From Flavobacterium sp. (lineage in GTDB: Bacteria > Bacteroidota > Bacteroidia > Flavobacteriales > Flavobacteriaceae), in the NCBI RefSeq assembly GCF_039932285.1, contig NZ_JBDTQE010000006.1, forward strand, positions 1,582-65,581: DNA of 64,000 nt. The letters run 5' to 3'. Of the stretch, positions 1 to 64,000 are shown one piece after another (positions within the stretch are counted from its first letter, which is position 1; the number at the start of each line of letters is the position of its first letter). The notes beneath the pieces were generated by a model that was not told where the DNA came from, searched no databases, and saw only the letters and a program-made list of their open reading frames with translations. The position numbers were made by a program, and so were the translations under genes.

Positions 1-1758
1 AATAGAATTATCTTTTTTTGTTATAAAAATGTCTAAAGTAGGAGTGTACCCAATTGTACTGTCTAAACTGTTTTGGATTCCGTTTTTAATTTCAATATTT
101 TCAATTTTGTCTCCAAAATGGTTTTTACATAGGATAATAATATCTTGTCTAGTTACGACTCTATGATTGGATATGAGGTTTTCTCTATAAGCATAAATCT
201 TATCAGAGTTAGATAACTCGTCTTTACCTCCTTGAGTTGTTGACAAAAGGATAATGTTGTCTTTTTCAAAATCAGAGCCTTTATGAAGGGCAAACTTTGA
301 AAAAGTGTTAATTTTATTTGCAGCCTCACCATTTGTGGTCCAATATTTTGTAAATAAATTACCTTTGTCTTTTTTACTTTTGGAATCAAATACCAAATAG
401 GGAGTATTGCTGTTTTTTGAACCTATTGCTGCAATTTTATTTTTAAATCGTGATATAATTTGGTTAATTTCTTTTAGATTATTGTCTGTAAAATCATGTC
501 CTAATCTTGTAAAAGCCGAAGCTTCATCTCGAATTAAATCAATTAAGTAATTAATTTCTTCAGTGGCATTTCGTTCATCAAAACGTGCAACACCACCAAA
601 ACGCAAATAGGCAAAATCATCCTCGTCCGAAGAGTCTTTATCTTTATTATTTACGATAATTACTTCTCTATTACTATCATCTGAAACTGAAAATAATTCT
701 AAAAAATAATCATCATTTAGAATTAGAGGATAAATATTAAGTAAATCCTTTATTTTTCCTTGTGTTTCATTTAATTTTTTATTGATGATTGGAAAGCAAT
801 TATTGGCACAAAATATTTCAGAAAGAATATTTGGCCCTATTACATTAGGGAATTCAACTCTTAGCCAAAGTAATTTTTCGTCGGTTATTTTCTTAATGTC
901 TTCTTTTGCAAATAAATCTTTAAATTCTTTTGGTAAGTCATATTTTCCGTCATCGATGGTAATAATATCTTCGATAGTGATAAAATTGCTTCTATAATAT
1001 TCGTTAATATGTTCTTGAACTTTATCTATGTAGTGAAAATCCTGTTGCATTAACTCATTTTCATAAGTTTTTTTAGTTTCTTCGTAATTATACCCTTTTT
1101 TTGTAGATAATTGCAAATCATTTAAAAACCATTTTGCTCTTGGTAAAAAATGATAAAAAACATCTCTATCTATGCTATTTTTAAGATGAAAATAAAACAT
1201 TAAATCTTTTATAATTCCTTCGCCTTCGTGTTGAAGTCCAATCCAAATAGTGCTATGTGGATACGGACTTTTATATTTACTACTTGATAAAACTTCGCGA
1301 AATTGCTCTTTAACAACTTCTTGAATTCCATTTGGAAGTACAACGTAGTTTATTTTATTTCGATTTAATTTTACGGCTTTTGTAGGCCCAAAAAAGTAAT
1401 TTTTTATTGTACTCTCCGTTGGATTGTATGGATTTAGTTCTTTTCGCTGAAAATAAAACTGGTGGTAGTCATTTGTAATAGTATCGTTTTCTACAGGATA
1501 AGCTCTTAAAATCCCTCTTGCTCCTGTTGCTCTTGAAGAAGTTACAGGAGTTAGAATTTCAATAAGTCTTTCTGTGATGCGTCTGCGACTCGAGAAAATT
1601 TCATGTGATATATTCTCAAGTTCTTTAGCACAAACGTCAAAAAGAAGATTTACAATGGGGTCAAAAACATTTTCAAGCTCCACATCAGTATAGCCCCACT
1701 GTTTAGCAGCTCGTTTAAGTAATCGGTCTTTAATTTGGTCTTTTGATAAATGATTCAT
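1..1758 (-). CDS. tssF: T6SS baseplate subunit TssF, partial (runs off the left edge; not in the ORF track)
   Basis: Hand translation from the ATG at 1758 gives MNHLSKDQIKDRLLKRAAKQWGYTDVELENVFDPIVNLLFDVCAKELE, a Bacteroidota TssF-type N-terminus. The same frame is open at 1-60 (STIGYTPTLDIFITKKDNSI). It lies directly downstream of tssE. Confidence 0.85.
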   Translation of the reverse strand, partial: MNHLSKDQIKDRLLKRAAKQWGYTDVELENVFDPIVNLLFDVCAKELENISHEIFSSRRRITERLIEILTPVTSSRATGARGILRAYPVENDTITNDYHQFYFQRKELNPYNPTESTIKNYFFGPTKAVKLNRNKINYVVLPNGIQEVVKEQFREVLSSSKYKSPYPHSTIWIGLQHEGEGIIKDLMFYFHLKNSIDRDVFYHFLPRAKWFLNDLQLSTKKGYNYEETKKTYENELMQQDFHYIDKVQEHINEYYRSNFITIEDIITIDDGKYDLPKEFKDLFAKEDIKKITDEKLLWLRVEFPNVIGPNILSEIFCANNCFPIINKKLNETQGKIKDLLNIYPLILNDDYFLELFSVSDDSNREVIIVNNKDKDSSDEDDFAYLRFGGVARFDERNATEEINYLIDLIRDEASAFTRLGHDFTDNNLKEINQIISRFKNKIAAIGSKNSNTPYLVFDSKSKKDKGNLFTKYWTTNGEAANKINTFSKFALHKGSDFEKDNIILLSTTQGGKDELSNSDKIYAYRENLISNHRVVTRQDIIILCKNHFGDKIENIEIKNGIQNSLDSTIGYTPTLDIFITKKDNSI

Positions 1759-1765
1759 AATTTAT

Positions 1766-2197
1766 TTACTTAAAAGAAAATGGAGCTAAATAATAGGAAC
1801 TTTTGTAATAATAAGGTTGATTCGTCTGTTTGATAATGCCATAAACGATAATATCTAATCTTTTTTTTACTCTAATGCTTAATTCATGGCTTAATGTATC
1901 TTCAACAACTCCTAACTCTACATTGGTAATTATAAGGCGTTTTTCGTATTTTTTTACTTTGTCAAATATTGATTCTTTAATTAGATCTTTTAACTGATTT
2001 GGATTGGCTAACTGATTAAAATCAGTTTCCCAAATTTCGGTTCCAAAATCTTCGTCATATTTATATTCGCCAAATGTTGTGCTGATGATCAAAGAAATAA
2101 ATTGAGCTAAAGATTCTTCGATGGTTACTTTTCTAGAATCTTCCCCTATAGTGAGTTTTTTGAAATCAAATGGGATTTTATAAAATAGCTCCTTCAT
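1766..2197 (-). CDS. tssE: T6SS baseplate gp25/GPW-like subunit TssE
   Basis: 143 aa with a gp25-like pattern (GEYKYDEDFGTEIW, YEKRL) between tssH and tssF. Confidence 0.85.
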   Translation of the reverse strand: MKELFYKIPFDFKKLTIGEDSRKVTIEESLAQFISLIISTTFGEYKYDEDFGTEIWETDFNQLANPNQLKDLIKESIFDKVKKYEKRLIITNVELGVVEDTLSHELSIRVKKRLDIIVYGIIKQTNQPYYYKSSYYLAPFSFK

Positions 2198-4640
2198 TTA
2201 TTTTTTCGAATTTAATTTCGTTATTTTCATCTAAAGTTACTTTTAAATGATCTCCTTTTTGAATTTCGTTAGAAATTATCATTCGTGATAAAGGTCTTTT
2301 TAGAAGTGTTCTTATATTTCCTTTGATTGGTCTTGCACCATATTCGCTACTAAATCCTATTAATGCAATTCTTTCTTTGTCTTCTGCAGAAATCTCTAAG
2401 GAAATCTCTAATTTTTCTAATAATTGAAGAAGTTCTTTCTTTAGATGAATATCAAAGATACGAGCCACACTTTTTGAACTAATAGGTGCAAAAGGGATTA
2501 TCTCGGTCAATCGACCTAAAAATTCAGGACGGAAATAACCTGTCATAATTTGAATTAAATCATTCGATTTAGGGATTACCTCTTTCTCAAATGATTTGAC
2601 AATAAAATCTGAACCAATATTTGAGGTAAATAGGATTACAGAATTTGAAAAATCGCCTTCTTTCCCTAATCTGTCATGTAATTTCCCTTCATCTAATATT
2701 TGCAAGAAAACGTCAAAAACCGATTTGTGTGCTTTTTCAATTTCATCAAATAGTACTATTGAGTAGGGTTTTTGTCTAATTTTATTTACTAATAAGCCAC
2801 CTTCCTCATATCCTACATATCCTGGAGGCGCACCATAAAGTAGTGCTGCGGAATGTTCTTCTTTAAATTCAGACATGTCCAATCGAATGATTGCATTCTC
2901 GTCTCCAAAAAGGAAATCTGCCATCGATTTTGCTAATTCTGTTTTACCTGTTCCTGTTGGCCCTAAAAAGAAAAATGAGCCAATTGGTTGTCCTGGTTTT
3001 GTAAGTCCTGATCGTGATTCTAAAATAGCATCAGAAACTACTTTTACAGCGTGATCTTGACCTATTACTCTTTTTTTGAGCATATTTTCAATATCGAGTA
3101 GTTTTTCTCTTTCGTCAGATTTTACTTTGCCTGCAGGTATTCCTGTGATTCCAGAAACGACAAGTGATAAGTGAGACGGGAATACTTTGTTTTCTTGTTT
3201 TTCTAACTCTTCGAGAGTATTAAGCAAGCTTTTTATATGATCTAATTTTTTATCTTTTTCGTGTAAAGTGGGATAAATAGTTATGCTTTCGTCGACTTCG
3301 TTAAATAAGTTACCTGACTTTTTTATAACATCGTTGTATAACCAATCTATTTTTTCAATTTCATCTTCTTTGAGATTGGGTAATGATTCTAATTGAATTT
3401 TTAATTCAGGAAGTTCTTTCTTAATAGTTTCTTTAGCCACTTTAAGTGACGACATAGTTCTATCAATCAAATCTAAAGCCGAATCAGGTAATGATTTTTC
3501 TTTTAAATATCGTTTAGATAATCGAATAGCTTCCTTAATACCATCTTCATCTATTGAAAAATTATGATGTTTTTGATAATGACTAATCACATTATTAATC
3601 ATTCTAAAGGCTAAATCTTGCTGAGGTTCTTGTATTTCTAGTGTTTCGAAACGTCTTGATATAGCATCGTCTTTACCCAATGTTTTTCTATATTTTTCGG
3701 TAGTCGTGGCTCCTATAAAAGTAATGTCACCCTTTGAAAGTTCAGATTTTATAATACTCGCAATGCCGCTTCCTTGATTTGAGTCAAATAATTCGTGAAT
3801 ATCATCAATAAATACAATAGGTTTGTCGTATTTTTTTAATTCATTAAATATTTTTTGCAAACGATCTTCAACTTCTCCTTTATAAGAAGCGCCTGCAAAT
3901 AACGCTCCAATATTTATTTCAAATACTGAAGCATTGTGAAATGAAGATAGAATAGTTTTATTGGCAATTTTATGACAAAATCCTTCTACTAAAGTCGATT
4001 TTCCTACACCAGGTTCGCCAGTAATGATAACGTGAGGTTTTAATCTTCTATTTAAGATTTCGGTAATTATTTTTAGTTCTTCATCGCGACCAATAATCGA
4101 AAAAATATCGTCTGTTTTTGTTTTGTTTATTTTATTGATGCAGTATTTATCTAATACTGACGAATTTCCTCTAGAGGATGAGTTCGTTGAAGAAGATGAA
4201 GAGCCTGAATTTTGTGAAATTGTATTTCCTTCAATCAGTATATCTTTTAATGAGGTTGGATTTATAGGTAAGGATTTTAACTGGTCGTGATTAAATCCTA
4301 TTCCTGGGGTTACTAAGGTAATAAGCAAGGTATTAAAATCTACTTCGGTACCAAAGTTTTTTGCAATAATTTCGGCTTCTTCAAAAACAGCAATTGCCGC
4401 ATTATCGGCAGCTGGATCTTCTGTTGGTTTCGAAACTTTTGGCAATTCATTGATGCGTACATCTGCCCATTCATCAATATAAAAAACATCGACACCTTTG
4501 CTGTCTAATAGTTTTAAAAAATCAAATTGCGGGTTTAATAAAGCTTTTAAAATATGCGATGCACTATATTTTTGATTCAGATTTTCTTTAGCAAATTGTT
4601 TTGCAACGTGAACAACCTGAGGTATTTCTTCTTGCCCCAT
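2178..4640 (-). CDS. tssH: T6SS ClpV/TssH AAA+ ATPase
   Basis: Two Walker A motifs (GEPGVGKS, GPTGTGKT), ClpB-like motifs (RVIGQDHAV, RLDMSEF, LFDEIEKAH, FRPEFLGRL), and T6SS context. Confidence 0.92.
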   Translation of the reverse strand: MGQEEIPQVVHVAKQFAKENLNQKYSASHILKALLNPQFDFLKLLDSKGVDVFYIDEWADVRINELPKVSKPTEDPAADNAAIAVFEEAEIIAKNFGTEVDFNTLLITLVTPGIGFNHDQLKSLPINPTSLKDILIEGNTISQNSGSSSSSTNSSSRGNSSVLDKYCINKINKTKTDDIFSIIGRDEELKIITEILNRRLKPHVIITGEPGVGKSTLVEGFCHKIANKTILSSFHNASVFEINIGALFAGASYKGEVEDRLQKIFNELKKYDKPIVFIDDIHELFDSNQGSGIASIIKSELSKGDITFIGATTTEKYRKTLGKDDAISRRFETLEIQEPQQDLAFRMINNVISHYQKHHNFSIDEDGIKEAIRLSKRYLKEKSLPDSALDLIDRTMSSLKVAKETIKKELPELKIQLESLPNLKEDEIEKIDWLYNDVIKKSGNLFNEVDESITIYPTLHEKDKKLDHIKSLLNTLEELEKQENKVFPSHLSLVVSGITGIPAGKVKSDEREKLLDIENMLKKRVIGQDHAVKVVSDAILESRSGLTKPGQPIGSFFFLGPTGTGKTELAKSMADFLFGDENAIIRLDMSEFKEEHSAALLYGAPPGYVGYEEGGLLVNKIRQKPYSIVLFDEIEKAHKSVFDVFLQILDEGKLHDRLGKEGDFSNSVILFTSNIGSDFIVKSFEKEVIPKSNDLIQIMTGYFRPEFLGRLTEIIPFAPISSKSVARIFDIHLKKELLQLLEKLEISLEISAEDKERIALIGFSSEYGARPIKGNIRTLLKRPLSRMIISNEIQKGDHLKVTLDENNEIKFEKINEGAIL

Positions 4641-4695
4641 AGTTTTTTAGTTTGTGTTTGTTTAATTATCCCCAAATAATCAAGCAATGTTTTGT

Positions 4696-5199
4696 TTATT
4701 CTGATTTAGCATTAGCAACCTTGATGTCTATGATAAGATCGTCTATGCGTTTTTGCTTGTCTCTATTTTCTTGAGTAAGTTGGTCAATCGTACTTTTACA
4801 ATCGGAATATTGTACCACGTCTTTTTTAGAATTTACTAAATCTTGTACGTTCACAATAATACGTTCATATAATTTTGAACTTAATGTGTCATCCGGGATT
4901 TCTTTGCTTAAATCACCTAGTTTTTGACTAATGTTTTGTTCTATATAAGTTGCTCTTTCGGGAGTTTTTTGCATAGAATCTAATAGCTTAGTAATGTTTT
5001 TAAACTCATCAGAAAATTTTTGCTGATAATTAAGTTGTTTGATCATTCTTTCGTTTTCACTTCGTAAAACCTCATTTTCTTTCATAGGAAGTTTGAAGTT
5101 AAAAAATAATGCAAAAACAAAAATTCCTGCTGAAATGACAAACATTCCAAGAAACATTAAAAATGCTGAGTAACGCTCTTTTTTATTTAAAATATCCAT
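4696..5199 (-). CDS. tssO: T6SSiii membrane complex protein TssO
   Basis: N-terminal NKKERYSAFLMF followed by one TM helix and a coiled coil; size and position match Bacteroidota TssO. Confidence 0.7.
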   Translation of the reverse strand: MDILNKKERYSAFLMFLGMFVISAGIFVFALFFNFKLPMKENEVLRSENERMIKQLNYQQKFSDEFKNITKLLDSMQKTPERATYIEQNISQKLGDLSKEIPDDTLSSKLYERIIVNVQDLVNSKKDVVQYSDCKSTIDQLTQENRDKQKRIDDLIIDIKVANAKSE

Positions 5200-5206
5200 A
5201 ATAAAA

Positions 5207-6385
5207 TTAATCTGCTAAAAATGTTGGTGATGAATTTGATGGCTTGTTATCGTTGCTAAAGACTGAAGTGCTTTTGTCGTTTTTTAAAACATTTTCGTTT
5301 ACAAAAATTCCAGTATCTCTTTTTCTTCCTATATAATCTAATTGATTTAAAATAGAATAAAGGTTGTCTATTTTTGAAATAAAGTAATTGGTTTGATCTA
5401 CAGTTTCTCTAATGTCAAAAGGTTTATATTTAACATTTATAGCATCTGTAAACAAACGTTCAAAGTCCCCACTTTTTGTATCAGTCCATTCTGAAAAATA
5501 ATTAAATAACATTTCCTTACCGTCACCTGAAAAAGTGTCAAAACAATTTTTTAAGGTTCTAGCAAATCCTACTATATTGCTTAAAATGTCTATGGGTTTT
5601 GTGTTGTAATTTGTCCATTTATTCATTGTAATATGTTTTTCAACATAATTTAATGACTTGTTACAGGCTTCAAGAACCATACTAGCAATTACGTTTTCAT
5701 CTTCTGCGGTGCTTCTAAACTTTATTTTTTGTATGATTTGTACGGAATAGAATTCTATTTGTTTAAAAAACAAATCATAATTTTCAAATAAACTAATTAA
5801 ATTTGAATGACTATTTACAGTTAAGCAAGGTGGAATATAATCTGTTAGAATTTCATAACTATCTGATGATGTTTTAAATTTTGCTATTGGGAATTGTAAA
5901 GCACCAATATTATTTTGATTTACATCACTTTCTATTACAGTTGTAAAAAAATATTTTGACCTCGCGTAAGGAAACCTAGGTGGAGTTTCTAACATATTTT
6001 GTTCTCCAGATGGGATTCTATGATACGGGTCTACGTTTAGAAGCAAGTAATAGTTATTTTCTTTAAAATCAAAATCTTTCAATTCTATCTTTTCAGAAAA
6101 AGAACCTGTTAAATCGGTGATCTCTATTCGTCCTCCAGAAGGAGTTACTGCTTTAAGCATTTTTATGTCGATACTCAACTCATTGTGTGTATCAATAGAA
6201 ATTGAATATTGAAAAGGGCTCGATAAATTAGTGCTTAACAATCCGTAGTTTAAATCGCTGGTTTCAAGATTTCTTGCATCACGAACTAAATCTTCAATAT
6301 TGTCTTGCAATTCAATAAAATGATTTTTATTGATTTTCATTCCTTCAATCCAGTTTACTGGAAAGTGTTTTATGTTTTCTGCCAT
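5207..6385 (-). CDS. tssK: T6SS baseplate subunit TssK
   Basis: N-terminal VNWIEGMKINKNHF motif typical of TssK; T6SS operon context. Confidence 0.8.
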   Translation of the reverse strand: MAENIKHFPVNWIEGMKINKNHFIELQDNIEDLVRDARNLETSDLNYGLLSTNLSSPFQYSISIDTHNELSIDIKMLKAVTPSGGRIEITDLTGSFSEKIELKDFDFKENNYYLLLNVDPYHRIPSGEQNMLETPPRFPYARSKYFFTTVIESDVNQNNIGALQFPIAKFKTSSDSYEILTDYIPPCLTVNSHSNLISLFENYDLFFKQIEFYSVQIIQKIKFRSTAEDENVIASMVLEACNKSLNYVEKHITMNKWTNYNTKPIDILSNIVGFARTLKNCFDTFSGDGKEMLFNYFSEWTDTKSGDFERLFTDAINVKYKPFDIRETVDQTNYFISKIDNLYSILNQLDYIGRKRDTGIFVNENVLKNDKSTSVFSNDNKPSNSSPTFLAD

Positions 6386-6398
6386 ACTTCTAATTTTT

Positions 6399-7262
6399 TT
6401 ATATTCTTTGACAAATTATTGTTTCTCCATCTTTAATATTATTAGTATCTATGGCTAATTCGGGGTCTATATATTCTGCTGAACCAAACCATTTTGGTTT
6501 GGTATGAAAATACCATCCATAGGGTTGCTGTTTTTCATCAAGATGATTAATCTTGCCATTTGGGTTTTTTTCGTTATAATCATTGATGAAATAATAAAAT
6601 AATCGACCAAAATCAAATGCCCTTGGCGCCTTTACTTTAAAATTAATAATGTCTTTATCATTTGATTTTTTTTGAAAAACTAGATTCAAAATAATAACGT
6701 TACGCATCTCTGATGCCTGTGGAGCTGGATATACTGAATTTAGAGGATAAAACCATCTTTTGTGTAACTTGGCAGGAATCGAGATAGCAGTTTCAAATAA
6801 AATGTAACACAAAGTTGGAATTATAAAAAATAACAAGGTAGCTATTAAATAGGTTAAATAGTCTAATTCTCCAAAAAAGCTCGCAATGATTGATATAAAA
6901 GCAGCAATAAATAAGGCTGTTACAGATGAAATTGCTATTTCTGTAAATATTTTTTTCGCTTCAAATTTTTTAAAATAAATTCGAAATAACCTAAAATGAA
7001 TTGCTCCTGTAATTGCAAAATAGACTTGAAATGCTACAAATCGTTGCGAAACTATTACATCTTTTAGATTATATAAAATGCTAGAAAATACCACAAAGAC
7101 TAATACTTGAGCGAGTATGTAATAAAAATATTTTTTCTTTTCTTGTTTTAACTTTGGGGTTTTAGCACTTATTAACATTGTAAGCATAACTGCTATTGCT
7201 ATAATTATAAGTGCATAAATTAATGCTTCGCCTCCATTTAGTTTCGGTAAAAAACGTCTCAT
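6399..7262 (-). CDS. tssN: T6SSiii membrane protein TssN
   Basis: About five TM helices followed by a soluble C-terminal domain (KRWFYP, FGRLFYYFINDYNEKNP); 287 aa. Confidence 0.8.
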   Translation of the reverse strand: MRRFLPKLNGGEALIYALIIIAIAVMLTMLISAKTPKLKQEKKKYFYYILAQVLVFVVFSSILYNLKDVIVSQRFVAFQVYFAITGAIHFRLFRIYFKKFEAKKIFTEIAISSVTALFIAAFISIIASFFGELDYLTYLIATLLFFIIPTLCYILFETAISIPAKLHKRWFYPLNSVYPAPQASEMRNVIILNLVFQKKSNDKDIINFKVKAPRAFDFGRLFYYFINDYNEKNPNGKINHLDEKQQPYGWYFHTKPKWFGSAEYIDPELAIDTNNIKDGETIICQRI

Positions 7263-7263
7263 T

Positions 7264-8190
7264 TTATATTGTTGTTGAAATTCCTAATCTTGATTTGTAG
7301 CTGTCTTCTTCTATTGTAAATTTTTCATCATCCGAGTTTAATTTGATGTCAAACGAAAATTGCACATGAAATGGTAAAAATAAATTAAAAAATGTAGTAA
7401 TGAAGATTTCCATTGATTGATTTTGAAAAAAATATTTTAAATTTTCAGACTCTTTAAGTGGACCAACACTAAAATTGTATTTTTTTAGATAAATTCGTTC
7501 ACTACTTTCTAACGTTGTGTTGACTCCTAATAGCATATCTGAACTTATAGAATTCACATCATACGCATAATCTAGCTTGATATATGAGGAAGTATAATTT
7601 ACTTCTTCTTGTATTATGTTTTCTAATATATTTACAACCGTTTCAATGCTTTGGTCATTACTTTGATTTTGTTTTAAAAGAGCATAAAAGAGCTTGACAA
7701 TTAGTTTGTCAGGAATACTATTATCTACGGCTAGTATTGTTCGAATAATATCGGCAATTTCATTAGAATTTAATTTTGAAAAAAACTCAGATTCAAAACT
7801 TTCTATGAGATGTCTAAATCGAAAAAACTCATTTTCTATTGGGTTAAAAAAATGGCGAGCTTCTTTTTCTTCTTTTTTTCTGTTTTTAAATTCTTCTACA
7901 GGATTATTTCCTTTATTTCGGTCTCTATAATCATGAGATATGCTTTCAGGTAAAATGTCATAAAAACCATCCCTGCTAATTTCGATATTTACAACGTCCT
8001 TGTTAATTGCGTCATAATCGATATTCATTTTGTCTTTTCTAAAATTTCTATAAAAAAGACCATTTGATTTAACAACAATATTGGAGTCAATAACATTACT
8101 TTCAAGTAAGGCATTGAAAATAATTTCCGCTTTTAAATCAAACGAAGTTAAATGTCTATGATTAGTAATAATTGATGTGTTTTTTTTCAT
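7264..8190 (-). CDS. tssG: T6SS baseplate subunit TssG
   Basis: ISRDGFYDILPESISH and ARHFFNPIENEFF motifs resemble Bacteroidota TssG. Confidence 0.75.
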   Translation of the reverse strand: MKKNTSIITNHRHLTSFDLKAEIIFNALLESNVIDSNIVVKSNGLFYRNFRKDKMNIDYDAINKDVVNIEISRDGFYDILPESISHDYRDRNKGNNPVEEFKNRKKEEKEARHFFNPIENEFFRFRHLIESFESEFFSKLNSNEIADIIRTILAVDNSIPDKLIVKLFYALLKQNQSNDQSIETVVNILENIIQEEVNYTSSYIKLDYAYDVNSISSDMLLGVNTTLESSERIYLKKYNFSVGPLKESENLKYFFQNQSMEIFITTFFNLFLPFHVQFSFDIKLNSDDEKFTIEEDSYKSRLGISTTI

Positions 8191-8196
8191 AAAGCA

Positions 8197-8772
8197 TCAC
8201 TTTTTTAGCCTTACAGCTCCAACATAAGATTTTTGCCAATAATGCTTTTTTAAGCTCCCAATAGAACAACCCTCGGTAGAACTTGCTCCAAAAAACTTAT
8301 CGTTTTTTAAATAAATTCCAACGTGAGAAACCACTTGGTCGTCTTTAATTTTAAAGAAAACCAAATCTCCTTCTTCCAGTGGTTGTCCTTCTTTAATCAT
8401 TTTAAAACGTTTGTCACCATACATCTCAGTTGATGTTCTAGCTAATTTTGTATCATAAACATATTTATAGAGTTCTTGCATAAGAGCAGAACAGTCTACA
8501 CCATTTTTATTTACTCCGCCTAATAAATAAGTTGTTTCTTCCCAGCTTTTTATAAAAATATATAATTTTTCGTTTGTTATTGCTTTTTTATCAACATTAA
8601 GTTTTTTTGAAAAATAAGTAATTTCCTCATTTGAAAGGGTTTTCTTGTAATCATATACTACTCTTTCATTACTATTAAAATTAAGTCTGTTTACATCATT
8701 GTCTGTAATTATAGGCTTTGATTTGCATGAAAGAAGAGAAATAATAATAATAATTGATAAAAATCTTAACAT
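8197..8772 (-). CDS. NlpC/P60 (C40) peptidoglycan peptidase lipoprotein
   Basis: Lipobox LLSC; catalytic GVDCSAL and SHVGIY motifs; LEEGDLVFF. Confidence 0.85.
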   Translation of the reverse strand: MLRFLSIIIIISLLSCKSKPIITDNDVNRLNFNSNERVVYDYKKTLSNEEITYFSKKLNVDKKAITNEKLYIFIKSWEETTYLLGGVNKNGVDCSALMQELYKYVYDTKLARTSTEMYGDKRFKMIKEGQPLEEGDLVFFKIKDDQVVSHVGIYLKNDKFFGASSTEGCSIGSLKKHYWQKSYVGAVRLKK

Positions 8773-8952
8773 ATTGTGATAATTTACAAAAAAAATAAAG
8801 CTTATTTTACAAAAGTCAACAATTACAATGAAATAATCAAATCAAATATGCGTTTTTTACAATTAATTAAAATGCATAGACTTATTAATTAGTTAATATC
8901 TGATTTTTTTGACTATACTAGAATATAATAACGTTTGATGGCGATAAAAAAG

Positions 8953-8982
8953 TTTGAATATTCAATATTTTTTATAAATTTG
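8953..8982 (+). promoter_or_regulatory. Bacteroidota housekeeping sigma promoter for the tssP-tssB-tssC arm
   Basis: TTTG (8953-8956), an 18-nt spacer, then TAAATTTG (8975-8982), which fits the -33/-7 consensus TTTG...TAnnTTTG. Confidence 0.55.
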
Positions 8983-9009
8983 AACAAAAGAATAAATATC
9001 AAATTAGTA

Positions 9010-9948
9010 ATGAACAAGAACACTCAAATTAAAACGCATTTTGACAATAAAATTTTAGGTTTTTTTATGGTTTTTTTTACTTTATCTTGTTTACTACTAT
9101 TGTATAAAAAGCAAAATCAAGACAATTGCGATATTTCTGGTTTCGAAATAGAATCAAAAGGATTTAAAGCAAAAGAATTAATAACATTTTCGGATACCAC
9201 AAAGAATGCATCTAAATGGGAATGGAATTTTGGAGATGGGAGTAAATCATCATATCTTTCAAAAGTATCTCACTCCTATGAAAAAGAAGGAAAATATACT
9301 GTAAAATTAATGGTTGGTCAATCTTGTGTTGTAGATAAGGAAATTACAATTTTTCCGTTTGAAGAGGAAATAGATAATTCATTAATGCCTAATTTTTATG
9401 CGCCATCAAAAATTATAGTTGGAGAACCTACAACATTTAAAGACTTAACACCCCACGCAAATTCTTGGCAATGGAAGTTTGGAGATGGAAGTAGTGAAGG
9501 AAGACAATTTGATGCAACAGAAAAAAACCCTACCTATGTGTTTAAAACTTCTGGAGCAAAAAAAGTAACTCTTGCAGTAAATGGGAATTATAAATACGTA
9601 AAAAAAATAGACGTATTTGTTCAAATGCCTAAAGTGAAAGAAGAGGTTGTTGAGGTTGTGAAAATGAAAGCAAAAAAAGAAAGAGGACCTGAGAAAAAAG
9701 GAGTTACGGAGTTTGATATTGAGGCCATGATGAATGGAATTGCAGAGAATCAATTAACCTATAGGAATTTTTCTAGATATTTTTGTAAAGACGCAATGCC
9801 AGAAGTGCATTTAAAAGACGCTAAAATATTATCACTAAAAGAGTTAGATGAAAATATTAGAGGGAAAAGTATAAAAATCAAGAAAATAGTCATTCAAAAA
9901 GATGATGATGGTTGTGTGACTAGAATTGATGCAAACTACAAAAATTAA
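9010..9948 (+). CDS. tssP: T6SSiii PKD-domain membrane protein TssP
   Basis: N-terminal TM helix and two PKD repeats (WEWNFGDG, WQWKFGDG). Start moved from 8935 to the ATG at 9010 because the predicted promoter lies inside the longer ORF. Confidence 0.7.
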   Translation: MNKNTQIKTHFDNKILGFFMVFFTLSCLLLLYKKQNQDNCDISGFEIESKGFKAKELITFSDTTKNASKWEWNFGDGSKSSYLSKVSHSYEKEGKYTVKLMVGQSCVVDKEITIFPFEEEIDNSLMPNFYAPSKIIVGEPTTFKDLTPHANSWQWKFGDGSSEGRQFDATEKNPTYVFKTSGAKKVTLAVNGNYKYVKKIDVFVQMPKVKEEVVEVVKMKAKKERGPEKKGVTEFDIEAMMNGIAENQLTYRNFSRYFCKDAMPEVHLKDAKILSLKELDENIRGKSIKIKKIVIQKDDDGCVTRIDANYKN

Positions 9949-9982
9949 ACAACAACAAATAATAACTTAAACATACTAAAAA

Positions 9983-10453
9983 ATGGCAACAAATAGATTT
10001 TCCTCAAGCTTTGGGATAGGCGGAAATGAAGTTAGAGTTGAAGGTCAAGAGGGGATGCTTGAAATTCAACAAAACAAAACTTTAATCGCACAAAAGCTTA
10101 CCACAAAAACACCTACAAGACCAGAAATTGTTACTGGTTTAAAAAATATGGATGAAGTTTTTGAGCACTTTGATCCTAAAGTAGATTTGGCTTTCGAAGA
10201 TGAAAAAGGACAAAATGTAAAAGAGCAACTTATATTTAAAAACGTTGGTGATTTTTCATTAAGTGGAATGACTAATCAAAGCCCTTTTTTAAGCGATTTG
10301 CAAATTAAGAATGAGCAATATAAAAAATTGATCAAACAACTTAAAACAAATAAAATTTTAAAATTAGCTTTACAAGATCCAGAGGCAAAAAATGCAATAC
10401 TAGATTCAATAGAGTCTTTAATAAAAGAAATTGAACAATCTGATAAACAATAA
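9983..10453 (+). CDS. tssB: T6SS contractile sheath small subunit TssB
   Basis: Bacteroidota TssB-like N-terminus (FGIGGNEV) and position immediately upstream of tssC. Confidence 0.85.
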   Translation: MATNRFSSSFGIGGNEVRVEGQEGMLEIQQNKTLIAQKLTTKTPTRPEIVTGLKNMDEVFEHFDPKVDLAFEDEKGQNVKEQLIFKNVGDFSLSGMTNQSPFLSDLQIKNEQYKKLIKQLKTNKILKLALQDPEAKNAILDSIESLIKEIEQSDKQ

Positions 10454-10458
10454 ACGAT

Positions 10459-11823
10459 ATGAGTCAAGAAAAAGCAAATTCGGCTGCAAATAGTAGTAAA
10501 GAAGCTAAAGAAGTATCTTCTTTATCATTAGAACAACAATTAGAATCGTTTATACAATATGGTGGTTTTGATTTATTAGAAGGATCTATAGATGGTGTTC
10601 AAAACCTGAATCCAGAGAGAAAAGCACGAAAAAATATTTTTTTAAGTGAAAGCGGAAAAAAAGCAGAAAGAGAAACTCTTAAAAAAACATTGCAACTTTG
10701 GGCAGATTCATTAAAAGCATCTGATAATTTAGTTGACTTAGTAAATGATTGTTCTGAAAAAGCAGACGCAGTTGAAAAAACTTTAAAAAAGAATTTAGCA
10801 ATTGCTGTAGAAGAGATAAAAGAACTAGAGCAAAATTATCGAACAATTTCATTGTTTTATAAAAATACAGAAGAAAGTAAGATTAAAAATATTTCTATAA
10901 TGAATGCCGAGCTAGATCAACTTAAAGATTTAGACAATTCTCGTTTTATAGACAATATAGAAGAAGAATTAGTAAATGGTTTTGACCGACTAGATTTAAG
11001 ACAAAACTATTCATTACTAGTAATTCCAGGATATTTAGGTTCAAATAAAGTTATTGAAAAATGGGGAAAAATAGCTTATGAAAATAAAGTAATGTTAATT
11101 ACCGACTTTCAGCATTTAGATGAACCAGATGATGTTATGGAAATGTTTGAAGCAGCTAACTTAACAGGAGGTGATACTTATAGATCTAATGTCATGATGG
11201 CCTGTAACTGGTTAGTAGGTAGAGGAAAACACGACGAAATTGATGAGGAAGAAGATTTATATTTGCCACCATCAGCAGCATTAGCTGGGAAAGTATACAA
11301 TACATTGATGTCTCAAGTTACAGCAGGTAAAAAACACGGAGGAATAAATGAAGTAGATGGCGTTAAATTCGATTTAAAGAAAAGCGAAATAGCTAATCTT
11401 GAAAATATGGGATTAATTCCTATGGTAAATGAATATGGTAAAGTGATGGCATTTTCAGCAAAAACCTTATTTAATGGAGATAACTTAGGGCTACAAACTT
11501 ACTCAGTTGTTCGTGTCTTTGATTATGTTACTAAAGTTTTAATGGATTTTTTAAATCGTAGAGCCTTTGAAAACTTTAATTCAACAACCAAAAAAGAAAT
11601 TTTGGGACAAATTGTTAAATTTTTAGACAGCGTTTCTGGTCCAGGAAAATTAATTGAAGATTTTGATATCAAAAGATTCGAGCAAGACCCTAATCAAAAA
11701 GACAGGATTTTTGTAGATATAAGGTTAAAACCATATTTTCCAGCTAAAAACTTTTTAATCCGTATGGACGGACAAAAAGGAGATGATGGAAACGAATGGG
11801 ATACAGAATACGCTAACGTTTAA
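10459..11823 (+). CDS. tssC: T6SS contractile sheath large subunit TssC (DUF5458-like)
   Basis: 454 aa with GGFDLLE, CNWLVGR, PPSAALAGK and SVVRVFDYV motifs of Bacteroidota TssC. Confidence 0.9.
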   Translation: MSQEKANSAANSSKEAKEVSSLSLEQQLESFIQYGGFDLLEGSIDGVQNLNPERKARKNIFLSESGKKAERETLKKTLQLWADSLKASDNLVDLVNDCSEKADAVEKTLKKNLAIAVEEIKELEQNYRTISLFYKNTEESKIKNISIMNAELDQLKDLDNSRFIDNIEEELVNGFDRLDLRQNYSLLVIPGYLGSNKVIEKWGKIAYENKVMLITDFQHLDEPDDVMEMFEAANLTGGDTYRSNVMMACNWLVGRGKHDEIDEEEDLYLPPSAALAGKVYNTLMSQVTAGKKHGGINEVDGVKFDLKKSEIANLENMGLIPMVNEYGKVMAFSAKTLFNGDNLGLQTYSVVRVFDYVTKVLMDFLNRRAFENFNSTTKKEILGQIVKFLDSVSGPGKLIEDFDIKRFEQDPNQKDRIFVDIRLKPYFPAKNFLIRMDGQKGDDGNEWDTEYANV

Positions 11824-11836
11824 ACACACACAAACA

Positions 11837-11868
11837 ATTAAATCGTTTAACGGTGTTATTAAATCGTT
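11837..11868 (+). repeat. Perfect 11-bp direct repeat ATTAAATCGTT with a 21-bp period upstream of tssD1
   Basis: Copies at 11837-11847 and 11858-11868. Confidence 0.7.
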
Positions 11869-11975
11869 AAAAATCAATTATTTGTAAAAATAATAATTTT
11901 GTATTAAAATAAAAGGTCATATATTAGCATAGTTCAAATCAAATAAACATTTATAAATCAAATAAACTTAAAATT

Positions 11976-12365
11976 ATGTCATTTAAATCTAAATTAAGCG
12001 TTGGGGGAAAAGAGCTTAACATTTTAAACGCTTCGTATGAGCTTTTTCAAGAAATTGACGCTACAGGTCGTCCATCTTCTGTAACAAGAGGCGGGTCAAT
12101 CACTGTTACAGTAGAATCTACAGGAGATTCATTCTTTTTTGAGTGGATGACTGATAATTTTGACCGAAAAGATGGGTCAATTTTATATGTAAAGCGTGAT
12201 ACTGATGCAAAATTAAAAGAAGTAAAATTTACAGAAGCCTATATGGTTAAGTACAGAGAAAACTTTGATGCTTCTGGAAACAATCCATTAACAGAAACTT
12301 TTACAATTTCTGCACGTGAAATGACAATCGGAGAAGGTAAACTTGTTAATGAATGGACATCATAA
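11976..12365 (+). CDS. tssD: T6SS tube protein TssD/Hcp, copy 1
   Basis: 129 aa with DATGRPSS..RGG, FFFEWM and FTEAYMVKYRENF motifs of the Bacteroidota TssD family. Confidence 0.9.
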   Translation: MSFKSKLSVGGKELNILNASYELFQEIDATGRPSSVTRGGSITVTVESTGDSFFFEWMTDNFDRKDGSILYVKRDTDAKLKEVKFTEAYMVKYRENFDASGNNPLTETFTISAREMTIGEGKLVNEWTS

Positions 12366-12390
12366 TAAAAGAGTCATTCTAATATTATAG

Positions 12391-12430
12391 TAATAATAAA
12401 GGGATCGTTTAGGCTTTCCCTTTATTGTTA
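12391..12430 (+). terminator. 14-bp hairpin between tssD1 and tssD2 (terminator or RNA-stabilising stem)
   Basis: TAATAATAAAGGGA (12391-12404) pairs with TCCCTTTATTGTTA (12417-12430) with one G-U pair; no clean U-tract follows. Confidence 0.55.
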
Positions 12431-12471
12431 TTAGATGTGTTACTTTTAATATTAATTTAACCTTATTTATT

Positions 12472-12867
12472 ATGTCTTTTTTAGCAAAGCTTGAAATTGA
12501 TGGAGAAACAATGAATGTCTTAGAGTTCAATTGTTCTATACGACAAGAATTGGATAAAAGCGGAAAGCCTTCTGCAGATCCTAATGGAGGAAATATTAGA
12601 CTGTTAGTTGAATCTACAAAAAGCACTTTGTTATTTGATTGGATGGTAAGTCATTCTCAAACTAAAAATGGTAAAGTTACTTTTTATAGAAGAGATGCTG
12701 TTTCTAAAATGAGAGAACTCGAATTTAGCGAAGCCTATTGTGCAAGTTATGACGAAATATTTATAGCAGACAACAATACACCAATGCAAATTCAATTTTC
12801 TATTTCAGCTAAGGAAATAGCTATGAATGGTTCGAAATTGACTAGAAACTGGCCTTTGAAATTCTAA
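12472..12867 (+). CDS. tssD: T6SS tube protein TssD/Hcp, divergent copy 2
   Basis: 131 aa with DKSGKPSADPNGG, LFDWM and FSEAYCASYDE; same family as copy 1 but clearly diverged. Confidence 0.88.
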   Translation: MSFLAKLEIDGETMNVLEFNCSIRQELDKSGKPSADPNGGNIRLLVESTKSTLLFDWMVSHSQTKNGKVTFYRRDAVSKMRELEFSEAYCASYDEIFIADNNTPMQIQFSISAKEIAMNGSKLTRNWPLKF

Positions 12868-12873
12868 TTTGTT

Positions 12874-13806
12874 ATGGACGAACTTGAATCTAATTTCTTT
12901 CTGTCATTAAGTATTCATTTTGGCGGGGGTAAATCCTATTTTAGTGGCACTGCCGGTATGGGCGTGAGTAAAAAACTTGGATCTATCGATCCTGGTGTAA
13001 ACTTAGCTGTAAATTTTTATAACGGAGGAATAGGAACGTTAGAAAATTCAAATAAAGTTCATTTTGATACTGTTTTAACCGGGAAATTAACCGCAGGAGC
13101 AGGTAAAGGAAATCCTATGGATATTTACCCATTACATATAGATTCTGGAACAGGACTTGTAGATAATTATAAGTATTCAGCAACATTAGGAACCAATTTT
13201 ATTCTTAATAATAGTGGCAGAAATCAGCAGGTAGGATTTCTTCAGTTAAGGGTAGAAGATTTTAGTTTTCAAACTTATAACGATTTTGGGGGTTTCAAGA
13301 AAATAGGAATTAGCGACGGTTATGATCGCTGGTGGACTGGAGGCGGAAACATAACTTTAGGAGCTAAAAATAGTAATTATCAGTTTGTAGTTGCAAGTGA
13401 TGTTTTTACCGCAGATACTGATTCTGAAAATAGATTAGACAGAGAAAATGCTGATAATAATTTAGCAGAGTTTAACAAGAATAATCCAAACGGAGGATTT
13501 GAGAAATTCAAAAAAAGAATTACTGGATATACACCAACTAAAGCTTCAGAAGTAGATGAAACTTTCGTAAAAGAAATGCGAAATGACACATGGACTCCTA
13601 ATCAACACTCTTTTAATCTAAATCAAGGAAGAACATCTTTCGGATTAAAAACGCCACAAGGGTCATTTAGAGCAAATCATCTTGGAAGTAATGATATGTG
13701 GAGCCAAGATATGATTCATAGAACTATAAATTTTCATTTAATTCCTTCGGAACGTGAAAATCAATGGGAATTTCAAGGGGCTTCAAATATAAATAGTGAG
13801 TTCTAA
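12874..13806 (+). CDS. Putative T6SS effector, Ntox23-like / LpxR-like beta-rich domain
   Basis: No signal peptide; directly after tssD2 and overlapping a lipoprotein gene by one base; ND, DGYDRWWTG and QDMIH motifs. Confidence 0.65.
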   Translation: MDELESNFFLSLSIHFGGGKSYFSGTAGMGVSKKLGSIDPGVNLAVNFYNGGIGTLENSNKVHFDTVLTGKLTAGAGKGNPMDIYPLHIDSGTGLVDNYKYSATLGTNFILNNSGRNQQVGFLQLRVEDFSFQTYNDFGGFKKIGISDGYDRWWTGGGNITLGAKNSNYQFVVASDVFTADTDSENRLDRENADNNLAEFNKNNPNGGFEKFKKRITGYTPTKASEVDETFVKEMRNDTWTPNQHSFNLNQGRTSFGLKTPQGSFRANHLGSNDMWSQDMIHRTINFHLIPSERENQWEFQGASNINSEF

Positions 13807-14378
13807 TGAAAAAAATGTTTTGGAAAACATTATTACCAGTTCTTTTTCTACAATCTTGCGGTCCAAAATTTTATGTAAAAAATGATTTCACGTTTTTTGA
13901 TAAAAATTTCGAATTAGATGAAAGTTCTTTGTTAAAAACAAATGGAATTTATGTATTAGATAATATTTGGTCTAGCAAAAATGGAGGAGAAATTTTACCT
14001 ATTAAGAGTAATAAAATATATCAATTTTACAAAACAGGACAATCAAATTTTTGGTTTGATAATGGTTTAAAATCTAATGATGATTATCTGTTGTTTTTAG
14101 AAAAAGAAAATATTAAAAGTAGTAATAGTCAAAGTACTTTATTTCAAGGTTATTATAAAATCAATAAAAATCAAATTATCATTCAAAATGTAAATACTTC
14201 CTTGAAAAGATTTAATTATACCTACGGTTTTATTGAATCAAATAAACTCATTATTGTTAAAGAGGATATTATTGAAGGAAATGGAAAATTTGACAACAAA
14301 TATTTCACAAATACCTATAAAGAAACTTATATATTTAAGGAACTAAAAACCACGAAAAAAATAATTCCAAATTGGTAA
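13806..14378 (+). CDS. Putative immunity lipoprotein
   Basis: Lipobox LFLQSC; coupled to the upstream effector gene. Confidence 0.65.
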   Translation: MKKMFWKTLLPVLFLQSCGPKFYVKNDFTFFDKNFELDESSLLKTNGIYVLDNIWSSKNGGEILPIKSNKIYQFYKTGQSNFWFDNGLKSNDDYLLFLEKENIKSSNSQSTLFQGYYKINKNQIIIQNVNTSLKRFNYTYGFIESNKLIIVKEDIIEGNGKFDNKYFTNTYKETYIFKELKTTKKIIPNW

Positions 14379-14410
14379 AAGTCCTCTAAATTTTAAAATG
14401 TATAGAAATT

Positions 14411-15121
14411 ATGAATAAAATAACCATCATAGTTTTAATTATTGTTACACTTACCAGTAGTAAGAGTGTTTGTCAAAATACTAGTATACAGCAATTTGAT
14501 GATGTTTATAAAAAAGAAATTTTATTAGAAAACAATGCGCTTTCTGAAAGAATTTTAAAATTCCCTCAAGATATAATTAGGTTAAATGAGGAAACAAAAA
14601 TAGCATTACGGAAAAAAGATTTCACAGCAGCTTACGAACTTGGTGTTAAAATAGACAAAATGATGCCTAACAATGAAGATGTGAAAAATTTTTTAGGTAA
14701 GATGTCTTCTAAATTAGGTAATAGTTCAAAGGCTCTATTCTATTTCGACGAAGCTTTAAGAATTAACCCATTAGCAAAGTGGATTTATATAAATAAGAGT
14801 ATTGCACTCTCTGAAATTGGAAAAAATAGTGAAGCGCTACAAACTATAAATATATTAATAGAAAAATATCCCAACTGGTTTATCGCTTATAATATAGAAG
14901 GAGCACTATTTTCAAATATTAATCAAAAAGACAAAGCAATTTTAGCCTATTCAAAGGCTATAGAACTTGAACCCAATAGTGCTCAAGTACTAACAAATAG
15001 AGGTAATGTATATTTAGAAAAGAATGAAATTGATAAAGCAAAAGCAGATTTTGAAAAAGCATTATCTATTCAGCCTAATTATGAAATTGCAAATCAGAGA
15101 ATTAATTTTCTAACAAAATAA
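14411..15121 (+). CDS. Exported tetratricopeptide-repeat protein
   Basis: Signal peptide followed by several TPR motifs (AILAYSKAIELEPNSAQVLTNRGNVY, AKADFEKALSIQP). Confidence 0.8.
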   Translation: MNKITIIVLIIVTLTSSKSVCQNTSIQQFDDVYKKEILLENNALSERILKFPQDIIRLNEETKIALRKKDFTAAYELGVKIDKMMPNNEDVKNFLGKMSSKLGNSSKALFYFDEALRINPLAKWIYINKSIALSEIGKNSEALQTINILIEKYPNWFIAYNIEGALFSNINQKDKAILAYSKAIELEPNSAQVLTNRGNVYLEKNEIDKAKADFEKALSIQPNYEIANQRINFLTK

Positions 15122-15188
15122 GCTCATAAAAAATCTATACATTTCTTTTTAAAGAACAAACAACAACAAATTAACTAAAAATTACGCT

Positions 15189-17036
15189 ATGCCAATTAGT
15201 ACAAAAATTTCGATACAAATAGACGGGGAAGATTTGACAAGATTTTCTAAATTGGTTATCAATCAAAAAGTGCATACACACCACAAATTTTCACTTTTGC
15301 AACCCCTTCCAAAAGAGTTTATAGACCAGGCGATAAATAAAACACAAGGTTATATAGGGAAGACTATTGTCATAAAAATAGAGCCAAATAACATGCGTAC
15401 AAATTCCCCGTTAAGTTTTATTGGTGTTATTACCGAAGCACAAATGGTACGTGCTTCAGGAGCCGCTGGAGGAATCATTATCAACGGATATAGTCCAACT
15501 ATCTTGATGGAAGGAGCGCCCAATATAAAATCATTTAGTACACAATCCCTTTCTGATATTGTTAAGGAAGTTGCAGGAAAGTATAAAGAAAAAAGCGTTC
15601 AACCCTCAGTTTCTATTCAAAATGATACCACCTTACCGTATACAGTTCAATACGGAGAAAGTGATTATGGATTTTTAGCTAGAATGGCACAAAAAAAAGG
15701 ACAATGGTTTTATTATAATGGAGAAGAATCTTTTTTTGGTAAACCAAAATCAAAAACATTCACTTTAGAGTATGGACGCTCTTTGCATAGTTTTAATATC
15801 GAAATGAGAGCCAAGCCACTTGGTTTCGAGTATATAGGATATGATGCCAGTACTGCAGAAACACAAAAAGCCAATTCGACAGAAATAAATTACCAAGCGC
15901 AAGGTTATGCCAAGTCTGTTTTTGATTCTTCAAAAAAAATGTTTCCAGAAGTCTCTACTTTGTTGTATAACAATGCTATAGAAGAAGGAAATTCACGAAC
16001 ACACTTAGTAGATAGAGTAACCACTCAACTGCAATCACGGGCAGCCGATTTAGTTACCGCCAAAGGCGAAAGTGACGAAACAGGATTGAGAATAGGTGAT
16101 GTGGTATCTATACATGAACCTGCTTTTTCAATGACAGGCAATGCAATAGATGGACTAAAAGAGCAAAATTTCGGGAACTATATCCTTACCGATATTACCC
16201 ATGTATGTGATGAGTCTGGATCATATCACAACACCTTCGATGCAGTACCAGAAAGCGTGCTGTGTCCACCTTACGGTGATGTTTACAGTATTCCAACTGC
16301 AAACACACAACCCGCAAAAGTAGTAGACAATAATGACCCAGCAGGATTAGGAAGAGTAAAAGTAACTTTTGCATGGCAAGAAGGTAAAGATACACCATGG
16401 TTAAGAATGATAAATCCCCATGCAGGAGGAGGTAAAGGAATGTATTTCATTCCAGAAATAGGTGAAGAAGTATTGGTTGCTTTTGAAAATGGTAATGCCG
16501 AAAAACCTTTTATTCTTGGATCAATGTATAACGGAGCAGAAAGTTCTAGTTATGCAAGCTCTGGTAATGACCAAAAAGTCATTCAAACCCGTTCAGGGAC
16601 TAAAATCATTATGAATGATGCCGAAGGAAGTGTTTTTATTGAAGATCCTTCAGGTAACACTTGGATCATGGATGGTAAAGGCAATATTAATGTGAATGCA
16701 CCTAATGATATTACTATGAACGCAGGAGGAAGTATTAGTATGACGGCAGGACAAAACATTAATTCATCTGCGAGTTTAAATATTGTTGAAAGCGCTGGGG
16801 TAGACAAATCATCTTCAGTGGGAATGATGCATAATATGTTTGTAGGAGGAAACAGCATGGTAAATGTTGTAGGTAATTTAACCGAATATATTACAGGTAA
16901 TATGGAATCACATACCGAAAAAGATAGAGTAACTAACAGTAAAAAAGGCATAGAGTCTACCACTGAAGGAGAAATGGCGAAACATTCCAAAAAAGAAGTA
17001 AAACTCAATAGCGCTGAAAAGTCAAAACTTTTTTAA
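15189..17036 (+). CDS. tssI: T6SS spike protein VgrG/TssI
   Basis: QYGESDYGFLARMA motif, gp5 OB-fold (DPAGLGRVKV, PEIGEEVLVAFENG) and a C-terminal beta-helix. Confidence 0.93.
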   Translation: MPISTKISIQIDGEDLTRFSKLVINQKVHTHHKFSLLQPLPKEFIDQAINKTQGYIGKTIVIKIEPNNMRTNSPLSFIGVITEAQMVRASGAAGGIIINGYSPTILMEGAPNIKSFSTQSLSDIVKEVAGKYKEKSVQPSVSIQNDTTLPYTVQYGESDYGFLARMAQKKGQWFYYNGEESFFGKPKSKTFTLEYGRSLHSFNIEMRAKPLGFEYIGYDASTAETQKANSTEINYQAQGYAKSVFDSSKKMFPEVSTLLYNNAIEEGNSRTHLVDRVTTQLQSRAADLVTAKGESDETGLRIGDVVSIHEPAFSMTGNAIDGLKEQNFGNYILTDITHVCDESGSYHNTFDAVPESVLCPPYGDVYSIPTANTQPAKVVDNNDPAGLGRVKVTFAWQEGKDTPWLRMINPHAGGGKGMYFIPEIGEEVLVAFENGNAEKPFILGSMYNGAESSSYASSGNDQKVIQTRSGTKIIMNDAEGSVFIEDPSGNTWIMDGKGNINVNAPNDITMNAGGSISMTAGQNINSSASLNIVESAGVDKSSSVGMMHNMFVGGNSMVNVVGNLTEYITGNMESHTEKDRVTNSKKGIESTTEGEMAKHSKKEVKLNSAEKSKLF

Positions 17037-17038
17037 GA

Positions 17039-18367
17039 ATGACAAGGATTAGAAATGTACAAGGTAAAATAACCGAAACCACTGGAGGCAATGATATTTC
17101 TTATGCTCAAGAAAGTATTGTGCTTAATTCTCATAAAGCTATAAGTGTAAAAGGAGAAGAAAAAGGAGTGAGTTTCCAGAAACCAAAAAGTTATAAACCT
17201 AAAACTGATTTACTTGTAACAAAAGTTGAAGGGCCATATGATGAAAAAGATAAACTTGTAAAAGTTGTCAAAAAAGGATTTTTTTATACATATAAGGCAA
17301 GTTTGTCTAGAGAACCAAAACCCGAAGAAATAAAAATGTTAAGATGGGCATCAAAAAATGATGACGGAAAAACTAATGAATTATCAGGTGTTTCAACACA
17401 CAATGCATTAGTAAAAGATAAAATAATTATTGGAATTGCAGTAAATCAAGATTGTGATAAGGTTAGAATCTATGCTTATTATAAAAAAGAAGATGAAAAA
17501 GCAAGTGTTGTAACAGATGTGGAAAATATTGAAATTTTATTGATTGTAGGTACAGAACAACATTCTCAAACTTATGGTAATAAACTAATGTTTCCAGCAC
17601 AAGCTGTTAGAGAGGTTAGGGAAAGTTATAAACACAATAAAAAAGTAACTATTGTTATTTTCACTGATGGATTTAATGCTTTAGAATTAAGTACAATAGA
17701 AAAAGATTCCAAAAAAATAAACAGTTTAGTAAATTTTAAAAAAATTAATTCCATAACACAATTAATAAGCTATATAAATAATGGAGAAGGTTCAAATACT
17801 AGGGATAAAGTTAAAGTAGGTATTGTTAAAATCTTTTCTCACGGTTTACCCAGTATTCTTGATTTTGGGTTAGATGGGAGTAATAGCAAGTCACAAAGAT
17901 TTGAAATTTCTCATATAGCAAAGTTAAAAGTTGACTCATTTACCAAAAAAGCAGAAATTTATTCTTACGCATGTAGGACAGGTAATGCCGATGATAGACT
18001 TGTAGCCTATAGCGATAATTATGAATATGAGCAAGATTGGGTTAAGATTGTAAAACCTGAGGAGAGTTTGGCTCAAAAATTAAGTGATCATTTAGATGCT
18101 AGAGTACATGCCTTTTTAAGAAGAAGTAATTATACATCTACTTGGGTAGAGGGCGGTGATGAAAGTTACAAAAAGAAATATATAACAATAGAAGATGAAG
18201 AGGTTAGTAATCCTATAAATCCTAAAGACTGGTTTAGAAAAGGTTGGGATGATGCTTTGTGGAATCCTGAAGGCGGATATTCAAAACCTGCATCTGGAAA
18301 GACCCCTGGAGGACTTTTGCCTTCAGGAATGTATGTGTTTGAGAAAGGTAAAAAACCAAGTAAATAA
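17039..18367 (+). CDS. Putative VgrG-associated effector with a C-terminal His/Cys (caspase-haemoglobinase-like) domain
   Basis: Starts 2 nt after vgrG; no signal peptide; FSHG and YACRTG motifs; followed by a membrane protein gene. Confidence 0.6.
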   Translation: MTRIRNVQGKITETTGGNDISYAQESIVLNSHKAISVKGEEKGVSFQKPKSYKPKTDLLVTKVEGPYDEKDKLVKVVKKGFFYTYKASLSREPKPEEIKMLRWASKNDDGKTNELSGVSTHNALVKDKIIIGIAVNQDCDKVRIYAYYKKEDEKASVVTDVENIEILLIVGTEQHSQTYGNKLMFPAQAVREVRESYKHNKKVTIVIFTDGFNALELSTIEKDSKKINSLVNFKKINSITQLISYINNGEGSNTRDKVKVGIVKIFSHGLPSILDFGLDGSNSKSQRFEISHIAKLKVDSFTKKAEIYSYACRTGNADDRLVAYSDNYEYEQDWVKIVKPEESLAQKLSDHLDARVHAFLRRSNYTSTWVEGGDESYKKKYITIEDEEVSNPINPKDWFRKGWDDALWNPEGGYSKPASGKTPGGLLPSGMYVFEKGKKPSK

Positions 18368-18369
18368 TT

Positions 18370-18798
18370 ATGAAAAAACTAAATATATATAAGATTTTTT
18401 TTACCATTCTGTTAGTTTACGTTTTGACATTCATTCATACTTATTTAAGTATGAATGAATATTCAAACAATTCATCTTCTGCTTGTTTTGGATGTTCATA
18501 TATTGAAGAAATACTAAGATATAGTTTTATTTCTTTGTTTCTTATTCCAATACTGATTATTGCAAATAGGGTTAAAACAACCAATAAAACTAAAATAATC
18601 TTACTGACATTCTTTTTTATCATATTTTTATTTGTAGTAAACACTAGTCTTTTTGATGCAAGAGTTGCTTCTTGGAGTACTTATACTAATGTTGAATTAT
18701 ATATTTCAGTGTTTAGAAAAATGATTATTTCTGGATCTTTTTTTGGACTTATTTTTTATTTTTATTTGAAGTTTTTTTATTTAAAGTCTAACTATTGA
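18370..18798 (+). CDS. Putative membrane immunity protein
   Basis: 142 aa with 3-4 hydrophobic helices and a CxxC loop (SACFGCSY); starts 2 nt after the effector. Confidence 0.55.
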   Translation: MKKLNIYKIFFTILLVYVLTFIHTYLSMNEYSNNSSSACFGCSYIEEILRYSFISLFLIPILIIANRVKTTNKTKIILLTFFFIIFLFVVNTSLFDARVASWSTYTNVELYISVFRKMIISGSFFGLIFYFYLKFFYLKSNY

Positions 18799-18808
18799 TT
18801 CTTTAATT

Positions 18809-19390
18809 TTGAAAAAAATTATATTTATAACAACAGTAATTATAGTACTTTTTTTTATTTTAAAAATTGTCAAAGAAATCAACTGGAATTCAAAACATGA
18901 AGTAGGAGAGATACTCGATAATTATAATGATGTAAAAGTATATTACAATGGTGGAGTAAGTAATACTGAAGGAAGAAATATGACTAAAGACGGCTACAAT
19001 ATTGGCATGAAATATCAGTGTGTCGAATTTGTAAAACGATACTATTATGAACATTTTAATCATAAAATGCCTGACACATATGGCAATGCCAAAGACTTTT
19101 TTGCCAAAGGTGTTAAAGATGGAGAAATGAATACTAAAAGAGACCTTTTGCAATATGTTAATCCTAGTAAAGTCAAGCCAAAAGTAGATGATATTATTAT
19201 TTTTGATAAATCAATATTAAATTCTTACGGTCATGTAGCCATTGTTTCCAAAGTGGAAAATAATTATATTGAAATTGTTCAACAAAATCCAGGTCCTTTT
19301 AGAAACTCAAGAGATACTATTATGCTGAAAGTAAATAATAACTTATGGTTATTAGATAATGACAGAATTCTTGGCAGGTTAAGTAAGTGA
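18809..19390 (+). CDS. CHAP-domain amidase with an N-terminal signal/anchor
   Basis: YQCVEFVKRYY (Cys), YGHVAIV (His) and QQN motifs; hydrophobic N-terminus; TTG start. Confidence 0.85.
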   Translation: MKKIIFITTVIIVLFFILKIVKEINWNSKHEVGEILDNYNDVKVYYNGGVSNTEGRNMTKDGYNIGMKYQCVEFVKRYYYEHFNHKMPDTYGNAKDFFAKGVKDGEMNTKRDLLQYVNPSKVKPKVDDIIIFDKSILNSYGHVAIVSKVENNYIEIVQQNPGPFRNSRDTIMLKVNNNLWLLDNDRILGRLSK

Positions 19391-19607
19391 TTTTTTATGA
19401 AAATGATTTAAAGGCAAAATTTGCTGAGTTGAAAATATCCGAACATATGATAAAAAAACATGGATGATTTAACTAAGATTTTTAATAGTTTTAAATATTA
19501 TAAATAAAAAGAAATAAAATAATTTTATAGTTCGAATTCATTGGACGATTGTTGTAAATTTTAATAAGAATAACAATATTTTTCTAAATCAAAAACATTA
19601 TTATCGA

Positions 19608-20399
19608 ATGGCAATAAACACAAAGGATATATTAATAAACAACACCATTTATTCTAATTTTCAGGACTTTAATAAAGTTTATAATGTAGAAATTACCATT
19701 AAAAGCGATGACGAAAATATAAACATAATTACTTATAAATCGTATGTTTCTTATTTTAAAGAGATTACAAATTCTTATTTTTTGGTTCAAGTAATTATAA
19801 AAGATTTTTTGCTTAATTTTAATGAACCAGATTCGGCTATGGAAAAACTAGCATTAAGATGTAGAGAAGCAATTGAAAAATGTATTTTTAGAGTAAGCAG
19901 TAAAAACGAAATTTTAGATATTGACAACCATTCAGAAATTCTTGGAGCTTGGCAAAAAATAAAAGAACAATTAAGACAAGAAAATGAAGGACAAACATTT
20001 GAAAAGTATATTTATTTATTTGAAAACAGTATAAAAAACAAAGATACTTTACTATTAAGAATCAAGAAAAATCTATTCATTAACCAGTATTTTTTTCCTA
20101 TTTTTGAAGAATACTATCACGGATTAAAGAAAAAAAATATTGAAGAATTTAATTTTTTCAATCTTGATTATAAAGAAGAAGTACTTTTAGAAATTGAAAA
20201 TGAAGGAAAATTCGACAAAGAGAGGAAAGTTACAATTTCAAAAAAAATAATTAGAACAGAAAGTAATACAGAACAAATTCCAATAGAGGAATATGAAGCA
20301 CAATATATTTTAGACAATGATTTATCGTTAGAAAAAATACAAGGAAAATTTTCAAATAACGGAATGAATTATTCTTACACTATAGAAAATGAAGTATAA
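19608..20399 (+). CDS. Hypothetical cytoplasmic protein upstream of the PAAR-like gene (candidate adaptor)
   Basis: 263-aa ORF with no signal peptide and no family recognised. Confidence 0.6.
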   Translation: MAINTKDILINNTIYSNFQDFNKVYNVEITIKSDDENINIITYKSYVSYFKEITNSYFLVQVIIKDFLLNFNEPDSAMEKLALRCREAIEKCIFRVSSKNEILDIDNHSEILGAWQKIKEQLRQENEGQTFEKYIYLFENSIKNKDTLLLRIKKNLFINQYFFPIFEEYYHGLKKKNIEEFNFFNLDYKEEVLLEIENEGKFDKERKVTISKKIIRTESNTEQIPIEEYEAQYILDNDLSLEKIQGKFSNNGMNYSYTIENEV

Positions 20400-20444
20400 A
20401 ATAATGAAGCAATTCATTTCAGTTGCTAAAATAAAATAAAAGAA

Positions 20445-20921
20445 ATGGCAGAAAAACATATAGTGTGCCACGGAGCAATTTGCATGTGCAATTTTGGTGC
20501 AACACCAGACAAGTTAGTGGTAAAGTCCCATAAGAAGGAATTTATCAATGATAAGAACGGGAGCAAAAAATTAATTGCTTCAGACAAAGAACTTGGACCA
20601 ACCTTCGAGAAAAACACCTTTGGACCCTGTCAGAAACAACCTATGGGCAATAGTTACAAACCTTGCCAGGCGGTAGTAACAAAGTGGAGCGGATTTTATG
20701 AAAAAGTAATCCTTGAAAACAAAGGGAAAATACTATTAGAAGATGCAAAAGCAACCTGTCCAATAGGTGGTTCAGATTGTATAAAAATTACTTTTCACGG
20801 ACAAGTAAATGCACCAGAGGCAAGTAGCGCAAAAAATGCCAACCCAGAAATTATGTCAGCACTTAATCCAATGGTCGATATGGAGGAATTTGAAGACCAA
20901 GACGCACCTTATTACAGTTAA
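20445..20921 (+). CDS. DUF4280 PAAR-like spike tip protein
   Basis: VCHGAICMCNFG, FGPCQKQ, KPCQAVVTKW and ATCPIGG Cys pattern of DUF4280. Confidence 0.88.
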   Translation: MAEKHIVCHGAICMCNFGATPDKLVVKSHKKEFINDKNGSKKLIASDKELGPTFEKNTFGPCQKQPMGNSYKPCQAVVTKWSGFYEKVILENKGKILLEDAKATCPIGGSDCIKITFHGQVNAPEASSAKNANPEIMSALNPMVDMEEFEDQDAPYYS

Positions 20922-20923
20922 TT

Positions 20924-23590
20924 ATGAAAGGAATAGCAAAAATTAAAGGTCCTAAAAACCCTATCGTTGGGAAAGATGCTGTTTATGAAGTAGTAGAGTT
21001 TCATAAAGGAACCGTAGTCGTGAATCCAAATACTATAAAGTGGAAAATTTTTAAGAAAAAAGACAATCATTGGGTTGAGGCCAAAGGAAATGAAAAAACA
21101 GGAAAAAAAGTAACATTTAACTTTTCCCAACATTCTTACGGTAAGGACGTATTAGTAGAAGCTTATTTATTTGAGCCTGAAATAAAATCACCTCCAGGAA
21201 TGATTGTAAAACCAGTAATGGGCGAAAGAAAACTACTCAAAGTAGAGATCAAAAATGCCGATGGTGGTGCATTAACTAAGAAGCCCAAGTATGGCGAAAG
21301 CATCATGGTGCAAGCCACTACCGAAAACATGTTAGGCGAAAACCTAAAAATGAGCATATGGGAACGCGACACACTTACAGACGAAGGTCACGATCCTAAG
21401 GGAAATACAAAATTATGGGATGGTAATGTCAAAATTAAAAATGATGGGATTGCCAAAGAAAAAGTAGTTTTAACACCAGGTATGGCAATGTTAGCCAATA
21501 AAAGTTTGATGGAAGGCGGCGAGCACGAGTACTACTTATTAGTAGAAGCCGAAAAAAAAGCCAAAATATCAAATACGGTTGCAGTACAAAATACGGAGAT
21601 AGTATTAAGTCCTAATGTTCCTAAAAAATCTGTTCCAGCACCAACACCAAAACCACAAGAACCTTCAATGCTTGAGCAAATTGAGCTAAAAATTAAAGAT
21701 CTTATAGGTTGGGACAGTAAACCACCAGGAGGGAATAATAAAGCAGTTGTTGAGGATGGAAAAACCCCTAAGGTAGAAGGTATTATTACTGCCTATTTTG
21801 CTAAGGAAGAATTTACAAAAGAAGGTTCAGAAACTGCGGGGCAATATAAATACAAATTTCAAAGTAGTAATACTAATATTGACAAAGACAAGGTAGCAGG
21901 AATCATTAAAAAAAGGGTTGATATAGATGTAAAAGTTGATAAAAAGTATTCCAAACATGAGGATATTAAAAATGCACTAACAATAACTACATACAAAAAA
22001 GGAGATTTTATTTCTTTTAATTTATATAAATTAGAAGCTAATTTTGTAAAAATAACAAATGCTCCTTTAGAAGAAGTGTTATACGTTGTCGTAAATACAT
22101 ATTTATTAGATGGAAAAGAAGTTACTATTGAAATAAAAGAAAAAGAAGTAATTTTGGTTGGTGCTGATGCAAATTTACCTGTGTTAGAAGGAAAAGAAAA
22201 TGGAAGTGAAATTACAATATTGAAAACAAAAGTAGAAAAAGGAATTGCCAAAGTAAAAATAAAAATTCGCCCTAAGACAGATGAAACATTAGCTACTTGG
22301 AAAGAAAAACTAACTGGAATAAAAGACGGAACCTACAAGTATAAATTTGTCAATAATAATACCACTACTACATCTGAACAAAAGAAAATTGCAGCTAATG
22401 CTATTGCTAATAAAATAAAAGACACACTTGCTGGAAAGAAAAAATTTACAAAAGTAGATGCTATTGAAAAATCTTTAACAAAGTCAGTATATAACAAAGA
22501 CGAGGAAATTACTTTTGATGTATATAAAAGTGTTATAGGAAATCTATGGTTAAACGCGGAATGTCAAGGTGACACTAAAAAGCATAAAGGAGAGTTTTTG
22601 AAAAGGGATGGAGAGTATTTTGTGATTGGTCAAAAGTGTGAATGCGAAGCAAGAATAAAAGCTTTTATGAGAATGTTACGTATTGGAGAAGGAACAGAAG
22701 GAGATGGAGGTTACACAACTCAATATAGCGGAACACAATTTAGCGATATGAGCAAGCATCCTGAAAATGTTATTACAGCTGGCAACTATTCGTCTTCTGC
22801 TGCAGGAGCTTATCAAATCATGAGGTATACATGGTGGTGGTTAGGTGGGGAAAAATTGACTGAAAACAATACAAAAGCTGGTGTTTATGAAGAAAATCAT
22901 GATTATATTAAAAAGTATAGCATTCCTGATTTTACTCAAGAATCTCAAGACAAATTATGCGTCATTATATTAAAGCATAAAAGACCAGGAAGTATTGAGT
23001 TAATAACGTCTAATAAAACGAAGGAAGCATTAGAAAAATATGGTAGTTATGAATGGGCTAGTTTGCCACCAGGTAGATATGGACAGCCAGCACAAACAAT
23101 GGAAAATGCCTTGTCTAAATATGAAAAATTTTTAAAAGAAGAATTAGAAGGAAAAACGAATTTATATTTAAAAAATGGATTTGCCAAAGAATTTAATATT
23201 GTTTGTAATTGTAAAAAAGCATCAGCAAAGACAGGATATGATATAGATGCAGCAGTAACGTATATTGAATCTCATGCAGAGGCTAGTTCAACTTCTGCTT
23301 GTGCAAAATATGTTAGACAGGCTGTTGAAGCTGGAGGACTTACGTCAAATGCTTCACCAAGAAATGCACTAAACTATTTTACAATTCTAAAAGATTTAGG
23401 TTTTACGGAACTTCAAACAACTAGCTATATAAAAGGAGATATTGTAGTTTTTGACGGAGTCGAAGGTCATCAATACGGACACATTGCTATGTGGACAGGT
23501 ACGCAATGGATTTCTGATTTTAAACAAAATAGTATAATCGTAAACACCGCATACAATAATGGTCAAAGTTCAATTTTTAGATGGCAATAA
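20924..23590 (+). CDS. T6SS peptidoglycan effector: lambda-lysozyme-like (GH104) domain plus C-terminal NlpC/P60-CHAP-like amidase
   Basis: LRIGEGT, SSAAGAYQ, DFTQESQD and EWASLP..YGQ match lambda R lysozyme motifs. CAKYVRQA, GDIVVF, YGHIAM and WISDFKQ form a Cys/His amidase. Confidence 0.8.
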   Translation: MKGIAKIKGPKNPIVGKDAVYEVVEFHKGTVVVNPNTIKWKIFKKKDNHWVEAKGNEKTGKKVTFNFSQHSYGKDVLVEAYLFEPEIKSPPGMIVKPVMGERKLLKVEIKNADGGALTKKPKYGESIMVQATTENMLGENLKMSIWERDTLTDEGHDPKGNTKLWDGNVKIKNDGIAKEKVVLTPGMAMLANKSLMEGGEHEYYLLVEAEKKAKISNTVAVQNTEIVLSPNVPKKSVPAPTPKPQEPSMLEQIELKIKDLIGWDSKPPGGNNKAVVEDGKTPKVEGIITAYFAKEEFTKEGSETAGQYKYKFQSSNTNIDKDKVAGIIKKRVDIDVKVDKKYSKHEDIKNALTITTYKKGDFISFNLYKLEANFVKITNAPLEEVLYVVVNTYLLDGKEVTIEIKEKEVILVGADANLPVLEGKENGSEITILKTKVEKGIAKVKIKIRPKTDETLATWKEKLTGIKDGTYKYKFVNNNTTTTSEQKKIAANAIANKIKDTLAGKKKFTKVDAIEKSLTKSVYNKDEEITFDVYKSVIGNLWLNAECQGDTKKHKGEFLKRDGEYFVIGQKCECEARIKAFMRMLRIGEGTEGDGGYTTQYSGTQFSDMSKHPENVITAGNYSSSAAGAYQIMRYTWWWLGGEKLTENNTKAGVYEENHDYIKKYSIPDFTQESQDKLCVIILKHKRPGSIELITSNKTKEALEKYGSYEWASLPPGRYGQPAQTMENALSKYEKFLKEELEGKTNLYLKNGFAKEFNIVCNCKKASAKTGYDIDAAVTYIESHAEASSTSACAKYVRQAVEAGGLTSNASPRNALNYFTILKDLGFTELQTTSYIKGDIVVFDGVEGHQYGHIAMWTGTQWISDFKQNSIIVNTAYNNGQSSIFRWQ

Positions 23591-23599
23591 ACAATAATT

Positions 23600-24484
23600 A
23601 TGAAAAAAGCAGCACTATTTTTATTTATAATAATAACACAATCTTGTTTTAAAAAAACAGATAACGTAGTTAAAACAGATGATCAAGTTTTAAAAGCAAC
23701 TACAAATGCTATTGAATTGGTTGAAGTTAGTGATTCAGTAGCTAAAGATTTGAAATCTTTTTATACATCATACATTTCAGAAAACGCCAAAAATGTGGTA
23801 GATAGAAGCTTTTTAAAAGAGTTAAAAAATAAATATGTAACACAAAGTTTTTTAAACAAACTTCAAAAATTAGAATTAGATTATGATCCTTTCGTTAATG
23901 CACAAGATTATAATTCCGAATGGATAAAAAATTTAGGAATAATTAAAGATAATTCAAAAGAAAATACCTATAACGTAATTATTACAGATAATGGTGTAAG
24001 AACTAATATTTTATTAGTTCTTAAAAAAGAACAAAATCAGTATAAAATTGACGATATAGCTAATTTGCCTAATAATACAATTGTTGCTGATAAAATCGAA
24101 AATTACTCGCAAGAAGAAGTTACTGGTATATGGAAGACAGTTTGTCAAGCTAATAAAACTGCTTTATTAGCTAATGATTCTTCACATGGTTATCTTGATG
24201 TTTATATTAATAATGATTATGCTAGAGTTGCTGTAGAAATAGTCAATAATACTGATGTAAAATACTCTGTTCTTACTGGTATCACTAGATACAATAAGTT
24301 TGTTAATTGGCTTTATATATCAAATGACAGTATAGTTTGTAAAGTTAAAAGAACAAATGAAAATGAACTTGAATTAGAATGGCTAGGTTTCTATAACAAG
24401 AAAACCAAAAAGAGAGAAATGGTCAAAAATCCATTTAATAATGAGATTAAAACTAATTTAGTTGAATTAAGAAAATGTCAATAA
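23600..24484 (+). CDS. Immunity lipoprotein with a DUF3828-like N-terminal domain and a second beta domain
   Basis: Lipobox ITQSC; FYTSY...KYVT...LDYDPFVNAQD is typical of DUF3828; directly after the effector. Confidence 0.7.
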   Translation: MKKAALFLFIIITQSCFKKTDNVVKTDDQVLKATTNAIELVEVSDSVAKDLKSFYTSYISENAKNVVDRSFLKELKNKYVTQSFLNKLQKLELDYDPFVNAQDYNSEWIKNLGIIKDNSKENTYNVIITDNGVRTNILLVLKKEQNQYKIDDIANLPNNTIVADKIENYSQEEVTGIWKTVCQANKTALLANDSSHGYLDVYINNDYARVAVEIVNNTDVKYSVLTGITRYNKFVNWLYISNDSIVCKVKRTNENELELEWLGFYNKKTKKREMVKNPFNNEIKTNLVELRKCQ

Positions 24485-24494
24485 ATTAGTATAG

Positions 24495-24700
24495 AGATAC
24501 ACTTATTTATTATTTGCAATCTTTTTTAACTATCAGCATAAATAGCAATAAAAACATGACTAATGATAAATGACATGTCCTTATTGCTATTAAACACAGT
24601 AGTTTCTTTCAATTCTCAGGTTAATGAAAAAAGATTATATTTGAGAATTGATTCAAGTAAAACAACAATAAAGTTAATTTGTGATTATGAAGAAGAATAA
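24495..24700 (+). pseudogene. Decayed lipoprotein 5' remnants, copy 1 of a ~200-bp degenerate duplication
   Basis: TTATTGCTATTAAACACAGTAGTTTCTTTCAATTCTCAGGTTAAT...GTAAAACAACAA aligns with 25636-25749; frameshifts and stops are present. Confidence 0.65.
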
Positions 24701-24703
24701 CAA

Positions 24704-25525
24704 ATGAAAAATAATTTTTTAATATACATATTAATTTTACTTTTTTTTAGTTGCAAACAATCAAATCAAGAGTTAGATAATGCTTCAATTAAGGGAAATG
24801 ATAGTTTAAAAATTGATTCTTTAAAAATAATATCTGATACGAATATAACTTTACCAAAAAACAGTGAAAAATCTTTTACTTTTGAATGTGGTTCAGGTTG
24901 CGCTATGACCTATGATGAAATTTCTAGAAAGAAAAATAAAGGAAGTTATGAATTAAAATATAAAGTGACCCAGTATGTTAATGAAAAAATTGAAGATGAA
25001 TATTTTGAAACTTATGTTTTTGAACAAAATATTAATGGAAGGTTAGAAAGCATTCATTTGTTAGGTAAAGATGAAAATATTTTATTGGACGAAAGTTCAT
25101 TAATTAAAAATAAATTCAAAGAAATAGGGAGTATTTTTTTTAGAGATGATAATTTAGATACGTCACAGCAAAGCACAATTAAATTTGTTGTAGAAGAAAA
25201 ACCATACAAGTTACTTGAAGTTCCTTTTGATTTAAAAAAGTATATTGACAATTTACCACAAAAAATTAAGAATTCCTATAATCCATCAAATGGTTTGATA
25301 GATTATTTAGTGAAAAATGGTTATGAAGGGGAAAATTATAGTTGTAATTTTTTAAAAATATCAGAAAAATCTTCGGACTTATTGGTTTCTATTTCTAGAG
25401 GAGATTCCCAATATTTTTTAATTATAAAATCTGATAACACCAAATTCTTATCTTATAAGGAGATTGGAAGCATTGGAGAGGAGACTAAATATTTTAGAAT
25501 AGATAATAATTACGATGTCAAATAA
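24704..25525 (+). CDS. Orphan immunity-like lipoprotein, probably C-terminally truncated
   Basis: Lipobox FFSC. The end YFLIIK...YFRIDNNYDVK* aligns with YFLVTI...SFTIDEDYTI of 27600-28205 but stops earlier. Confidence 0.65.
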   Translation: MKNNFLIYILILLFFSCKQSNQELDNASIKGNDSLKIDSLKIISDTNITLPKNSEKSFTFECGSGCAMTYDEISRKKNKGSYELKYKVTQYVNEKIEDEYFETYVFEQNINGRLESIHLLGKDENILLDESSLIKNKFKEIGSIFFRDDNLDTSQQSTIKFVVEEKPYKLLEVPFDLKKYIDNLPQKIKNSYNPSNGLIDYLVKNGYEGENYSCNFLKISEKSSDLLVSISRGDSQYFLIIKSDNTKFLSYKEIGSIGEETKYFRIDNNYDVK

Positions 25526-25528
25526 AAC

Positions 25529-25750
25529 ATGAGATATATTAACTGCAATCTTAATTTTAACTATAAGTACAAATAGTTTTAAAAACGCGACTAACGAGAA
25601 TGAATTAAGCACACATGAGAAAGTTAATATGCGCATTATTGCTATTAAATATAGTAATTTCTTGCAATTCACAGGTTAATAAAAAGATTATATTGGAGAA
25701 TGGATAGAAGTAAAACAACAAAAAAATGAATTTGTGGTTATGAAGGAGAA
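25529..25750 (+). pseudogene. Decayed lipoprotein 5' remnants, copy 2
   Basis: The ATG at 25615 reads MRKLICALLLLNIVISCNSQVNKK (lipobox VISC), then a frameshift in the A-run leads into DYIGEWIEV. Confidence 0.65.
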
Positions 25751-25835
25751 ATTTTGAAAGTTTCTGATTATTCAATTTTTGAGCACGGAGTGATGGAGAA
25801 TTCAAATTAATTAATAACAATTATAAATTTACTCT

Positions 25836-26771
25836 ATGTACAAACTTAATTATAAATTCCTAGGAATTTTTACGCTCTTTATCTTAATAATCTCGTGTAA
25901 AAATGATTCAGCATCAATTGTTAACAGTCAAATTGATGGTAATATAGAAAGTAAAGAGGTAGCTTCTGTTTCATTAGGAGACTCATTAATTTCTCAGTCA
26001 GATTTTGTAAATAAAATTAATTCAAACATTGATTTTAAGGAAAAAAGAGCTACGATATCAAAAATAAAATATGATTTCAACAAATATACCTCCTGGACAG
26101 ACAATACAACAGAAGAAAAACAGCTTGAGGATATTGGTTTAAAATTTAAAAAGGAGAGCCAGATTAAAAATGATGCTGATATTTATATTAATATAGGACT
26201 TATTGTTAGTAAAAATAATAAGCAAACAGATAAACTTACCGTTTACAAACAAGAAAATTATGCGGAAGCATTGGTTGCGGTTAGTCAATACTTTTATGTA
26301 GATGGTAATTTAAATTTATGGACATTAGGAATAGAAGAAGATGAAGAAGGAATATATGTTAAATCTTGGAATCAATACAAAATTGAAAAAGAAACTGGAA
26401 AAATTAAACTAGTAAAAGAAAATATAAAGGTTAAAAAAGAGGTTGCAACTGAGACAAGTAATAATTGGACTGGCAAATATTTTTTCGAAAAAACAAATAG
26501 AGATGAATTGAAAACCAGCTTTAACATCACAATAAATGATTTAAATTTAATATCACTAATTTATATTAGTGATGATGAAAAACCTGAAACATATAAAAAT
26601 CTTAAAGCTGAAAAACTTGATGATGATAAAATAAAAATTACTTTTAATAAAAAGTATAGAGACATGGGTATTATATATATACAAAAATCTGAAAATGATT
26701 ATATAATTTCAGGAGACGCCATATCAAACATCAATCCGGGTAATGATGAGTACCCTTTGAAAAGAATATAA
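25836..26771 (+). CDS. Orphan immunity-like lipoprotein (two domains)
   Basis: Lipobox IISC; C-terminal domain begins WTGKYFFE. Confidence 0.65.
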   Translation: MYKLNYKFLGIFTLFILIISCKNDSASIVNSQIDGNIESKEVASVSLGDSLISQSDFVNKINSNIDFKEKRATISKIKYDFNKYTSWTDNTTEEKQLEDIGLKFKKESQIKNDADIYINIGLIVSKNNKQTDKLTVYKQENYAEALVAVSQYFYVDGNLNLWTLGIEEDEEGIYVKSWNQYKIEKETGKIKLVKENIKVKKEVATETSNNWTGKYFFEKTNRDELKTSFNITINDLNLISLIYISDDEKPETYKNLKAEKLDDDKIKITFNKKYRDMGIIYIQKSENDYIISGDAISNINPGNDEYPLKRI

Positions 26772-26820
26772 ATAAGATAATCTATTATAAGTGTGATAAT
26801 AGGATTAGTACAAAATAACC

Positions 26821-27591
26821 ATGATTAAAATATTTAACTTGTTAATTCTAGGTTTATTTTTTATATGTAGCAAAAACAAAACTACTGTAGATAATGATAA
26901 AATAAATTTAGTGAATCTCAAAATTGAGAATACCATAAATAAAGATTTTAATGGTATTTGGAATTATGAATTTAATTCTGATGAAAATGAATTACTTAAT
27001 AAAACTTTTGAGTTGAAATTAATAACTGAAAAAGATATTATTAAAGCTCAGTATTGTGCTATAACTAAAGGGGGTCGTAAAATTGATTGTAACGACAAGG
27101 TAGTTTATAACATAAATGGTAATATAAAAAACAATATTGCTTATGTAGATTTCAAAGGTTTTTTTGACATTAAAGCAAAGGGAAAAGCAAAAATTTATTA
27201 TGAAGGGAACAATCTAATATGGGAAATAATTAGTGTAGAAGGCGAAATTTTTGCTCCTAAAAAAGCTATTTTAAATCCTGTCAAATCAAGTGAAAATACT
27301 ATCGAAGGTTTATATGTTTTAAAAACATGTGAAGGCTCAAGGTTTAAAATAAAAATCATTAAAAAAGATAACGCTTTCGAGTATTCTATTTTAGATCAAA
27401 AAAAATCAATAAGTAAAGGATTAGTTAAAATTGAAAAGGATAAAAATAAAACGTATTTAACTTTTGGGAAAATACAAGGAATATATGATGATGCAAATAA
27501 GATACAGATTCAAAATTATGGCAATTCTATGAATGAGTATGCACACTTTACTCAATGTGATGAAAAGTATCTGTCTTTTATTAAACAATAA
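26821..27591 (+). CDS. Orphan immunity-like lipoprotein (two GxW/GxY-initiated beta domains)
   Basis: Lipobox-like FFIC; domains begin FNGIWNY and IEGLYVL; paired cysteines. Confidence 0.6.
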   Translation: MIKIFNLLILGLFFICSKNKTTVDNDKINLVNLKIENTINKDFNGIWNYEFNSDENELLNKTFELKLITEKDIIKAQYCAITKGGRKIDCNDKVVYNINGNIKNNIAYVDFKGFFDIKAKGKAKIYYEGNNLIWEIISVEGEIFAPKKAILNPVKSSENTIEGLYVLKTCEGSRFKIKIIKKDNAFEYSILDQKKSISKGLVKIEKDKNKTYLTFGKIQGIYDDANKIQIQNYGNSMNEYAHFTQCDEKYLSFIKQ

Positions 27592-27599
27592 AATTAAAA

Positions 27600-28205
27600 A
27601 TGAAACACTTAAAAAGTAAACTTATATTAATATTTTTGATATTAATTACTGTTACAACTAGTTGTAAAAATAATGACACTAAATCAGAGGATACAAAAAC
27701 AACAAAGACGGATGATAGTAAGATAAAATTCGAAATAATTAAAGGTACTAAGGATACTTTACAAAAAGATAATTGTATCATTGAAAGTAATTTTTTACTC
27801 CCTTACGCAAAAAAAACAGACATAAAAAAAGTTGCCTATAATAATTTGAAGTGCAATATACGTGGTGTTGAAGAGTTATTATGTGGAGAAAAAAATCTGC
27901 GATATATATCTTTGCCAAGTTTTAAAAATATAAAAGTAATTCTTGTACCTATGGATTGTGGGGATTTTAATTATCGTTATTTTTTAGTTACTATATTTCA
28001 AAATAAAGTAGTTTCAAAGCAATATGTTGAAGGGGAATGGTACGAACCTGGTGATGATAGCTATAAAGAAGTTACTAGTTTTACAATAGATGAAGATTAT
28101 ACAATCACAATTACAACAAATGCTATTGAAAGTGGTCAAAGTTCTATAAAAGAAAATTTAAGGTTTGAGATTTTTGAGCATGGTGTTTTGAAAAGAATTA
28201 ATTAA
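27600..28205 (+). CDS. Orphan immunity-like lipoprotein
   Basis: Lipobox TTSC; last intact gene of the array. Confidence 0.65.
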   Translation: MKHLKSKLILIFLILITVTTSCKNNDTKSEDTKTTKTDDSKIKFEIIKGTKDTLQKDNCIIESNFLLPYAKKTDIKKVAYNNLKCNIRGVEELLCGEKNLRYISLPSFKNIKVILVPMDCGDFNYRYFLVTIFQNKVVSKQYVEGEWYEPGDDSYKEVTSFTIDEDYTITITTNAIESGQSSIKENLRFEIFEHGVLKRIN

Positions 28206-28229
28206 TCTATGAATATGTTTAAATAACTC

Positions 28230-28260
28230 AAAACGGTCTAAACAACCGTTTTTTTTCTTT
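28230..28260 (+). terminator. Rho-independent terminator of the T6SS effector arm
   Basis: AAAACGGT-ctaaaca-ACCGTTTT followed by a T-run. Confidence 0.75.
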
Positions 28261-28294
28261 GAAATTTTCTAGAATAAGATAAAAGTACAATAGT

Positions 28295-28731
28295 AGCAGG
28301 AATGACAATTTTAGTCAATAAAAGTTTGATGGAAGGCGGCGAGCATGAATACTACCTACTAGTAGAAGCCGACAAAAAATCTAAAATATCAAACACGGTT
28401 GCAGTGTAAAATAAGGAAATAGTATTAGATCCTAATGCCCCTAAAAAAATCTGCACCATCACCAAAACCAAAAAAACCTCTAATACTCGAGTAAATTCGG
28501 CCAAAAATAAAAGGACTTGTAGGTTGAAACAAAGTAACTTTGGTGGGACTAGAGAAGCGATTCTAGATGATAGGAGAATTCCTAAGTTATAATGATTGTT
28601 GTGGACTATTTGCTAAGGAAGAATTTAAAAAAAAAGACTCTGAAACTACTGAGCAATACAAATGTAAATTTCAAGATAACAATACCACTATTGATAACTA
28701 TAAGGGAGCAAGGATCATTAAAAAAAGGTTA
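28295..28731 (+). pseudogene. Degenerate ~440-bp copy of an internal part of the 888-aa effector gene (about 21475-21920)
   Basis: AATAAAAGTTTGATGGAAGGCGGCGAGCA...GTAGAAGCCGA...ATCATTAAAAAAAGG are collinear with the effector gene; CAA->TAA and TGG->TGA stops plus an extra A. Confidence 0.85.
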
Positions 28732-28752
28732 ATTTTTTATTTTCTAGAAAAT

Positions 28753-28787
28753 CTTCATTTAATCTTCATCTAACAGAAATACTTTTG
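28753..28787 (+). promoter_or_regulatory. CTTCAT-N5-CTTCAT tandem repeat plus -7 box (TACTTTTG) for small peptide 1
   Basis: CTTCAT at 28753 and 28764; TAnnTTTG at 28780-28787. Confidence 0.75.
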
Positions 28788-28827
28788 GTTTATAAATAAT
28801 TCAATTTATAAATTAAAACCCAATGTC

Positions 28828-28995
28828 ATGAAAAAAGTATTTTTGTTAGCAGCATTATTTTTAGGAACAACTGCAATGGTAAACGCACAAACTGAACCAG
28901 CTAAAAAAGAAGTAAAGAAAGAAGCTAAAGCAACTAAAAAAGTTGTAAAAAAAGAAGTGAAAGCTACAACAGAGGCTGTAAAGGCAAAAAAATAA
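28828..28995 (+). CDS. Small exported Lys-rich peptide 1 (55 aa; not in the ORF track)
   Basis: MKKVFLLAALFLGTTAMVNA|QTEPAKKEVKKEAKATKKVVKKEVKATTEAVKAKK, with its own promoter and terminator. Confidence 0.8.
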   Translation: MKKVFLLAALFLGTTAMVNAQTEPAKKEVKKEAKATKKVVKKEVKATTEAVKAKK

Positions 28996-29017
28996 TTAAA
29001 CTTGTTTAACTGCTTTG

Positions 29018-29047
29018 AAACCGACAAAATTATTTGTCGGTTTTTTT
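29018..29047 (+). terminator. Rho-independent terminator
   Basis: AAACCGACAAA-atta-TTTGTCGGTTT followed by a T-run. Confidence 0.85.
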
Positions 29048-29172
29048 GTTGCTTTAAACTTAAAACTCCTCTAAGAAATCCAGCTTAAAACATAAAAATA
29101 AGTTAACATACTTATTGTGTATTGAAAAGAAGGCGATTACTTCATTAACTTTAATCAAAAATATATAAAATT

Positions 29173-29709
29173 ATGAAGACAGACACCCAGAATATTCTAA
29201 AATCCGAAAAAAATCAACTAGTAAAACTTCAAAATATAGTAAATAATACTATTGATGAAGAAAAGTTAATTATAAAAAATTTGCTACATCAACCCGAAGA
29301 AATACTTACAAAAGGGCAATCTATTTCGGATAAAGTAGCATCATTTGGAGGAAGTTGGAAATTTATCATTCTGTTTGGCATCGTTCTTTTTGTATGGATT
29401 TTATTTAACACAATAACACCTAAAATATTTAATTTTGATCCGTATCCATTTATTTTAATGAATCTTATTTTGTCTTGTATTGCGGCATTACAAGCTCCAA
29501 TTATTATGATGAGCCAGAATAGACAAGAAGAAAAAGACAGAAAACGAGCAGAAAATGATTATTTAATTAATTTAAAATCTGAATTAGAACTAAGGAGTCT
29601 GCATCAAAAAATTGATTTACTTTTAGAAGAACAAATCAAAGTTTTATTTGAAAGTCAAGCAAAACAACTTGAAATTTTAAAATCGATCGAAAAAAAGATT
29701 AAAATATGA
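29173..29709 (+). CDS. DUF1003 membrane protein
   Basis: VASFGGSW, FDPYPFILMNLILS and QAPIIMMSQNRQ are diagnostic DUF1003 motifs. Confidence 0.9.
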   Translation: MKTDTQNILKSEKNQLVKLQNIVNNTIDEEKLIIKNLLHQPEEILTKGQSISDKVASFGGSWKFIILFGIVLFVWILFNTITPKIFNFDPYPFILMNLILSCIAALQAPIIMMSQNRQEEKDRKRAENDYLINLKSELELRSLHQKIDLLLEEQIKVLFESQAKQLEILKSIEKKIKI

Positions 29710-30380
29710 ATATTCTTATTGTAGAAGATAACATAGAATTAGCAAAAGAAGTAAGTCATTTTCTTTCTAATTCAGGACATATTTGCAAAATTTCAAACAA
29801 TTGTAATGAAGCGTATGAAGAAATAAATAGTAATGATTATGATGTTATACTATTAGATTTGGGCTTACCAGATGGAACCGGATTCGATATTCTTAAATCC
29901 GTTCGAAAAACGGCTTCTAAAACGGCAATCATTATCATTACAGCGCGAGGCGAACTTGACGATAGGATAAATGGTTTGCATTTAGGAGCCGATGATTATC
30001 TCACCAAACCGTTTGCGCTTACCGAACTTCAAGCGCGATTATTTGCGGTAATTAGACGAATTCATGGGTTCACAAATAATGAATTAAAAGTGCATGATTT
30101 CAGTATTCAATTGCAAGATTACAAAGTTAGTTTTAATGATATTTTAATCAATTTAACCAAAAAGGAATTTGATATTTTTCAGTATTTAGTTTTAAATAAG
30201 AATAGAGTAATTACCCGTTTACAACTTACTGAGCATGTTTGGGGAGATATTCTTGAGGTTAATTCTGATTCTAATTTTATCGATGTTCATGTGCGTAATC
30301 TGAGAAAAAAACTAGACAAACATTCTAAAATAGATTGGTTTGAAACCGTTAGAAATGTAGGTTATCGAATAAACATTTAA
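29706..30380 (+). CDS. OmpR-family response regulator
   Basis: LIVED, LLDLGLPD, GADDYLTKPF and a winged-helix C-terminus (ETVRNVGY). Confidence 0.92.
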   Translation: MNILIVEDNIELAKEVSHFLSNSGHICKISNNCNEAYEEINSNDYDVILLDLGLPDGTGFDILKSVRKTASKTAIIIITARGELDDRINGLHLGADDYLTKPFALTELQARLFAVIRRIHGFTNNELKVHDFSIQLQDYKVSFNDILINLTKKEFDIFQYLVLNKNRVITRLQLTEHVWGDILEVNSDSNFIDVHVRNLRKKLDKHSKIDWFETVRNVGYRINI

Positions 30381-30383
30381 GAA

Positions 30384-31715
30384 ATGAAAATAAAGCACCA
30401 ACTTGCCATTTTTAATGCCATTTCGAGATTAATTCTCATACTAATATTATGGTTTGTATTGCCTATTTTGGTTCAAAAAGTAGTTTATCATAACACAAAT
30501 AAAAATTTACTAGAGAAGAAAGAAAAGTTTGTAAAAAACCTTGATAAACAAGAAATTTATGATTTTATAGTTAGAAATGACACGACCGAAACGTATTCCA
30601 GTTTTTCGACTTTACATAGCGAGTTTTTACAATTATATCAAATATCGAAAGAAGATTTTTCGAAAAAAGATCTTTTTTTGAAAGAAAACCGCACCATCGA
30701 AAATGAAGAAAATGAATATTTAATTCTGCAACATGATTTTGTTTATGACAAAATATTCTACGAACTCGAAATTGGTTCAAATCTTTCCGAAATTAACGAT
30801 TTTACACATGTAATTCGGCTTTTTATCATCGCAGTATTGCTTGTAATAGTCGTTTTTACTTTCTTGATTGATACTTTTTATATCGAATATTTACTAAAAC
30901 CTTTTTATAAAATTATTGATAAAAAAATTCGTCATGTAAATGAACCCGAAAATTTTGACAGTGCTCCAATTATTGCTCATTCTTCCGATTTTCAGGAGTT
31001 AGACACTGTTCTTAACGAAATGATGAACAGAATTAATGACCTTTTCAAAAAAGAAAAACAATTTATTGCTAATGTTTCACACGAATTATTAACACCAATT
31101 GCATTGTTAAAAAGCAAATTTGAAAACTTAATTCAAAATGAATCGCTCGATGACAATGCAATAGATAAAATTTCTAGTTCGCTAAAAACGCTAGATTTAT
31201 TAAAGAAAGTCATTAATAATTTGTTGTTAATTTCTAGAATTGAAAACAATCAATATTTAATAAATGAAAAAGTTAATTTGGAAGAATTGTTTTCGGAATT
31301 AATAGAAAATTTAGAAGATCGAATTAACGAAAAAAAATTAATTGTAACAAAAAACATCAAACACGAAATTAATTTTACAGGAAACAAAACCCTCATGCAC
31401 GTTTTGTTATACAATTTATTAGTAAATGCTATAAAATACAATAATCAAAACGGAAATATTTCCATTTCAGACGAATTTGTAAACGAAAAATACTGCGTTA
31501 TAATAAAAGACTCAGGAATTGGAATCGATGAATTACAGTTAAAAAATATTTTTGAGCGCTTTACTAGATTTAGTCACAATCACGAAGGACATGGTTTAGG
31601 GCTCGCAATTGCTAGTAGTATTGCTCACTTTCATAAGGTAGAAATCAATGTTATTTCAGAACCTAATATAGGAAGTTCTTTTTGCCTAATATTCCCTGAT
31701 TTCGGTAAAAGTTAA
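30384..31715 (+). CDS. Sensor histidine kinase
   Basis: Two TM helices flanking a periplasmic domain; H-box FIANVSHELLTP; N-box NLLVNAIKY; G boxes DSGIGI and GLGL. Confidence 0.92.
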   Translation: MKIKHQLAIFNAISRLILILILWFVLPILVQKVVYHNTNKNLLEKKEKFVKNLDKQEIYDFIVRNDTTETYSSFSTLHSEFLQLYQISKEDFSKKDLFLKENRTIENEENEYLILQHDFVYDKIFYELEIGSNLSEINDFTHVIRLFIIAVLLVIVVFTFLIDTFYIEYLLKPFYKIIDKKIRHVNEPENFDSAPIIAHSSDFQELDTVLNEMMNRINDLFKKEKQFIANVSHELLTPIALLKSKFENLIQNESLDDNAIDKISSSLKTLDLLKKVINNLLLISRIENNQYLINEKVNLEELFSELIENLEDRINEKKLIVTKNIKHEINFTGNKTLMHVLLYNLLVNAIKYNNQNGNISISDEFVNEKYCVIIKDSGIGIDELQLKNIFERFTRFSHNHEGHGLGLAIASSIAHFHKVEINVISEPNIGSSFCLIFPDFGKS

Positions 31716-31736
31716 ATTTCTCTTAAGCCTTATAAT

Positions 31737-31771
31737 CTTCATCTAAACTTCATTTTCTGATTATACATTTG
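31737..31771 (+). promoter_or_regulatory. CTTCAT-N5-CTTCAT tandem repeat plus -7 box (TACATTTG) for small peptide 2
   Basis: CTTCAT at 31737 and 31748; TAnnTTTG at 31764-31771; same spacing as at 28753. Confidence 0.75.
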
Positions 31772-31832
31772 ATTTATAATTATGGGGACAATAATTATAA
31801 AACTAAAAAAATAACCATTAAATCTAAAAAAG

Positions 31833-32003
31833 ATGAAAAAATTAGTAATGTTAGTTGCAGTAATAGGATTTTCTGCAATGTCTTTCGCTCAAGATGCTTC
31901 GGCTACAAAACCAGCTAAAAAACACCACAGAAAACACCACAAAACTGAGATGAAAAAAGAAGCTGCTGCAAAACAAGAAATGGCAACTCCAGCAAAAAAA
32001 TAA
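31833..32003 (+). CDS. Small exported Lys/His-rich peptide 2 (56 aa; Asr-like; not in the ORF track)
   Basis: MKKLVMLVAVIGFSAMSFA|QDASATKPAKKHHRKHHKTEMKKEAAAKQEMATPAKK. Confidence 0.8.
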   Translation: MKKLVMLVAVIGFSAMSFAQDASATKPAKKHHRKHHKTEMKKEAAAKQEMATPAKK

Positions 32004-32053
32004 TTTAATTTTCTAATTGCTTTGTATTAAGGTTAAGCTATTAAATCATGAAG

Positions 32054-32096
32054 GATAGTATTCGAAAAGTGTTTTCGAATACTATCTTTTCTTTTT
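32054..32096 (+). terminator. Rho-independent terminator
   Basis: Perfect 15-bp stem GATAGTATTCGAAAA-gtg-TTTTCGAATACTATC followed by TTTTCTTTTT. Confidence 0.85.
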
Positions 32097-32176
32097 AATA
32101 AACATCTCAAAAAATCGAATAAATTATTTTAGATTGAATCAAGATTTAAAGTAATTTTGCAAATCAAAACAATCAA

Positions 32177-32947
32177 ATGTTACTAATAGATACTCATACC
32201 CATTTATATTCCTCAGAATTCGATTCCGATCGAGACAAAATGATTCAGAATGCGATTTCAAAAGGAGTTTCTAAACTTTTTATTCCATCGATAGATGCTA
32301 GTTATACTCAAAAAATGTATGATTTAGAGGCAAAATATCCTGAAAATATTTTTCTAATGATGGGTTTGCATCCGTGTTATGTAAAAGAAAATTATCTCGA
32401 AGAATTGCAACATATAGAAACTGAATTAACGAAAAGAAAATTTTCTGCTATTGGCGAAATTGGTATAGACTTATATTGGGACAAAACCACTTTAGATATT
32501 CAGAAAAAAGCTTTTCAGTACCAAATACAATTGGCAAAAAAGTATAAATTACCGATAAATATTCATGGACGCGATGCTTTCGATGAAATTTTCGAAGTCC
32601 TTGAACTTGAAAAAAGTGACGATTTGTTTGGGATTTTTCATTGTTTTTCAGGAGATTACGAACAAGCTTTAAAAGCTATTTCTTATAATATGAAACTCGG
32701 AATTGGGGGTGTTGTCACTTTCAAAAACGGAAAAATAGATCAGTTTTTACATCAAATAGACATTGAAAATATCGTTCTAGAAACCGATTCTCCTTATCTT
32801 GCACCCGCTCCTTTTCGTGGAAAACGAAATGAAAGCGCTTATGTAACTTTGGTTGCCGAGAAATTATCGGGAATTTACAATCTTCCAGTAGAAGAAATTG
32901 CTAGAATTACGACTAAAAATGCTTTGTCCATTTTTAGAAACTGTTAA
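32177..32947 (+). CDS. tatD: TatD family hydrolase
   Basis: IDTHTHL, GLHP, IGEIGID, FHCFSG, LETDSPYLAP and RGKRNE motifs. Confidence 0.95.
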   Translation: MLLIDTHTHLYSSEFDSDRDKMIQNAISKGVSKLFIPSIDASYTQKMYDLEAKYPENIFLMMGLHPCYVKENYLEELQHIETELTKRKFSAIGEIGIDLYWDKTTLDIQKKAFQYQIQLAKKYKLPINIHGRDAFDEIFEVLELEKSDDLFGIFHCFSGDYEQALKAISYNMKLGIGGVVTFKNGKIDQFLHQIDIENIVLETDSPYLAPAPFRGKRNESAYVTLVAEKLSGIYNLPVEEIARITTKNALSIFRNC

Positions 32948-32998
32948 TTATATTTGAAAAAAAAATCCGTTCTTTGTAGGAATAATTTAAGTTACAAC

Positions 32999-34132
32999 AT
33001 GTCAAAATTTGATAATATTCGTCCTTATTATGATGCCGAAGTAAACCAAGCTTTACAAGCATCTTTAAAACATCCTATGCTTAAAGCAATGATGAATTTT
33101 GCTTTTCCAGGAGTTGATGATGAAGTCTGGAAAAATCAACTTCGTAAAACGCATTCTATAAGAGATTTTCAATGTAATTTTATATACGAAACTATTCAAA
33201 AAGTACTTGAAAAAAGTTCCGAAGGTCTTTCTACGTCAGGTTTCGAGAAATTAGAAAAAAATACAGCTTACCTTTTTATATCAAACCATCGCGATATAAT
33301 TTTGGATACTTCTTTGCTAAATGCCGCGCTTTTCGAACATGAATTAGTTATGACAGCATCTGCAATTGGAGACAATTTAGTAAAGAAAGATTTTTTGAAA
33401 TCACTTTCAAGATTAAATCGAAATTTTATTGTTCAAAGAGGATTATCACCAAGAGAATTGCTGCAAAGTTCACATTTAATGTCGGAATATATTGAGCGAT
33501 TATTATTACACGAAAACCGTTCTGTCTGGATTGCGCAACGTGAAGGAAGAACAAAAGATGGTAATGATGCAACCAATTCTGGCGTGCTAAAAATGCTAAC
33601 GATGGCTTCCAATAAAGATGCTATGGATTATTGTAAGGAAATAAAAATAGTTCCCGTTTCTATTTCTTACGAATATGACCCTACCGATGCACTAAAAATG
33701 CCACAACTTATGGCAGAAGCCAATCAGGAAACCTACGTTAAAAGTGGGAATGAAGATTTTCAAAATATTTTGAGCGGCATTCTGGGTCAGAAAAAACGAA
33801 TTCACATACATATTGGGGATATTTTAGATGCTGAATTAGATATAATTAAAGAAGAATTTTCAAATACAAATAAGCAAATTCAGGCTTTGACACAAATTGT
33901 TGACGAATCGATTTTGAAGTCTTATAAATTGTGGACAACAAATTTTATAGCTTACGATATATTATATAAAACAGACGAATTTTCGAACCATTATACCGAA
34001 AATGAAAAATCATTATTTGAACGTCGTTTAGAGCTAAAAATAGATGCTAAAAACACACAAATGGTAGAAAGTTTCCTTGCTATGTATGCCAATCCTGTAG
34101 TGAACAAAATGAAATATAATGATGCTGTCTAA
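32999..34132 (+). CDS. Glycerolipid acyltransferase (PlsC/GPAT superfamily)
   Basis: HxxxxD motif SNHRDIILD and IAQREGRTKDG; likely start MSKFDNIRPY at 32999. Confidence 0.85.
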   Translation: MSKFDNIRPYYDAEVNQALQASLKHPMLKAMMNFAFPGVDDEVWKNQLRKTHSIRDFQCNFIYETIQKVLEKSSEGLSTSGFEKLEKNTAYLFISNHRDIILDTSLLNAALFEHELVMTASAIGDNLVKKDFLKSLSRLNRNFIVQRGLSPRELLQSSHLMSEYIERLLLHENRSVWIAQREGRTKDGNDATNSGVLKMLTMASNKDAMDYCKEIKIVPVSISYEYDPTDALKMPQLMAEANQETYVKSGNEDFQNILSGILGQKKRIHIHIGDILDAELDIIKEEFSNTNKQIQALTQIVDESILKSYKLWTTNFIAYDILYKTDEFSNHYTENEKSLFERRLELKIDAKNTQMVESFLAMYANPVVNKMKYNDAV

Positions 34133-35150
34133 AGCCAATATACTTCTCATATATACGGGCGGAACCATAGGAATGGTAAAGGATTTTGAAACTGGTGTTC
34201 TCAAGGCGTTCAATTTTAAGAAATTACTAAAAAACATTCCCGAACTCAAATTATTAGACTGTAATATCGCAACAGTTTCGTTCGACAAGCCTATCGATTC
34301 TTCGAATATGAATATTGAGAAGTGGAAAAAAATAGCGATTATTATCAAAGACAATTATGATAATTATGATGGTTTTGTTGTTTTACACGGATCAGACACC
34401 ATGTCATATTCCGCATCAGCATTAAGTTTTATGTTAGAAAACCTAAACAAACCAGTTGTTTTTACAGGTTCTCAATTGCCTATTGGAGATTTAAGAACTG
34501 ATGCTAAAGAAAATCTAATCACAGCTATTCAAGTTGCATCGCTAAAAAACAAAAACAAGTCAATCATCAATGAGGTTTGTTTGTATTTCGAATACAAATT
34601 GTATCGTGGCAATAGAACCACAAAAATAAGTGCCGAACATTTTAGTGCTTTTGCTTCGCCAAATTTCCAAGCATTAGCAGAATCTGGGGTTCATTTGAAT
34701 GTTAATGAAAATATTTTATTAAAAAATACATCTACTAAAAAACTAAAAGTAAACACCAATTTTGATGACAATGTAGTCATTATTAAAGTTTTCCCCGGTA
34801 TTAATGAAAAAGTGATTCAAACTATTTTATCCATTTCAAATCTAAAAGGAATCGTATTAGAAACCTATGGTTCAGGCAATGCTCCCACCGAAAAATGGTT
34901 TATCAATTTACTTGAAAACGCCATCAAAAACGGATTGTATATTATAAATGTAACCCAATGTTCAGGTGGAAGTGTCAATATGGGTCAGTACGAAACTAGT
35001 TCACAACTCAAACAAATTGGTGTTGTCTCGGGAAAAGATATCACTACCGAAGCAGCTATTACAAAACTCATGTATTTGTTAGGACAAAAAGTAGCGCCAA
35101 ATGTATTCAAAACCATATTTGAAACTTCTTTGCGTGGCGAGATGAATTAA
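34119..35150 (+). CDS. ansA: Type I L-asparaginase
   Basis: IYTGGTIGM, LHGSDTMSY, FTGSQLP and ETYGSGN motifs. Confidence 0.93.
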   Translation: MMLSKANILLIYTGGTIGMVKDFETGVLKAFNFKKLLKNIPELKLLDCNIATVSFDKPIDSSNMNIEKWKKIAIIIKDNYDNYDGFVVLHGSDTMSYSASALSFMLENLNKPVVFTGSQLPIGDLRTDAKENLITAIQVASLKNKNKSIINEVCLYFEYKLYRGNRTTKISAEHFSAFASPNFQALAESGVHLNVNENILLKNTSTKKLKVNTNFDDNVVIIKVFPGINEKVIQTILSISNLKGIVLETYGSGNAPTEKWFINLLENAIKNGLYIINVTQCSGGSVNMGQYETSSQLKQIGVVSGKDITTEAAITKLMYLLGQKVAPNVFKTIFETSLRGEMN

Positions 35151-35205
35151 TACAATAATTGTTTACTTCTCAAGAAATTTATTCTTTTATTTGCAAAATA
35201 TAAAG

Positions 35206-35290
35206 AGAGGGGTGGCCGAGTGGCTGAAGGCGCACGCTTGGAAAGCGTGTATATGGCAACATATCGTGGGTTCGAATCCCATCTCCTCTG
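35206..35290 (+). tRNA. tRNA-Ser(GGA)
   Basis: Acceptor AGAGGGG/CTCCTCT, anticodon arm CACGC-TTGGAAA-GCGTG, long variable arm, T-arm GTGGG-TTCGAAT-CCCAT; CCA not encoded. Confidence 0.95.
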
Positions 35291-35292
35291 CT

Positions 35293-35325
35293 AAAAAAAA
35301 CCTAAATGTAAGTTTAGGTTTTTTT
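35293..35325 (+). terminator. Terminator after the tRNA
   Basis: A8-CCTAAA-tgtaag-TTTAGG-T7. Confidence 0.8.
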
Positions 35326-35687
35326 GTTTTTTCATACTTATTCTATTTATGGGTATGGATTGTAAATTTGAGTTATCGAGTTAAAACTAAATGAAATAAA
35401 ATTTTTAATTAATCAGTTAGGTGTAGCTATTTGAACAATATCAATCTATTTTATTTAAAATTTTTTAACTTTGATAAAATATCAATTTATGTTCAAAAAT
35501 AAAAGAGAGCTTTTCTTGTTGTTTTGGAAGGAATATACCCTGATCAATTGCTTTAAATCTAGTCATTTATTTAGCACATGATGTAATAAAAAAGCATATT
35601 TCGAAAGATTGGTAAATAATAAAAACCAATTTTATAAAATGGAAGAATATCTTTATATTTGCAAGACTAAACAAGTACAAAACCGCA

Positions 35688-36395
35688 ATGAAATACAAAA
35701 GAATTCTTCTAAAATTAAGCGGCGAAGCGCTAATGGGCGACCGTCAATATGGAATAGATCCAAAACGTTTAGCAGAATATGCTGATGAAATAAAACAAAT
35801 TCATGATTTAGGAGTTCAAATAGCTATAGTTATTGGAGGAGGAAATATTTTTAGAGGTATTGCAGGTGCTAGTAATGGCATGGATAGAGTTCAGGGAGAT
35901 TATATGGGAATGCTTGCTACGGTTATAAACGGTATGGCTTTGCAAGGGGCACTCGAAGAAAAAGGTATGCTTACTCGTTTGCAAACAGCTTTAAAAATCG
36001 AAGCCATTGCTGAACCTTACATCAAAAGAAGAGCAGTAAGACATTTAGAAAAAAATAGAATTGTAATTTTTGGAGCAGGAACAGGAAATCCTTATTTCAC
36101 AACCGATACAGCGGCAGTTTTAAGAGGTGTTGAGGTAAATGCAGATGTCATCCTCAAAGGAACTCGTGTAGATGGTATTTATTCTGAAGACCCAGAAAAA
36201 AACAAAGACGCCGTGAAATTTGATTACATTTCATTTGAAGATGTAATCAAAAAAGGTTTAAATGTAATGGATACCACGGCATTTACCTTAAGTCAAGAAA
36301 ATAAATTACCTATTATTGTTTTTGATATGAATAAAGAAGGGAATTTACTTAAAATTTGCAAGGGAGACAATATAGGAACAGTAGTAAATATATAA
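35688..36395 (+). CDS. pyrH: UMP kinase
   Basis: [21 protein letters not shown] and PYFTTDTAA motifs. Confidence 0.98.
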
Positions 36396-36466
36396 TACAA
36401 TTATTAGATTATTAGAGAATTCGATTTTTCAAAAAATTTAACAATCCAAAAATCCAACAAAATAAA

Positions 36467-37030
36467 ATGACTGAAGAAATTGAATTTATACTAGATAGTA
36501 CAAAAGAATCTATGGAAGGTTCTATTGCTCATTTAGAAAAAGAGTTTTTAAATATTCGCGCAGGAAAAGCTTCTCCAGCTATGTTAGGAAGTGTTTTTGT
36601 AGATTATTATGGCTCGGCAACACCACTTTCGCAAGTAGCAAAAATTAGTGTGCCAGATGCTAGAACAATTACATTGCAACCTTTTGAAAAAAATATGTTA
36701 CAAGTAATTGAAAAAGCAATTATGATAGCCAATATTGGCTTCAATCCAATGAATAATGGAGATGTTATCATAATTAGTGTTCCGCCACTAACTGAAGAAA
36801 GAAGACGTGAATTAGCAAAACAGGCTAAAACTGAAGCCGAAGATGCTAAAATAGGTGTTCGTAACGTTCGTAAAGACGCTAATTCGGATATCAAAAAATT
36901 AGAAAAAGACGGAACATCTGAGGATATTTGTAAAACAGCCGAAGAAAGCGTTCAGAAACTAACCGATACCTTTATCAGAAAAATAGATGAATTATTAGTT
37001 GTTAAAGAAACAGAGATAATGAAGGTTTAA
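36467..37030 (+). CDS. frr: Ribosome recycling factor
   Basis: IRAGKASP and VPPLTEERRREL motifs; follows pyrH. Confidence 0.98.
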   Translation: MTEEIEFILDSTKESMEGSIAHLEKEFLNIRAGKASPAMLGSVFVDYYGSATPLSQVAKISVPDARTITLQPFEKNMLQVIEKAIMIANIGFNPMNNGDVIIISVPPLTEERRRELAKQAKTEAEDAKIGVRNVRKDANSDIKKLEKDGTSEDICKTAEESVQKLTDTFIRKIDELLVVKETEIMKV

Positions 37031-37050
37031 CTTTTACTAACAATTAGTAC

Positions 37051-37090
37051 AAAATACCGTTAAGTTTGAAAAAACTTAACGGTATTTTTA
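37051..37090 (+). terminator. Terminator of pyrH-frr
   Basis: Perfect 17-bp stem AAAATACCGTTAAGTTT-gaaa-AAACTTAACGGTATTTT. Confidence 0.85.
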
Positions 37091-37186
37091 TATTAAATAG
37101 AAAATAATGGTTTTGTATTGATATTTTTAATATTTTTGATATCCTTACAACATAAATCTATTTTTGATTTTTAAAATTCACCTACG

Positions 37187-38269
37187 ATGAATGTAAAAAA
37201 AATACTTCTTAATGCTCTTTTTTTATTATTCTTTTTTCAAAGCGCATTATTCTCGCAAGAAACTACCGAAAACTTATTTGCAGGAATCGAAATTGGTAGT
37301 AAAGGTATAAAAATGTCCGTTTTAGATGTCAAAAATATTAAAAGAGGGGATTTTGTCATTAAGTCTTATTGGTCTGAAAATGTTGGTATTGCACGAGGAA
37401 TAGCTATAGATGGTAATTTAGCTAAAGAAGATATTGAAAAGACGGCATTAGTAGTTTTATCTAATTATTCAAAAATTAAAAATGATTTTAAAGTAACTGA
37501 CGAAAATATTTTTATAGTTGGATCTTCTGGAGTTGCAATGGCAAAAAATACTCAAGAATTAGCTGATAAGATAAAATTATTAACGAATAAAACATTAGAT
37601 TTTATTGATGCGCAGACAGAAGGAAAAATGCTGCTAAAAGGTTGTGTGCCACCTTCAGACTATAAAGATTCTATGATTTTGGATATAGGTGGAGGAAATA
37701 CTAAAGGAGGATATATCGATGTAAGAAATAATGATGCTTTTGTATTTTTTCCATTAAGTGTAAGTTACGGAACCATAACATTAACAGAAGCGGTAATAAA
37801 AAAAACAAGAAAAGATGACATTTCAGAATATAATGAAAAATCATTTGGATTTCTTCCTACATTAAGAGATCAGATAAATGCCATGTATGGCACTAGTCCG
37901 GTAGCTTTAGAGAAAGAAAAAGTATTCATGTCCGGTGGTGCAGTGTGGGCTTTTTACACGCTTTATAATGGTGTTGCTAAAGAAACCTTTAATAAATTTA
38001 ATCTAGAGGATGTTCTTAATTACGATGCGATTTTAAAAAATAATTTTAGAAAATTTGAAGAATTAGCAAAAACTGACAAAGATGCAGAGCGTGTTTTAAA
38101 AACCTATTCGCAAAAATATTTAATCTCAGGAAGTAATATTCTTCTAGTTTGTCTGGAAGCAATTCCAGAGATCAATGATAAAAAGTTATATTTTGCTAAA
38201 GAAGGCCAGATAGCATGGTTAGTATCTTATATTGCCGACAGGTCTAAGAAAATTAAAAAAATTTACTAA
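37187..38269 (+). CDS. Exported Ppx/GppA-like (ASKHA-fold) phosphatase homologue
   Basis: Signal peptide ending ALFS|Q; IEIGSKG, TEGK and LDIGGGNT motifs. Confidence 0.65.
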   Translation: MNVKKILLNALFLLFFFQSALFSQETTENLFAGIEIGSKGIKMSVLDVKNIKRGDFVIKSYWSENVGIARGIAIDGNLAKEDIEKTALVVLSNYSKIKNDFKVTDENIFIVGSSGVAMAKNTQELADKIKLLTNKTLDFIDAQTEGKMLLKGCVPPSDYKDSMILDIGGGNTKGGYIDVRNNDAFVFFPLSVSYGTITLTEAVIKKTRKDDISEYNEKSFGFLPTLRDQINAMYGTSPVALEKEKVFMSGGAVWAFYTLYNGVAKETFNKFNLEDVLNYDAILKNNFRKFEELAKTDKDAERVLKTYSQKYLISGSNILLVCLEAIPEINDKKLYFAKEGQIAWLVSYIADRSKKIKKIY

Positions 38270-38346
38270 ATTGATTAAATTATAACAAAAAAACATCAGT
38301 ATAGACAGAGTCCCCATAATGTCTAATTGATAAAAAAACAAATAAC

Positions 38347-39636
38347 ATGAAAAGTTATTTAAATACCTACTTTGATAACTTTAGAGGATTTTCGAGAGAA
38401 GTCTGGGTTTTAACGTTAATTACTTTCATAAATCGTGCAGGCGCAATGGTTATGTTGTTTTTGACAAAATATATGCACGAAAATCTTTTTTTTAGCCTAA
38501 ATCAAATAGGATGGATGCTCGTTTGTATAGGAGTTGGGGCTTTGTTTGGGAACTGGCTAGGAGGAAAGCTAACAGATCGATTAGGGTTTTATACAATCAT
38601 GTTAGCGAGTCTTTTTCTAACGGGTTTTGGTATTATTTCGCTAATGTTCTTATATGATTTTGTAGAAATATGCGTTGGTCTATTTATAGTAACAGCTATT
38701 GCCGATATGTATAAACCAGCAATGTATGTTGCTGTGTCAAATTTTACAAATAAAAAAAATAGAACTAGAGCGCTAACACTAGTAAGATTAGCAGTAAACT
38801 TAGGTATAGTTTCAGGACCAATTATTGCAGGACTAGTTATACAAAAAGATAACTATGATATGCTTTTTTGGATAGATGGTTTAACTTGTGTGCTTGCAAT
38901 TTCTATTTTTATGTTAGTAATAGATGAAAGTAAAATATACAAAGCCAGAAAAAAAATAAATAGAGACAGGGAAAAAGAAGGAGTAATAGAAATAAATAGA
39001 AAAGCAGATATAAGTTTTATAATTTTCTTATTTGCTAGTTTTTTAACTGCCTTTTTATTCTTTCAGTTATTTACAACAATTCCACTATATAACTCTGATA
39101 AGCTAAAACTTGATGAGTTTCAAATAGGATTGCTTTTAGCTTTAAATGGGTTGTTGATCTTTCTTTTTGAAATGCCACTCATTGGTTTCCTAGAAAAAAC
39201 TACTGCTCAACCAACTAAAATTATTTTATTTGGGTCTGTATTTATGACTTCTGGATTCTTCTTTTTACTTTTTTCTAAGTCTGTACCGGTGTTAGTTATA
39301 AGTATTTTTCTCATAACTTTGGGACAGATATTGCTTTTTTCATTTTCTAATACTTTTGCATTTAGTAGAGCTGTTCAAGGAAAGGAAGGAAAATATATGG
39401 CTTTTTACGCTATGAGTTTTAGTGCTGCGCAAATATTAAGTCCAAAAGTAGGATTTAGTGTAATTGAAAAATTTAGTTATTTGTCAAATTGGCTATTAAT
39501 GGGTTTTATAGGATTAATAGCGATCTCTCTCTATTATAAATTAGATAAAAATATTAAATTTGAAAGAATTGCTAAAGATCTTCAAAAGCCTACATTAATT
39601 AGTGATTTAAATAACAATATCAAAAAAATAGCATAA
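38347..39636 (+). CDS. MFS transporter
   Basis: About 12 TM helices; MFS motif A GGKLTDRLG. Confidence 0.9.
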   Translation: MKSYLNTYFDNFRGFSREVWVLTLITFINRAGAMVMLFLTKYMHENLFFSLNQIGWMLVCIGVGALFGNWLGGKLTDRLGFYTIMLASLFLTGFGIISLMFLYDFVEICVGLFIVTAIADMYKPAMYVAVSNFTNKKNRTRALTLVRLAVNLGIVSGPIIAGLVIQKDNYDMLFWIDGLTCVLAISIFMLVIDESKIYKARKKINRDREKEGVIEINRKADISFIIFLFASFLTAFLFFQLFTTIPLYNSDKLKLDEFQIGLLLALNGLLIFLFEMPLIGFLEKTTAQPTKIILFGSVFMTSGFFFLLFSKSVPVLVISIFLITLGQILLFSFSNTFAFSRAVQGKEGKYMAFYAMSFSAAQILSPKVGFSVIEKFSYLSNWLLMGFIGLIAISLYYKLDKNIKFERIAKDLQKPTLISDLNNNIKKIA

Positions 39637-39643
39637 AAAAAGA

Positions 39644-40531
39644 ATGTCAAAAAAAGTCAAAAAAAGTCAGAATAATAAAAGCTTTAAAATCATAATAATT
39701 TTACTAGCTTTATCAATGCTTGGAAGTCTTTTTTATATTTCTAAATTATCTAGCAAGTCTAAAAGAACTATTATAGAGCTTAGAGAAGAAAAAGCAAATA
39801 TGCTCAATGATTTAGAAAAATCTCAATTATTTTTAAAACAAGTAATCACTTCAAATAAATCATTATCAGGAAAATTACTCTCAGAACAAAATAAAGTACA
39901 ACAACTTATAATCAATTTACAGAAGAAAGAAGTTACTGAGAAAACAATTATAGATTATAAACAAAGTACAAGCGATATAGATAATAGGATTAAGTCACTA
40001 CTTAATGAAATAGACTCTTATAAAGATAAAATAGATAGTACAAACCTTGTGTTAAATAAAACTAATGTTGTTTTAATTAAAGAGAAAATAAAAAATGATA
40101 CACTGGTGGTTTCTAATAAAAAATTAACAAAGAAAATTACCGATGCAACAAAATTGTATTTTTATAATTTACAAACAGTATTTCTAAAATTAAAAAGCTC
40201 TGGAAAACAAACCGAAACAGATAAAGCAAGTAGGGTAAATCTAATAAAAATTAGTTTTATGATTGCAGAAAATGATTTGAGTAAATCCACTACCAAAGAT
40301 TTTTATGTGCAAATAATAGATAGTAAAAGCAATGTTTTGGGGGATAAAAATATTCAAAAATTTGGAGATGACATTTTAACTTACAGTGCTTTATTAAAAG
40401 TTAAGTATGAGAATAAAACTATAAAAGTTGAAGGGGAAATACCTGTAACAAATTTAAATGAAGGGGTCTTATTTATTAATGTTTTCGATAAATCTAAGTT
40501 AATCCTGAAATCCACTGTTACACTATCGTAA
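39644..40531 (+). CDS. Membrane-anchored coiled-coil protein
   Basis: N-terminal TM helix, long heptad region and a C-terminal beta domain. Confidence 0.6.
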   Translation: MSKKVKKSQNNKSFKIIIILLALSMLGSLFYISKLSSKSKRTIIELREEKANMLNDLEKSQLFLKQVITSNKSLSGKLLSEQNKVQQLIINLQKKEVTEKTIIDYKQSTSDIDNRIKSLLNEIDSYKDKIDSTNLVLNKTNVVLIKEKIKNDTLVVSNKKLTKKITDATKLYFYNLQTVFLKLKSSGKQTETDKASRVNLIKISFMIAENDLSKSTTKDFYVQIIDSKSNVLGDKNIQKFGDDILTYSALLKVKYENKTIKVEGEIPVTNLNEGVLFINVFDKSKLILKSTVTLS

Positions 40532-40621
40532 CAAGTTTTTTTTAAAATCACATAACTATTTCTATTTATTATTTAATACAACTATATTTGTACATTCCTT
40601 CAAAAAAGGGATTAAAAAATT

Positions 40622-42874
40622 ATGATCTTAAAAAGACAGCTTCCTTTTATATGCTTTTTTATTACGCTCTTTGTTAATATAAAAACTACTGGACAAGTGA
40701 GTTCATCTACGGGCGATAGTATTATCAAAAAAGTAAATCTTTATAAATCTGATAATGAAGCCAAAAACTATGAAATTATAGCCTATAATAAACTCATTAT
40801 AACTGCAAACCCTGACTTAATACAAGGAAGGATAGACTCTATTTTTATTACTAAACGAGATAAGAAAATTTTATCTAGAATAGATTCTTCCGATTATAAT
40901 TTTAAAAGAATTGTCTCGAAGCAGCACTTATATCAGGTAGAAAAAACATCAAAATATCAAATAATTAATAACCAACGGAAAGAAAGGATTCTAACTACAA
41001 AAATGGCAGGTTTTAGAGAGCCTATTTTTGAATATTTTGCGCTTCAATTACAACCTTTTTCTGTTTATGATGATAATTATTCGCTGGTAGAAAAAGAATA
41101 TGTAAGTCCAATTTCTGCAAAAGGATTGAAAAAATACAATTACACTTTTTTAGGAAATTCTTTTTTAGAAAATAGAAAGGTTTATAAAATTTCATTCTTG
41201 CCAAAACAAAAATCTAAAACTGACCAGTTGACGGGTACTTTTTTTATTGATGCAGAAAAATTTAGTATCGCTAAAGTTGAGTTAAGAATTTCGGGATTAA
41301 TACAAATAAAATCCAATCATTATTTTGAGTATAATAAAGAACTAGATAATTGGTTTCCAATAAAAAGTAATCTTTCTATAAGAAAAGGGAACAGTAAAGC
41401 GCCAATAAAAATACTTGGAGAAACAATTACTTTTGAAGGAACAGATTCAAAGTTAAATCCCGAGGGCAAAAAATATGCCTCAGATTTTGTTGAGATAAGA
41501 TCTAATACAAACTATTTTGATCCAAAATTCAACAAAGTATCAAAAATAAAACATCCAGATATTGCTATAACAATAAGCGAAAATGCTATTTCAAAAAATG
41601 AATCACTTTGGTACAATTATTTTAATGATTCGACAGACGTGAGAAGTAGCGCAACCTATTTTTCATTAGATAGTTTAATTCAGAAAAGAAAGTACGAAAA
41701 AAAGATTAAAATTGGTAGAAAAGTACTAAAAGGCTATTATCCTATTGGTTTTTTCGATGTCGATTTGCGTTATATTTTTCGTTATAACAATTACGAAGGA
41801 TTTAGATTAGGATTGGGAGGTGTAACTAACGAAAAATTAGCCAAGAATTATAAGCTAGAAGGATATTATGTTTACGGAACAAAAGATGGTTTTTTTAAAG
41901 GTTTTATTTCTAATTCATTTCGAGTAGATAATCGTTCGGAAACTTGGTTGGGTTTATCATATAAAGACGATGTAAGTGAAATTGCAAGCACATCTTTTGA
42001 GATAGACAAACCAACTTTCAAAATTTACGATCCAAGACCACTTAATCTAAGTACTTTTTATAATCATGTTACGTGGAAAGGATTTGTAGAAACTAAAATT
42101 ATTCCAAAAACCGAAAGTATTTGGCAAATTACACAAAGCGATATAACTCCCAGATTCGATTATAATTACAAACTAAACGATAATTTATATACAAATTTCA
42201 AATCTACTTTACTAACAGTTTCCTTACAATGGAGTCCGTTTAGTAAATACATGCAAACACCAAATAAAACAATCGAAATAAATAAAAGATATCCAAAATT
42301 TACTTTTCAGTTTTCAAAAACAATACCTAAATTATGGAATAATGATTTCGATTTTGGTAAAGTAGATTTTAGATTTGATTATCAAAAAAAAATTAACTCA
42401 AACCATAAATTAAAGTTTCTTTTTGAAGGGGGTTATGCTTTTGGAGACATTCCAATTACACATGTTTATAATCATTCGCCAAATAATTTATTAAAAGACA
42501 AGATTATACAACGAATTACTTTTGCAGGGAGAGATAGTTTTGAAACAATGTATTTTAATGAATTTTTCTCTAATAAGTATGCCTTTTTTCAATTAGAACA
42601 TCAATTTCCTAAATTCGAAATTACTAAAAGAATAAAGCCAGTTTTCTCTCTTATTACTAAATATGGTATTGGAAGTCTAGATAATCCAGAGAGACATCTA
42701 AACATAAACTTTAAAACCCTAGAAAAAGGTTATATGGAATCTGGATTTGAGTTAAACCAGATTTATAGAGGCTTGGGATTTGTAGCTTTTTACAGATACG
42801 GACCTAATCAATTGCCAAATTTTGAAGACAATATAGCAATAAAACTAAGTGTTAAAATAGATTTAGGTCTTTAG
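40622..42874 (+). CDS. DUF5686-like outer-membrane beta-barrel protein
   Basis: Signal peptide, YNNYEGFRLGLGG motif and a C-terminal GYMESGFEL...FYRYG barrel end. Confidence 0.7.
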   Translation: MILKRQLPFICFFITLFVNIKTTGQVSSSTGDSIIKKVNLYKSDNEAKNYEIIAYNKLIITANPDLIQGRIDSIFITKRDKKILSRIDSSDYNFKRIVSKQHLYQVEKTSKYQIINNQRKERILTTKMAGFREPIFEYFALQLQPFSVYDDNYSLVEKEYVSPISAKGLKKYNYTFLGNSFLENRKVYKISFLPKQKSKTDQLTGTFFIDAEKFSIAKVELRISGLIQIKSNHYFEYNKELDNWFPIKSNLSIRKGNSKAPIKILGETITFEGTDSKLNPEGKKYASDFVEIRSNTNYFDPKFNKVSKIKHPDIAITISENAISKNESLWYNYFNDSTDVRSSATYFSLDSLIQKRKYEKKIKIGRKVLKGYYPIGFFDVDLRYIFRYNNYEGFRLGLGGVTNEKLAKNYKLEGYYVYGTKDGFFKGFISNSFRVDNRSETWLGLSYKDDVSEIASTSFEIDKPTFKIYDPRPLNLSTFYNHVTWKGFVETKIIPKTESIWQITQSDITPRFDYNYKLNDNLYTNFKSTLLTVSLQWSPFSKYMQTPNKTIEINKRYPKFTFQFSKTIPKLWNNDFDFGKVDFRFDYQKKINSNHKLKFLFEGGYAFGDIPITHVYNHSPNNLLKDKIIQRITFAGRDSFETMYFNEFFSNKYAFFQLEHQFPKFEITKRIKPVFSLITKYGIGSLDNPERHLNINFKTLEKGYMESGFELNQIYRGLGFVAFYRYGPNQLPNFEDNIAIKLSVKIDLGL

Positions 42875-42877
42875 TAA

Positions 42878-45148
42878 TTAAGGCTTTATAATTAGTACAG
42901 ATGGTAAGTTACTTAGCCAGACGCTCTGAGAATCAACTAGTTTTTTCCAGCTATCAAGACTAATCATCATTAAATCTTGTTTGATTAAGAATGGTTTTAA
43001 AATTTGATAATCACTAACTAAAGTAATGTTATCTGGATAGGTCACTTCTAAGGTTTCGATAGCATTTTTTACTAAAAAATTATTTTTAATCTGATTGTTT
43101 ACATCAATAATCTTGATTTTAGAATTATTATTATAAATAAACTTTTGAATATAGTCTACTAAAAAAGCATCTTCATTTCCGAAAAATGGGACGAAAATTT
43201 TATCAGTATAGCTTAATTCATTATCCACAAGAATACCTAACGGCATTTTGTTTTTAGCAATAATTTGACGTGTTCTTTCGTCAAAAATTGAATTAGTAAA
43301 TAAGCCTTCTTTTCCTGTTATTTTGTCAAGTAATCTATCTGGATTTATGATTCTTGTTGTAAATCCTAGTACTTTTCCGAGCAAAGTTCCTTCAAAAATA
43401 GACTTTCCTAAACCTACCAAAAGTAAATCATAGTCTCCTTGATTTGCTATTTCAGCAATATCGGTTTCAATATCTGTTGTAGCTTTAAAGATGGTGTTTA
43501 TGTCTTGGTTTAATAATTTAGATTCTTCAAGAATAGGAATGAAGGTTTCTTCCTCGTATTCCTCAAGATTAAAGCCATGCATTTCATCACTTACAGATAA
43601 ATGCATAGCCGTTATGGTAGATACATCTTTTTGTTTTTTAATTAAACTATTTGCTAATCGAAGTAATGATTTTCCTTTTTCGTAGTTTCCAAAAGATATA
43701 AGGATCTTATATTTATTAGAATCAATATCTTCTTCATTAGTTAGTAGGTTTTTAGATTTAAAAATATAATTTATCAAATCTAGTGCAGGTCCAGTCATAA
43801 ATGTAGTAACTAATGCCATAATGACCATCATGGTAAATATTTCTGAATTTAGAACACCCAAATCATATCCAATATTTAGAACCACTAGTTCCATTAGTCC
43901 ACGTGTGTTCATTAATGCGCCAATGGTTAAACTATCTTTCCAGTTTTGCCCTACAAATTTTGCAGCAAGTGCGCTTCCTAAAAATTTCCCGACAACTGCA
44001 ACTAAAATAATAAATCCCGTAATTTCCCATAAATATGGATCATTAATTAATCCTATTTGTGTGCGCAATCCTGTAAAAACAAAAAACAATGGAAGCAAAA
44101 GAATCAAGGCCACATCTTCAACTTTTTCGATAAATACATTTCTAAATTTAGATACGTCCGGCATAATAACACCTGTCATAAAAGCTCCGAAAAGTGCATG
44201 AATTCCAATTACTTCAGTGCAATAAGAGGACAGGATAAGTGTTAGAAAAAAAATAGCTACAACTGGTTTGCTTAGATTTTCATTATTGGAATATAAATCT
44301 CCAACTCTTTTAAAAAAAGGTTTTACAATAAATAACATGAGTAAAACATAAAGTATAGCTAAACCTATAACATAAAGAGAGCTTATAAATGTTCCTGCTT
44401 TTACAATGGCAATAACTGCAGCAAGCAAACACCAAGCAGTAATGTCATCGGCTGCAGCGCAAGTAATAACGATACTGCCTAATTTTGTTTTATGAATGCC
44501 TCTTTCTTGTACAATTCTTGCCAAAACAGGAAATGCAGTGATACTCATAGAAATCCCCATAAATAAACTAAAAGAAAGAAATTCGACACCTTGTGGTGCA
44601 AACTTATAATAAACAAAATAGGCTAGTGAGATTCCCAGTGCAAACGGAATAACTATACTAGCATGACTTATAACGACAGCTTCATTAGCTTTATTTTTTA
44701 GTACTTTTAGGTCTAACTCCATTCCTATGACAAACATAAAAAGGATTAACCCAATTTGGCTTAAGAATTGAAGGTTTCCAAGTGATTCTGCTGGAAATAA
44801 TGCCAATGAAAACCCAGGAAAGTACATTCCTACAACGGATGGACCTAGAAAAATACCTGCAATTATTTCTCCAATTACAGATGGTTGACCAATTTTTTTG
44901 AAAATCCAACCAAAAAAACGAGCGACAATAATTATGGTGATTATTTGACCTAATAAAATAGCTAAAGGATGATGAAGATTGTGAGTGAGTGACTCTAAAA
45001 ACTGATTCCATTGGGTGTTTTTTGATGTAGGAGCTATAACGCTTCTCCCAATTTCAAGGTTTTTACCTTGACCAACAACCCAATAAATTAAAGCTGTAAA
45101 AACACCAGTAACGGTAAAATAGAACAATGCATTTTTTAAATTTTTCAT
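42878..45148 (-). CDS. CPA2 cation:proton antiporter with a C-terminal USP-like domain
   Basis: GQPSVIGEIIAGIFLGPS, TAFPVLARI, AAADD and MNTRGLMELVV motifs; likely start MKNLKNAL. Confidence 0.9.
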   Translation of the reverse strand: MKNLKNALFYFTVTGVFTALIYWVVGQGKNLEIGRSVIAPTSKNTQWNQFLESLTHNLHHPLAILLGQIITIIIVARFFGWIFKKIGQPSVIGEIIAGIFLGPSVVGMYFPGFSLALFPAESLGNLQFLSQIGLILFMFVIGMELDLKVLKNKANEAVVISHASIVIPFALGISLAYFVYYKFAPQGVEFLSFSLFMGISMSITAFPVLARIVQERGIHKTKLGSIVITCAAADDITAWCLLAAVIAIVKAGTFISSLYVIGLAILYVLLMLFIVKPFFKRVGDLYSNNENLSKPVVAIFFLTLILSSYCTEVIGIHALFGAFMTGVIMPDVSKFRNVFIEKVEDVALILLLPLFFVFTGLRTQIGLINDPYLWEITGFIILVAVVGKFLGSALAAKFVGQNWKDSLTIGALMNTRGLMELVVLNIGYDLGVLNSEIFTMMVIMALVTTFMTGPALDLINYIFKSKNLLTNEEDIDSNKYKILISFGNYEKGKSLLRLANSLIKKQKDVSTITAMHLSVSDEMHGFNLEEYEEETFIPILEESKLLNQDINTIFKATTDIETDIAEIANQGDYDLLLVGLGKSIFEGTLLGKVLGFTTRIINPDRLLDKITGKEGLFTNSIFDERTRQIIAKNKMPLGILVDNELSYTDKIFVPFFGNEDAFLVDYIQKFIYNNNSKIKIIDVNNQIKNNFLVKNAIETLEVTYPDNITLVSDYQILKPFLIKQDLMMISLDSWKKLVDSQSVWLSNLPSVLIIKP

Positions 45149-45309
45149 AAAAAAATAAGACAATTATCAGCTTTATATTCTACAAAGATGACGAAATTAC
45201 CATACAAATAAAAACATAAATTAGATTAATCATGTAAATTTATTGTTAGATAATGATCTAAATAAAAGTTTTGTTTTATTTAACTAAATTTTAGTGCTTT
45301 TAATTACCT

Positions 45310-47748
45310 TTGCATTCTTTTTTAAGCTTTATGAAAAAAATGTTAAGTATAGGATTTTGGGAGTTTATTGCCAGAGTAATCCTCAGAAATAGAATTGTTT
45401 TTTTATCAGGAATTGTAATTATTACTGTTCTGTTTGCTATGCAATGGAAAAACATCAAATTTACTCATTCAGAAGCGAATCTCTTGCCTGATGATCATCC
45501 AGTTAACATTGAATACAAAGCCTTTCTTGATAAATTTGGCGAAGAAGGAAATCTTATTGTTGTTGGCGTAAAAGACACAACTTTTTTTACTCCAAAAGTA
45601 TTTAAGGCTTGGAATAAATTAATGACCGAATTACAAAACGACAAAGAAGTAGAGCTCGTTGTTTCTGTAAATGATTTAAAAAAGCTTCAAAAAAACGAAA
45701 CTAGAAAATCGTTTGAACTGGTTCCTTTCATTAATCCATTACAAACGTTAGATAAAAAATACCTGCGGGATATAAAAAATGAATTATTTCAAAAAATGCC
45801 TTTTTACGAAGGATTGCTTTATAACAAAAAAAGCGGGTCTATTCGTTCAGCCATATATTTAGATAAAAAAATTGTAAATACCATTATCCGAAAAGAATAT
45901 GTTTTAGATAAGTTTATCCCTAAAATAAAAGCTTTCGAAAAAGAAACAGGAGTTGATCTTCGTGTTTCTGGAATGCCTTACATTAGAACCTTGAATGCAC
46001 AAAGTATTGTTGACGAAATTGGTTTATTTGTTGGCGCAGCATTATTTATAACATCATTAATTTTCTTTTTCTTTTTCAGATCACTTCGAGCCACATTAAT
46101 ATCAGTATTGATTGTAATTATTGGCGTGATGTGGACTTTTGGGTTATTGGGATTATTAAATTATCAAATCACAGTTTTAACCGCCGTAATTCCTTCTTTG
46201 GTTATTATTATTGGAATCCCAAATTGTATTTTTCTCACCAATAAATACCAACAAGAATATCAAAATCATGGCAACAAAGGACGTGCTTTGCAACGCGTTA
46301 TTACAAAAGTAGGAACAGCAACTTTAATGACAAATCTAACGACAGCTGCTGGATTTGCTACATTTATTATTACCAATAGTGAAATTTTAAAAGAATTTGG
46401 TATCATTTCTTCTATTAGTATCATCGCATTATTCTTCTTGTGTTTGAGTATCATTCCTATTTTCTATAGTTATCAACCAGCTCCTCAACCCAAACATTTA
46501 GAACATTTAAACCGAAATTATACTCGTGCTTTCATGTCATGGATTGAAAAAACGGTTAAGTATAAAAGAACACAAATCTATATTGTGTCCATAACTTTGT
46601 TTTTCGTAAGTACTTTTGGCGCTTTACAAATAAAAACCTCTGGAAGTTTAATTGAAGACATGCCTAAAAAGACTGATTTTTTTAGAGACATTGTTTTCTT
46701 CGAAAAAGAATTTGATGGAGTGATGCCTTTAGAAATAACCATTGACACCAAAAGAAAACAAGGGGTTTTAAAACTTTCTACCTTGCGAAAAATGGATGAG
46801 CTTCAAAAAACAATCGAAGAAATTCCAGAACTATCCAAACCCATTTCTATTTTAAATTTGGTTAAATATTCCAAACAAGCCTATTACAACGGAAATCCAG
46901 AATATTACGAATTGCCTTCCTCGCAAGAGCAAGCATTTATAGCGAGTTATGCCAAAAATACTTTTAAAGGAAACAAAAAAGATATCATGAAAAGCTATGT
47001 TGACAAAGGTGGTCAAACGGCTCGAATAACTACTTTTATGAGAGATATTGGCACAGGAAATATGGCCAAAATTGAAAACAAACTTTGGAAGAAAATAAAT
47101 CAGGTTTTTCCTCCAGATAGATTTACAGTACACATTACCGGAAAAGCATCTGTATTTGAAAAAGGAACGAAATATTTATTAGACAATTTGGTTACTTCTT
47201 TACTTTTTGCCATTTTCCTTATCGCCATGTTAATGGTTTTTATGTTTCGCTCTTTCAAAATGGTAGTAGTTTCGTTAATTCCAAATATTTTACCTCTAGT
47301 AATCACTGCTGGTTTAATGGGATATTTTGGAATTCCATTAAAACCATCAACAATATTAGTATTTAGTATCGCTTTTGGACTTTCTGTAGATGACACAATA
47401 CACTTTTTGGCACAATACCGTCAAGAATTAAACCATCACAACTGGAAAATAAAAAAATCAGTTTATGCTACTTTAAAAGAAGCTGGTGTTAGTATGTTTT
47501 ATACTTCAGTCGTATTATTTTCTGGTTTTTCAGTTTTTATGCTATCTAGTTTTGGAGGAACAATTGCATTAGGTGGATTAATCGCCATGACTTTAGGATT
47601 CGGAATGTTGTCTAACTTGATGTTACTACCAGCTTTAGTTCTAACATTAAATAAACGATTAGCAAACGAACAAGAATTCATAAAACCTAGAATCGATGTT
47701 TTGGAACATACCGATGAAGAAATTGATGAGTTAGAAAGAAAAAAGTAA
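45310..47748 (+). CDS. MMPL/RND family transporter
   Basis: Two sets of TM bundles with large periplasmic loops; FGLSVDDTIHF motif. Confidence 0.88.
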   Translation: MHSFLSFMKKMLSIGFWEFIARVILRNRIVFLSGIVIITVLFAMQWKNIKFTHSEANLLPDDHPVNIEYKAFLDKFGEEGNLIVVGVKDTTFFTPKVFKAWNKLMTELQNDKEVELVVSVNDLKKLQKNETRKSFELVPFINPLQTLDKKYLRDIKNELFQKMPFYEGLLYNKKSGSIRSAIYLDKKIVNTIIRKEYVLDKFIPKIKAFEKETGVDLRVSGMPYIRTLNAQSIVDEIGLFVGAALFITSLIFFFFFRSLRATLISVLIVIIGVMWTFGLLGLLNYQITVLTAVIPSLVIIIGIPNCIFLTNKYQQEYQNHGNKGRALQRVITKVGTATLMTNLTTAAGFATFIITNSEILKEFGIISSISIIALFFLCLSIIPIFYSYQPAPQPKHLEHLNRNYTRAFMSWIEKTVKYKRTQIYIVSITLFFVSTFGALQIKTSGSLIEDMPKKTDFFRDIVFFEKEFDGVMPLEITIDTKRKQGVLKLSTLRKMDELQKTIEEIPELSKPISILNLVKYSKQAYYNGNPEYYELPSSQEQAFIASYAKNTFKGNKKDIMKSYVDKGGQTARITTFMRDIGTGNMAKIENKLWKKINQVFPPDRFTVHITGKASVFEKGTKYLLDNLVTSLLFAIFLIAMLMVFMFRSFKMVVVSLIPNILPLVITAGLMGYFGIPLKPSTILVFSIAFGLSVDDTIHFLAQYRQELNHHNWKIKKSVYATLKEAGVSMFYTSVVLFSGFSVFMLSSFGGTIALGGLIAMTLGFGMLSNLMLLPALVLTLNKRLANEQEFIKPRIDVLEHTDEEIDELERKK

Positions 47749-47756
47749 ATTTTCAC

Positions 47757-48482
47757 CTAATCTAAGGATTTTAATAGCTTTTCAACTTGAGTATAATCTT
47801 CATAATCTGAAGGAATTGTTAGTAAGATTGCTTTACAAGACTTATAATCTTTTTGTTTAAGTTTAGATAATGCTAAATACCAAGTTGCAGTATTTTTATA
47901 AATAGATTTCCCATTTATAATGTCATTTAAAACTATTTCAGAATCTGCAAATCGATTTTCTTCAAGTAATGAAATGGCATAAAAATATTTAATTTCTGGT
48001 CTTGGATATTCTTTTATAACCAACTCAAAATTAATAATTGCTTTTTTATAGTCTTTTTTGTTAAAAGCATCTTGTGCTAGCTTTAGTGATTTAACAAGAT
48101 CACCGCGTTCTGTAAAATGAGCTTCTTCATGTTTATTAAAATCTCCATATTCCGGATTGTCATTTTGAAAAAGGTGTAAACCAAAAAATAAAACAAAAAC
48201 TGCTGCAATAGCATATATATAAGTTCTTAATTGAATTGTTTTACCTTTTTTAGATTTATTTTCTACTAATGATTCTTTAGCAATCGCCTTCAAGTTTTCT
48301 TTGAATGCAACTGTTTCTGGCGAAAATTTAATTTTTAAAAACCGATTTGATTCTTTGTAGGTTTCAAATTTTTCTTTAAAATCTATATCATTTTGAAGTC
48401 GATTTTCAAATATTATTATCTCTTCCGATGAAAATTCGTTACTAAGATAATTTTCAAATGACAGGTATAATTCTTCGTTCAT
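47757..48482 (-). CDS. Putative anti-sigma factor (cytoplasmic domain, TM helix, periplasmic TPR)
   Basis: ENYL..E.S.EE...FE.RL..D N-terminus, TM YIYAIAAVFVLFFGLHLF and TPR-like C-terminus; coupled to the ECF sigma gene. Confidence 0.7.
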   Translation of the reverse strand: MNEELYLSFENYLSNEFSSEEIIIFENRLQNDIDFKEKFETYKESNRFLKIKFSPETVAFKENLKAIAKESLVENKSKKGKTIQLRTYIYAIAAVFVLFFGLHLFQNDNPEYGDFNKHEEAHFTERGDLVKSLKLAQDAFNKKDYKKAIINFELVIKEYPRPEIKYFYAISLLEENRFADSEIVLNDIINGKSIYKNTATWYLALSKLKQKDYKSCKAILLTIPSDYEDYTQVEKLLKSLD

Positions 48483-48485
48483 GAT

Positions 48486-49097
48486 TTAGGATTTTAATGA
48501 TTTGTATTTATTTGATTGCTGAATCATTTCTGTAAGTTGTCCTGTGCAAAGTGATTTTTTCTTGCGCACATAGCCATAGGTAACATTTAGCTTTTGCGCT
48601 ACTTCTTCCATTGTTTTTGTTACAAAACTTAGCTTGAGTACTTCTTGGCATTTTTCTCCTAATTTTCCAAACATTTCTTCAAATAATGATTGTTTCTCTT
48701 CAAAAATTTCAGTTTGGTTTGCCATTTCTGCTGTCGATTCATCTTTATATACACTATCATCACTTATTGTTACCTCTTTATTTGTAGCTTTTTTTATTTC
48801 GTTAAGCCAACGCCTTTTACACAATAAGAAAAAATAAGCATCAAAAGGACATGTGAGTTGTAATCCTTTAGTTTTTGCTTGATTATAAATTGTAATCAGT
48901 ACATCTTGAATGACATCTTGGGCACGATCTTCATCTCCAGAATTTGTTTTGATATAGTAAATTACTTTAGGCGTAAATTTTTTATATATAGATTGAATTA
49001 CAACTGAATTGTTATTGGCAAGGCCGTCAACATAAAGCTGATCCTCATGGCTAGAACCTGAAAGAGAACCAGACGGAGTAATAGTGTTGTTTGGCAT
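48486..49097 (-). CDS. ECF RNA polymerase sigma factor
   Basis: Region 2 AQDVIQDVLI...KRRWLNEIK and region 4 TMEEVAQKLNVTYGYVRKKKSLC; likely start MPNNTI at 49097. Confidence 0.88.
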   Translation of the reverse strand: MPNNTITPSGSLSGSSHEDQLYVDGLANNNSVVIQSIYKKFTPKVIYYIKTNSGDEDRAQDVIQDVLITIYNQAKTKGLQLTCPFDAYFFLLCKRRWLNEIKKATNKEVTISDDSVYKDESTAEMANQTEIFEEKQSLFEEMFGKLGEKCQEVLKLSFVTKTMEEVAQKLNVTYGYVRKKKSLCTGQLTEMIQQSNKYKSLKS

Positions 49098-49120
49098 AAA
49101 AAACTTTTTTCGAAAATAAT

Positions 49121-49205
49121 AAAAAAAAAGGTAACAAAATAAATACTCTGTTGATATGAATATATAAACGATGAATAACAACATCAAAAACTAGAAATCA
49201 TGAAA
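49121..49205 (+). promoter_or_regulatory. Duplicated promoter/5'UTR, copy 1 (GGTAAC-N15-TTGATA)
   Basis: GGTAAC at 49130, TTGATA at 49151; homologous to 49822-49906. Confidence 0.7.
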
Positions 49206-49811
49206 TTAGAAATTAAAAAAGTAGGAACATTAGCTTTATTAGCCATTACATTAGCAAGTTGCTCACCAAGTAATCCACCATTGCCACTTCCTCCTCCTTC
49301 GGCTTGTAATACGGTAGGAACAGATTTTCAAAACTTGTATGCTGCAACTCTAGCAAGCAATGCTCTTTATGATAATTATCTCACAATGGATTTAGTTACT
49401 CACGAATATACTTTTACAGTTAGTACAAATAAAACTGTTTGTACACTTGGATATCAAGGGAACGCAACTCTTTTTGCGAGTAGTATTCCTTACACGATGG
49501 AGATTTATAATAATACAACTAGTACTATGGTTTATTCTGGAAACATTGTCTTTAATTCTGCCTCGACCGATTATCAACCTATTACGCCAACGCCTCTTGT
49601 TGCTGGAAATAGCTACACAATTAGACGAAATGCTAATAACTATCTTGGAAACATTGGAAACACAATAGGTAGAATTTGCAGAAAAAACGCTGGTCCAAAC
49701 CAATATCCTGCTACTAATGGTGTATTGACTATTACGGCTTCTAATTTTTATGGAAGTGGAGGTCCAGTACCTAATTACGGAATTCCTTGTATAGACATTG
49801 TATTTCAATAA
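49200..49811 (+). CDS. Lipoprotein with a possible DUF4082-like beta-sandwich
   Basis: Lipobox LASC, Pro-rich linker and PITPTPLVAGNSYTI. Confidence 0.6.
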   Translation: MKLEIKKVGTLALLAITLASCSPSNPPLPLPPPSACNTVGTDFQNLYAATLASNALYDNYLTMDLVTHEYTFTVSTNKTVCTLGYQGNATLFASSIPYTMEIYNNTTSTMVYSGNIVFNSASTDYQPITPTPLVAGNSYTIRRNANNYLGNIGNTIGRICRKNAGPNQYPATNGVLTITASNFYGSGGPVPNYGIPCIDIVFQ

Positions 49812-49821
49812 AAAAATAATT

Positions 49822-49906
49822 TAAAAAAGAGGTAACAATATCAAACCATAATTGATATAACTATACAAACAAATAATAACAATATTAAAACATTAGAAAT
49901 CATGAA
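49822..49906 (+). promoter_or_regulatory. Duplicated promoter/5'UTR, copy 2 (GGTAAC-N15-TTGATA)
   Basis: GGTAAC at 49831, TTGATA at 49852. Confidence 0.7.
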
Positions 49907-50885
49907 AAATTTTAAAAACATTTCACTAGCAGTATTAGCAACAGCGTCATTAATAAGTTGTAGTAAGAATGATGATGAACCTATTCAAGAATTACCACCA
50001 TCATCTCAAGAATTTCAAGGAATTAGAGAAACAGCTTTGCAACATCAAACACAATCTTTTACTGCAACGGCAGGAACAGGAGTTATTACATTAACATCGG
50101 CAAAAGGAGTTACAATAACTCTAAACGGAAACAATCTTACAAAAAATGGTAATCCTGTAACAGGAAGTTTCGATATAAAGTTTATAGAACTTTTCGACAA
50201 AGGAACTATGTTAGTAACAAACAAACCGACAATGGGAGTTATGCCAAGTGGTGATAAAGGAATTCTAATTTCGGGTGGAGAATTTTACATAAATGCAACA
50301 CAAGGTGGAGTACAATTAGCAACACTGTCATCGATACAGCTAAATGTACCAAATAGCCTATCAGGAGACCCTCTAGATAACACAATGATGTTTTGGACAG
50401 GAGATACAACAGATGCCGATAATTTAGTTTGGAAAAGAGATGCAGGAGCAGCAACAGGAGTTCAAGGTGGAGCTGTGGGATTCAATCAAAATAGTTACAA
50501 TATGTCTTTTGGAAACTTCGGTTGGACAAATATAGACCGTTTTTATAACGACCCTAGACCAAAAACTCAAATACTAGCTACTGTTCCGGCAGGATATGAT
50601 AATACAAATAGCTCTATTTACTTATCTGTAGATGGTGAAGGTCAAAATCAATTAGCAAAATTTGATACATACAATGCAACAACACATCAGTTTAGCGAAC
50701 ATTATGGTCAAATTCCGATTGGGTTATTATGTCATGTCATTTTTGTAACCGAAGAAAGCGGACAATGGAGATACGGTATAAAAGCAGTAACTACAACAGC
50801 AGGAGCCGTTTATTCATTCTCACTTGCCGAAACAACGGTAGGAACTGAAGCCCAAATGATTGCGGCCATAAATGCAATACAATAA
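49902..50885 (+). CDS. Probably surface-exposed lipoprotein with a ZU5/FAM171-like beta domain
   Basis: Lipobox LISC followed by SKNDDE (acidic Bacteroidota lipoprotein export signal); LISGGEFYI and FGWTNID motifs. Confidence 0.6.
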   Translation: MKNFKNISLAVLATASLISCSKNDDEPIQELPPSSQEFQGIRETALQHQTQSFTATAGTGVITLTSAKGVTITLNGNNLTKNGNPVTGSFDIKFIELFDKGTMLVTNKPTMGVMPSGDKGILISGGEFYINATQGGVQLATLSSIQLNVPNSLSGDPLDNTMMFWTGDTTDADNLVWKRDAGAATGVQGGAVGFNQNSYNMSFGNFGWTNIDRFYNDPRPKTQILATVPAGYDNTNSSIYLSVDGEGQNQLAKFDTYNATTHQFSEHYGQIPIGLLCHVIFVTEESGQWRYGIKAVTTTAGAVYSFSLAETTVGTEAQMIAAINAIQ

Positions 50886-50963
50886 AAGTTTAGTTTGCTT
50901 GGTTAATTTAGAAAAAGTGATGGTTTCTCTGTCACTTTTTCTTACATTTATAAATAATTTGAT

Positions 50964-51117
50964 GCTATTTCCTGCACACGAGCCTGAAAGTGCGAACTGG
51001 CGAAGCAATGCGTTGCAATCTTTTTTTCGGAGAAAAACCTCAAAAAAGGATTTTCACTTCAAACGAAGTTCACTGAACTCCTTTGGTAATAGAGATATAA
51101 GTGAAGTAATTAGGGCT
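50964..51117. repeat. REP/MITE-like intergenic element
   Basis: GC-richer intergenic stretch with an imperfect hairpin (ATCTTTTTTT...AAAAAAGGAT). It resembles, from memory, an interspersed repeat of Flavobacterium genomes; this was not verified. Confidence 0.4.
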
Positions 51118-51134
51118 GAAAAAAATGAGTTATT

Positions 51135-53093
51135 ATGAAACAGTTTCTATCAATCACCATTCTTATACTATTTTTTTGTTTTCCTGAACTCGCTAAAGGA
51201 CAAACAAAAGTAAAAGATACTATAACTCGTAGAGCAACTATTGGATACGACAAGAACGGAAATCAAGTATCTCTAAAGCCTGAAACACCGCCGCTAATAC
51301 AAATAGCTGGTGCGCCAAAAGCAAGCTATTCCTATTTATGGGAAATGGGAGACGGAAATTATAGCAAAGAAGTAACGCCCAAACATGTTTACAAAAAAAA
51401 AGGAGAGTATAAGGTAAACCTTTCAGTTACGAATAATTATGACAACGGAAAGCCACCCAAAACTCGACCTAGAACAGTTGTAGTAAATGACATAAGCAAT
51501 ACAGAATTTTCTGAAATTGCTTCATTACAAGATACCACACAATATAAAATATTCAATAATCGCGAACCAGTTCCAGAAGAAGAAATGGTTATTGTTGTTA
51601 GTTACAAAAATCCCTTAAATTATGTAACTAACGGAAAATTATATTTCTTTTATAACGATAAGGAATTTAAAAATAATAATTTCGAATTGCTAGAAACCAG
51701 AACCCATTTTGGAGAAAAAGAAGTAATAGAAGACGGTTTTGCTTGTTCGGACGAAATCAATAATTCTTATGAGAATGTAGCTTCTACAATTTCAATACCA
51801 ACATTTATAAATTCATTTTTAATAGAAGAAAACCTAGATTTGACATTGTTAGAATCTAAAACATTATTTAGAAATGTAAAAATTTTAGAGTTTGATAATA
51901 TGAATGCTAATGAAACTCGTAACCTATTTTTCACATTCAAAACAACTCCAGAAATGATCAAAGATACTTCGGCAACTGTAAAAATGCGAGGTGTTTATGT
52001 CCCTGACAGAAATTACAAAAATCATAAAACGAAAACACTCGAAATGGAAATTGTAACTTCTCATGATCCAAATAAAATGTCTAGTAATGCAGCATTTATG
52101 AACTATAGGTTGGTGAGATTTAAAAAGATAAATTTTAAAACGCGTTTTCAAAATGATGGAGAAGGTCCAGCGAGAACGATTCGATTGGAAACCGATATTC
52201 CTGATATGTTTGACAAAAAAACATTACAAATTGTTGATTCCTATCCAAAATGTCCTATTTGTCCAAAAGGAAATGAAGTGAATTATAGTTGTTTAGACAC
52301 TATTATCAAGCAGAAACAAATATATTTTACTTTCAAGAATGTTTATCTTCCAGGAAGTACACAAAAAAATGTGACAGAAAAAGATAGTACAAAAGGTTTT
52401 GTAAAATATACGATGAGTTTTAATAAAGATTTTCATAAGCAAAATACCCGAAGTAAAACTGCTATTATTTTCGATAAAAACGAACCTGTAATTACAAATT
52501 ATGCAACAACAAGATTTTTGCCAGGTATTTCTATTGGAGCAAAAACTGGATATAATTTATTTACAAATTTAGAAAACTCTAAGAGTTATTTTGTTGCCGC
52601 TACAATTTCGCCTTACAAATCCTATCGTTGGTATTGGCAAATCGAATGGCAAAATAATTTTCATAAATACGATTCTAAATCATTGAAAAACAATGAACTA
52701 GTAAATCCTAATGGTACTGTATTACAACTCCAACAAACAACATTAACGACAAGTTTTGATAATTTAGTCATGGAAATACCAGTTTTAATAAAGTATAATA
52801 TTAATAATTATTTTGGTTTTGGAGTGGGAATACAAAATGGAATAAATATTTCTGAGAAACAAAGTTTACTAACAAATGTTAAGCTTTATGAAGGGGCTAA
52901 TACCAATGTTTTACTTAAAGAAAACAACAAAATAACTGAGGGAAAACAATCTTTTTCTAATTATAAATCGGGAGTTTTATTAGATTTTACAGCTGGTTTT
53001 TCTAGAATAGGTCCAAGTTTAGGTGTTAGATATAATTTAAGTCTCGAGAAAAATTTTAACTATTTACAATTTTATGGAATTTGGAAATTCTAA
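51135..53093 (+). CDS. Exported PKD + DPN-motif adhesin-type domain protein with a C-terminal outer-membrane beta-barrel
   Basis: Signal peptide; YLWEMGDG (PKD); TSHDPNK...RFQNDGEGPA...TAIIFDKNEPVITN; barrel-like C-terminus ending YLQFYGIWKF. Confidence 0.65.
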   Translation: MKQFLSITILILFFCFPELAKGQTKVKDTITRRATIGYDKNGNQVSLKPETPPLIQIAGAPKASYSYLWEMGDGNYSKEVTPKHVYKKKGEYKVNLSVTNNYDNGKPPKTRPRTVVVNDISNTEFSEIASLQDTTQYKIFNNREPVPEEEMVIVVSYKNPLNYVTNGKLYFFYNDKEFKNNNFELLETRTHFGEKEVIEDGFACSDEINNSYENVASTISIPTFINSFLIEENLDLTLLESKTLFRNVKILEFDNMNANETRNLFFTFKTTPEMIKDTSATVKMRGVYVPDRNYKNHKTKTLEMEIVTSHDPNKMSSNAAFMNYRLVRFKKINFKTRFQNDGEGPARTIRLETDIPDMFDKKTLQIVDSYPKCPICPKGNEVNYSCLDTIIKQKQIYFTFKNVYLPGSTQKNVTEKDSTKGFVKYTMSFNKDFHKQNTRSKTAIIFDKNEPVITNYATTRFLPGISIGAKTGYNLFTNLENSKSYFVAATISPYKSYRWYWQIEWQNNFHKYDSKSLKNNELVNPNGTVLQLQQTTLTTSFDNLVMEIPVLIKYNINNYFGFGVGIQNGINISEKQSLLTNVKLYEGANTNVLLKENNKITEGKQSFSNYKSGVLLDFTAGFSRIGPSLGVRYNLSLEKNFNYLQFYGIWKF

Positions 53094-53103
53094 ACACATC
53101 TAA

Positions 53104-55686
53104 ATGAGATTTTTTCACCTTCTTTTTTTATTTACTCAAATGGCTTTTTCTCAAGTTTCTCAGGTTACTTTAGAAGATAAAATTTATAATGCTGTCGATG
53201 TTTTTGTAGCAAATCCAAATGCTGAAAATTTAAGGAAACTAGAAATTGAAGAAAACTTTTTTAACGCAAAAACAAAACCTGAATTTCTAGCTTTAGTAAT
53301 ATTAAACTGTAATAAAGCATATTTCGAGAATCAATTTAGTTTGACCAATAAAGCTATTTCAACATACGAAAAAGCTTGGCAACTATACCAGAAAAATAAG
53401 CTTTCTAATTATGATATTACTGAATATTGTTTGAAACCTTTAGGAAATCTCTATACCATTATTGGCGACTATGATAGTGCGGAAAACACGATAAAACAAT
53501 ACTTCTTCATTGCAAATATCGATGAAAATCAGCAACAAAAAATCAGCGCAATCCTTAATTTATCTAATGTATACCAAAGTTCTGGAAAAAGTGATTTAGC
53601 CATTATATTAATAGAAAAAACACTTAAAACAGAAAAGCTAACACCAAGCCAAAAAGGAATGTTATTAAATAATCTAGGAACAAATTATCTAATAACTAAA
53701 AATAATGAGAAAGCTAAAAAGGCTTTAGAAACATCAATAAAGTTATTAAGTGGGAATAAATTACAATCGCAAAATTTATCGAATGCCTTTAGGAATTTAT
53801 CTCAAATTTACAGTCAAGAAAAAAACTTTGTATTAGCTAATTCTTATTTTGAAAAAGCCCAATCCGAATTCATAAAAACTAAAAATCAAGAACCTCGAAA
53901 AATAGCCAAACTTTTTTATGAAAAGGCATTGTTGTTTTTTGAACAAAATAGGATTAATGATGCAAAACTTTCTATTAATGAAGTTTATAAAGTTTTAATT
54001 CCCAATTATAATAGCAAAAATATTTTACCCAACCAGAAATCACTTTATGCCGAAACTCTTTTACTAGATGTTTTAGACCTACAAGCTGTAATCTTACTAA
54101 AAGAAAATAAGCCTAAAACAGCATTAGAGAGTTATATGCTTTCTTTTTACATAGAAGATTTGTTTCAGTCATTATTAGTGTATGAGAATTCTAAAATTAT
54201 ATCTCAAACAAGAATTAGAAGTCGAGCCGAAAAATGTATTGAGATTTATGATTATTTGTATCAAAAAGAAAAAAATGGCAGTTATGTAGAAAAAGCTTTT
54301 TTGTTGTCTGAAAAAACGAAATCGATTGTTTTAAAAAATTACATTAGTCAAGGTAAAACCATTTCCAAAGAAGAAAAAGTTATTTTAGAACAACTTCAAA
54401 ATTGGAATAATACAATTGTAAGAGAACAACAAAAACTAGGATTGGCAGATATTTCAAAAATAAATTTTGCTATAAAAAAGCAGAATGAATTGATGCTTTT
54501 GTTAAAATCTATTAAGTCTAAATATAGAAATTCATCGAAGGAAAATATAAATTTGATAAGTCTGTTTCAAAAATTGGATAAAGACAAAGCGATTCTAATT
54601 TCTTATTTTTCAGGTGCAGAAAACATGTATTCGTTTACTTTGCAAAATCATAAAATAAAACTTCAAAAAATAGAGAATGCAAACCAATCTAATTCTTCGA
54701 TTAGAAGGTTTATTACTTATTTTAGTGATGCAAACGCAATAACAAATGATGTTAGCGGTTATAATAATTTGGGAAATCAGGTTTATAAATATCTGAAATT
54801 ACCACAAAAATCAGAAGACAAAAACCTAATAATTATTCCTGACGGAATTCTAAATTTCTTTCCTTTTGAAGCAATGATAACAGAAAAAAGTACTACCACA
54901 AATTTTGCTAAAATGCATTATTTGCTCAATGATTTTGTTATTGGGTATAACAATTCGGTTTCATTTTACTTAGATGAGAAACCATTTCAATATCCAAAAG
55001 AAACTATTTTAGGTGTTTTTCCAATTTTTGAAAACTCAAATTTAGAGTTGTCTTTTTCGAAAAAGGAATTAGAGAATCTAAAAAACGGTTTTGAAGGTAA
55101 ATATTTAGAAAAAAGTGAGGCTACATTTAAAAATTTTAAGGCTAATGCATCACATTTTTCTATCCTTCATCTTTCAACACATGCATCGTCTGGTAATGTT
55201 GATGAACCTGCAAGTATACGATTTTATGATCAGGAGATATTGTATTCTGAGTTATATAATTTAAATATTAACCCTAATTTAGTTGTGCTTAGCGCTTGCG
55301 AAACGGGTTTGGGAAAACTATATAAATCTGAAGGAGCGATGAGTGTCGCAAGAGGCTTCCAGTTTGCAGGATCTCAAAATATATTATTTTCGTTATGGAA
55401 AGTAAATGATTATACGACTTCTCTTTTTATGGATAAATTTTATAAAAACATAAAAAAAGGGAATTCTTATTTTGGATCTAACCAGCAAGCAAAATTAGAT
55501 TTCCTAAAGGATAAATCTATTTCAAATGCTAAAAAATCCCCTTATTATTGGAGCGCTATGATTTATTATGGCACTTTAGAAAATGTAAATACAACAAATT
55601 ACTGGATTTGGATTTCAGTGGTTGGAATATTGATTGTTTTTTTATTCTGGTTTTTATATAGAAAAAAATTGAACTTTAATATGTGA
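53104..55686 (+). CDS. TPR-CHAT (caspase-like) protease with signal peptide and C-terminal TM anchor
   Basis: TPR region; CHAT motifs IIPDGILNFFPFEAM, HLSTHA (His), VVLSACETG (Cys) and SLWKVND; C-terminal YWIWISVVGILIVFLFWFLYRKK. Confidence 0.88.
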   Translation: MRFFHLLFLFTQMAFSQVSQVTLEDKIYNAVDVFVANPNAENLRKLEIEENFFNAKTKPEFLALVILNCNKAYFENQFSLTNKAISTYEKAWQLYQKNKLSNYDITEYCLKPLGNLYTIIGDYDSAENTIKQYFFIANIDENQQQKISAILNLSNVYQSSGKSDLAIILIEKTLKTEKLTPSQKGMLLNNLGTNYLITKNNEKAKKALETSIKLLSGNKLQSQNLSNAFRNLSQIYSQEKNFVLANSYFEKAQSEFIKTKNQEPRKIAKLFYEKALLFFEQNRINDAKLSINEVYKVLIPNYNSKNILPNQKSLYAETLLLDVLDLQAVILLKENKPKTALESYMLSFYIEDLFQSLLVYENSKIISQTRIRSRAEKCIEIYDYLYQKEKNGSYVEKAFLLSEKTKSIVLKNYISQGKTISKEEKVILEQLQNWNNTIVREQQKLGLADISKINFAIKKQNELMLLLKSIKSKYRNSSKENINLISLFQKLDKDKAILISYFSGAENMYSFTLQNHKIKLQKIENANQSNSSIRRFITYFSDANAITNDVSGYNNLGNQVYKYLKLPQKSEDKNLIIIPDGILNFFPFEAMITEKSTTTNFAKMHYLLNDFVIGYNNSVSFYLDEKPFQYPKETILGVFPIFENSNLELSFSKKELENLKNGFEGKYLEKSEATFKNFKANASHFSILHLSTHASSGNVDEPASIRFYDQEILYSELYNLNINPNLVVLSACETGLGKLYKSEGAMSVARGFQFAGSQNILFSLWKVNDYTTSLFMDKFYKNIKKGNSYFGSNQQAKLDFLKDKSISNAKKSPYYWSAMIYYGTLENVNTTNYWIWISVVGILIVFLFWFLYRKKLNFNM

Positions 55687-55729
55687 GTTAGTAAAGAATA
55701 AAAATCTATATGTTGTATAAAATTAGCTA

Positions 55730-56077
55730 TTAGTTCCTTTGAACTAATGATTCTTTAGACCATTTTTTTACTTCAGCGATTTGATTATTAGAGTAATCAA
55801 CTTCGTTTAATGTATTTTGATTCCAAAAAAACCATTTACCAGTTTTTACACCTTGGTTATATTCACCTTGTGATAGTTTTTCTCCAATCTCAGTAAATGA
55901 AACCCATTTTCCTTGAACTTTTCCATCTTTGTAAAAACCTGTTTGTTTTATTTGACCATTATCATGATAATAAGTGACCTTAACTAGATTTCCTTCGATT
56001 TCATATTTTGGTTCAATAGGTTGAGCAAAAATAACTCCTGACAACATCAAAACAGTTAACATTATATACTTTTTCAT
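55730..56077 (-). CDS. Small exported MORN-variant repeat protein
   Basis: Signal peptide AQ; YYHDNGQIKQTGFYKDGKVQGKW repeats. Confidence 0.75.
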   Translation of the reverse strand: MKKYIMLTVLMLSGVIFAQPIEPKYEIEGNLVKVTYYHDNGQIKQTGFYKDGKVQGKWVSFTEIGEKLSQGEYNQGVKTGKWFFWNQNTLNEVDYSNNQIAEVKKWSKESLVQRN

Positions 56078-56151
56078 AGCTTTGGGTTTTTATTGTTAAA
56101 CAATTATATAATCAAATATATAAATTATTTTACAATAAAAAAACTTTTACT

Positions 56152-56167
56152 TAACAATTTAGTAACA
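56152..56167 (-). promoter_or_regulatory. Pho-box-like direct repeat TGTTA-N6-TGTTA
   Basis: The minus strand reads TGTTA CTAAAT TGTTA; -7 box TATATTTG at 56120-56113. Confidence 0.55.
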
Positions 56168-56328
56168 TTAGATAAAATTTAACATTGCAAGTTGTTTCTA
56201 ACCTTTTTGGAATTATTTTTTTATTACTTTTTTACAAAATAAAACGGTTGCAAGAATTTCTTGCAACCGCCATTTTTATTATCAATAAAAGGATATTTCT
56301 ATTTTTGCAAATTTGCAGAAAATATGTT

Positions 56329-57534
56329 TTATTGAATTAAGTTTACACCGTCAACTGTTGACCAAGCTCCACCAACTAATGAGCTGCATCCTGTTGCTGA
56401 TGCATTAGTTGACCAATTTGCAACTGGGAAAGATACAGATATAGCAGCAGATCTTCCAATTGGAGTTAAAATGTTAGTATTAGTTACCTTAACATTCGTA
56501 ACTTTAATTTTAGATCCGTTTACTTGATTTGTATTTGTAGTAGTATCTTCAATTCTAACAACAGCACCATCATAAGTAACAGCTGGTGTTGCTGTGGTAG
56601 TTAATCCAAGGTAGCCATCTATTATAATATTATCAAAAAATCCATTTCCTTCTTTCTTGAATTGGAAAGCATCAACTTCATTGTTATCAATCTCAGAGCG
56701 ACATCCAGCGGCTCTTTTTAAAGTGATGTTTGAAACAACTGGATAATATGTATTGTTTTGGCTTGAAGCTTCTATTTCCATACCGTAGTTTGCTTTTCCA
56801 GTTTGGTATCCATACCAATTTGAATTATTTTGACCTTGCCATCCATCTTGCCAGTCGAATGCATCATCATAGTTACCGTAAGATATTAAATTAGTAGCAC
56901 TTACTGTTCCTCCAAAAAATTCATATCCATCATCAGCACCTTTATATGATACTAAGTGATCTAAGGTTGTTCCAGATCCGCAAGAATAAAATGTAAATCC
57001 ATTATTTTCTTTTACGCCTGAAGCTATTTGTGATCCAGCATACTCTACACGAGCATAATGCAACGATCCTCCATTGTGAGCAGGATTTGTTCCGCCATAT
57101 ACAATGTTATTACCATCTTCAGAAGTTGATGTTGTAGCACCACCAGCTGCATTTATTGGTGCATCACCATACATAATGATTCCACCCCATTTTCCAGGAA
57201 TTTTAGATACTTCCGTAAATACAACTGGACTAGAAGCTGTACCGTTTATGATTAATTTACCTCCGTTTAGTACAACTAAAGCGTTGTCTGTTGCAACAGT
57301 TCTGTCACAAGTTATTGTTGATCCAGCATCAAATGTTACTGTTACACCAGAGTTTATTTTTACAATTCCAACTAAAGAATAGTTTCCGTATGCGTAAGTA
57401 GTATTTGTTGTAATTGTACCTGTAATTGTACCTGAAGCAGGAGTAGTAATTGGTGTTGCTGTCTCGTCATCGCTACTTGTACAACCTGTAAAGATTGAAG
57501 CTATTATGCTTAAGCTAAAAATTAATTTTTTCAT
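56329..57534 (-). CDS. Surface lipoprotein with a probable parallel beta-helix
   Basis: Lipobox FTGC followed by TSSDDE export signal; WGGIIMYG, GSLHYARVEYAG and DDGYEFFGG repeats. Confidence 0.75.
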   Translation of the reverse strand: MKKLIFSLSIIASIFTGCTSSDDETATPITTPASGTITGTITTNTTYAYGNYSLVGIVKINSGVTVTFDAGSTITCDRTVATDNALVVLNGGKLIINGTASSPVVFTEVSKIPGKWGGIIMYGDAPINAAGGATTSTSEDGNNIVYGGTNPAHNGGSLHYARVEYAGSQIASGVKENNGFTFYSCGSGTTLDHLVSYKGADDGYEFFGGTVSATNLISYGNYDDAFDWQDGWQGQNNSNWYGYQTGKANYGMEIEASSQNNTYYPVVSNITLKRAAGCRSEIDNNEVDAFQFKKEGNGFFDNIIIDGYLGLTTTATPAVTYDGAVVRIEDTTTNTNQVNGSKIKVTNVKVTNTNILTPIGRSAAISVSFPVANWSTNASATGCSSLVGGAWSTVDGVNLIQ

Positions 57535-57588
57535 TGTGTTGTAGATTTTAATTGTTTTGACAAAAATACTTCTACATACTTTTACAAA

Positions 57589-57621
57589 AGTTATCTAAAT
57601 ATTATATGATGGTTATCTAAA
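57589..57621 (+). promoter_or_regulatory. Three 11-bp-period repeats upstream of the lipoprotein gene
   Basis: AGTTA-TCTAAA-TATTA-TATGAT-GGTTA-TCTAAA; minus-strand -7 box at 57568-57561. Confidence 0.45.
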
Positions 57622-57680
57622 ATCAATTAAAACATCAATCTAATGTTAAGTGTATGCGGTCATTTTTTAATAACAATAAA

Positions 57681-57706
57681 AAAAGCACTGAAATTTCAGT
57701 GCTTTT
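57681..57706 (-). terminator. Palindromic terminator downstream of the TonB receptor gene
   Basis: Perfect palindrome AAAAGCACTGAAATTTCAGTGCTTTT with an adjacent A-run (U-tract on the minus strand). Confidence 0.8.
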
Positions 57707-57728
57707 ATATCTATAATTTTATATTTCT

Positions 57729-60533
57729 TTAGAAGGTATAACCTAAATTTAAGCCAAAACCAATTCCTTTTTTATAACTATCGTTTATCAAAGAGGTTTC
57801 ATCTATTTTGATAATTCCTTCATTACCAAATTCACGTTTTCTAGAAGTATCTAATAAATTAGTTGCAGAGAATTTAACATCAAAATGTTCCGATAATTTA
57901 CTTCCCCAAACAAAGTCTAATTGCTGGTATGGTAATTCATAAGTATTGTCATGTTTGTTTGTTCCTACAGCATAAATTCTTTTTGAGAAAACGGAATAAA
58001 CTAATGAGATTGTATTACTCCAATTTTTATCAAAATTAAATTGATATTTTAAATCTGAATTTAAAATCCATTTTGAAGCACCTTGTAAATCTCTAGTTTT
58101 GTGTGTTTCAATAGATGGAATGTCGTGAGTTATATCTCCATTTTCATCTTGTGAATCGTATGTAGGGCTAACTTTGACTTTAGTTGACATTAATGAAGCA
58201 TTAAAGCCAAGAGAAAAATCTGATAAATTTTTGTTTATTCTTTCTAAGTCAACTATAAATTCAGCTTCTGCTCCATAAAGATTTGCAGAATCAGAATTTA
58301 AAAAAGTGGTTATTGTAGATGTTGTTGCGTTTGAAACATAAGTTCTTTCAATAGGATTTTTTAGATATTTTGTAAAGACTCCAAAAGCAAATAGTTCTTT
58401 AGCTGTTGGAAAAATTTCAAATTTTAAATCAGCATTATAATTATCACTGTTCTTTAATAATGTATTTCCTTGAATAGAAGTGCCATCAGCATTCAAATAA
58501 GTTAGTGGAAAAGATTCCATTACAACTGGTTTTGTATAGGTTTTACTGGCAGCAAATCGGATATTTGCTTTTTCAGTAACGCCATATTTTATGTTAAGAG
58601 AGGGCAAATAATATAAATTATCGTAATTTCTTTTTTTGAATGGCGCAGTTTGTATTCCTAAACCTCTGTATTTTGTTTGACGATTATTAAGTTCTACTCT
58701 CAAACCTCCGTTTATTTCCCATTTACTGCCAAATTTTAGTAATAAATTAGCATAACCAGCATTTGTAAATTCGATAAGTTTTACTTTATAATTTGCATTT
58801 GAATTCTCAACAAAAGAGAAGTTGTTTGCGTTTAAATCATTACTGATTTGTGGATCAATATTGTTTAAGTTGGTTGTAAATCCACCAATACTAGATTGTG
58901 ACGATATAAAACGGTATGAGCTTTCCATTTCAGACATATTTCCGTTATATCCGACACTTAGTTTGTTTTGCTTGTCTTTTTTTCCAAATTTCAAACTGTA
59001 TTCACCTAATCCAGAAAAGAATTTATTTCCATCGATCGTTAAGTATTGTCGTAAGAAATTAGTTGATCCATAAGTGGTTGTAATTTTTCCATCTAGTGCA
59101 GTTCCTTCAAAAGCTTTTCTGTCTGGTTGCGAAAATTTTGTGTTTGCAGCAGATATTCCTCCTTTAAAAATTTGGCTCTTATCTTTAGCCAAAGCATATT
59201 CACCAAGTAATTGGGCATTTAGATAATCAGTTTTAGTTAACTGATTTGTTCTAATAAGATGGTTTGGGTCATCAGTATTAGCTTTAGCGATTCCGAATTG
59301 GTCTTTTATAGAATTTTCATTTGTTTTAATATAAAAAGTATTAAGTGTCAACTTCAATCTGTTGGTATTAAAATTCAAACCTATTAATGACGTTATTGTG
59401 TTTTTGTATAAATATTCGGTACTGGTAAAATTATTAAAAAACTTGAATCCTAATGTTTGATCATCTATAGTTCTTTCTAATCCTGATTTTATAGCGTATT
59501 TATTGTCAAAATTTAAAGAAAGTAAATAAGAGAATTTCTTGTCATTTTTTAAATCAAATTTTTCTGAATGTAAGAAACTTATACTTGAATTTAAGGGGCT
59601 CTTTGTTTCAGTAGCATTAAAACCACTTTTGAAATATTTTTTTGAATCTTCAGTGGTAAATGTATAACTACGAGGCACACTTCCTAAAATACTTGGCAGT
59701 TCTCTGTCTTTTCCATTAAATCCAAAAAAGCCTTTTGTGTTGTCTGCATCTTCTGAGATTAAAAAATCATTTAAATTATTGTTAGTTGTAAAGTTTGTAC
59801 CAATATTTATTTTTGTGATACTTTTTGAACCTTTTGAAGTTTGAATGTTAAAAGTTCCTCCTGCAAAATCTCCATAAATATTAGGATTAAAAGTTTTATA
59901 AACATCAATAATACTTACTATGTCTGTTGGGAATAAATCTAAAGGAATAATTTTTGTAAATGGATTATTAGTTGGAGCGGCCAAGTCATTAATTAATAAA
60001 TTATTGTAGCGATCTTCTAATCCACGAACAAATAATCCACGAGATTCTACTTTGCTAATTCCAGTAATTTTTGTTAAACCAGCTTCCACATCGCTAATTC
60101 CTTTTCTTGACATTTCTTGTGATCCAATGCTCTGCTTAATTTCAGTTGCTTTCTTTTGATCTAGTAACAACGCAGTTTCTTTTTCACGACTAATTGTAGC
60201 TTTTACAACAACATCTTCTATTGTCACACTTCCCGAGCCAAGAGTCTCATTTATAATTACTTTTTCGTTTGGTTGTATTGTAAATGTTTTTGTTATAGAT
60301 TCATAACCTAAAAAACTAAAAATTATAGTATAATTCCCTTGCGGAATTTCGATAGCATATTTACCAGCAATATCTGATGTAGCACTATAAGTAGTTCCTT
60401 TTATCGTAATATTTGCAAATGGTAGAGGTTCTCCTTTAAGGTCTTTATCAGATAAAATTCCCATAACAGTACCGTTTTGAGAGAATGATAATAAAGTAAA
60501 AAATAAGAATAAAATTGATAATTTAAATTTCAT
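57729..60533 (-). CDS. TonB-dependent receptor with an N-terminal carboxypeptidase-regulatory-like domain
   Basis: GEPLPFANITIKGT, plug FVRGLEDRYN...IPLDLFP and a C-terminal LNLGYTF barrel end. Confidence 0.92.
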   Translation of the reverse strand: MKFKLSILFLFFTLLSFSQNGTVMGILSDKDLKGEPLPFANITIKGTTYSATSDIAGKYAIEIPQGNYTIIFSFLGYESITKTFTIQPNEKVIINETLGSGSVTIEDVVVKATISREKETALLLDQKKATEIKQSIGSQEMSRKGISDVEAGLTKITGISKVESRGLFVRGLEDRYNNLLINDLAAPTNNPFTKIIPLDLFPTDIVSIIDVYKTFNPNIYGDFAGGTFNIQTSKGSKSITKINIGTNFTTNNNLNDFLISEDADNTKGFFGFNGKDRELPSILGSVPRSYTFTTEDSKKYFKSGFNATETKSPLNSSISFLHSEKFDLKNDKKFSYLLSLNFDNKYAIKSGLERTIDDQTLGFKFFNNFTSTEYLYKNTITSLIGLNFNTNRLKLTLNTFYIKTNENSIKDQFGIAKANTDDPNHLIRTNQLTKTDYLNAQLLGEYALAKDKSQIFKGGISAANTKFSQPDRKAFEGTALDGKITTTYGSTNFLRQYLTIDGNKFFSGLGEYSLKFGKKDKQNKLSVGYNGNMSEMESSYRFISSQSSIGGFTTNLNNIDPQISNDLNANNFSFVENSNANYKVKLIEFTNAGYANLLLKFGSKWEINGGLRVELNNRQTKYRGLGIQTAPFKKRNYDNLYYLPSLNIKYGVTEKANIRFAASKTYTKPVVMESFPLTYLNADGTSIQGNTLLKNSDNYNADLKFEIFPTAKELFAFGVFTKYLKNPIERTYVSNATTSTITTFLNSDSANLYGAEAEFIVDLERINKNLSDFSLGFNASLMSTKVKVSPTYDSQDENGDITHDIPSIETHKTRDLQGASKWILNSDLKYQFNFDKNWSNTISLVYSVFSKRIYAVGTNKHDNTYELPYQQLDFVWGSKLSEHFDVKFSATNLLDTSRKREFGNEGIIKIDETSLINDSYKKGIGFGLNLGYTF

Positions 60534-60617
60534 TAGTAGTTGTGTTTAAATTTCTGCAAAGGAAATGTTTGTATGTAAAGATGTTGTCAAGCAAATATTA
60601 AGAATTTGTTTTATGTG

Positions 60618-60633
60618 TGTTAATTAAATGTTA
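60618..60633 (+). promoter_or_regulatory. Pho-box-like direct repeat TGTTA-N6-TGTTA in the divergent receptor/regulator promoter
   Basis: TGTTA ATTAAA TGTTA. Confidence 0.55.
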
Positions 60634-60713
60634 TGAGATTAAATTTATGTAATCTTGATTTTTTTAGTTTAAAATATATTTACATTTACATCATAAAAAA
60701 GCTAATTTTCAAT

Positions 60714-61400
60714 ATGAAAAAGAAAGAAATAAGAATTTTACTTGTCGATGATGAACCAGATATCTTAGAAATTGTAGGTTATAATTTATCGCAAGAAGGA
60801 TATCAAATTTTTACCGCTGAAAACGGAAAAGAAGCAGTACAGAAAGCTAAAAAACACAATCCACACCTTATTATTATGGATGTCATGATGCCAGAAATGG
60901 ATGGTATGGAAGCCTGTGAAATTATTAGAAAAGTCCCTGAATTAGACAATGTGATTATTACTTTTCTTACTGCAAGAAACGAAGATTATTCCCAAGTGGC
61001 AGGATTTGATGCTGGTGCTGACGATTATATTGCCAAACCCATAAAACCTAAGCTATTGGTTAGTAAAGTAAAGGCTTTGTTGCGAAGAATTAAAGAAGAA
61101 GAAACTCCAAAAAACGAAACGTTAACCATAGGTGATATCGAGATAAACCGTGAAGAATATAAGGTCATAAAAGATGGTATCGAAATTATTTTGCCTCGTA
61201 AAGAATTTGAATTGTTTTACTTGCTTGCATCAAAACCTGGAAAAGTTTTCAAGAGAGAAGAAATCCTAGATAAAGTTTGGGGTTCTGAAGTGGTAGTTGG
61301 AGGAAGGACTATTGATGTTCATATAAGAAAACTGAGAGAAAAAATAGGCGACGAATATTTTAAAACTACCAAAGGAATAGGTTATAAATTTGAATTGTAA
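60714..61400 (+). CDS. OmpR-family response regulator, PhoP/PhoB-like
   Basis: LLVDDE, IMDVMMPEMDG, GADDYIAKP and RTIDVHIRKLREK; real start MKKKEI at 60714. Confidence 0.9.
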   Translation: MKKKEIRILLVDDEPDILEIVGYNLSQEGYQIFTAENGKEAVQKAKKHNPHLIIMDVMMPEMDGMEACEIIRKVPELDNVIITFLTARNEDYSQVAGFDAGADDYIAKPIKPKLLVSKVKALLRRIKEEETPKNETLTIGDIEINREEYKVIKDGIEIILPRKEFELFYLLASKPGKVFKREEILDKVWGSEVVVGGRTIDVHIRKLREKIGDEYFKTTKGIGYKFEL

Positions 61401-62459
61401 ATGAATTTTAATTTCAAAAAAACATACAAATTTGCGGTAATATCAGCATTATACATAACCTTTTTTGCAACAGGATTCCTTTGTGTATTAGATTATTTTT
61501 TTATAAAATTAGAAGTTAATAATCTAATTTTAGTAGCTTCAATTTTTAGTATTTCAATTTATGTCTTTGCTCTTTTTTTGATGCAATATCGTACAGAAAA
61601 ATTTATTTATCAAAGAGTTAAAAAATTGTATGACGATGTTTCTTTTTTAGATTCTAATTTCTTTTTAAAGCAACCTATTAGTACTGATTTGACTGAAATA
61701 ACTAGTCAAATGCAACGATTTGCCACTGATAAAAAACTAGAAATTGAAACCCTAAATGATCGAGAAGAATTTAGAAGGGAATTTCTAGGAAATGTTTCGC
61801 ACGAGTTAAAAACACCATTGTTTACCGTTCAAGGCTATATTTCGACCTTACTAGATGGCGCGATGAAAGATAAGGTAATTCGTAAAAAATATTTGGAACG
61901 TGCCGAAAAAGGAGTAGAGCGACTCATATATATTGTTGAAGATTTAGATACGATTGCAAAATTAGAAATATCAGAAGGAAAAATTGAAATGACTAATTTT
62001 GATATAGTAAGCCTGATTCAAGGTGTATTTGATTTACTTGAAATGAAAGCTAATAAAAAAGAAATTATGCTTTCTTTCGATTCTAAATACCACAAACCCA
62101 TTATGGTTTTAGGCAATCATGAAAAGATACAGCAAGTAGTTACAAACCTTGTTGAAAATTCGATAAAATATGGAAAAATAGGAGGCTCAACAGAAATATG
62201 TATCGACGAGATTGTTAATAACAAAATTTTAATAAACGTAAAAGATAACGGTGAAGGCATAGAAAAACAAAATATTTCTAGACTTTTTGAACGGTTTTAT
62301 AGGGTAGATAAAAGCGGAGCTCGTTCCGAAGGTGGCTCTGGACTTGGTTTAGCTATCGTAAAGCATATTATTGAAGCTCATAATGAAAAAATATTTGTAG
62401 ACAGTAATTTTCGTGTAGGATCTGAATTTTCATTTACACTTCAAAAAGCATTTAACTAA
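61401..62459 (+). CDS. Sensor histidine kinase, PhoR-like
   Basis: Two close TM helices; EFLGNVSHELKTP, NLVENSIKYG, RLFERFYRVDK and GSGLGLAIVKH. Confidence 0.9.
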   Translation: MNFNFKKTYKFAVISALYITFFATGFLCVLDYFFIKLEVNNLILVASIFSISIYVFALFLMQYRTEKFIYQRVKKLYDDVSFLDSNFFLKQPISTDLTEITSQMQRFATDKKLEIETLNDREEFRREFLGNVSHELKTPLFTVQGYISTLLDGAMKDKVIRKKYLERAEKGVERLIYIVEDLDTIAKLEISEGKIEMTNFDIVSLIQGVFDLLEMKANKKEIMLSFDSKYHKPIMVLGNHEKIQQVVTNLVENSIKYGKIGGSTEICIDEIVNNKILINVKDNGEGIEKQNISRLFERFYRVDKSGARSEGGSGLGLAIVKHIIEAHNEKIFVDSNFRVGSEFSFTLQKAFN

Positions 62460-62587
62460 AAGTCAACTTTTATTTAAAATGCAAGATTAAGAATAAATTT
62501 ACATCACTTTATTCTTAATTAACCGAGTCTAGATTTTAGTATAATTACAATTCGAAACTGGCTTTTAGCAATAAAAGTCAGTTTCTT

Positions 62588-63646
62588 TTATTTCTGTTTA
62601 TCTAAAATTTCAAAAAGAGATTTCCAATCTATTTTAGTATTAAAATCTTTTAATCCTTTATATAAATCTACTTGTAATAATTCTTTTGCTGTAAATTTAT
62701 CTTGAGTGCTATAAGGTACTAAACCTTCTTCTTTATATTTTTTAGCTAAATATTCTTGTTCATATTGCCCTGGCGTAGGTATAAAAAAAGCCTTTTTTTC
62801 TAGTTGTGCTAAATCCATTACAGTTGTATAACCAGATCGGCACAAAATCAGTTCGCTTTCGTTAAAAGAATTTTCAAGTTCCTCAGAATTCATGTAATTA
62901 TAAAAAGTTATTTGATTCTTAGTTTCAACAATTTGTTTTGCTTCGATTTTACCTTTTATGAAAATAATTTTACCAGCGTAATTCTCTAATTCCACGATTA
63001 ATTTTTCTTCCAGAAAAGTACGTTGAGGTTCTGGTCCAGACAAAATAACCATCAAGTCATATTTTTTTTCTAATGATTTTTTGTGTAATCTACTCAGTGG
63101 TCCAATATATTTTATGGTTTTAATTTTTTGAGACAAATGACCTAAATCTCCAGTAAGATTGGGAATGGTATTTACATCAGGAACCCAACATTTATCATAT
63201 TTTTTTATAATATATTGATGCATTTTGCTGGTGAGCCAAGTAGTATTTCCTGTCATCACATTAAGTTGGTGCGTGATAAAAATAGATGGAATTTCCTTGT
63301 TATGAACACCTAATCGGTTGTCTGAAATTATACCAGAAATATTATATTCTTTTATAATTTTATTAATTAATTTTTTCTCCGAAAGTATAGCGCCTACCAT
63401 TTTTGGGCTATTGGCTACCATTTTTAGTTTAAAAAACATTCCGTTTTTCGGATATTCAATATGATAGGAAGGCAATGCTATCGATTGAAGTTGTGGAAAT
63501 TCTTTGCGTAATATTTCTAAAGCAACACCATCAGAAGCTAAAATAGGAGTGTAGCCATTTTCTTGAAGTGCTCTAATAATTGGAATGCATCGTGTGGCAT
63601 GACCTAAACCCCAATTGAGTGGTGCGACGAGAATGTTTTTGCTCAT
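62588..63646 (-). CDS. GT-B glycosyltransferase (GT28/MurG-like C-terminus)
   Basis: WGLGHATRC, CRSGYTTVMD and PTPGQYEQ motifs. Confidence 0.85.
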   Translation of the reverse strand: MSKNILVAPLNWGLGHATRCIPIIRALQENGYTPILASDGVALEILRKEFPQLQSIALPSYHIEYPKNGMFFKLKMVANSPKMVGAILSEKKLINKIIKEYNISGIISDNRLGVHNKEIPSIFITHQLNVMTGNTTWLTSKMHQYIIKKYDKCWVPDVNTIPNLTGDLGHLSQKIKTIKYIGPLSRLHKKSLEKKYDLMVILSGPEPQRTFLEEKLIVELENYAGKIIFIKGKIEAKQIVETKNQITFYNYMNSEELENSFNESELILCRSGYTTVMDLAQLEKKAFFIPTPGQYEQEYLAKKYKEEGLVPYSTQDKFTAKELLQVDLYKGLKDFNTKIDWKSLFEILDKQK

Positions 63647-64000
63647 TGTTTTTTTAATAGCGTGATAAATTGTTCTGCAAGTTCATTTTCATATTCAAAA
63701 TGCATTTCTTCTTCTTTTAGCGCTTCGTTTGGAGTGTGTTTATAAATCTTCCATTTTTTATTATTGTATTCTAATGCAGTTAAGTTTTCTATCCAATCGC
63801 CAGAATTCAAATATATTGTGCTGCCTTTTTCGGTTTCAACTTGTTCCATTTTTGGTTCATGAATGTGTCCGCAGATTACATAATCATAGTTCTTTTCGAT
63901 AGCTAAATCTATACAAATTTTCTCAAAGTTAGTTATAAACTTAACTGCTGATTTTACATTATCTTTAATTTTTTTAGAAAGCGAATAAGGTTCTTTATTC
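63643..64000 (-). CDS. LpxH/PlcP-like calcineurin-type phosphoesterase, partial (5' end beyond the window)
   Basis: Hand translation gives SLSKKIKDNVKSAVKFITNFE...YDYVICGHIHEP...YLNSGDWIENLTALE. Confidence 0.8.
   Translation of the reverse strand, partial: NKEPYSLSKKIKDNVKSAVKFITNFEKICIDLAIEKNYDYVICGHIHEPKMEQVETEKGSTIYLNSGDWIENLTALEYNNKKWKIYKHTPNEALKEEEMHFEYENELAEQFITLLKKQ

What the first reader, a model, noticed from the sequence alone, without database searches (positions are those of the whole stretch)
28828..32003. Two unannotated exported polybasic micro-proteins resembling enterobacterial Asr
Seen: ORFs of 55 aa (28828-28995) and 56 aa (31833-32003), below the ORF-track cut-off. Each has a Sec signal peptide, a mature N-terminal Gln, a PAKK motif and a C-terminal AKK. 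Mature peptide 1 has 13 Lys in 35 aa. Mature peptide 2 has 10 Lys, 1 Arg and 4 His in 37 aa (AKKHHRKHHK). Established: E. coli Asr is a basic, disordered periplasmic acid-shock chaperone with AKKHH-type motifs, controlled by the OmpR-family systems RstBA and PhoBR. Gln-starting Bacteroidota exported proteins are typically pyroglutamylated. Inference: these may be convergent Asr-like chaperones, proton/metal buffers or LPS-binding peptides.
Basis: partly seen in the sequence, partly recalled or inferred. Interest (0 to 1): 0.7.

Follow-up and report, generated by a model that had tools for sequence, protein, structure and literature searches.

The report
Kinase-controlled polycationic exported micro-proteins of Flavobacterium
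The two tiny lysine-rich exported proteins are real, conserved genes that appear to be the only recognisable targets of the two-component sensor they flank, forming a Flavobacterium-specific module that resembles E. coli's acid-shock protein Asr in composition and regulatory logic but is not related to it.

Summary
Both ORFs exist exactly as described: signal peptide, Gln at +1, PAKK, C-terminal AKK, and the stated K/R/H counts. Each is a monocistronic unit with its own promoter and a strong terminator. They are not unannotated; both are in NCBI/UniRef as unnamed proteins.

They belong to one small family. Only 109 cluster representatives match among 1.84 billion proteins, and no Pfam or NCBIfam model covers them. 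The mature parts are 31% Lys with net charge +8 to +10, and no stable fold is predicted.

Each gene is preceded by TCTTCAT-N4-TCTTCAT, 10 nt upstream of a TAnnTTTG -7 box. This promoter pattern occurs in all 80 Flavobacterium genomes (of 401) that carry the orthologous kinase. It occurs in only 2 others, usually twice per genome and flanking the kinase. It was found in none of 104 other genera.

In the window's genome a weight-matrix scan finds only these two sites. The F. johnsoniae homologues Fjoh_1619 and Fjoh_1622 have ribosome footprints.

No homology to Asr is detectable, so the resemblance is analogy. I read these as the dedicated output of the adjacent OmpR-type system. An envelope-protective polycation role is inferred, not shown.

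The parts
28752..28769 (+). Tandem direct repeat TCTTCAT-N4-TCTTCAT (CTTCAT at 28753-28758 and 28764-28769). Candidate response-regulator operator of ORF1, at about -40 to -23 from the predicted start site.
   Evidence: The exact CTTCAT-N5-CTTCAT occurs only twice in the 2.89-Mb genome, and the site scores 41.2 bits on the weight matrix.
28780..28787 (+). Bacteroidota sigma-A -7 box TACTTTTG (TAnnTTTG) of ORF1. Predicted transcription start is about 28792.
   Evidence: Consensus and position (-12 to -5) come from PMC9723704 and PMC6847099.
28828..28995 (+). ORF1, a 55-aa pre-protein. Signal peptide is 28828-28887 (aa 1-20). The mature 35-aa peptide is 28888-28992, with 13 K, 5 E and net charge +8.
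29017..29044 (+). Intrinsic terminator of ORF1: 12-bp stem followed by a T-run.
   Evidence: (-15.2 kcal/mol, z = -4.5).
29173..29709 (+). DUF1003 membrane protein. Its stop overlaps the response-regulator start (ATGA at 29706-29709). It is part of the sensor operon only in this sub-clade.
29706..30380 (+). OmpR/PhoB-family response regulator (receiver domain plus winged-helix Trans_reg_C).
30384..31715 (+). Sensor histidine kinase: two TM segments (about 12-34 and 143-165), a 109-aa acidic periplasmic PAS/PDC-like loop, then HisKA and HATPase_c.
31736..31753 (+). Tandem direct repeat (CTTCAT at 31737-31742 and 31748-31753). Candidate operator of ORF2.
   Evidence: 41.7 bits.
31764..31771 (+). 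Sigma-A -7 box TACATTTG of ORF2. Predicted transcription start is about 31776.
31833..32003 (+). ORF2, a 56-aa pre-protein. Signal peptide is 31833-31889 (aa 1-19). The mature 37-aa peptide is 31890-32000, with 10 K, 1 R and 4 H, net charge +7 (+11 if His is protonated).
32050..32090 (+). Intrinsic terminator of ORF2: 19-bp stem followed by a T-run.
   Evidence: (-26.5 kcal/mol, z = -5.3).

Best explanation
ORF1 and ORF2 are paralogous members of a Flavobacterium-specific family of Sec-exported, Lys-rich micro-proteins of about 35-50 mature residues with no stable predicted fold. I read them as the dedicated, and in this genome the only recognisable, transcriptional targets of the OmpR/PhoB-type two-component system they flank. 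The proposed mechanism runs as follows. The kinase senses an envelope or periplasmic cue through its acidic PAS/PDC-like loop. The phosphorylated regulator binds head-to-tail to the TCTTCAT-N4-TCTTCAT repeat, which sits where a -33 element would be, 10 nt upstream of the -7 box (pho-box geometry). This activates two monocistronic genes. Their products are cleaved by signal peptidase I, and the N-terminal Gln probably becomes pyroglutamate. They accumulate in the periplasm as polycations (net +7 to +10). There they are inferred to bind anionic envelope components or client proteins electrostatically, as an Asr-like protectant or charge buffer, and possibly also to feed back on the kinase. Shown: gene reality, family membership, promoter architecture, co-occurrence with the kinase, and translation of homologues. 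Inferred: direct binding by this regulator, periplasmic location, the stimulus and the biochemical role.
For: Coding and conservation:
- Frame and codon-position signature hold in 141 homologues.
- ORF1 and ORF2 align at E=8e-4. Intermediates carry the ORF1-type signal peptide with a KKHHRKH motif. The family alignment is A3.

Transcription units:
- The two genes share a promoter block and have strong terminators.
- A logo from 137 unique sites reads aTCTTCATTTtnTCTTCATtTt-N7-TAnnTTTGA, with the ATG 58-63 nt after the repeat.

Link to the two-component system:
- The 35-nt pattern is found in 82 of 401 genus genomes, against 0 for the reversed control.
- All 80 genomes with the kinase orthologue have the pattern, and only 2 genomes without it do.
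- There are typically two sites per genome, flanking the regulator and kinase genes.
- The pattern is absent from 104 other genera. No kinase orthologue was found in one sampled genome from each of 150 other genera of the family.

Regulon size: a weight-matrix scan of the own genome gives only these two sites (41.7 and 41.2 bits; nothing else exceeds 14).

Regulator type: Response_reg plus Trans_reg_C. Direct repeats of 7 bp with a 4-bp spacer are the known binding mode of this family (PMC4415409, PMC4832192).

Translation: in F. johnsoniae, Fjoh_1619 has 35 and Fjoh_1622 has 41 ribosome-footprint reads in rich medium. A predicted Fjoh_1622 transcript 5' end lies within about 6 nt of the position expected from the -7 box.

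Physical nature:
- Mature composition is K 31%, A 21%, T 10%, E 9%, P 8%, with no W, Y or C.
- AF2 gives pLDDT 62 and pTM 0.2, with only a low-confidence helix.
- ORF1 has a helical hydrophobic moment of 0.595 (p=0.004).

Analogy: Asr is a positively charged, disordered periplasmic chaperone. It is a direct RstBA target and also feeds back on RstBA (PMC10746267, PMC13425233).
Against: In F. johnsoniae rich medium expression is low, and Fjoh_1618 is nearly silent, so induction is unproven. The stimulus is unknown. Periplasmic retention is assumed from the absence of a lipobox or a T9SS C-terminal domain. There is no homology to Asr or to any characterised chaperone. The strict pattern and weight matrix would miss weak or differently spaced sites, so 'only targets' is a lower bound. 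In other species the same motif also precedes PepSY_like proteins and, in one case, an LPG_synthase_TM gene. Another regulator could in principle recognise the repeat.
Confidence: 0.5

Rival explanations
1. The peptides are mainly modulators or ligands of their own kinase, acting as a periplasmic feedback loop in the manner of CpxP on CpxA, ZraP on ZraS, or the positive feedback of Asr on RstBA. Their main role would then be to shape signalling rather than to protect the envelope.
For: The peptides are encoded on both sides of the two-component system and are its only strong predicted targets. The kinase's periplasmic loop is mostly net-negative (-3 to -11 in 8 of 9 orthologues) with 11 invariant acidic positions, which suits a polycation partner. 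Small proteins that feed back on their own kinase are common, and Asr itself does so (PMC13425233).
Against: A system whose sole output is its own modulator would have no physiological effect, so some effector role is still needed. Two or three paralogues with fast-evolving low-complexity sequences argue against a specific protein-protein interface. No interaction data exist.
Confidence: 0.2
2. The peptides are periplasmic metal (Ni, Co, Cu or Zn) or proton buffers, acting through their His-rich motifs and controlled by a metal-sensing two-component system.
For: ORF2 carries KKHHRKHHK, and many upstream-type members carry KHPKHK. JGI names some homologues 'Ni/Co efflux regulator RcnB'. The regulator scores well, though below cut-off, against the heavy-metal and PmrA models.
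Against: His is sparse, at 2.1% of mature residues and 0.6-1.3 per peptide. Many members, including ORF1, have none. There is no Pfam RcnB hit. No metal transporter or efflux gene is linked. The JGI name is an automated label.
Confidence: 0.1
3. The peptides are released from the cell as cationic antimicrobial or competition peptides, or as peptide signals. This would be a Sec-dependent counterpart of Gram-positive modules that combine a pheromone or bacteriocin gene with a kinase and a regulator, using direct-repeat promoters.
For: The architecture fits: small peptide genes, a kinase, a regulator and direct repeats in the peptide promoters. The mature parts diverge rapidly between species. 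ORF1 is a significantly amphipathic cationic helix.
Against: There is no double-glycine leader, dedicated exporter, immunity gene or T9SS C-terminal domain, and neighbours are housekeeping genes. The hydrophobic face is only Ala and Val, and Glu is interspersed, which is atypical for membrane-lytic peptides. No route across the outer membrane is evident.
Confidence: 0.07
4. The ORFs are chance or non-coding features, and the conserved element is a small RNA or just a promoter.
For: The ORFs are very short, the sequence is low-complexity and A-rich in an AT-rich genome (31% GC), and there is no family annotation.
Against: The frame is open in 141 of 141 homologues, while the +1 and +2 frames are closed in all. 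The third-position variation pattern is that of coding sequence. The signal peptide is conserved. Ribosome footprints are seen on the F. johnsoniae homologues. There is no Rfam match.
Confidence: 0.02

Closest known systems
E. coli Asr (periplasmic acid-shock protein and disordered chaperone; Pfam PF06392), a target of RstBA and PhoBR
   Same: Both have a Sec signal peptide and a small, basic, low-complexity mature part rich in K, A, T and P, with or without His. ORF2 has HHRKHH against HHKKQH in Asr. Both lack a stable fold, are transcribed from a promoter controlled by an OmpR-family two-component system, and could plausibly feed back on the kinase.
   Different: No sequence homology is detectable. 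The mature part is about half the length (35-50 aa against about 80 aa). It has far more Lys and Glu and far fewer His and Gln. The genes lie immediately beside their two-component system, in two or three paralogous copies. The family is restricted to Flavobacterium, whereas Asr is gamma-proteobacterial (PMC13425233). Acid induction and chaperone activity are untested.
CpxP / Spy / ZraP (LTXXQ-family periplasmic accessory proteins of CpxAR, BaeSR and ZraSR)
   Same: These are also small periplasmic proteins encoded next to, and chiefly regulated by, an envelope-stress two-component system. They combine protective and feedback roles.
   Different: They are folded alpha-helical proteins of about 140 aa. 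No LTXXQ or Metal_resist Pfam hit is seen here. The only Spy hit is noise, at E=0.06 in one member.
PhoB pho box and PmrA box promoters (OmpR/PhoB-family direct-repeat operators)
   Same: These operators have two 7-bp direct repeats with a 4-bp spacer (11-bp period). They lie immediately upstream of the downstream promoter element, in place of the upstream one. TCTTCAT resembles the E. coli pho-box core CTGTCAT (PMC4415409). The PmrA box CTTAAT-N5-CTTAAT is recalled from my own knowledge.
   Different: The promoter context is Bacteroidota sigma-A (-7 box TAnnTTTG). The regulator falls below the NCBIfam cut-offs for PhoB, PmrA and the Bacteroidota PhoB, so it is a distinct paralogue. Binding is not demonstrated.
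TIGR02953 pentapeptide MXKDX repeat proteins (small exported Lys-rich repeat proteins of Proteobacteria, function unknown)
   Same: Both have a signal peptide followed by a short Lys-rich low-complexity mature part. One family member, from F. soyangense, carries DAMKTDAMKTDAMK.
   Different: ORF2 scores 18 bits against a cut-off of 41, and only 1 of 35 members hits the model. They are not members.

Membership tests
Asr (Pfam PF06392, enterobacterial acid-shock protein) | Detectable sequence homology to Asr or its Pfam model | tested here: not met
   BLASTP against genuine E. coli K-12 Asr (fetched) gives E=0.16 over 6 residues for ORF2 and no alignment for ORF1. hhalign of the 35-member family against Asr gives 11.8% probability and covers the signal peptide only. 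No PF06392 hit at E<=1 for the window ORFs or any of 35 members.
Asr (Pfam PF06392, enterobacterial acid-shock protein) | N-terminal Sec signal peptide directing export to the periplasm | tested here: met
   Both ORFs have an MKK n-region, a hydrophobic core and an A-x-A-type site, with no lipobox Cys. The signal peptide is conserved across the family. The localisation itself could not be tested.
Asr (Pfam PF06392, enterobacterial acid-shock protein) | Basic, low-complexity, intrinsically disordered mature protein | tested here: met
   Net charge is +7 to +10, with K 31% and no aromatic residues. AF2 gives pLDDT 62 and pTM 0.20.
Asr (Pfam PF06392, enterobacterial acid-shock protein) | Strong acid induction through RstBA/PhoBR, and chaperone or aggregase activity | not testable with these tools
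The only expression data are from F. johnsoniae in rich medium at mid-log phase.
Regulon of an OmpR/PhoB-family response regulator | Adjacent regulator with a receiver domain and a winged-helix Trans_reg_C domain | tested here: met
   PF00072 at 1.9e-25 and PF00486 at 1.3e-22.
Regulon of an OmpR/PhoB-family response regulator | Tandem direct-repeat half-sites with a period of about 11 bp, at a fixed distance from the core promoter | tested here: met
   TCTTCAT-N4-TCTTCAT lies exactly 10 nt upstream of TAnnTTTG in 137 unique sites.
Regulon of an OmpR/PhoB-family response regulator | Phylogenetic co-occurrence of the operator with the cognate two-component system | tested here: met
   All 80 kinase-positive genomes carry the pattern. 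Of 321 kinase-negative genomes, 2 do. The reversed-pattern control gives 0 of 401.
Regulon of an OmpR/PhoB-family response regulator | Physical binding and regulator-dependent transcription | not testable with these tools
   This needs EMSA or footprinting and reporter assays.
CpxP/Spy/ZraP (LTXXQ) periplasmic accessory proteins | LTXXQ-motif helical domain (Pfam hit) | tested here: not met
   No such Pfam hit in 35 members. The NCBIfam Spy hit at E=0.06 in one member is noise.
TIGR02953 pentapeptide MXKDX repeat protein | Score at or above the curated cut-off of 41 bits | tested here: not met
   ORF2 scores 18 bits, and only 1 of 35 members hits.
RcnB (the JGI name on some homologues) | Pfam or NCBIfam RcnB-domain match | tested here: not met
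   No RcnB family appears among hits at E<=1 (Pfam) or E<=0.1 (NCBIfam).
Bacteroidota 'Q-rule' signal peptidase I substrates | Gln at position +1 after the signal-peptide cleavage site | tested here: met
   Both window ORFs have it. So do 63 of 68 downstream-type homologues, but only 6 of 70 upstream-type ones, most of which start with Phe. The rule is described in PMC5837995 and PMC10653852. Pyroglutamate formation itself was not testable.
Gram-positive-type peptide pheromone or bacteriocin three-component module | Double-glycine leader, dedicated ABC exporter and/or immunity gene | tested here: not met
   The leaders are Sec-type. The flanks encode polA, TatD, a metallophosphoesterase, a thioredoxin and a deacetylase.

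The most novel reading that the evidence does not exclude
The module is a closed, self-contained circuit. The polycationic peptides would be both the sole output and the periplasmic input of the kinase. That could make it a ribosomally encoded 'polyamine/Mg2+ surrogate' homeostat that measures and sets envelope charge. Alternatively it could be a Sec-dependent autocrine or quorum peptide signalling system in a Gram-negative Bacteroidota. Neither type has been described.
Probability: 0.12. Interest if true: 0.85.

Novelty: new variant of a known kind. Interest (0 to 1): 0.6.

Why it matters
Small proteins and Bacteroidota signalling are both poorly charted. This is a two-component system whose output can be read directly from sequence. 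It has one sharply defined operator, two or three tiny target genes, and almost nothing else. It is conserved across about a fifth of sampled Flavobacterium species, including the genetically tractable F. johnsoniae (Fjoh_1618 to Fjoh_1622). That gives three things:
- A clean model for how OmpR/PhoB-type activators work at the unusual -33/-7 promoters of Bacteroidota.
- An uncharacterised family of disordered polycationic periplasmic proteins with which to test whether Asr-like, charge-based envelope protection arose independently outside the Proteobacteria.
- A compact inducible promoter and regulator pair that could serve as a genetic tool once the stimulus is known.

Tried and rejected
- Synteny through DUF1003: the nearest DUF1003 orthologue (67% identity, G021) is not next to a two-component system. 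DUF1003 is therefore not the conserved partner, and I switched to the kinase.
- Asr homology: rejected.
- Pfam and NCBIfam naming: only sub-threshold hits driven by the signal peptide or by composition, such as Conotoxin, NetB, CopL and penta_MxKDx.
- Rfam: nothing in 28500-32300.
- A third operator in front of the DUF1003, regulator and kinase operon: the ACTTCATTAACTTTAAT there is conserved in L022 but has the wrong spacing. It reads better as the operon's own -7 box (TAACTTTA). The weight-matrix scan does not score it.
- Functional hints from neighbours: these are polA, TatD, a metallophosphoesterase, a thioredoxin and a deacetylase, so none.
- Fold of the kinase sensor: only weak PAS/PDC-like matches to the WalK/YycG extracellular domain, none at E<=0.001. 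No ligand inference is possible.
- Literature: no paper text mentions Fjoh_1618 to Fjoh_1622, and no Flavobacterium paper combines lysine-rich, two-component and signal peptide.
- Earlier scan notes by sequence or by words: nothing.


Full report
OBSERVATION

Each has:
- an MKK n-region, a hydrophobic core and an A-x-A-type cleavage site (VNA|Q, SFA|Q);
- Gln at +1, a PAKK motif and a C-terminal AKK;
- the stated residue counts, 13 K in 35 aa, and 10 K, 1 R and 4 H in 37 aa.

Each ORF is followed by a strong intrinsic terminator. These lie at 29017-29044 (z = -4.5) and 32050-32090 (z = -5.3). No Rfam family matches the region.

The ORFs are not truly unannotated. Both exact sequences are in NCBI and UniRef.

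THE ORFS ARE GENES AND FORM ONE FAMILY

Word-based searches found close homologues in Flavobacterium genomes and metagenomes. Some of these carry an ORF1-type signal peptide together with an ORF2-type KKHHRKH motif, which links the two window proteins. ORF1 and ORF2 also align directly at E = 8e-4.

A 35-member alignment (A3) gives this consensus: MKKLxMLxxxxLGTxAMVNA|QTxPxKxxPAKEVKAxKHxK...KKxKxE...KAKK.

Over 138 unique members the mature parts have these properties:
- K 31%, A 21%, T 10%, E 9%, P 8%, V 5%, H 2%, R 0.4%;
- no W, Y or C;
- mean net charge +8 to +10.

Two results show coding selection. Only frame 0 is open in 141 of 141 homologues. Third codon positions are the most variable.

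A profile search of 1.84 billion cluster representatives finds only 109 hits at E <= 1e-3, nearly all about 45-125 aa long. The family is therefore small and narrow, and no Pfam or NCBIfam model covers it.

AF2 with the family alignment predicts no stable fold (pLDDT 62, pTM 0.20). It shows the signal-peptide helix and a low-confidence helix over the mature part. ORF1's mature peptide is significantly amphipathic as a helix, with a hydrophobic moment of 0.595 (p = 0.004 against shuffles). ORF2's is not.

THE SURROUNDINGS

Three genes lie between the two ORFs:
- a DUF1003 membrane protein (29173-29709), whose stop overlaps the next start;
- an OmpR/PhoB-type response regulator (29706-30380);
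- a histidine kinase (30384-31715).

The kinase has two TM segments and a 109-aa periplasmic loop. The loop is net-negative in 8 of 9 orthologues and has 11 invariant acidic positions. Its predicted fold is PAS/PDC-like, with only weak matches to the WalK/YycG extracellular domain.

THE KEY FINDING IS THE PROMOTER

Both ORFs are preceded by the same block. It consists of TCTTCAT-N4-TCTTCAT, then 10 nt, then TAnnTTTG. TAnnTTTG is the Bacteroidota sigma-A -7 box, located at -12 to -5 (PMC9723704; PMC6847099). The repeats therefore occupy roughly -40 to -23 and take the place of a -33 element.

This is the geometry of pho boxes and of OmpR/PhoB-family operators in general: 7-bp direct repeats with a 4-bp spacer (PMC4415409, PMC4832192).

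Evidence within the window's own genome:
- The exact CTTCAT-N5-CTTCAT occurs only twice in the 2.89-Mb genome, and these are the two sites.
- A weight matrix built from 111 unique sites of other species scores them at 41.7 and 41.2 bits. Nothing else exceeds 14 bits.

CONSERVATION OF THE MODULE

The closest relative is a Flavobacterium sp. MAG with a kinase 92% identical. It has three such micro-ORFs, each with the motif, around the DUF1003, regulator and kinase genes.

Kinase orthologues (49-65% identity, full length) occur in 80 of 401 sampled genomes of the genus. I examined 29 unnamed loci and 80 named ones, including F. hydatis, F. aquidurense, F. hibernum, F. pectinovorum, F. saccharophilum, F. 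denitrificans, F. anhuiense and F. soyangense. In nearly all of them:
- an exact motif sits 35-55 nt after the kinase stop;
- a second motif sits upstream of the regulator;
- each motif is followed 58-63 nt later by a 59-75-aa family member.

The 35-nt pattern gives these counts:

| Sample | Genomes with pattern | Note |
|---|---|---|
| Genus, all genomes | 82 of 401 | reversed control 0 of 401 |
| Genus, kinase-positive | 80 of 80 | usually exactly two sites, flanking the system |
| Genus, kinase-negative | 2 of 321 | |
| Order-level sample | 13 of 401 | all from this genus, none from 104 other genera |

In addition, no kinase orthologue was found at E <= 1e-70 in one sampled genome from each of 150 other genera of the family.

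DUF1003 belongs to the operon only in a sub-clade. In a few species the same motif also precedes exported PepSY_like proteins and, in one case, an LPG_synthase_TM gene.

EXPRESSION

One genome handle has a single contig of 6,096,872 bp, and the coordinates of the kinase hit and both motif sites fall in the F. johnsoniae UW101 gene table at Fjoh_1618-1622, so I take it to be that strain. There the module is:
- Fjoh_1618 (65 aa) and Fjoh_1619 (60 aa);
- Fjoh_1620 (response regulator) and Fjoh_1621 (kinase);
- Fjoh_1622 (60 aa).

In the published Ribo-seq and RNA-seq table (PMC6847099, Table S2; rich CYE medium, mid-log phase) the read counts are:

| Gene | RNA reads | Footprint reads |
|---|---|---|
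| Fjoh_1618 | 3 | 6 |
| Fjoh_1619 | 45 | 35 |
| Fjoh_1622 | 128 | 41 |

Fjoh_1619 and Fjoh_1622 have higher footprint density than the regulator and kinase genes. The Rockhopper-predicted 5' end of the Fjoh_1622 transcript is 1871404. That is within about 6 nt of the start expected from the -7 box, which ends at 1871405.

The family is therefore translated, at a low basal level, under non-inducing conditions. No paper text mentions these locus tags.

COMPARISON WITH Asr

I fetched the real E. coli K-12 asr gene. The results were:
- BLASTP gives E = 0.16 for HHRKHH against HHKKQH with ORF2, and nothing for ORF1.
- hhalign of the family against Asr aligns only the signal peptide, at 11.8% probability.
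- No member hits Pfam Asr.

Membership is therefore rejected. The functional analogy remains reasonable. Asr is a positively charged, intrinsically disordered periplasmic chaperone or aggregase that is massively induced by acid (PMC10746267). The asr-samT operon is a direct RstBA target whose products feed back on RstBA (PMC13425233).

The Flavobacterium proteins share several features with Asr: export, basic low-complexity composition, lack of a predicted fold, and control by an OmpR-family system. They differ in being half the size and Lys/Glu-rich rather than His/Gln-rich. They are also present in multiple copies and are physically flanked around their sensor.

MECHANISM AND CONFIDENCE

| Claim | Confidence |
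|---|---|
| These are real, exported micro-proteins | ~0.95 |
| They are the direct and principal regulon of the adjacent two-component system | ~0.8 |
| They act as envelope-protective polycations, as an Asr-like electrostatic chaperone or charge buffer | ~0.4 |
| Whole statement combined | 0.5 |

The second claim rests on comparative genomics only. The third is inferred from composition and analogy.

The rival explanations are:
- primarily feedback ligands of the kinase (0.2);
- metal or proton buffers (0.1), weakened because His is sparse and absent from many members;
- released antimicrobial or signalling peptides (0.07), with no exporter, immunity gene or leader to support this;
- non-coding or chance features (0.02), effectively refuted.

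NOVELTY

The general kind is known: a small periplasmic protein driven by an envelope two-component system, as with Asr, CpxP, Spy and ZraP. This family, its operator and the tight genus-restricted arrangement of peptide genes around the regulator and kinase appear undescribed. It is a new variant of a known kind, and it is directly testable in F. johnsoniae.

Noticed in passing
own genome, contig C32 about 26596 (+) and contig C21 about 22044 (-), outside the window: Two further small exported proteins (72 and 64 aa) have the same style of signal peptide and N-terminus (NAQTKKPKEK.., NAQETKPAKKAK..). They are both Lys- and Cys-rich (CSAAEMKKC, GCCANK, GGCCSAKK). They could be metal- or redox-related, or RiPP-like precursors. 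ORF1 gave a very weak hit to the chryseobasin RiPP precursor model.
   Followed up: no
window 29173-29709 and 29706-29709: The DUF1003 gene is translationally coupled to the response regulator through an ATGA overlap. It is part of the operon only in the window's sub-clade and in one other species (G603). Most species with the module lack it. The nearest DUF1003 orthologue elsewhere (G021, 67% identity) is not next to a two-component system.
   Followed up: partly
L151 (G603:C8) 1012-2228 and 5274-6261; L152 (G165:C6), minus strand: In two species the identical operator and -7 box also precede exported PepSY_like (PF11396) proteins and two uncharacterised exported proteins next to the same two-component system. 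This suggests a slightly larger regulon in some lineages.
   Followed up: partly
L149 (G186:C57), minus strand, motif at 978, gene from 1045: One exact operator and -7 box lies away from the two-component system and precedes an LPG_synthase_TM (PF03706, MprF-like flippase-type) membrane protein. This is a possible link to membrane-charge remodelling, but it is a single instance.
   Followed up: partly
L150 (G009:C3), minus strand, motif at 2925, ORF 2988-3173: This is an orphan family member: a 61-aa micro-ORF with a perfect operator in a genome where no kinase orthologue was found at E<=1e-60. A second pattern-positive, kinase-negative genome (G072) is only 73% complete.
   Followed up: no
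L153 (F. johnsoniae UW101, 1868500-1871800): The annotated start of Fjoh_1621 (1870078) is 72 nt downstream of the start conserved in all orthologues (1870006). The public gene model probably truncates the first transmembrane segment of the kinase.
   Followed up: no
L022 6293-6562 compared with window 28996-29172: The closest relative has a third micro-ORF (63 aa, MKKIVMLVAVILGTSFANA|NTVPAKVNASKEVKINKIRKHK...) with its own operator, between the ORF1 homologue and DUF1003. The window's genome lacks it; its intergenic gap is about 177 nt against about 610 nt. Copy number in the family varies from one to three per locus.
   Followed up: partly
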